A stretch of DNA of 21,072 nt, from positions 1 through 21,072 of the IMG/VR virus record IMGVR_UViG_2648501437_000019; one strand, 5' to 3'. A program made the position numbers and the translations under genes. Source of the DNA: a virus (lineage: Duplodnaviria > Heunggongvirae > Uroviricota > Caudoviricetes). Under the pieces are notes generated by a model. That model was not told the DNA's origin. It saw only the letters and a list, made by a program, of their open reading frames with translations, and made no database searches. This document shows, piece by piece, positions 1-21,072 of the stretch (the first letter of the stretch is position 1; the number at the start of each line of letters is the position of its first letter).

Positions 1-84
1 CACGAATATAATGGTGGGTTACCCCCAAACGAATCGGAAAATCGATACTGGAAAAACTCTAACGCGGTGGCCAGTTTTTGTTGA
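1..84 (+). CDS. IS3-family transposase OrfB, C-terminal fragment (partial, window-truncated)
   Basis: Frame 1 translates to [27 protein letters not shown] then TGA at 82-84, identical to the C-terminus of the minus-strand transposase ORF at 20594-21072. Confidence 0.85.
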   Translation, partial: HEYNGGLPPNESENRYWKNSNAVASFC

Positions 85-92
85 CCACTTCA
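1..92 (+). mobile_element. IS3-family insertion sequence (IS911-like), 3' portion with terminal inverted repeat; 5' part lies outside the window
   Basis: Bases 1-95 are the exact reverse complement of 20583-20677. Terminus ...CCACTTCA at 92 matches the TGAAGTGG... end that I recall for IS911 (from memory, not searched). Contains the transposase 3' end. Confidence 0.8.
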
Positions 93-770
93 ATTCTACC
101 TTTCGCGCCCATTCAGGTTACTGTGCCTGGTTTTTCTTGGAAGCGTGCGATTGACAAAGAGGTGCTAAGAGTTCACATCAAGACTCTCCAGCAATTGCGT
201 GAAATTTCAGTCTCACATAGAGACATTGCTGTAATCTTAGAACACATAAACAATAATCGTGACCGCACAATTCTCGATCCATCGCATTTGGAGGACGAGA
301 TAAGTAAGACCTATAAGCTTACTAGTTTTGTGATGGGCAATTACATTGAGTTTCAGACAAAAACGGTTAGCGACAGAGCATACGGGGAAGCTAAGTTTCT
401 GGCATTTGCAGCACTTTTGTTGTTCGTGTCAGATTGGGACCTCAACATTGCTATTGGTAAGTTTTCTAAGATTGCCAGAGTGAAGGAGGTTGATGACATG
501 CTGGCTGGTAATTTCATTGGTCTTAATCCTTACTTCCGATACGACCTGGCTAATGCAGTGAAGAGATTGCAGGATAACTGGCCGATTGAATACCAAGAGT
601 TGGAGCATTGGAATGTTGAGAAATCCATGCGTGACGCATATGAAAAGTGGCGTGCGACAGAGCCTGAATTCGCTCCACCCCTATTGCCAGACTTGTATAT
701 TGCCAAACATGAGAAAGAAGTCGCACAAGACGAGCAAGTCAGGCAGTGGATTAAGAACGGGGATGTTTGA
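78..770 (+). CDS. hypothetical protein; start uncertain, possibly 5'-truncated by the IS insertion
   Basis: 693-nt ORF whose first 15 nt lie inside the IS (junction at 92/93). The listed start at 78 is TTG; first in-frame candidates after the junction are GTG at 123 and ATG at 333, neither with a convincing SD. No recognisable motifs. Confidence 0.45.
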   Translation: MLTTSILPFAPIQVTVPGFSWKRAIDKEVLRVHIKTLQQLREISVSHRDIAVILEHINNNRDRTILDPSHLEDEISKTYKLTSFVMGNYIEFQTKTVSDRAYGEAKFLAFAALLLFVSDWDLNIAIGKFSKIARVKEVDDMLAGNFIGLNPYFRYDLANAVKRLQDNWPIEYQELEHWNVEKSMRDAYEKWRATEPEFAPPLLPDLYIAKHEKEVAQDEQVRQWIKNGDV

Positions 771-899
771 GTGTAATTAGCTTAATCAATCAGTTGATAA
801 TGGCGGTCACAATTTGATTCTTTTCTATAAGAATCCGTTGATCGCCACTACTCTTCTTCCATACCTGCAATCACACCTTTAAATATCAATAGGTTAGCG

Positions 900-1660
900 T
901 TGTTTATACCAATAAGAAAACAACTAAATAACAGATCAACGAAACGTCAACGCTTTCACCCGATTTGGTCTAAAAAATTGACGTTTTCACACATCACTGC
1001 TTATACCCGTAACTCTACGCAGCAGACAGCGCCACAGAGTCCAATTTTCACCACAGACGACTCAACACACTACCAACAAAAACACACGCTCAAAATCGCT
1101 CCCGCTGCGTTACACAACCATATAAACAACATATTTTCAGGTATAACAAAACAACTAAATAACACATATGCCATTCCCCAAAACAACCAACCTCTTTATG
1201 GCAGGCTACCGAAAAGACCCACCTCTTCTCCCCAGGCTACTGGACAACCAACCTAACTTTCACAGGCAATCCGAAAACATTCATACGCGCGATACCCACG
1301 ACACGCCATTCCCCAAACAGCGAAGAAACACCAGAATCACTGAAACCCCAACGAAGCCTGTAACCGCAAGGATTCTCTCAATCCCAAAAGACTCGAAGCA
1401 TAACAATCACGGGAAACGCCATTACCCAATACACGAATAACTACAAAAGCCTTTCACACACTCCAGACAAACAACTCAAACACAATAACGAAAGGAATCG
1501 CCCACCTGCCATTACTCCATACACGGAGAAGAACAATCACCAAAACGACGAGAACACCCCATAGAAGAACCACCGCAAAACGAACGAAACCACATACACC
1601 GACAGAGAAAACAACACACCCAATTCACCAACAGAAATAGTCGCCGTATAGAACATTCTG
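900..1660. other. G-depleted, A+C-rich non-coding tract
   Basis: The plus strand is about 77% A+C and 10% G in one hand-counted 60-nt stretch (1441-1500). The only ORFs (900-1256, 1168-1440) are low-complexity P/T/Q/N/H-rich with no SD; no minus-strand ORF of 60 aa or more. Contains a 16-bp direct repeat AAACAACTAAATAACA (about 917-932 and 1148-1163). Confidence 0.6.
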
Positions 1661-1752
1661 GAAGGAGTGAGCATTAACGCCTATAGAGAGGTTGAGACAG
1701 ATAAAACACAACATGTATAGCGAAGAAGCCAGGTATGTATAAGTGGGGAGGG

Positions 1753-1777
1753 AAGGAGGGGTGTCGCCTCCTTTTTC
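1753..1777 (+). terminator. putative intrinsic terminator
   Basis: Hairpin AAGGAGG (1753-1759), loop GGTGTCG, CCTCCTT (1767-1773), running into TTTTT (1772-1776). Confidence 0.5.
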
Positions 1778-1840
1778 GTATTTATTCAACTCCTGATTTT
1801 ATCCCCCCGTAACACCCCTACGGTCAGCCTTCGGTCCATA

Positions 1841-1976
1841 CAGGGAAAAGGCTGCATCCCGCTACAGAAACGGCTGGGTTGCCTTCGGGGAACGGCTGGA
1901 GGTTTTCAGGGAAACGGTCGAGTTGCCTGTGTGGATTTCGGGAAAAGGCTCGATGCCGGTTCAGGAACGGTGGCGT
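1841..1976. repeat. iteron-like array, six degenerate direct repeats of GGRAAMGG-CTG with 21-23 bp spacing
   Basis: CAGGGAAAAGGCTGCAT 1841-1857; AGAAACGGCTGGG 1866-1878; CGGGGAACGGCTGGA 1886-1900; CAGGGAAACGGTCGA 1907-1921; CGGGAAAAGGCTCGA 1939-1953; CAGGAACGGTGGCG 1962-1975. The AACGG/AAAGG cores sit at 1847, 1868, 1891, 1913, 1945 and 1966. Confidence 0.6.
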
Positions 1977-2285
1977 ACCGGTATAGCGAGAGGGAGAGTT
2001 GCGGCTACCCACCTGTAATGTGCGGGAAGAAGAGAGGCGCTCACGTAGGCGGACTTGCTTACCGCTGGATTCCCTCTGAATGCCCAGCTACAGCGTAATT
2101 GTGCCAGACAGCCAACGGGTCACAATCGATTTCAGTAGGTTTTCGGGGAGAGGATTATTCTGCCCACCAGCCACCTTCGGCCACTAAATCAGAATAATGT
2201 AAAAAGTATACTCGGTACTGAACCTGAAAACTCACTGCCAAAACCATATTCACCGGAATAAAATCCTTTTTCGCCTGTGCGTTAT

Positions 2286-2294
2286 TGCGATAAT
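2286..2294 (+). promoter_or_regulatory. candidate extended -10 promoter element (TGcGATAAT) upstream of the 2333 gene
   Basis: TGCGATAAT lies about 38 nt upstream of the ATG at 2333; no good -35. Sequence pattern only. Confidence 0.3.
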
Positions 2295-2332
2295 AACACC
2301 ATCAAGAAAACATGTTGTTTAAGGATTGCTTT

Positions 2333-2662
2333 ATGTTTGCAAATATCGACATCAACCAAATCAAGAAATTAACTCAAAAAGAGTTTGATCAGTTTTATGA
2401 GTTAGAAGGTTGGTCTTCCACTCTGATCAATTCAAGATGGGTGCTGGAACTGATGACTCGTGATGACGCACCTGCTTTGATAATTTGCGACATGGGTGAA
2501 GATGCTGACTTTATGGATATGAGCGAATTTTGTGTGGACACATACAACCGCAGCCAGAAGTACTACTTCACATGCGATAGCGAAAATGACGTGATTTCTA
2601 AGGTCTATCTTCACCTCGTCCAGCATTGGGACGTTCAGGAGTTTCTTGAAGTATTCGAGTAA
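2333..2662 (+). CDS. small acidic hypothetical protein (109 aa)
   Basis: ATG at 2333 preceded by AAGGAT SD; the upstream ATG at 2312 has no SD. About 22 D+E against about 8 K+R. Followed by a hairpin. Confidence 0.6.
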   Translation: MFANIDINQIKKLTQKEFDQFYELEGWSSTLINSRWVLELMTRDDAPALIICDMGEDADFMDMSEFCVDTYNRSQKYYFTCDSENDVISKVYLHLVQHWDVQEFLEVFE

Positions 2663-2671
2663 CCCCAACCA

Positions 2672-2698
2672 AAGCCAGCAATGCTGGCTTAATTTCTC
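2672..2698 (+). terminator. putative intrinsic terminator
   Basis: AAGCCAGC (2672-2679), loop AAT, GCTGGCTT (2683-2690), then AATTTCTC. Confidence 0.45.
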
Positions 2699-2815
2699 TA
2701 TAGCCGCAGGGAAGAACCTGCATATCGCTCATGCACCTGATCAATATGCTTTGTAGCCGTTTTCTTACTGGTATTATTTACGCCATTGAGAAAACAAGTT
2801 GTTTACGGAGTTGTA

Positions 2816-3127
2816 ATGAAAAAATCATTGGTTCTTGGTCTGGACAAAGACCAGAAGAGAAAAGAGAAGCCTGCGCTGGTTGCTCAATTAACTTTGCTGG
2901 ACATCGTTGCCAATGGAACCTCTATTCGTCTGTTCCGTGAAACAGCGGTGTCTTTCGATAAAAACACCTTTACTCGTTATGTAATGAATGTTCGTCGCCA
3001 GCGTGGAAAAGGCTGGGTGGCATTTCAAAGAATGTGGCCGGAACATCAGCTCGAACTGGCTTTGATGGAAGTTAACCGCGTGGCCCAGCAAGAGATTCAG
3101 AGAGCATCAGTGATGGCAATAGCCTGA
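2816..3127 (+). CDS. hypothetical protein (103 aa)
   Basis: ATG at 2816 with ACGGAG SD 5 nt upstream (the listed ORF starts at TTG 2786). Terminator immediately downstream. Confidence 0.6.
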   Translation: MKKSLVLGLDKDQKRKEKPALVAQLTLLDIVANGTSIRLFRETAVSFDKNTFTRYVMNVRRQRGKGWVAFQRMWPEHQLELALMEVNRVAQQEIQRASVMAIA

Positions 3128-3161
3128 TAATGTGCAAGTGGCAATTAGTCGACAGTACGAC

Positions 3162-3190
3162 AGCCCCGCCATCCTTACGGGGCTTTTTTG
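3162..3190 (+). terminator. intrinsic terminator
   Basis: AGCCCCG (3162-3168), 9-nt loop, CGGGGCT (3178-3184), followed by TTTTTT. Confidence 0.7.
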
Positions 3191-3253
3191 TATTGTAAGT
3201 ACATACTTACGATCATAGAATATAAAAATAACCAATACACTACGGAGAGTGAA

Positions 3254-3649
3254 ATGACCGTTAAACGCGAAAAACTGACAGTTGATGTTTACTATGCCTC
3301 TGAAACCGCCGAAGGTAAGAATGTGGCAAAAATCACCGTTGTTACGTACAACACCGAAACTGGTGCCGAAGTCCAGGCCAGTACGATCGTGCGTAAAGGT
3401 GATGCCTCCGGCGGCGAGTACGCGACTCAATACCAGTCCATTCTCGATGCAACTGACCCGCTGCTGCTGAAAATCGAGAACTACTTCCGCCAGGTTGATG
3501 AAGAGGTGTTTGAAACCATGATGAATATGGTTAACACCGTATTCGCCTCCAGCCTGAATACCAACACTACCTGGATTGGTCAGTACGGCCTGCGCATTAC
3601 CTCTGGCATTCCTGCCGACACCTTAATCCCTGAAAGCGTATTCGCTTAA
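3254..3649 (+). CDS. hypothetical protein (131 aa)
   Basis: ATG at 3254 with GGAGAG SD at 3244-3249; the listed ORF start at 3188 lies in the upstream terminator region. Confidence 0.65.
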   Translation: MTVKREKLTVDVYYASETAEGKNVAKITVVTYNTETGAEVQASTIVRKGDASGGEYATQYQSILDATDPLLLKIENYFRQVDEEVFETMMNMVNTVFASSLNTNTTWIGQYGLRITSGIPADTLIPESVFA

Positions 3650-3657
3650 TCCTCTTT

Positions 3658-3686
3658 AAATGGCGCGTAAACCGCGCCATTTTATT
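3658..3686 (+). terminator. intrinsic terminator
   Basis: AAATGGCGCG (3658-3667), loop TAAAC, CGCGCCATTT (3673-3682), then TTTTATT. Confidence 0.7.
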
Positions 3687-3766
3687 AAGCCCGATAACAA
3701 TTTGTTTTCTGCCTTATCTGATTTGTGAAAATGATTTCACTGAAGCAACTTAATAAGGAAACCATC

Positions 3767-4141
3767 ATGGGACTTGATATCTATATCGAGACACAGCCTA
3801 AAAACGATCTGAATAACGAGGCATCCAGAAAGCAGGTTGCTTACTTCCGTAAGTTCAATGCGCTCGTTGGGTGGATGGAGCGCAACGTAGGTGAAGTCGA
3901 AAATTGTGAGCTTTTAGAATTAACGATGAATGACATTTGTTTTCTGAAGGCTCATTTGATGCACATAAACGAAAGTAATTGCGAAGAGTACTTGCCTACC
4001 CGGGAAGGTTTTTTCTTCGGCAGTCAGGAGTACGATGAAGGTTACTGGCATGATGTGGGGCAGTTGAAAGAGCTTGTGGAAGATCTGATTAAGAACCACG
4101 ACTTTCACAATAACAGACTGACCTTCTGCGCCTGGTGGTAA
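3767..4141 (+). CDS. hypothetical protein (124 aa), acidic
   Basis: ATG at 3767 with AAGGA SD at 3755-3759 (the listed ORF starts at GTG 3725). Confidence 0.6.
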   Translation: MGLDIYIETQPKNDLNNEASRKQVAYFRKFNALVGWMERNVGEVENCELLELTMNDICFLKAHLMHINESNCEEYLPTREGFFFGSQEYDEGYWHDVGQLKELVEDLIKNHDFHNNRLTFCAWW

Positions 4142-4143
4142 AT

Positions 4144-4287
4144 ATGGGCGATTTCAAGAAACGCCTGAAGGAAAGAGCCGAGATGGTCAGAAAGCAAAAC
4201 GCCTCTTCTGTCATCAGATACGCAAGGCAGTTTAGTCGCAACAACAAATCAGTTGAGGAAAAGATCCTTAGCGTAATCGTGCGATAA
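4144..4287 (+). CDS. candidate small basic protein (47 aa), not in the ORF track
   Basis: ATG at 4144, 2 nt after the stop of the 3767-4141 gene, so tightly coupled. Translation MGDFKKRLKERAEMVRKQNASSVIRYARQFSRNNKSVEEKILSVIVR, stop TAA 4285-4287, followed by a hairpin (4291-4318). Confidence 0.35.
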   Translation: MGDFKKRLKERAEMVRKQNASSVIRYARQFSRNNKSVEEKILSVIVR

Positions 4288-4491
4288 TTATTAAGGCCAT
4301 CAGCATTGGTGGCCTTAAATGACCATCTTGTTTCCCGCAGGCTAAAAACACCAACCTCTTACCTCCAGGCAACCGACAAACCCACCTGTTCCCGTCCGGC
4401 TACCGCAACTTTCCACTTTGACGCCTTATTCGTACAACGATAATTAACACCAACAAGAAAACAATTTGTTATTTACGATAAGGAATTAATC

Positions 4492-4974
4492 ATGAATTTT
4501 ATCGCTACTGTAAACGCACCCGCACATGGCAATATCGCTGTAACGTTCTCTGACATTGAAAAACGAGTACTTGGTGCATGGCGCGACAATGAGACGGTAG
4601 AACTGTCAGCACAAGAAAAATGCATTATTGCACGCGACATCATTGGCAATCGTCGTTACTCGCGGGTATTTGAGAAAGCGTATGTGGTAAATTCTGGATT
4701 CGGAACGTTCGTCTTTCCGGTGCGCTCCGGGCGATTCTGCCAGTCCAAGCTGATTGAGTTCGCTACGCAGATTTCTGTCTGGATTAAAACTCAATCGTCG
4801 TTCAAATTTTCCGACGATGAAGCAGTATCGCAGGGGATGCGGATCGCCAACAATGCAATTAAATGCAAAAACATTACGTATACCGCTGGCGTTGATACAT
4901 GGAAACTGTTTTGCGCTAACTTTATGCTGAATGTATACGCAAGCAACCGCATCCACATCCTTGATGGCGTGTAA
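4492..4974 (+). CDS. hypothetical protein (160 aa)
   Basis: ATG at 4492 with AAGGAATTAATC-ATG SD; followed by a hairpin. Confidence 0.65.
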   Translation: MNFIATVNAPAHGNIAVTFSDIEKRVLGAWRDNETVELSAQEKCIIARDIIGNRRYSRVFEKAYVVNSGFGTFVFPVRSGRFCQSKLIEFATQISVWIKTQSSFKFSDDEAVSQGMRIANNAIKCKNITYTAGVDTWKLFCANFMLNVYASNRIHILDGV

Positions 4975-4982
4975 CTGAGAAG

Positions 4983-5008
4983 AGGGCCAGAAACGGCCCT
5001 TTCTCTAT
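4983..5008 (+). terminator. putative intrinsic terminator
   Basis: AGGGCC (4983-4988), loop AGAAAC, GGCCCT (4995-5000), then TTCTCTAT. The 13-mer TTTCTCTATAGCC after it also follows the 2672-2690 hairpin (2693-2705). Confidence 0.5.
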
Positions 5009-5023
5009 AGCCACCAGCTGCCG

Positions 5024-5105
5024 CAGGGAAATTTTCAGAAGCGGCGAGGAACGTATTCATGAGCCGACGGGGAACGGCCAGGATTTTTTCGGGAAACGGC
5101 TGCAT
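5024..5105. repeat. second iteron-like array, same repeat family as 1841-1976
   Basis: CAGGGAAATTTT 5024-5035; CGAGGAACGTATT 5045-5057; CGGGGAACGGCCA 5068-5080; CGGGAAACGGCTGCAT 5090-5105. Cores about 21-24 bp apart. Confidence 0.55.
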
Positions 5106-5230
5106 TTGCCTTTGTGTAGAAAAAAACATCGGGAAGCTGGTGGAATCCAACCAGCGGTTGTCGGACAGGTGAGCGGGGAAAATTATGATGACTTTCGTCA
5201 CCTGAGACATCCAGATTTCTTTCGTAGCAT

Positions 5231-5273
5231 AATCACATACGTGATTAAGTGGTGTGATTATGTGAAAAATCAC
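5231..5273. promoter_or_regulatory. operator-like cluster of AATCAC/GTGATT half-sites
   Basis: AATCAC-ATAC-GTGATT palindrome at 5231-5246; further half-sites GTGATT at 5254-5259 and AATCAC at 5268-5273. Confidence 0.4.
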
Positions 5274-5504
5274 GCGCACATAATACGCGAGCGGATACGG
5301 AACAAAACAAAATGCCGATCCGCGCCGACAAATAAACGCGGATCATAAAGCAAGACTAAAAGCCAATGATTAACTATGCGCTATAACGCGTTTTAAGCGC
5401 GTTAATGTGTTAAGTAATGGGTATGTACTGGCAAGGATATAAAAGCGCGTCTATGGCGTTATTTTGGCGCTTATTTTTATGTTGTTGGAGTGAGTTAAAG
5501 ACAA

Positions 5505-5530
5505 TAAAAAACGCGCCATCAATGGCGCGT
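5505..5530 (-). terminator. intrinsic terminator, minus strand
   Basis: GC-rich palindrome ACGCGCCAT/ATGGCGCGT (5511-5530) preceded on the plus strand by AAAAAA, which is a U-run after the hairpin on the minus strand. Confidence 0.55.
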
Positions 5531-5551
5531 TATTGTGGAAGTATTGGAAAC

Positions 5552-5576
5552 GAAAAAAGCGCCCATAGTGGGCGCT
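5552..5576 (-). terminator. intrinsic terminator, minus strand (possibly bidirectional)
   Basis: AGCGCCCA-TAG-TGGGCGCT (5558-5576), flanked by AAAAAA on the plus-strand 5' side and CGATTTTATTTG on the 3' side. Lies just downstream of the stop at 5582 on the minus strand. Confidence 0.6.
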
Positions 5577-5581
5577 CGATT

Positions 5582-5812
5582 TTATTTGTGTAAACTGATT
5601 TTAAATCCCATTTCTACGAACGCTTTTAACATTAAAAATATATCAGCGTCGTTCACGTCTGCTTTTTTTCGCTCCTGGTCGCTCAATAAGTCAATTTTGC
5701 GCGTCGTTTCATCTATAAGCTCGACTACGCGCCCAGCGTAACCAGCGATCCCAGCGATGCGATTAACATAATATTCATTATGGACGTTAACGCCAGCGAT
5801 AAGAACAAACAT
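5582..5812 (-). CDS. small hypothetical protein (76 aa)
   Basis: ATG at 5812 preceded on the minus strand by AAGGAG 8 nt upstream; terminator downstream. Confidence 0.55.
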   Translation of the reverse strand: MFVLIAGVNVHNEYYVNRIAGIAGYAGRVVELIDETTRKIDLLSDQERKKADVNDADIFLMLKAFVEMGFKISLHK

Positions 5813-5832
5813 GATTAAGCTCCTTAAAAAAA

Positions 5833-6036
5833 TTAAATAGAATTTTGAAGTTTTCCGATTAATGCGCTTAAACGTAAGTATTCACGTTTGCGCTTGCAAT
5901 CTCGCTTGCTGTTAAGCAAATCAGAAAACGTAAAATTTAATTGGTCGCGTTGCGCGATTAAATCATCGATTAATTCTAGTTTATAAGCGCGATACTTTGC
6001 GCGATATTCCGCGCGGATCTTGTCATAGCTGACCAT
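5833..6036 (-). CDS. small basic hypothetical protein (67 aa)
   Basis: ATG at 6036 preceded by AAAGGAG about 9 nt upstream on the minus strand. Confidence 0.55.
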   Translation of the reverse strand: MVSYDKIRAEYRAKYRAYKLELIDDLIAQRDQLNFTFSDLLNSKRDCKRKREYLRLSALIGKLQNSI

Positions 6037-6054
6037 TTTTCAAAGCTCCTTTAA

Positions 6055-6073
6055 AGCGCCCATAGTGGGCGCT
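6055..6073. repeat. second exact copy of the 19-bp palindrome AGCGCCCATAGTGGGCGCT
   Basis: Identical to 5558-5576; with flanks about 25 bp match with one mismatch. Confidence 0.55.
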
Positions 6074-6085
6074 TGATTCCATTAA

Positions 6086-6736
6086 TTACGCTTTGAAAGC
6101 ATCAGCTAAATAATTGTAGAAATCATTTTTAATGAAGCGATATTGCTGAGTACCAGCTTTTGCACTCCCAGCTCCTTTGACTTTTTCAACAAGTCCAAGA
6201 CGTTCGCAAAGATTGATCAACTGGTTGGCTTGAGTATAGCCAGCGTCCAATTTAATTTCACACGCTTTTTTAGCTTCATTCATTAAATCGAAAACAGCGC
6301 CATTGGTGAACGTGTCGATCTCGTCGTTAATCATATCGATTAAAGCGAATACACGAGATCCTGACATATCAGCGACGGAATAAACACATTTACCAGCTTT
6401 AATGGATTTAACCAGATAAACCAGTTTTTCCAGTGAATAACTATTAGTCATTGCATCACGGAAAAATACTTCTGGCGCTTGTTTGCTTGCTTTAATCGCA
6501 TAGTAGAAAACAGAGCATAATTTTTCGTCTTCTACTGCGTTTACGACGTTGTTGATGAAGTAAGCAAGTTTAGTGGTCGCAGCTTGCATATTTGCTTTGT
6601 CTGCTTTAGTGTGCGTACCATTTTTATAATGTTCGTTATATGTTTGAGTTGCCAGATCTGCTTTTTCGCGCAGCTCGTCGGATACAATAGATGCAGCTTC
6701 AATGATGGACTTTTTAGAAATGATAATGTTAGCCAT
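6086..6736 (-). CDS. hypothetical protein (216 aa)
   Basis: ATG at 6736 (MANIIISKK...) with AAGGA SD 7 nt upstream on the minus strand; the listed ORF start at 6811 lacks an SD. Confidence 0.65.
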   Translation of the reverse strand: MANIIISKKSIIEAASIVSDELREKADLATQTYNEHYKNGTHTKADKANMQAATTKLAYFINNVVNAVEDEKLCSVFYYAIKASKQAPEVFFRDAMTNSYSLEKLVYLVKSIKAGKCVYSVADMSGSRVFALIDMINDEIDTFTNGAVFDLMNEAKKACEIKLDAGYTQANQLINLCERLGLVEKVKGAGSAKAGTQQYRFIKNDFYNYLADAFKA

Positions 6737-6984
6737 GATAATATCCTTACGAAAAATTAAAATGAATTTATTTTTTACTGTCGTTAGCCAGCTCGCTTTC
6801 GACGAGTTCAATTATCGATACGTGAAAAAAGATTGCAAGTGTTTTTTTAAATTTTTTGCAGGGGTGAAAGCCCTAGAAATAAAAGAGAGAGCGTCGAAGG
6901 TGTTCCCTAAATAAATAATCAATTCGGGCCTTTAACCTTATATATTTATACGGGGTGGCATTGAAAGAGTTTTAAATGAATGGC

Positions 6985-7017
6985 ATGTAAAATAATAACC
7001 GGACTTAGCCGGTTATT
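6985..7017 (-). terminator. putative terminator, minus strand
   Basis: AATAACCGG (6994-7002), loop ACTTAG, CCGGTTATT (7009-7017), followed on the minus strand by an A/U-rich stretch. Confidence 0.4.
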
Positions 7018-7029
7018 ACCCTTATAGAT

Positions 7030-7554
7030 TTAAAATGGAAGGATTCGTTCAACCCAATCGAAGAAAACAAGTATTTTTCTGCCGTCTTCTAACTTAAGAG
7101 TGACCTGGCAAGCATCAACGCCTCTTGACACCCCTTCAATTTCACGACCGTCTGCCATGTAGACCCTTATAGATTGGTCGTTTTGATAAGCCTTGCGACA
7201 TATCGCAAAAAAGTCACGGCGTGATGGCTGATTGTCAACATAGTCTGGATGTATTGTTAGCCTACCTTTGAACTCGCGAGCAATGCCATCGATTACACCT
7301 GATTCAATTGTGCTAATGCGCTCAAGTGGGAGTCTTATACGATTTTCTTTATCATATGGAAGCGGGCATAAATCTAGCTTATTGCGGGAAGGCATTGTCC
7401 CCTGAACGTACATGCAAAACACCTGACCGTCTTCAAGCGTGACTCTTACAGGAATGTTGTTCTTCCGCCAGAACATAAGTATGTTTTCAGCATGTTCGTA
7501 GTCTCGCGGCCAGACTTCAGCCGGTATGCCGTAGGTGATGTCCGATGTTCTCAT
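7030..7554 (-). CDS. hypothetical cytoplasmic protein (174 aa)
   Basis: The start ATG overlaps the upstream stop (ATGA at 7551-7554), so it is translationally coupled. Confidence 0.6.
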   Translation of the reverse strand: MRTSDITYGIPAEVWPRDYEHAENILMFWRKNNIPVRVTLEDGQVFCMYVQGTMPSRNKLDLCPLPYDKENRIRLPLERISTIESGVIDGIAREFKGRLTIHPDYVDNQPSRRDFFAICRKAYQNDQSIRVYMADGREIEGVSRGVDACQVTLKLEDGRKILVFFDWVERILPF

Positions 7555-8150
7555 TCTGATACTCTTAGAGGTGTTTTCAGCAACCCAAATTTAAATTCTT
7601 TGTTACCAACGACAAAGAAGGGAACCTCAACATAGATTTTTTTATCGACGGATTTAGAGTTCGCTGTTTTCTGTATGTCACGAACGATACGTTTTGAGGT
7701 ATTTTCATCGATAAACAATACCTTTCCACTTGTATTCCCTTCAGCCTTGGCGTAAGTAACGATAGGGTCTTCATTGCCAACCCTAATGTTTACTTGGCAA
7801 CCTGTTGTAGCCATTTCATCACAGTAAAGTGTGCCGTCTTGAACTTCTAAAACAATTCCAGATGGCTTCATGGCTTCGTCAGAGCTTACATTAACGTTTT
7901 CTGGTACAGCGGTCCCGTTAATTTGCAACCGTAATCTTTCTTTTCCTCCATTAAGTATTGTTTCTTCTGCGTTGTCTGAGAATCTGAACCAAACTGGCTG
8001 ATTCAGACCTCGTGATTTGTATTCTACTACATCTTCGGAGGTAAACATGCTGTACGTTTTTTGCATGTCAGAGGCGAAATCTGATAATGCGTTGGCGGAA
8101 AACGCCGGGAGGCATATACAAGCAAGGAGTAACGAAAGTTTCATTTTCAT
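7551..8150 (-). CDS. hypothetical secreted protein with N-terminal signal peptide (about 199 aa precursor)
   Basis: MKMKLSLLLACICLPAFSANA-LSD: basic n-region, hydrophobic core, AxA-type cleavage motif (ANA). The listed start at 8165 is TTG, so ATG 8150 is preferred. Confidence 0.6.
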   Translation of the reverse strand: MKMKLSLLLACICLPAFSANALSDFASDMQKTYSMFTSEDVVEYKSRGLNQPVWFRFSDNAEETILNGGKERLRLQINGTAVPENVNVSSDEAMKPSGIVLEVQDGTLYCDEMATTGCQVNIRVGNEDPIVTYAKAEGNTSGKVLFIDENTSKRIVRDIQKTANSKSVDKKIYVEVPFFVVGNKEFKFGLLKTPLRVSE

Positions 8151-8165
8151 ATCATGATAATCCAA

Positions 8166-8654
8166 TTATTTAACATCACACTTTCTAAGTTTTTCTATTT
8201 GTTCTAATTTTTCATGATCATCATTTAGATTTCCTTCGACTATCTCCGTTTCAAGTTTGCTGATTAGCATGTTAAGTGCGTTGTAGTTATTGCATTTTAC
8301 TTTGTAGGCGTAGTATGACCTTGTCCCTGGTTTTTGTACACCCATATCATTAAAGTTAGAGCTTAAAGTATAACCTTCAAGTTCAACCCCTTTTATTGTT
8401 GGAAGAATTATATTTAATGGTTCTAATTTAAATGGGTAGATATAAATATGTGATATGAAGTACTCTTCTGAAGAGATTTTCTTCATGTCTTTTGTGATTG
8501 AAACTGAATATTTACGGTTCCGAGTGATATAAAATTTTGTGCATCTGTACAGCTCTAAGTTGAATAGATAATATTTGTCTTTAAAAAGAACATCTTTTCC
8601 ATGTGATATTTTATGTCGTAAAGAGTTAATTATTTTGTTTATGGAAATACTCAT
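8166..8654 (-). CDS. hypothetical protein (162 aa), strongly AT-rich gene
   Basis: ORF with G+C about 23-30% in hand-counted 60-nt stretches; K/N/I/Y-rich product. Stop lies 15 nt upstream of the next start. Confidence 0.55.
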   Translation of the reverse strand: MSISINKIINSLRHKISHGKDVLFKDKYYLFNLELYRCTKFYITRNRKYSVSITKDMKKISSEEYFISHIYIYPFKLEPLNIILPTIKGVELEGYTLSSNFNDMGVQKPGTRSYYAYKVKCNNYNALNMLISKLETEIVEGNLNDDHEKLEQIEKLRKCDVK

Positions 8655-8763
8655 CTACAGTATCCGACCTTAGTTATCAATTGAAAAGCCTACAAATATC
8701 GTTCTGCCAATCAAGAAATTTTTTCAGCCGGAGGTGTGTACTTCAAAAAATGTGATGGATGTC

Positions 8764-8793
8764 ACATGCAGGTGCTCTCATACACCTGCATGT
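8764..8793 (-). terminator. terminator-like hairpin
   Basis: 11-bp perfect stem ACATGCAGGTG (8764-8774), 8-nt loop, CACCTGCATGT (8783-8793), 7 nt downstream of the stop at 8800; the U-run is displaced by about 17 nt. Confidence 0.35.
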
Positions 8794-8799
8794 AGACTA

Positions 8800-9366
8800 T
8801 TAATCATTCAATAATCTATATTTTCTTTTGATTAAATCTTCACCTTTTTTGGTGAACACAAAACCAAATTGCGATTTTTTGTTCAGCCTCAGTACTCTGT
8901 TATCCAACGCATCGGTTGATGGAATCAATGTTTGATCATCTATCCAATTAAGTAGCGTAAGAAAGTTCAGCAGCCTCAACGTTGTTGTGCGAAGCTCTTT
9001 CGATATATTTTCAATGCTGGCAATTCGTCTTTCTTTTTTCTCAGGTGGTACAGATAATTGTTCTTGAGGTTTCGTGGATAGATAATCAATTTCGTTTGCT
9101 GCATCGAATGATATGTGTGGCGTAATTTTGCTAAAAAAGCCTTTCGCTGACTCACTTGATAATAAACCAGACCTATTCATATCGTTTGTTATTCTGTACA
9201 GGAGTGGACTGTGTTTCATTTCAGGATAACGTTGATAAAAGTTAAGCAATTCAAAAGCAGCATTAGCACCAACAATAAAATCAGAAGGATCGCTGACTTT
9301 CCAGAAAGAATGATTTTTCTTAGCGCCAGTGGTGTCAACAAATGATAATTCTTTTAACCAACTCAT
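8800..9366 (-). CDS. hypothetical protein (188 aa)
   Basis: ATG at 9366 (MSWLKEL...) with AAAGGAG SD; the upstream in-frame ATGs at 9399 and 9396 lack an SD. Confidence 0.6.
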   Translation of the reverse strand: MSWLKELSFVDTTGAKKNHSFWKVSDPSDFIVGANAAFELLNFYQRYPEMKHSPLLYRITNDMNRSGLLSSESAKGFFSKITPHISFDAANEIDYLSTKPQEQLSVPPEKKERRIASIENISKELRTTTLRLLNFLTLLNWIDDQTLIPSTDALDNRVLRLNKKSQFGFVFTKKGEDLIKRKYRLLND

Positions 9367-9399
9367 GATGTGCTCCTTTCTAACAAGTGAGCACATCAT
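9365..9399 (-). promoter_or_regulatory. hairpin sequestering the SD and start codon of the 8800-9366 gene
   Basis: Perfect 11-bp inverted repeat ATGATGTGCTC (9365-9375) and GAGCACATCAT (9389-9399) with a 13-nt loop. On the mRNA the SD spans the loop/3'-arm junction and the ATG overlaps the end of the 3' arm. Confidence 0.45.
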
Positions 9400-9431
9400 A
9401 GAATTAGTAGATAGGGGGTAAATATAAAATG

Positions 9432-9710
9432 TTACGGCAACCTGCTCAGTATTTCCTCTAAATCTTTTTTTGTCATATTGGAGTTTTCATAGATGCGCAT
9501 GATTTTCTCACGCGTCTTAGCGGAAACCCCAACGGCAGATGTGACTTTGTCAAATTCAGCCATAGTCATCGTCTCCAGAATGGCATTGATAACTTCAGCC
9601 TTAGACATCTTGATTTTTTTCTCTTTGAGTTTTATTTGGAATTTTCCAAGTTTTTCATTGGCCTTATCAGACAATGCCACTTGGCAATAAGTTGTTTTCT
9701 TTTCGCTCAT
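9432..9710 (-). CDS. small hypothetical protein (92 aa)
   Basis: ATG 2 nt after the helicase stop codon; lysine-rich. No confident motif. Confidence 0.55.
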   Translation of the reverse strand: MSEKKTTYCQVALSDKANEKLGKFQIKLKEKKIKMSKAEVINAILETMTMAEFDKVTSAVGVSAKTREKIMRIYENSNMTKKDLEEILSRLP

Positions 9711-9712
9711 AA

Positions 9713-11272
9713 CTAATCTCGTTTCAGAACTCCAAAATCGAATGCGCCATCAATAGGCAATACACCTTCCGCAAAGCCAGGTGTGGTGTCGATGATGTGT
9801 TTTCGCTCATAAGAGTGAGACAACAGGTATTTGTTGCTAATGTCAATGAAATCAGTGATAAAACACACGTTTGCCTGATTCTTCTTGGCTCGTAAGCCAC
9901 GACCGACACGTTGTCTCATTTCAACTTCTGCTTTCCCACCACCAGCAAGAATGACCGCACCAACGCTTGGCACATCAACACCGACATCCAGAATAGTCGA
10001 GCCTATTAAAACATCTATTTCGCCAGACGCTAAACTGTTCAGCTTTGCTTGTCTTGTCGCCTGGTTCGATTCCCCATAGATAAAGTCAACTCTAAGGCCT
10101 GACTCCTTCATCATCTCCATCAGGATTTGCCCGTGGCGTTTAAGACGAACTAGAGTCATACAATTGAGAGAATGTTGCTTATAGAGCAATGCCTCGCGCA
10201 CTATGGCCTCGTTACGTCCCAAATTATACACGATCCCCAACTGATAAGCCTTTTGGTAGGCGGTGCTCATACCAACTCTAAAATTGAGGTGTTTGTTGGC
10301 AAGTTCGGCCTTGATTCTGGCCTCGTCTGGCTTGTAGGCAACTTTATGATAAAGGAAGTACGGCTTTGCCAGAATGCCTCGATCAATCAGGTACTTTTCT
10401 GTGACTTTAATTTCAATTCGCCCGGCCACCGCCATCAGACGCATGTTGGCTTCCGTCGAATCCTTCATGAACGGCGTGGCCGTAAGCGCCAGACGATAGT
10501 CTGCGTTCACACATAATCTGGCAATGTCATAGAAATTAGAACCTGAAGACTCATGCGCCTCTTCCAGAATAAGCAGAGACACACTTGAAAGGAAGCGTTT
10601 CACCAAGTCCCGACGTTTGAGGTGGTAGCTCTTCTTATCTGGAGTTGCATCGCGTGGTGGTTCTTCAAGGAAACTTGCCAGAGTTTGAACTGTAGCGACG
10701 TTGATATGTCGTGATACCTGGAACTCACCCGAGCCAATGACTCCAACCTTTTGGTCTTTTAACCACGGTTCGCCATTTTTGGCGCGGTAGTCGATGGATC
10801 TCTGGAAGTTTTCGGCCATTTGAAACATCAGAACAGAGCGGGTTGTTAAAAATAATGTCATTCGACCGATACGTGCAGCTGCTTTACAGGCAACGTTAGA
10901 TTTCCCGCCACCAGTAGCGATTTGCGCAATCATCATTCCCTCTCGAACTAGTGTTTCCACAGTCTGATCCTGATACGCATAATCAGGATTGTATGGGAAT
11001 GGGTTAACCGCCGGATTTGGTTTACCAAGCGCCGGGGCTTTGTCTTTGCGGATATGAACACATCTGATGCCCGCCTTGTTCAAGTTCGCCGCTACAGGCT
11101 TGGCAAAGCCAGCAGGGAACGAGTTTTTACTCCAGTTGAACATCGTGCTTGTGCCCTTCCAGTCGCCAGTCTCGACTTCGTAGCTCAACATTTGCTGCAC
11201 CAGTTGCTTTACCTTGTCATCTGCGCCAGAAATAAGCGCATTTACTGCGTTAGATACAATCCGAACAGTCAT
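9713..11272 (-). CDS. superfamily-2 DEAD/DEAH-box-type helicase (519 aa)
   Basis: Motif I ATGGGKS, motif II LILEEAH, motif III LTATP, motif VI QRVGRGLR; strong SD AAGGAAAGAGG upstream of the ATG at 11272. Confidence 0.85.
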   Translation of the reverse strand: MTVRIVSNAVNALISGADDKVKQLVQQMLSYEVETGDWKGTSTMFNWSKNSFPAGFAKPVAANLNKAGIRCVHIRKDKAPALGKPNPAVNPFPYNPDYAYQDQTVETLVREGMMIAQIATGGGKSNVACKAAARIGRMTLFLTTRSVLMFQMAENFQRSIDYRAKNGEPWLKDQKVGVIGSGEFQVSRHINVATVQTLASFLEEPPRDATPDKKSYHLKRRDLVKRFLSSVSLLILEEAHESSGSNFYDIARLCVNADYRLALTATPFMKDSTEANMRLMAVAGRIEIKVTEKYLIDRGILAKPYFLYHKVAYKPDEARIKAELANKHLNFRVGMSTAYQKAYQLGIVYNLGRNEAIVREALLYKQHSLNCMTLVRLKRHGQILMEMMKESGLRVDFIYGESNQATRQAKLNSLASGEIDVLIGSTILDVGVDVPSVGAVILAGGGKAEVEMRQRVGRGLRAKKNQANVCFITDFIDISNKYLLSHSYERKHIIDTTPGFAEGVLPIDGAFDFGVLKRD

Positions 11273-11354
11273 AAACCTCTTTCCTTAGTGCCTTTTGTAT
11301 GTTATTTGGCTATTATAATAAGTAAGTGATTACTTAGTGGATTGTAGCAATAAA
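11273..11354. promoter_or_regulatory. divergent promoter region between the helicase and the late plus-strand operon
   Basis: 82-bp spacer with TATAAT at 11314-11319 and the palindrome AAGTAA-GTGA-TTACTT at 11321-11336. Confidence 0.4.
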
Positions 11355-12035
11355 ATGGATGTAAAAATCACGATTTTGCAGGTTGATGTTGCCAACCTTC
11401 GCCCGAATACCTGGAACACCAATTCGGTTGGTGCGCAGAATTTTGAAAAACTGAAAGGTTCTATCGAAAAATTGGGCTTTTTTAAGCCAATTTTGGCTCG
11501 TGAACTTGAAGATGGATTTTTTGAAATCCTCGGCGGCGAACATCGCTGGCGTGCCGCTATTGAGCAAGGAATTTCAACGGTTCCGGTGCTTTCTGTGGGC
11601 AAAATTAGCGATGTCGTAGCTAAACAGATGTCACTGGTGGACAACGAGCGATACGGTGAAGACGACCAAATCGCATTGCAACGCTTCATTGAAGAAATTC
11701 AGTCAGAACTTGACTATCAACTGTCTGAAATCGCCCCGTATGACGACGAAATCTCGATGGTTTTAGCAAAAGAGGCGGCAATCGACCTTGAAGCACTGGA
11801 GGCGTTGTCTCGTGGTAGTGATGAGCCTGTCGATACCGACAAACGAGAGAAAACCGAACGTGTGGGTGCGGAACATCAGACCATGCGCTTCAAAGTAACT
11901 TTCGATGCGTCAGATCGTGTTGCAGAAACCATAAAAAACATCATCAAAGAGCAGGCTATTAACACCGGTAATGAAATGGAGAACGCTGGTGAGGCTCTGG
12001 TGTGGCTGGTCGACTACTACAAGGAGCGTATGTAA
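11355..12035 (+). CDS. ParB/Srx-like nuclease-domain protein 1
   Basis: ParB/Srx signature ILGGEHRWRAAIEQGISTVPV; acidic C-terminal half. Start taken as ATG 11355 (the listed ORF starts at GTG 11337). Confidence 0.7.
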   Translation: MDVKITILQVDVANLRPNTWNTNSVGAQNFEKLKGSIEKLGFFKPILARELEDGFFEILGGEHRWRAAIEQGISTVPVLSVGKISDVVAKQMSLVDNERYGEDDQIALQRFIEEIQSELDYQLSEIAPYDDEISMVLAKEAAIDLEALEALSRGSDEPVDTDKREKTERVGAEHQTMRFKVTFDASDRVAETIKNIIKEQAINTGNEMENAGEALVWLVDYYKERM

Positions 12036-12703
12036 TGACCAAAAAGTTTGAAATCGTATATCGCGACCCGGCAGATCTTATTCCCTATGAGATGAATGCC
12101 AAAAAGCATGATGAACAGCAGATCCGAGATCTGGCCGCAGCCATTAAAAAGCGCGGATTTGACCAGCCAATTACGGTCGATAAGAACGACGTAATTATTA
12201 CTGGCCACGGCCGCCGTGAGGCTGCAATTTTTGCTGGACTTGAGCGCGTACCGGTTATTGTTCGCGATGATCTCAGTGATGACGAGGTTCGTGCGAAGCG
12301 CCTTGAAGATAACCGACTTGCCAGCATTGATTACGATGCAATTAAGCTACAGAAAGAGCTTGAGTCGCTTGTTCTGGACGATATCGAGGTTTTCGGCTTT
12401 GAAGAGCGTGAGTTGAATGTTCTCGTTGGCAGTATGACAGAAGAAATGGACACCGACTCGCTAGTTATCGATCTTGGCGAAGAAACTAAACGACAGAAGG
12501 ATGAACACACCGAGATCAGTCGTGAAGTTGCAGCGGAAGAAGTACGTGTTGTCGACGTATTGGGCTTTAAAACGCTCCCTGCTGGCTCTGCCATTGTTGT
12601 TGGTGATTTGCTTGCCCACATGGAAGAAATGACGGGAGAAAGCGGGGTAGACGCATTTGTGGCATATGCGGAGAAGATCTCTTCTGGGGAGATGGCTGCA
12701 TGA
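12035..12703 (+). CDS. ParB/Srx-like nuclease-domain protein 2
   Basis: Signature ITGHGRREAAIFAGLERVPV; ATG overlaps the upstream stop (TAATG) with AAGGAG SD at 12021-12026. Confidence 0.7.
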   Translation: MTKKFEIVYRDPADLIPYEMNAKKHDEQQIRDLAAAIKKRGFDQPITVDKNDVIITGHGRREAAIFAGLERVPVIVRDDLSDDEVRAKRLEDNRLASIDYDAIKLQKELESLVLDDIEVFGFEERELNVLVGSMTEEMDTDSLVIDLGEETKRQKDEHTEISREVAAEEVRVVDVLGFKTLPAGSAIVVGDLLAHMEEMTGESGVDAFVAYAEKISSGEMAA

Positions 12704-13365
12704 GCAAATACATCATCAACGTATCGTTTCAGACACGCGTAAATAAAACCACGCGCACGTTGGAAATCGCTGAGTCGTTCGGGCTTGGCCTGGACGAAAA
12801 AGAGTGGACGCTTTACGACAATCTGGAGCTGGAAGTGAAGCAGGGCGATGTGGTGTATATCACCGGCCAATCCGGTTCCGGCAAATCCGTTGTGCTGCGC
12901 GAGTTGCAACGACAGATGAAGGATGAAGGGCTGTCTGTAGCCTCCATCGATGATTTTACCTTCGATAATGAGGTTAACGTCATCGATCAGTTGGGCAAAA
13001 CGACCAGCGATGCGCTTGGGTTGTTATCTATGGCTGGTCTGAACGATGCATATCTGTTTGTTCGCAAGCCTTCTGAAATGTCAGACGGTCAGAAATATCG
13101 TCTCAAGATTGCCAAACTGATTGAGTCAGGCGCTAAAGTGTGGGCTGCTGACGAGTTCGGTGCTGTTCTAGACCGTGTAACCGCTCAGGTTGTGGCATCT
13201 AACCTCCAGCGTGCCGCTCGAAAGGTTGGTGCGACGGTAATGGTGGCGACGACTCACGAAGACCTGAAGAACGCGCTGCGCCCGGATATGCAGATCACCA
13301 AGCACTACAAAGAACGCGTGAAGGTGGAATATCACAATGGTAGTCATGATGAGGTCCATTCATGA
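12700..13365 (+). CDS. ABC-type ATPase (nucleotide-binding domain only, 221 aa)
   Basis: Walker A GQSGSGKS, signature-like SDGQKYRL, Walker B VWAADEFGAVLD, H-loop TTHE; ATGA overlap with the upstream gene. Confidence 0.7.
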   Translation: MSKYIINVSFQTRVNKTTRTLEIAESFGLGLDEKEWTLYDNLELEVKQGDVVYITGQSGSGKSVVLRELQRQMKDEGLSVASIDDFTFDNEVNVIDQLGKTTSDALGLLSMAGLNDAYLFVRKPSEMSDGQKYRLKIAKLIESGAKVWAADEFGAVLDRVTAQVVASNLQRAARKVGATVMVATTHEDLKNALRPDMQITKHYKERVKVEYHNGSHDEVHS

Positions 13366-14252
13366 CGGACATCATCATCAAACGCTACCGCCCTGAAGAG
13401 TTTCCGCGTCATCTGGACTTTCTGGAGCGAATGACTGTCACAAAGGGAACTGTAGAGGACTGGCACGCTCTTAAGTCGCTTCACTACAAAACAGACGGCA
13501 AACCTTTCGCGCCAACATACTATCGCTGCGAACTGGATGACCGTCTGGTGGGCGTCGTGGTTATGGCTTACCCGAAACTACTGTTGGCACCTCGCCACCG
13601 CATGTTTCCTAAGTTGAAACCAACCACTAATACCACCGTGGCTAACCAGTACTGGGGTCGGTACGTGAATAACAACTTTGCGGTGATCAGTCGCTCAGTT
13701 GTGGATACTCAGTATCGTGGCGTAGGCGTCTCTTATCGAATGATTAACCTGGTTAGCAGGATGCATGACCGGCCAATCATTGAGATCCAGTCCTCGATGA
13801 GCAAATACAATCCCTTCGCCATGAAAGCAGGGTTTAAGTTCATCCGCCCTGAGCGACCGAAGAGCTATGAAAGTGCACTGCGTGTGTTCCAGCGCCATTT
13901 CCGCTCCGACCCGGGTGATAACGAGGCGATCGTCAAAGAGTTGTTCGCTATGAGCGAGTCTCGTCGTCGCCGTGCGCTGCGCGATTTGGTGGCGGACTAC
14001 CATAAGAACAGTTCCCTGGCAAAAGCTGGGCGGAATCGTGGCACGACGATTCAGGACATTGCCGACAGTCTGGTGGACGAGGCCAGCATTGTGAAGCTGC
14101 TCAAGGACATTCACAACCTGAGCTTTACGTCTCCGTTGTATGGTGTGTACCGAAACCCTGACTTTGGCCGTCGACTGCCTGACACGCTGCCACTGCTGGC
14201 ATTCGACAAACAACCTTTGGATAAACCGTTAGAAATTGCTTTACCGGCATAA
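13362..14252 (+). CDS. GNAT-fold (acyl-CoA N-acyltransferase-like) domain protein (296 aa)
   Basis: GNAT motif A-like VISRSVVDTQYRGVGVSYRMINLV then NPFAMKAGFKF; ATGA overlap with the ABC ATPase gene. Confidence 0.5.
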   Translation: MTDIIIKRYRPEEFPRHLDFLERMTVTKGTVEDWHALKSLHYKTDGKPFAPTYYRCELDDRLVGVVVMAYPKLLLAPRHRMFPKLKPTTNTTVANQYWGRYVNNNFAVISRSVVDTQYRGVGVSYRMINLVSRMHDRPIIEIQSSMSKYNPFAMKAGFKFIRPERPKSYESALRVFQRHFRSDPGDNEAIVKELFAMSESRRRRALRDLVADYHKNSSLAKAGRNRGTTIQDIADSLVDEASIVKLLKDIHNLSFTSPLYGVYRNPDFGRRLPDTLPLLAFDKQPLDKPLEIALPA

Positions 14253-14261
14253 GGATTTGCC

Positions 14262-14528
14262 ATGACGTTAACCGATAAACAAAAGGACATCATCAAAACG
14301 CTCAATCTCGGTTATGAGCGAGGTCATCTACTTGACCTGGACGAATTGCTTGAAGTTTTGCCGTACAAGACAACCAAGCAAAGTATCCAGTTCTCAATTC
14401 GCGCTCTGATAAAAAAGGGGCTGGTGGAGAAAGGGCATACGCGCCAACGCAGTGACAATCGCTATCACCGCCGAACTCTTGGGTTAACCACTTTAGGTCG
14501 AGCCAAAGCGAAGTTACTGGTGATGTAA
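14262..14528 (+). CDS. small winged-helix-like DNA-binding protein (88 aa)
   Basis: AAGGA SD 6 nt upstream of the ATG; helix-turn-helix-like segment QSIQFSIRALIKKGLVEKG followed by a basic tail. Confidence 0.5.
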   Translation: MTLTDKQKDIIKTLNLGYERGHLLDLDELLEVLPYKTTKQSIQFSIRALIKKGLVEKGHTRQRSDNRYHRRTLGLTTLGRAKAKLLVM

Positions 14529-14561
14529 TCGGTCTGGGAGCTTATTTAAAGACCTGCATCT

Positions 14562-14599
14562 GTATATATAAATAATAAGTAACTTATTAAATATATACG
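14562..14599. promoter_or_regulatory. AT-rich imperfect palindrome of about 38 bp upstream of terS
   Basis: GTATATATAAATAATAAGT-A-ACTTATTAAATATATAC. Followed by direct repeats AAACAAGTTG (14647-14657, 14671-14681) and a hairpin AGAGCGC/GCGCTCT (14685-14704) with a T-run. Confidence 0.45.
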
Positions 14600-14723
14600 G
14601 AAGCAGGCTTCGTAAGACATGCCAGACCTAATTAAACACCCCAGAAAACAAGTTGGTTAGCAGATGCAGTAAACAAGTTGTTTTAGAGCGCATGGACGCG
14701 CTCTGTGTGTTTTAGAGGGATCT

Positions 14724-15356
14724 ATGACGGTCGAAAAAGACGAGGTAAAAACTCGCCTGACACCAGCGGAGTGGGCCGAAGCTGAAGCCAAATGGACGTC
14801 AGGCGAATATACACTCTCAAAGCTTGAGGAAGAGTACGGCATTCGTCGTGAAACACTCTCCAGACATTTCAAAAAGCGAGGATTAGAGAAAGGCGCGGAC
14901 TCTGTTGGGAAGATGGTTCGTGAGTCTCTTAAATCTGACGCAGAGCTTCGCGCTAAAGCCCGTGCGGAAAAGATAGAAGAACGTCGTACACGTTATGACG
15001 GCTGGGCGTATGCGTTGGGGCAGATGGTGATGGTCGAAGTCACTACGGCCAAACGTGAGGGTAAGCCTTTAGGGGCGATTGAGGATTCTCTCAAGAGCTT
15101 ACAGAGAGCCAGTAATACCCTTGCAAAATGCTTTGAAGTTTCGTCCAAAGCATTGGGCATGGATCATGCGGAAAATGACGAGGAAGAAATTCCGAACCTG
15201 GTATTTGGTGAGCTTACGCCTTCCCAGGTGGCGAAATTACGTCAGGAAGACGACGAGCCTGAAATCATCGATGACGAATTGCTTGAGACGTTGGAAGAAG
15301 AAGCTCTAAGCGAATTTGATGCGACAGATGATGGAAGTGAAGGGGAGGACGAATAA
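14724..15356 (+). CDS. terS: terminase small subunit (210 aa)
   Basis: Sits directly upstream of and overlapping terL (TAATG); N-terminal HTH-like region YTLSKLEEEYGIRRETLSRHFKKRG; acidic C-terminus. Confidence 0.7.
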   Translation: MTVEKDEVKTRLTPAEWAEAEAKWTSGEYTLSKLEEEYGIRRETLSRHFKKRGLEKGADSVGKMVRESLKSDAELRAKARAEKIEERRTRYDGWAYALGQMVMVEVTTAKREGKPLGAIEDSLKSLQRASNTLAKCFEVSSKALGMDHAENDEEEIPNLVFGELTPSQVAKLRQEDDEPEIIDDELLETLEEEALSEFDATDDGSEGEDE

Positions 15357-16612
15357 TGGCAATCCCGTCCTCGCTCAGTCTTGTGCAACTGCATTCTGGA
15401 CAGATGAAAGTCTTCCAGTCTCCGCATCGATTTAAAGTTGTTTGTGCTGGTCGACGCTGGGGAAAATCCCGGTTGTCGATCTCCACTATTATTCGTGCGG
15501 CGGCAAAGGAAAAAAAGCAAAGGGTCTGGTATGTCGCTCCTACTTACCAGATGGCTCGCCAGATTTTGTGGGACGATCTACAGGAAGTTCTGCCTCGTAA
15601 GTGGGTTAGGAAAAAGAACGACACCACGATGACAATCGTGTTGAAGAACGGTTCGGAGATCGCCCTCAAAGGTGCTGATAAGCCTGACACTCTGCGCGGC
15701 GTAGCGTTGCATTTTGTAGTGCTTGATGAATTTCAGGATATGAAGGCTGACACCTGGTACAAGGTGTTACGACCTACTCTTTCATCGACACGCGGCGGTG
15801 CACTGATCATTGGTACGCCAAAAGGCTTCTCGGAATTTCACAAACTGTGGACTATAGGCCAGAACGTAGAGCTGCAAAGAAAGGGACAGTGGAAGAGCTG
15901 GCAGTTTGTAACTGCCGATTCTCCGTTTGTACCTACGGCGGAAATTGAAGCTGCTAAGAACGATATGGACCCCAAATCGTTCGCTCAGGAGTACCTGGCC
16001 AGCTTTGAGAACATGTCCGGGCGCGTTTACTACCCGTTCGATCGTAACGTGCATGTAAAACCGCTTCAGTTCAACCCTCGGTTGCCTATATGGGTAGGGC
16101 AGGACTTCAACATTGACCCGATGTCTTCAGTAATTTTGCAACCTCAGCCAAATGGTGAGCTATGGGCAATTGATGAATTGGTGCTCTTTTCCTCTAACAC
16201 GGCAGAAGTTTGTGATGAGCTTGAGAGACGCTTCTGGCGCTGGAAATCACAGGTAACGGTATTTCCAGATCCGGCAGGTGCTTATCGCCAACATGCTCGT
16301 GGGGAGTCTGACGTAGACATATTCAAAGAGAAGGGATTCTTACGTGTCGATTATTCGAAAAAGCACCCGCCAATTGCGGATCGTGTTAATGCTGTTAACC
16401 GAATGCTGATGTCCGCATCTGGAGATATCCGGCTGTATATCGATCCGAAGTGCAAGCATTTGATTGATTCACTGGAAAAAGTCATCTACAAGCCTGGAAC
16501 ACGAGATATGGATAAGACGGGTGGCATTGAGCATAGTGCAGACGCATTGGGCTATCCAGTACATCGTAGGTATCCAGTCAAAAACCGTGTTATTCTTGGT
16601 GGTTCTAGATAG
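15356..16612 (+). CDS. terL: terminase large subunit (418 aa)
   Basis: Walker A VCAGRRWGKS, Walker B HFVVLDEF, C-terminal nuclease-like region; SD AGGGGAGGA upstream. Confidence 0.9.
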   Translation: MAIPSSLSLVQLHSGQMKVFQSPHRFKVVCAGRRWGKSRLSISTIIRAAAKEKKQRVWYVAPTYQMARQILWDDLQEVLPRKWVRKKNDTTMTIVLKNGSEIALKGADKPDTLRGVALHFVVLDEFQDMKADTWYKVLRPTLSSTRGGALIIGTPKGFSEFHKLWTIGQNVELQRKGQWKSWQFVTADSPFVPTAEIEAAKNDMDPKSFAQEYLASFENMSGRVYYPFDRNVHVKPLQFNPRLPIWVGQDFNIDPMSSVILQPQPNGELWAIDELVLFSSNTAEVCDELERRFWRWKSQVTVFPDPAGAYRQHARGESDVDIFKEKGFLRVDYSKKHPPIADRVNAVNRMLMSASGDIRLYIDPKCKHLIDSLEKVIYKPGTRDMDKTGGIEHSADALGYPVHRRYPVKNRVILGGSR

Positions 16613-16638
16613 GTAAGTAATTATCTAAGGTTATTCAA

Positions 16639-18213
16639 ATGGAATTGAACGACAAACAAATTAAGGATCTGGTGGCGCGACGCCACCCGGAATACGAAAA
16701 GAAAAAAGAACATTGGGACTTCCTCGCCAGCACTTACGCTGGCGGGCGTGGTTGGTTTACAGACAATATCTTTCGTTACTTTAAAGAGGGAGATCAGGAG
16801 TTTAAGGAGCGAGTTGAACGTGCTTATCGCTTCAACCACACTCGTGAGGTGGTAAACCTCATCAACAAATATCTCTTTAAAGAAGACATTCATAGAAATA
16901 TCGAAGAGGCACCAGAGCAGATCCGCAATTTCTGGAAACGTGCGACTCGCCAGAATGCCTCTATTGACTCATTTATGGCCGCTATTGATTTGCAGTCGTC
17001 TATTTACGGTCGCATATGGGTTGTTGTCGATAGCACGATGAGTGGTGATGTTGAGTCAGTAGCTGACGAGAAAAAGAAAGATGCTCGCGCCTACGCCTAC
17101 TGGATTTCACCTCAGCAAATGCTGGATGTGGCATGGGACGACGACGGGAATATGTTGTGGGCGTTAATTGTGGAAGTCGCTCGTGATGACGCAGATCCTT
17201 TTACTTCTACAGGTCAGGAATACCAACGTTATCGTCTGTGGACACAAAACGAGTGGTATCTGTTCCGTGAGGAAGTGAAGAAGGGCGCTGGTGGAGCAGG
17301 TCGCCGTCAGGCAAAAGTTATTTTAGAGGATAGCGGTGAGCATAATCTCGGCGTAGTTCCTGTGTTTCCTGTTGATTGTATTGGAGAAAGTGAATCACCG
17401 TATTTCAGCCCATCGTTGATCGATGATATCGCTTATCTTGATCGTGCGGTTGCAAACTATCTGTCAAACCTTGATGCCATTATTCAGGATCAGACATTTA
17501 GCCAGTTGGCTATACCGGTACAGTCGCTTTTACCTGGTGATGAAAACCACACTAAAGTGCTTGAAATGGGCACAAAGCGAGTCTTCACCTACGATTCTGA
17601 AGGTGGAAACCAGCCGTTTTATCTGTCACCAGACCCGAAACAAGCTCAGATGATCATCACTACGATTAAGACGGTGATTAACGAAATCTACCATTCAGTT
17701 GGTGTAGCTGGTGAGCGAACGAAGCAGGACAACGCACAGGGAATCGATAATTCATCTGGTGCCGCAAAAATGTATGACTTCCAGCGTGTAAATAGCTTGC
17801 TTGTCACAAAAGCAGAGCGTCTGGAAAGGGCTGAACGCCAAATCATGCTACTGGTTGCGAAATGGATGGGGGTAGATCTGGACGAAGACCACTCTTTAAT
17901 TGCGTATCCAGAAAGTTTCGATATTCGTGGCCTTACTGATGAATTTTCTGTTGCCGAGAAACTGTCATTACTTCAGGCACCGGACTCTGTACGTCGTCAC
18001 CAGATGGAAATGCTTATTGAGAAGATTTTCCCGAACATTACTGAGGCGATGAAAAAGGAATTTGATAAAGATCTCTTGAATTTTCCTCCAAAAAATGATC
18101 TAAACACCCTTGAAAATAAGTCGGTACTTACTTATGATCGTGGTGCAGCCCAAGAAAGCGGGCAAGATCAACCCCGAGGGAATGGGGACTCATCTACTCA
18201 AGAGAACGAGTGA
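16639..18213 (+). CDS. portal protein (524 aa)
   Basis: Large gene immediately after terL with an acidic C-terminus; called on position and size, no catalytic motif. Confidence 0.65.
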   Translation: MELNDKQIKDLVARRHPEYEKKKEHWDFLASTYAGGRGWFTDNIFRYFKEGDQEFKERVERAYRFNHTREVVNLINKYLFKEDIHRNIEEAPEQIRNFWKRATRQNASIDSFMAAIDLQSSIYGRIWVVVDSTMSGDVESVADEKKKDARAYAYWISPQQMLDVAWDDDGNMLWALIVEVARDDADPFTSTGQEYQRYRLWTQNEWYLFREEVKKGAGGAGRRQAKVILEDSGEHNLGVVPVFPVDCIGESESPYFSPSLIDDIAYLDRAVANYLSNLDAIIQDQTFSQLAIPVQSLLPGDENHTKVLEMGTKRVFTYDSEGGNQPFYLSPDPKQAQMIITTIKTVINEIYHSVGVAGERTKQDNAQGIDNSSGAAKMYDFQRVNSLLVTKAERLERAERQIMLLVAKWMGVDLDEDHSLIAYPESFDIRGLTDEFSVAEKLSLLQAPDSVRRHQMEMLIEKIFPNITEAMKKEFDKDLLNFPPKNDLNTLENKSVLTYDRGAAQESGQDQPRGNGDSSTQENE

Positions 18214-18234
18214 TAAGTAACAAAAGGAATTTTT

Positions 18235-19122
18235 ATGAATCTGTGGCAAATGCTTTTGGCCCGTCGTGGTCTGATGGATGTCGCTGAAGCGCATGAGCGT
18301 GGAGGCGCTGGCGGTGTAGCTGCTGATAATGAGCAGAGTACACAAGATCCTGACAAACAGGGTGAACAAAAAGAGCAGCCGAAGGGCGATGACGAATACG
18401 CTGGCATGACTCAGGAAGAGTTACTGGCCGAACTTCGTAAAACCAAGAAAGCTGGTGCTGAACTGCTGAAGGAGAACATGAAGCGCAAAGAGAAAGAGCG
18501 CACATTGGCCGATCAGCTTGCTCAGTACGGTGATATCGATCCGGCTCGTGCTCGCCAGCTTTTAGAAGCTGAACAGGCCGCAGAAAACGCACGTCGTGAG
18601 GCGGAGCAAGCTGAACTGGAGCGTCGTGGTGAGTTCGATGCTGTTAAAAAACAGATGATCGAAGCACACCAGGCAGAGCTGGCACAGCGTGACGAACGTT
18701 ATGCAGCACTGGAAAGTGAAAACGCATCACTGAAATCTCAATTAGTCGAGATGACCGTGGGCGCTTCCTTCAGTAACTCTCTCTTCCTACGTGACAAAGT
18801 TCTGATGACCCCGGCAAAAGCCCGCGTGATCTACGGTTCTCATTTTGAAGTGGGTGAAGACGGTAGCGTAGTGGGTTATGACAAACCGGCAGGTCACAAA
18901 GAACGAGCTGTTCTGGTTGACGGTGAAGGTAAGCCGTTGCCGTTTGAATCCGCGATTGAACGCATTGTGCGGGCAGATCCGGAAGCTGACGCATTGATGC
19001 GTAGCGAAGCCAAGCAGGGTGTAGGCTCACATTCCAAATCGACCTACACAATATCCCAACCGAAGAACAAGTCGACTATGGATAAGTTGGCCTCCGGTCT
19101 GGGGAAAATTGGACTTAAGTAA
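18235..19122 (+). CDS. putative head scaffolding protein (295 aa)
   Basis: Highly charged, A/E/Q/R-rich helical middle region (AEQAAENARREAEQAELERR...) between portal and capsid genes; SD AAAGGA. Confidence 0.5.
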   Translation: MNLWQMLLARRGLMDVAEAHERGGAGGVAADNEQSTQDPDKQGEQKEQPKGDDEYAGMTQEELLAELRKTKKAGAELLKENMKRKEKERTLADQLAQYGDIDPARARQLLEAEQAAENARREAEQAELERRGEFDAVKKQMIEAHQAELAQRDERYAALESENASLKSQLVEMTVGASFSNSLFLRDKVLMTPAKARVIYGSHFEVGEDGSVVGYDKPAGHKERAVLVDGEGKPLPFESAIERIVRADPEADALMRSEAKQGVGSHSKSTYTISQPKNKSTMDKLASGLGKIGLK

Positions 19123-19147
19123 CATCTAAATCAAAGGGAATTGATAG

Positions 19148-20023
19148 ATGCCATTACTGCGTGAAGAAGCTGAAAAGCTGTCTAACAACGAACTTGAACA
19201 GGGTGTGATCGAAACTATCATCGATCGCGATGACCTGTTTGCCATCCTGCCTTTTATGAAAATTAATTCAAAGGCATATCTGTACAACCGTGAAAAAACG
19301 CTGAGTGAAGCTACCTTCATCGACGTTAACGACACCATCCCTGAAGGTGCAGCAACCTTCGAAGAATGCGTTGCGAAACTGCGTATTCTGGCTGGTGACG
19401 TAGACGTTGATAAATTCCTGGCGACCACTATGGCCGACACCAACAACCAGTTGGCTATTCAGGTTCGTCAGAAAGTTAAAGGTCTGGCTCGTGCGTTCCG
19501 TCGCAACCTGATTTTGGGTGACTCCAGCTCCAACAACAAGGCGTTTGACGGCATTCCACGCCTGATGCACGCAGATCAGAAGATCGATATCGCCGGTGCA
19601 TCTATGACTTTCTCTATGTTCGACGAACTGGTCGATGCGGTGAAAGATCTTGGTGCTGACTGCATCATGATGCGTTCAGAGCACCTGCGTGCTTACCGTG
19701 CGCTGCTGCGTACAGTAAATGTAGGTCCGTCTGAAATCATGATGGAGAACTTCGGTCGTCCGATGCTGTGTCATAACGGCGTTCCGTTCATCATCAACGA
19801 CTTCATCCCGACCGATTCTGGCAAAGCAAGCATCTACTGCCTGCATCTGTCAGAAGAGAACGGCGTTACTGGTCTGTATGGCGGCGACAACGCAGGTATC
19901 GTTGTTGAAAACATTGGTACTGTACAGAACAAAGACGCAGTACGTACCCGTGTGAAGTGGTACTGCTCTCTGGCGAATAAGCACGATAAGGCTATCGCTG
20001 CACTGACCAATGTAAAAATTTAA
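19148..20023 (+). CDS. putative major capsid protein (291 aa)
   Basis: Follows the scaffold gene and is followed by the strongest terminator in the window; SD AAGGGA. Called on position only. Confidence 0.6.
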   Translation: MPLLREEAEKLSNNELEQGVIETIIDRDDLFAILPFMKINSKAYLYNREKTLSEATFIDVNDTIPEGAATFEECVAKLRILAGDVDVDKFLATTMADTNNQLAIQVRQKVKGLARAFRRNLILGDSSSNNKAFDGIPRLMHADQKIDIAGASMTFSMFDELVDAVKDLGADCIMMRSEHLRAYRALLRTVNVGPSEIMMENFGRPMLCHNGVPFIINDFIPTDSGKASIYCLHLSEENGVTGLYGGDNAGIVVENIGTVQNKDAVRTRVKWYCSLANKHDKAIAALTNVKI

Positions 20024-20056
20024 TCAGTGAAGTAGATAAGTAATTATCTATGTTAA

Positions 20057-20084
20057 AGGGTGGGCTATACGCCCACCCTTTTTG
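20057..20084 (+). terminator. strong intrinsic terminator after the capsid gene
   Basis: AGGGTGGGC (20057-20065), loop TATAC, GCCCACCCT (20071-20079), then TTTTT. Confidence 0.8.
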
Positions 20085-20096
20085 TAGGAGCGAGAA

Positions 20097-20585
20097 ATGC
20101 CAGAACAAAAGATGAAGATTACGGAAGAGGCATTTTCGGATTTTACGGGGCATATGTGCCGTGCCGGATTTACCAATTCTATCTCCGATGAACCTTTAAC
20201 CGAGCGGCAACAAAGTCAGCTATCTGCTTGTTTGCAGGCGGTTCCCCTCTCCCAATCCGTAAACATAACCCCGGCTTCACCGTCAGTTTTGGTTGGGAAA
20301 ACTGTTCAACTTAGTGCAGGTATTAGTATGGGTAAGAGTGCCAGTTCATTCACCTGGAAGTCAGCAAATGACCAAATTGCAACCGTTAATGGCACTGGAT
20401 TAGTAACTGGCGTAGCACCAGGCAAAGTAAAAATTACTGCAACTGATCAGGAAACCCAGCTTTCCGCGTCAGTGGAAGTCACCGTAAATCCGGTAGCCGT
20501 TCAATCCGTAACGGTAACGCCAGACTCAACCTCTGTTGAGAAAGGGAAATCAGTCAGTCTGAAAGCGAATGTTCAGCCGTCAAAT

Positions 20586-20588
<3 letters not shown>
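20097..20588 (+). pseudogene. Ig-like (Big_2) domain structural protein, 3'-truncated by IS insertion
   Basis: Big_2-like repeats (TVQLSAG..., FTWKSANDQIATVNGTGLVTGVAPGKVKITATDQ; a second repeat begins AVQSVTVTPDS). The reading frame ends at TGA 20586-20588, which is the first 3 nt of the IS terminus. Confidence 0.7.

Positions 20589-21072
<484 letters not shown>

What the first reader, a model, noticed from the sequence alone, without database searches (positions are those of the whole stretch)
14562..14713. Large AT-rich palindrome and direct repeats immediately upstream of terS
A 38-bp imperfect palindrome (14562-14599) is followed by two copies of AAACAAGTTG (14647-14657 and 14671-14681) and a GC hairpin with a T-run (14685-14713), all within 160 bp of the terS start. 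Packaging initiation sites in many phages lie in or next to terS and consist of repeated small-terminase binding sites; alternatively this is the late promoter and operator.
Basis: partly seen in the sequence, partly recalled or inferred. Interest (0 to 1): 0.45.

Follow-up and report, generated by a model that had tools for sequence, protein, structure and literature searches.

The report
Control region upstream of phage-plasmid terS
The palindrome, repeats and hairpin upstream of the small-terminase gene are real, but they look like the control region of the packaging and structural operon of an SSU5-type phage-plasmid rather than a proven packaging site.

Summary
The window is an SSU5-type phage-plasmid, 99.5-100% identical to E. 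coli phage Cyrano/pLF82 and CMS-2020a. All three features exist, with corrections.

**Palindrome.** The 38-bp palindrome is the middle of a 55-bp inverted repeat (14553-14607), inside a ~100-bp imperfect dyad (about 14530-14628). It is not unique. SSU5, Cyrano and a distant Moellerella plasmid each carry three copies at the same three module boundaries. The arm sequence is shared within a genome and differs between lineages. This points to a binding site for an element-encoded protein, not a unique cos or pac signal.

**Repeats.** The "direct repeats" are two copies of a 13-bp palindrome, AAACAAnTTGTTT. Cyrano has 18 copies against 0.7 expected, and SSU5 has 20. They mostly sit 13-14 nt after extended -10 boxes and 10-40 nt before gene starts. 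That is a genome-wide operator, not TerS-specific sites.

**Hairpin.** The GC hairpin is a conserved leader hairpin with compensatory stem changes. Its T-run is lost in divergent lineages.

**Packaging.** This reading is unresolved. The SSU5 GenBank record is opened inside copy A, at window 14590. However, unrelated assemblies also break in this palindrome. The closest TerL relative with mapped ends (Nickievirus, 56% identity) has long direct terminal repeats, not cohesive ends.

The parts
14262..14528 (+). 88-aa conserved small protein, probably a winged-helix DNA-binding protein, last gene of the ParB/ParB/ABC/ABC block upstream of terS
   Evidence: ORF. PHROG 900, E 2e-45. Weak, sub-threshold LexA_DNA_bind match over the whole domain, E 0.07. 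Conserved down to Moellerella at 60% identity and to Nickievirus at 31%.
14530..14628 (.). Extended imperfect dyad with outer GGTCTGGG / CCAGACC blocks flanking the core inverted repeat
   Evidence: The same outer blocks flank the paralogous copies in other contexts.
14553..14607 (.). Core 55-bp inverted-repeat unit, copy A: arms CCTGCATCTGTATATAT / ATATATACGGAAGCAGG around an AT-rich 21-nt middle. The SSU5 GenBank record starts at 14590 and the Cyrano record at 14591.
   Evidence: Paralogous copies B and C are in Cyrano, SSU5 and Moellerella.
14627..14632 (+). Weak -10-like hexamer CCTAAT, 13 nt upstream of the first operator (inferred, not a consensus promoter)
   Evidence: Same spacing and same 'AACACC..CAGA' linker as the extended -10 promoters at 2286, 2769 and 4439. 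The consensus sigma-70 scan found no promoter here.
14646..14658 (.). Operator copy O1, AAACAAGTTGGTT (13-bp palindrome, 1 mismatch)
   Evidence: Absent in Klebsiella relatives, consistent with a 25-bp tandem duplication.
14671..14683 (.). Operator copy O2, AAACAAGTTGTTT (perfect)
14684..14713 (+). Leader hairpin (stem 14684-14705, loop ATGGAC) followed by TGTGTGTTTT. Terminator-like in this lineage.
   Evidence: A hairpin with different stem sequences folds in 7 of 8 lineage variants, and the loop A(A/T)GGA is conserved. The T-run is absent in two divergent lineages.
14724..15356 (+). terS, the putative small terminase subunit (210 aa), with an N-terminal helix-turn-helix
   Evidence: PHROG 867, E 2e-100. 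Its stop overlaps the terL start, and Cyrano annotates it as the small terminase subunit. Alignment A2.
15356..16612 (+). terL, the large terminase subunit (418 aa), of the T4/P74-26 type
   Evidence: Terminase_6N E 3e-9. PDB 4zni (P74-26 TerL) E 5e-18. 56% identical to Nickievirus TerL.
2308..2320 (.). Another copy of the 13-bp operator, behind the extended -10 TGCGATAAT (2286-2294)
2792..2804 (.). Another perfect copy of the operator, behind the extended -10 TGGTATTAT (2769-2777)
3695..3707 (.). Operator copy in an intergenic region. A TG-extended -10-like TGTGAAAAT lies downstream, so it may overlap the -35 region of that candidate promoter.
4459..4471 (.). Operator copy behind GATAAT (4439-4444)

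Best explanation
The interval 14530-14723 is the cis-regulatory head of the packaging and structural (late) operon of an SSU5-type phage-plasmid. It has three separable elements.

**1. Composite inverted repeat (core 14553-14607).**
- Shown: it is copy A of a three-copy family that sits at the same three module boundaries in every SSU5-type genome examined. These are before terS, before the helicase/primase replication module, and just after the adenine methyltransferase.
- Shown: each copy starts about 22-27 nt after the upstream stop codon. The copies in the E. coli/Salmonella-type genomes are followed by a similar 'ACACC..CAGAA' segment.
- Shown: the 16-17-nt arms are shared by the copies within a genome and change together between lineages.
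- Inferred: the arms are bound by an element-encoded sequence-specific protein that switches or insulates transcription of the three big co-directional modules. The protein is not identified.

**2. Weak promoter core and two operator copies.**
- Shown: a weak promoter-like core is followed by two copies of a 13-bp palindromic operator, which belongs to a regulon of about 20 sites.
- Inferred: a dimeric repressor sits just downstream of the transcription start.

**3. Leader hairpin before the terS ribosome-binding site.**
- Shown: the pairing is maintained by compensatory changes.
- Inferred: it acts as an attenuator, a weak terminator or an mRNA-stabilising structure.
For: **Identity of the element.**

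**Three copies at conserved positions.**
- Cyrano: 108342/1, 31159 and 78084.
- SSU5: the record junction, 33458 and 78304.
- Moellerella pW18-2-b has the lineage-specific arm CCTAGCTCCCATA at the same three positions, plus three solo arms (with the annotation).
- Two or three copies per contig in many IMG/VR contigs.

**Concerted change of the arms.** E. coli/Salmonella/Klebsiella carry CCTGCTTCYGTATAT, Xenorhabdus CCGTKCTCCCAWAATATAT and Moellerella CCTAGCTCCCATAG.

**Variable spacer.** The AT-rich spacer ranges from 21 to about 115 nt, and solo arms exist. This argues for protein binding rather than an obligatory hairpin.

**Operator.**
- 15 matches against 1.5 expected in the window.
- 18 against 0.69 expected in Cyrano.
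- 9 perfect copies against 2 for the next-best 6-1-6 palindrome.
- 20 copies in SSU5.
- A conserved TGnGATAAT box lies 13-14 nt upstream, and gene starts lie 10-40 nt downstream.

**Hairpin.** Stems GAGCGC, GAGCAC, GGCGTC/GATGCC and CGGCGC fold as a hairpin at the same place in the minimum-free-energy structure of 7 of 8 lineage variants.
Against: - No binding protein is identified. The recognition helices of the two obvious neighbours, TerS and the 88-aa protein, are almost invariant while the arms differ between lineages.
- The consensus scan finds no sigma-70 promoter here. The -10-like hexamer is poor in E. coli and absent in the SSU5/pMT1 lineage, so the true late promoter is not located.
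- One unit heads the replication module, so this is not simply a late-gene element.
- The SSU5 record start inside copy A is not explained by a purely regulatory role, except as an assembly break.
- No transcript or binding data exist.
Confidence: 0.55

Rival explanations
1. Copy A of the palindrome is where terminase recognises or cuts the concatemer. It would be a fixed genome end, either a cohesive-end site or one boundary of a long direct terminal repeat. The flanking sequence would distinguish it from copies B and C.
For: - The virion-derived SSU5 record is opened at dyad centre +9, 133 nt before a gene its authors did not call terminase. Its end and start rejoin exactly to the plasmid sequence.
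- Nicks symmetric about the dyad would leave a 17-nt 3' overhang in an AT-rich core flanked by conserved arms.
- In SSU5, copy B diverges exactly at the cut point: TTATTA|TTATTTATACGG against TTATTA|AATATATACGG.
- A TerL 56% identical, in the same gene block, belongs to a Nickievirus. Nican01 of that genus was scored 'DTR (long)' by PhageTerm, so fixed ends are plausible in this family (PMC11256456 Table 2).
- An inverted repeat with an AT-rich spacer lies upstream of terS in every SSU5-type lineage examined.
Against: - There are three paralogous copies per genome. In many E. coli-type genomes copy B is identical to A over the whole right half, including the putative cut point.
- The Cyrano start is one base off and was probably copied from SSU5. 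The Cyrano paper reports nothing on its ends.
- Contigs from genome and metagenome assemblies break inside this palindrome. Four do so in copy B or an unassigned copy (L030, L093, L169, L152). One (L205) ends in copy A, 2 nt from the SSU5 end.
- No contig starts exactly at the SSU5 start.
- TerL is of the T4/P74-26 type, not the lambda or HK97 cos type.
- No paper held in the library gives SSU5 termini.
Confidence: 0.2
2. The palindromes act as RNA on the + strand. Long hairpins at the ends of the upstream operons would serve as intrinsic terminators or insulators, or as RNase III processing sites, separating three co-directional transcription units.
For: - Each copy begins 22-27 nt after a + strand stop codon.
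- Copies B and C are followed by T-runs: GCAGGTCTTTT and GCAGGCTGTTTT.
- The RNA fold is very stable, z -7.0.
- Left-arm variants are mostly C-to-T changes that keep G-U pairs on the + strand. Cyrano copy B has a compensatory CTG/CAG in place of CCG/CGG.
Against: - Copy A has no usable U-tract: CUUCGUAAG.
- Paralogous copies share the same arm sequence, which a structure-only element does not require.
- In Moellerella and Xenorhabdus the spacer is 50-115 nt, some sites are solo arms, and separate terminator-like hairpins precede at least two of the solo arms.
Confidence: 0.12
3. The AT-rich inverted repeats are DNA-level sites for replication or recombination. They could be unwinding elements or origins for the T4-like replication machinery, or hot spots at which modules are exchanged.
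For: - Copy B lies directly upstream of the helicase/primase module.
- The element encodes homologues of UvsW, UvsY, gp32, RecA, SbcCD and RuvC.
- Different left flanks are joined to the same right flank at copy B.
- A 62-kb E. albertii deletion derivative that lacks all structural genes keeps a copy at a rearrangement junction.
Against: - No initiator is linked to the sites.
- GC skew is monotonic and gives no origin signal.
- Three origins at module heads is an unparsimonious arrangement.
- The plasmid replicon (RepA) lies elsewhere.
Confidence: 0.08

Closest known systems
Activator-dependent late promoters with an upstream dyad (P2/P4 Ogr/Delta sites centred near -55; Mu C-protein sites; P1 Lpa late promoters) - from general knowledge
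   Same: - A conserved dyad lies upstream of a weak promoter at the head of the morphogenetic operon.
- Several copies occur per genome.
- The dyad centre (14581) is about 59 nt upstream of the inferred start.
   Different: - The arms are 16-17 nt, separated by 21-115 nt of AT-rich DNA.
- One copy heads the replication module.
- No activator has been identified.
- Outer GGTCTGGG/CCCAGACC blocks are also present.
Dispersed operators of global plasmid or phage regulators (RK2 KorB O_B, TTTAGCSGCTAAA, a 13-bp 6-1-6 palindrome with 12 copies; P1 C1 operators) - from general knowledge
   Same: AAACAAnTTGTTT is a 13-bp 6-1-6 palindrome with about 20 copies per genome, placed at promoters of many operons.
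   Different: - The sequence is unrelated and the binding protein is unknown.
- It sits 13-14 nt after the -10 box, so it would be in the early transcribed region.
- It is confined to the E. coli/Salmonella/Klebsiella lineages.
Phage packaging signals next to terS (lambda cos, SPP1 pac, T5- or T7-type terminal-repeat ends)
   Same: - It lies immediately upstream of terS.
- It has an AT-rich dyad.
- One virion-derived record is opened in it.
   Different: - It is not unique in the genome.
- The nearby repeats are not specific to terS.
- TerL is of the T4/P74-26 type and is 56% identical to a Nickievirus TerL, a genus in which Nican01 was scored 'DTR (long)'.
- The ends have not been mapped experimentally.
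Protelomerase target telRL of linear phage-plasmids (N15, PY54, phiKO2) - from general knowledge
   Same: It is a palindrome of about 56 bp with an alternating TA-rich core, in a phage-plasmid.
   Different: - The records are circular.
- There are three copies.
- No protelomerase is annotated.
- The spacer length varies.
- The sequence differs from the N15 telRL sequence as recalled; no alignment was run.
Intrinsic terminator or leader attenuator ahead of late genes (for example lambda tR' with the 6S RNA)
   Same: A GC-rich 7-8-bp stem with a following T-run lies between the promoter-operator region and the first late gene.
   Different: - Five non-U bases separate the stem from the U-run.
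- The U-run is lost in two lineages while the hairpin and its AGGA loop persist.

Membership tests
cos site (cohesive-end site) | Virion DNA ends map to the site | tested here: inconclusive
   The only evidence is the position of GenBank record starts: SSU5 at window 14590 and Cyrano at 14591. No reads are available. Other assemblies break in the same palindrome.
cos site (cohesive-end site) | A single cleavage site per genome length | tested here: not met
   Three paralogous units per genome in Cyrano, SSU5 and Moellerella. In many E. coli-type genomes copy B matches the right half of A exactly.
cos site (cohesive-end site) | Terminase large subunit of a cos-type clade (lambda GpA, P2 or HK97 types) | tested here: inconclusive
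   - Pfam gives Terminase_6N and Terminase_6C.
- The nearest solved structures are P74-26 TerL and T4 gp17.
- The tblastn relatives are T5-, T1- and Jersey-like phages.
- TerL is 56% identical to Nickievirus TerL. Nican01 of that genus was scored 'DTR (long)' by PhageTerm (PMC11256456).
- One tree-based paper places a Nickievirus TerL with 3' cos phages (PMC8537276).
pac site with repeated TerS-binding motifs | Repeated motifs specific to the terS region | tested here: not met
   The repeat is a genome-wide 13-bp palindrome with 18-20 copies. Klebsiella relatives have one copy at terS, and Moellerella, Xenorhabdus and Morganella relatives have none.
pac site with repeated TerS-binding motifs | TerS binds the region | not testable with these tools
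   This needs a gel-shift or footprinting experiment.
Promoter with repressor operator | A palindromic site shared by several promoters at a fixed distance from the -10 box | tested here: met
   The operator starts 13-14 nt after the -10 box at window 2286/2308, 2769/2792, 4439/4459 and 14627/14646, and at most Cyrano sites.
Promoter with repressor operator | A recognisable sigma-70 -35/-10 at the terS copy | tested here: not met
   The consensus scan found no promoter in 13800-15400. CCTAAT lacks the -11 A, and the SSU5/pMT1 lineage has no -10-like hexamer there.
Intrinsic (Rho-independent) terminator | A GC-rich stem immediately followed by a U-tract, conserved in relatives | tested here: inconclusive
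   The stem is conserved with compensatory changes. The U-tract is set off by 5 nt and is missing in lineages L007 and L112.
Protelomerase target (telRL) | A single palindrome plus a protelomerase gene, with a linear prophage that has hairpin ends | tested here: not met
   There are three copies, the records are circular, and no protelomerase is annotated in Cyrano, SSU5 or Moellerella.

The most novel reading that the evidence does not exclude
The ~100-bp composite palindrome belongs to an undescribed class of 'module-boundary' sites of SSU5-type phage-plasmids and their relatives. There would be three concertedly evolving copies per genome, recognised by a protein from the conserved ParB/ParB/ABC/ABC/winged-helix block that always sits next to terS. 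Copy A would double as the fixed genome end, a direct-terminal-repeat boundary, cut by terminase. That would physically couple module-level transcription control to packaging.
Probability: 0.12. Interest if true: 0.7.

Novelty: new member of a known kind. Interest (0 to 1): 0.42.

Why it matters
SSU5-type phage-plasmids include pMT1 of Yersinia pestis, pHCM2 of Salmonella Typhi and many Klebsiella and E. coli plasmids that carry resistance genes. I found nothing in the papers I could reach about how they keep about 100 kb of lytic genes silent, or where their DNA is cut for packaging.

This analysis gives two concrete, testable sets of cis-elements:
- a regulon of about 20 operator sites;
- a three-copy, concertedly evolving inverted repeat at the heads of the packaging, replication and a third module.

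It also gives one precise coordinate, window 14590, that a single read-mapping experiment can confirm or reject as a genome end.

Tried and rejected
- **Literature.** I found no statement on SSU5-type termini, cos sites, palindromes or operators. The SSU5 announcement and the Gilcrease & Casjens paper are not held.
- **Rfam.** Nothing in 14300-14900.
- **Promoter scan.** No consensus sigma-70 promoter.
- **Structure-database sequence searches.** The TerS and 88-aa protein searches against solved structures gave nothing usable.
- **LexA box.** The arms contain CTGTATAT, but the CTGT-N8-ACAG spacing is not met and SSU5 has CCGT. Rejected by inspection.
- **XerCD/dif-like site and IHF consensus.** The match is poor by inspection and the spacer is too long and variable. 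Rejected.
- **T4 late-promoter TATAAATA.** It is present in some arms but on inconsistent strands. Treated as chance in AT-rich DNA.
- **GC skew as an origin signal.** The skew is monotonic and uninformative.
- **Contigs that start at the SSU5 start.** None in IMG/VR or in metagenomes.
- **'Unrelated' plasmids carrying the palindrome.** pLAO59 shares the copy-B flank and the adjacent helicase/primase genes with SSU5-type genomes. The E. albertii p2014EL-1348-1 plasmid is a deletion derivative of an SSU5-type element. They are not independent systems.
- **Arm-like pair in Pseudomonas phage nickie.** A possible pair (CCTTGCTTTCC ... GGAAGCAAG) lies upstream of its terS. It is too short to separate from chance.
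- **nickie record ends.** They carry no comparable dyad.

Full report
**What the window is.** The region 14200-15400 is 99.8% identical to Escherichia phage CMS-2020a, 97.8% to PhiR41_1 and 99.5% to phage Cyrano (pLF82). It is 77-79% identical to Klebsiella phage-plasmids and to Salmonella phage SSU5. In PLSDB, 834 plasmids match, including Yersinia pestis pMT1 and Salmonella pHCM2-type plasmids. The finding lies in the 195-bp gap between an 88-aa conserved gene (14262-14528) and a 210-aa gene (14724-15356). The stop of that gene overlaps a Terminase_6N large terminase (15356-16612), which is followed by the portal gene. Cyrano annotates the 210-aa gene as the small terminase subunit.

**Checking the observation.** All three features are present.
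- The palindrome is larger than reported. It has inner arms 14565-14580/14582-14597 and outer arms 14553-14569/14591-14607, giving a 55-bp core. A looser outer pair, GGTCTGG/CCAGACC, extends it to about 14530-14628.
- As single-stranded DNA it folds at -21 kcal/mol against -6.9 +/- 2.2 for shuffles (z -6.3).
- The "direct repeat" is a 17-nt unit 25 bp apart. Its core is a 13-bp 6-1-6 palindrome, AAACAAnTTGTTT, at 14646-14658 and 14671-14683.
- The GC hairpin is at 14684-14705, followed by TGTGTTTTAG. A direct repeat TGTTTTAGAG flanks it.

**The repeats are a genome-wide operator.**
- The 13-mer with up to 2 mismatches occurs 15 times in the window against 1.5 expected.
- In the complete Cyrano genome it occurs 18 times on the coding strand with up to 1 mismatch, against 0.69 expected and a maximum of 3 in 200 simulations.
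- It is the most over-represented 6-1-6 palindrome there, with 9 perfect copies against 2 for the next best. SSU5 has 20 copies.
- Nearly all copies lie 10-40 nt upstream of + strand gene starts, including the genes for ParA, helicase, CobT and NrdB and many small genes. They are preceded by a conserved extended -10 block with the consensus TGnGATAAT-tAACACCAaCAAGA.
- In the window this architecture is seen at 2286/2308, 2769/2792 and 4439/4459. The terS copy has the same 13-nt linker behind a weak CCTAAT (14627-14632).
- Klebsiella relatives have one copy at terS, so the second copy here fits a 25-bp tandem duplication.
- Moellerella, Xenorhabdus and Morganella relatives have none, and the motif is not enriched in the Moellerella plasmid.
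- These are therefore operator sites of a lineage-specific regulon placed just downstream of promoters. They are not TerS-specific packaging repeats.

**The palindrome is one of three paralogous units.**
- Scanning IMG/VR for the invariant right half gave 94 loci and then more than 119. They fall into several flank contexts, and many contigs of about 100 kb carry two or three copies.
- Cyrano has exactly three full units. Copy A is before terS, at the record junction. Copy B is at 31159-31211, before CYRAN_31, the helicase and the primase. Copy C is at 78084-78138, just after the adenine methyltransferase.
- SSU5 has the same three: the junction, 33458 and 78304.
- The conserved part is the pair of 16-17-nt arms, CCTGCTTCYGTATATA. 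The AT-rich middle varies between copies.
- Each unit starts 22-27 nt after the upstream stop codon. In the E. coli/Salmonella-type genomes it is followed by a related 'ACACC..CAGAA' segment.
- In the distant Moellerella plasmid (TerS 57% identical) the arm is different: CCTAGCTCCCATAgTATTTA. It occurs at the same three positions A, B and C, plus three solo arms in the same orientation, with spacers of 53-115 nt (annotation).
- Xenorhabdus and Morganella show yet another co-varying arm pair upstream of terS.
- The same arm is shared among copies within a genome, differs between lineages, and keeps its positions. This is best explained by an element-encoded sequence-specific binding protein. 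Solo arms and long spacers argue against an obligatory hairpin.
- I could not identify the protein. The recognition helices of TerS and of the 88-aa protein are nearly invariant across lineages.

**The small hairpin.**
- Across eight lineage variants the stem sequence changes (GAGCGC/GCGCTC, GAGCAC/GTGCTC, GGCGTC/GATGCC, CGGCGC/GCGCCG). The same stem-loop is the minimum-free-energy fold in seven of them. For the window's own sequence the predicted fold extends through the flanking TGTTTTAGAG repeat.
- The loop keeps A(A/T)GGA.
- The following T-run is present in the main lineages but absent in two divergent ones. In this window it is separated from the stem by five bases.
- It is a conserved leader structure. 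It is terminator-like here, but probably not only a terminator.

**Is copy A also a packaging site?** Points in favour:
- The SSU5 record, made from virions, begins at window 14590, which is dyad centre +9. Its two ends rejoin exactly to the plasmid sequence.
- The authors did not annotate the adjacent gene as terminase, so the start was probably set by the assembly rather than chosen.
- In SSU5, copy B diverges exactly at that point.
- The same gene block occurs in lytic Pseudomonas Nickieviruses: a minus-strand helicase, two ParB-like genes, an ABC ATPase, hypothetical genes (one annotated in Nican01 as an SSU5-like ABC ATPase), a small winged-helix-like gene, then terS, terL and portal. There TerL is 56% identical and TerS 32%.
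- One member of that genus, Nican01, was scored "DTR (long)" by PhageTerm (PMC11256456, Table 2). Fixed ends are therefore plausible for this terminase family.

Points against:
- The element has three copies. In many E. coli-type genomes copy B equals copy A across the putative cut point.
- The Cyrano start is one base off and was probably copied from SSU5. Its paper says nothing about its ends.
- Genome and metagenome assemblies of these elements also break inside this palindrome, in loci L030, L093, L152 and L169. Locus L205 ends 2 nt from the SSU5 end.
- No contig starts exactly at the SSU5 start.
- TerL is of the T4/P74-26 type rather than a classical cos type. One tree-based paper does place a Nickievirus TerL with 3' cos phages (PMC8537276).
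- The Nican01 record itself starts at the terL ATG by convention, so the position of its repeat is unknown.

I put the packaging reading of copy A at about 0.2.

**Other checks.**
- Rfam finds nothing.
- The E. albertii plasmid that carries the palindrome is an SSU5-type deletion derivative lacking all structural genes. The IncY plasmid pLAO59 shares the copy-B replication module with SSU5-type genomes.
- Different left flanks join the same right flank at copy B, so the units mark module boundaries where exchange occurs.
- GC skew is uniformly positive around the genome and gives no origin signal.

**Verdict.** The palindrome is a member of a conserved three-copy family of inverted repeats, most likely a protein-binding control or boundary element. 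Its use as a genome end is possible but unproven, and one read-mapping experiment would settle it. Compared with known systems, this is a new member of known kinds: dispersed operators and dyad-controlled module promoters in temperate phages and plasmids. I found no description of it for this medically relevant plasmid group in the papers I could reach.

Noticed in passing
window 7030-7554 (- strand): This gene is a full-length homologue of FljA, the repressor of phase-1 flagellin (PF03614, E 5e-81). The Cyrano copy also gives a weak Hfq-like match in its C-terminal part. FljA is known to act on an mRNA leader, and the 13-bp motif lies in the 5' leaders of about 20 genes, so this protein is a candidate regulator of that regulon.
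   Followed up: partly
window 9713-14528: The block upstream of terS runs: helicase on the minus strand, two ParB_N proteins, two ABC-type ATPases, then the 88-aa winged-helix-like protein. It is conserved in order from E. coli to Moellerella, and also in lytic Pseudomonas Nickieviruses (L154 1624-7187). It behaves as part of the packaging neighbourhood rather than as plasmid partition genes.
   Followed up: partly
window 2286-2320, 2769-2804, 3695-3707, 4439-4471: Four further promoter-operator units of the AAACAAnTTGTTT regulon lie upstream of small genes of unknown function. At 2308-2320 the operator contains an ATG that the ORF list takes as the start of ORF 2312-2662. The real start is probably the ATG at about 2332, after an AAGGA.
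   Followed up: partly
L006 about 4033-4090; L119/L120 (E. albertii p2014EL-1348-1): This 62-kb plasmid is an SSU5-type element that has lost every structural and packaging gene and carries an inverted segment. One copy of the palindrome sits at the rearrangement junction, which suggests the units are sites of deletion or recombination.
   Followed up: partly
window 14679-14688 and 14708-14717: An exact 10-nt direct repeat, TGTTTTAGAG, flanks the leader hairpin. The second copy overlaps the terS Shine-Dalgarno sequence. In the window's own sequence this allows an alternative longer pairing.
   Followed up: no
Cyrano whole genome (L105-L107): GC skew is positive in almost every 1-kb bin, so the cumulative skew rises monotonically around the 108-kb circle. 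This matches the near-total co-orientation of the genes. No origin or terminus inflection is visible.
   Followed up: no
Moellerella pW18-2-b, reverse-complement coordinates 56234, 82111 and 107593 (L116-L118): Three solo copies of the lineage-specific arm, with no recognisable partner, lie in intergenic gaps. One is inside the tail operon. All three have the same orientation as the genes.
   Followed up: no
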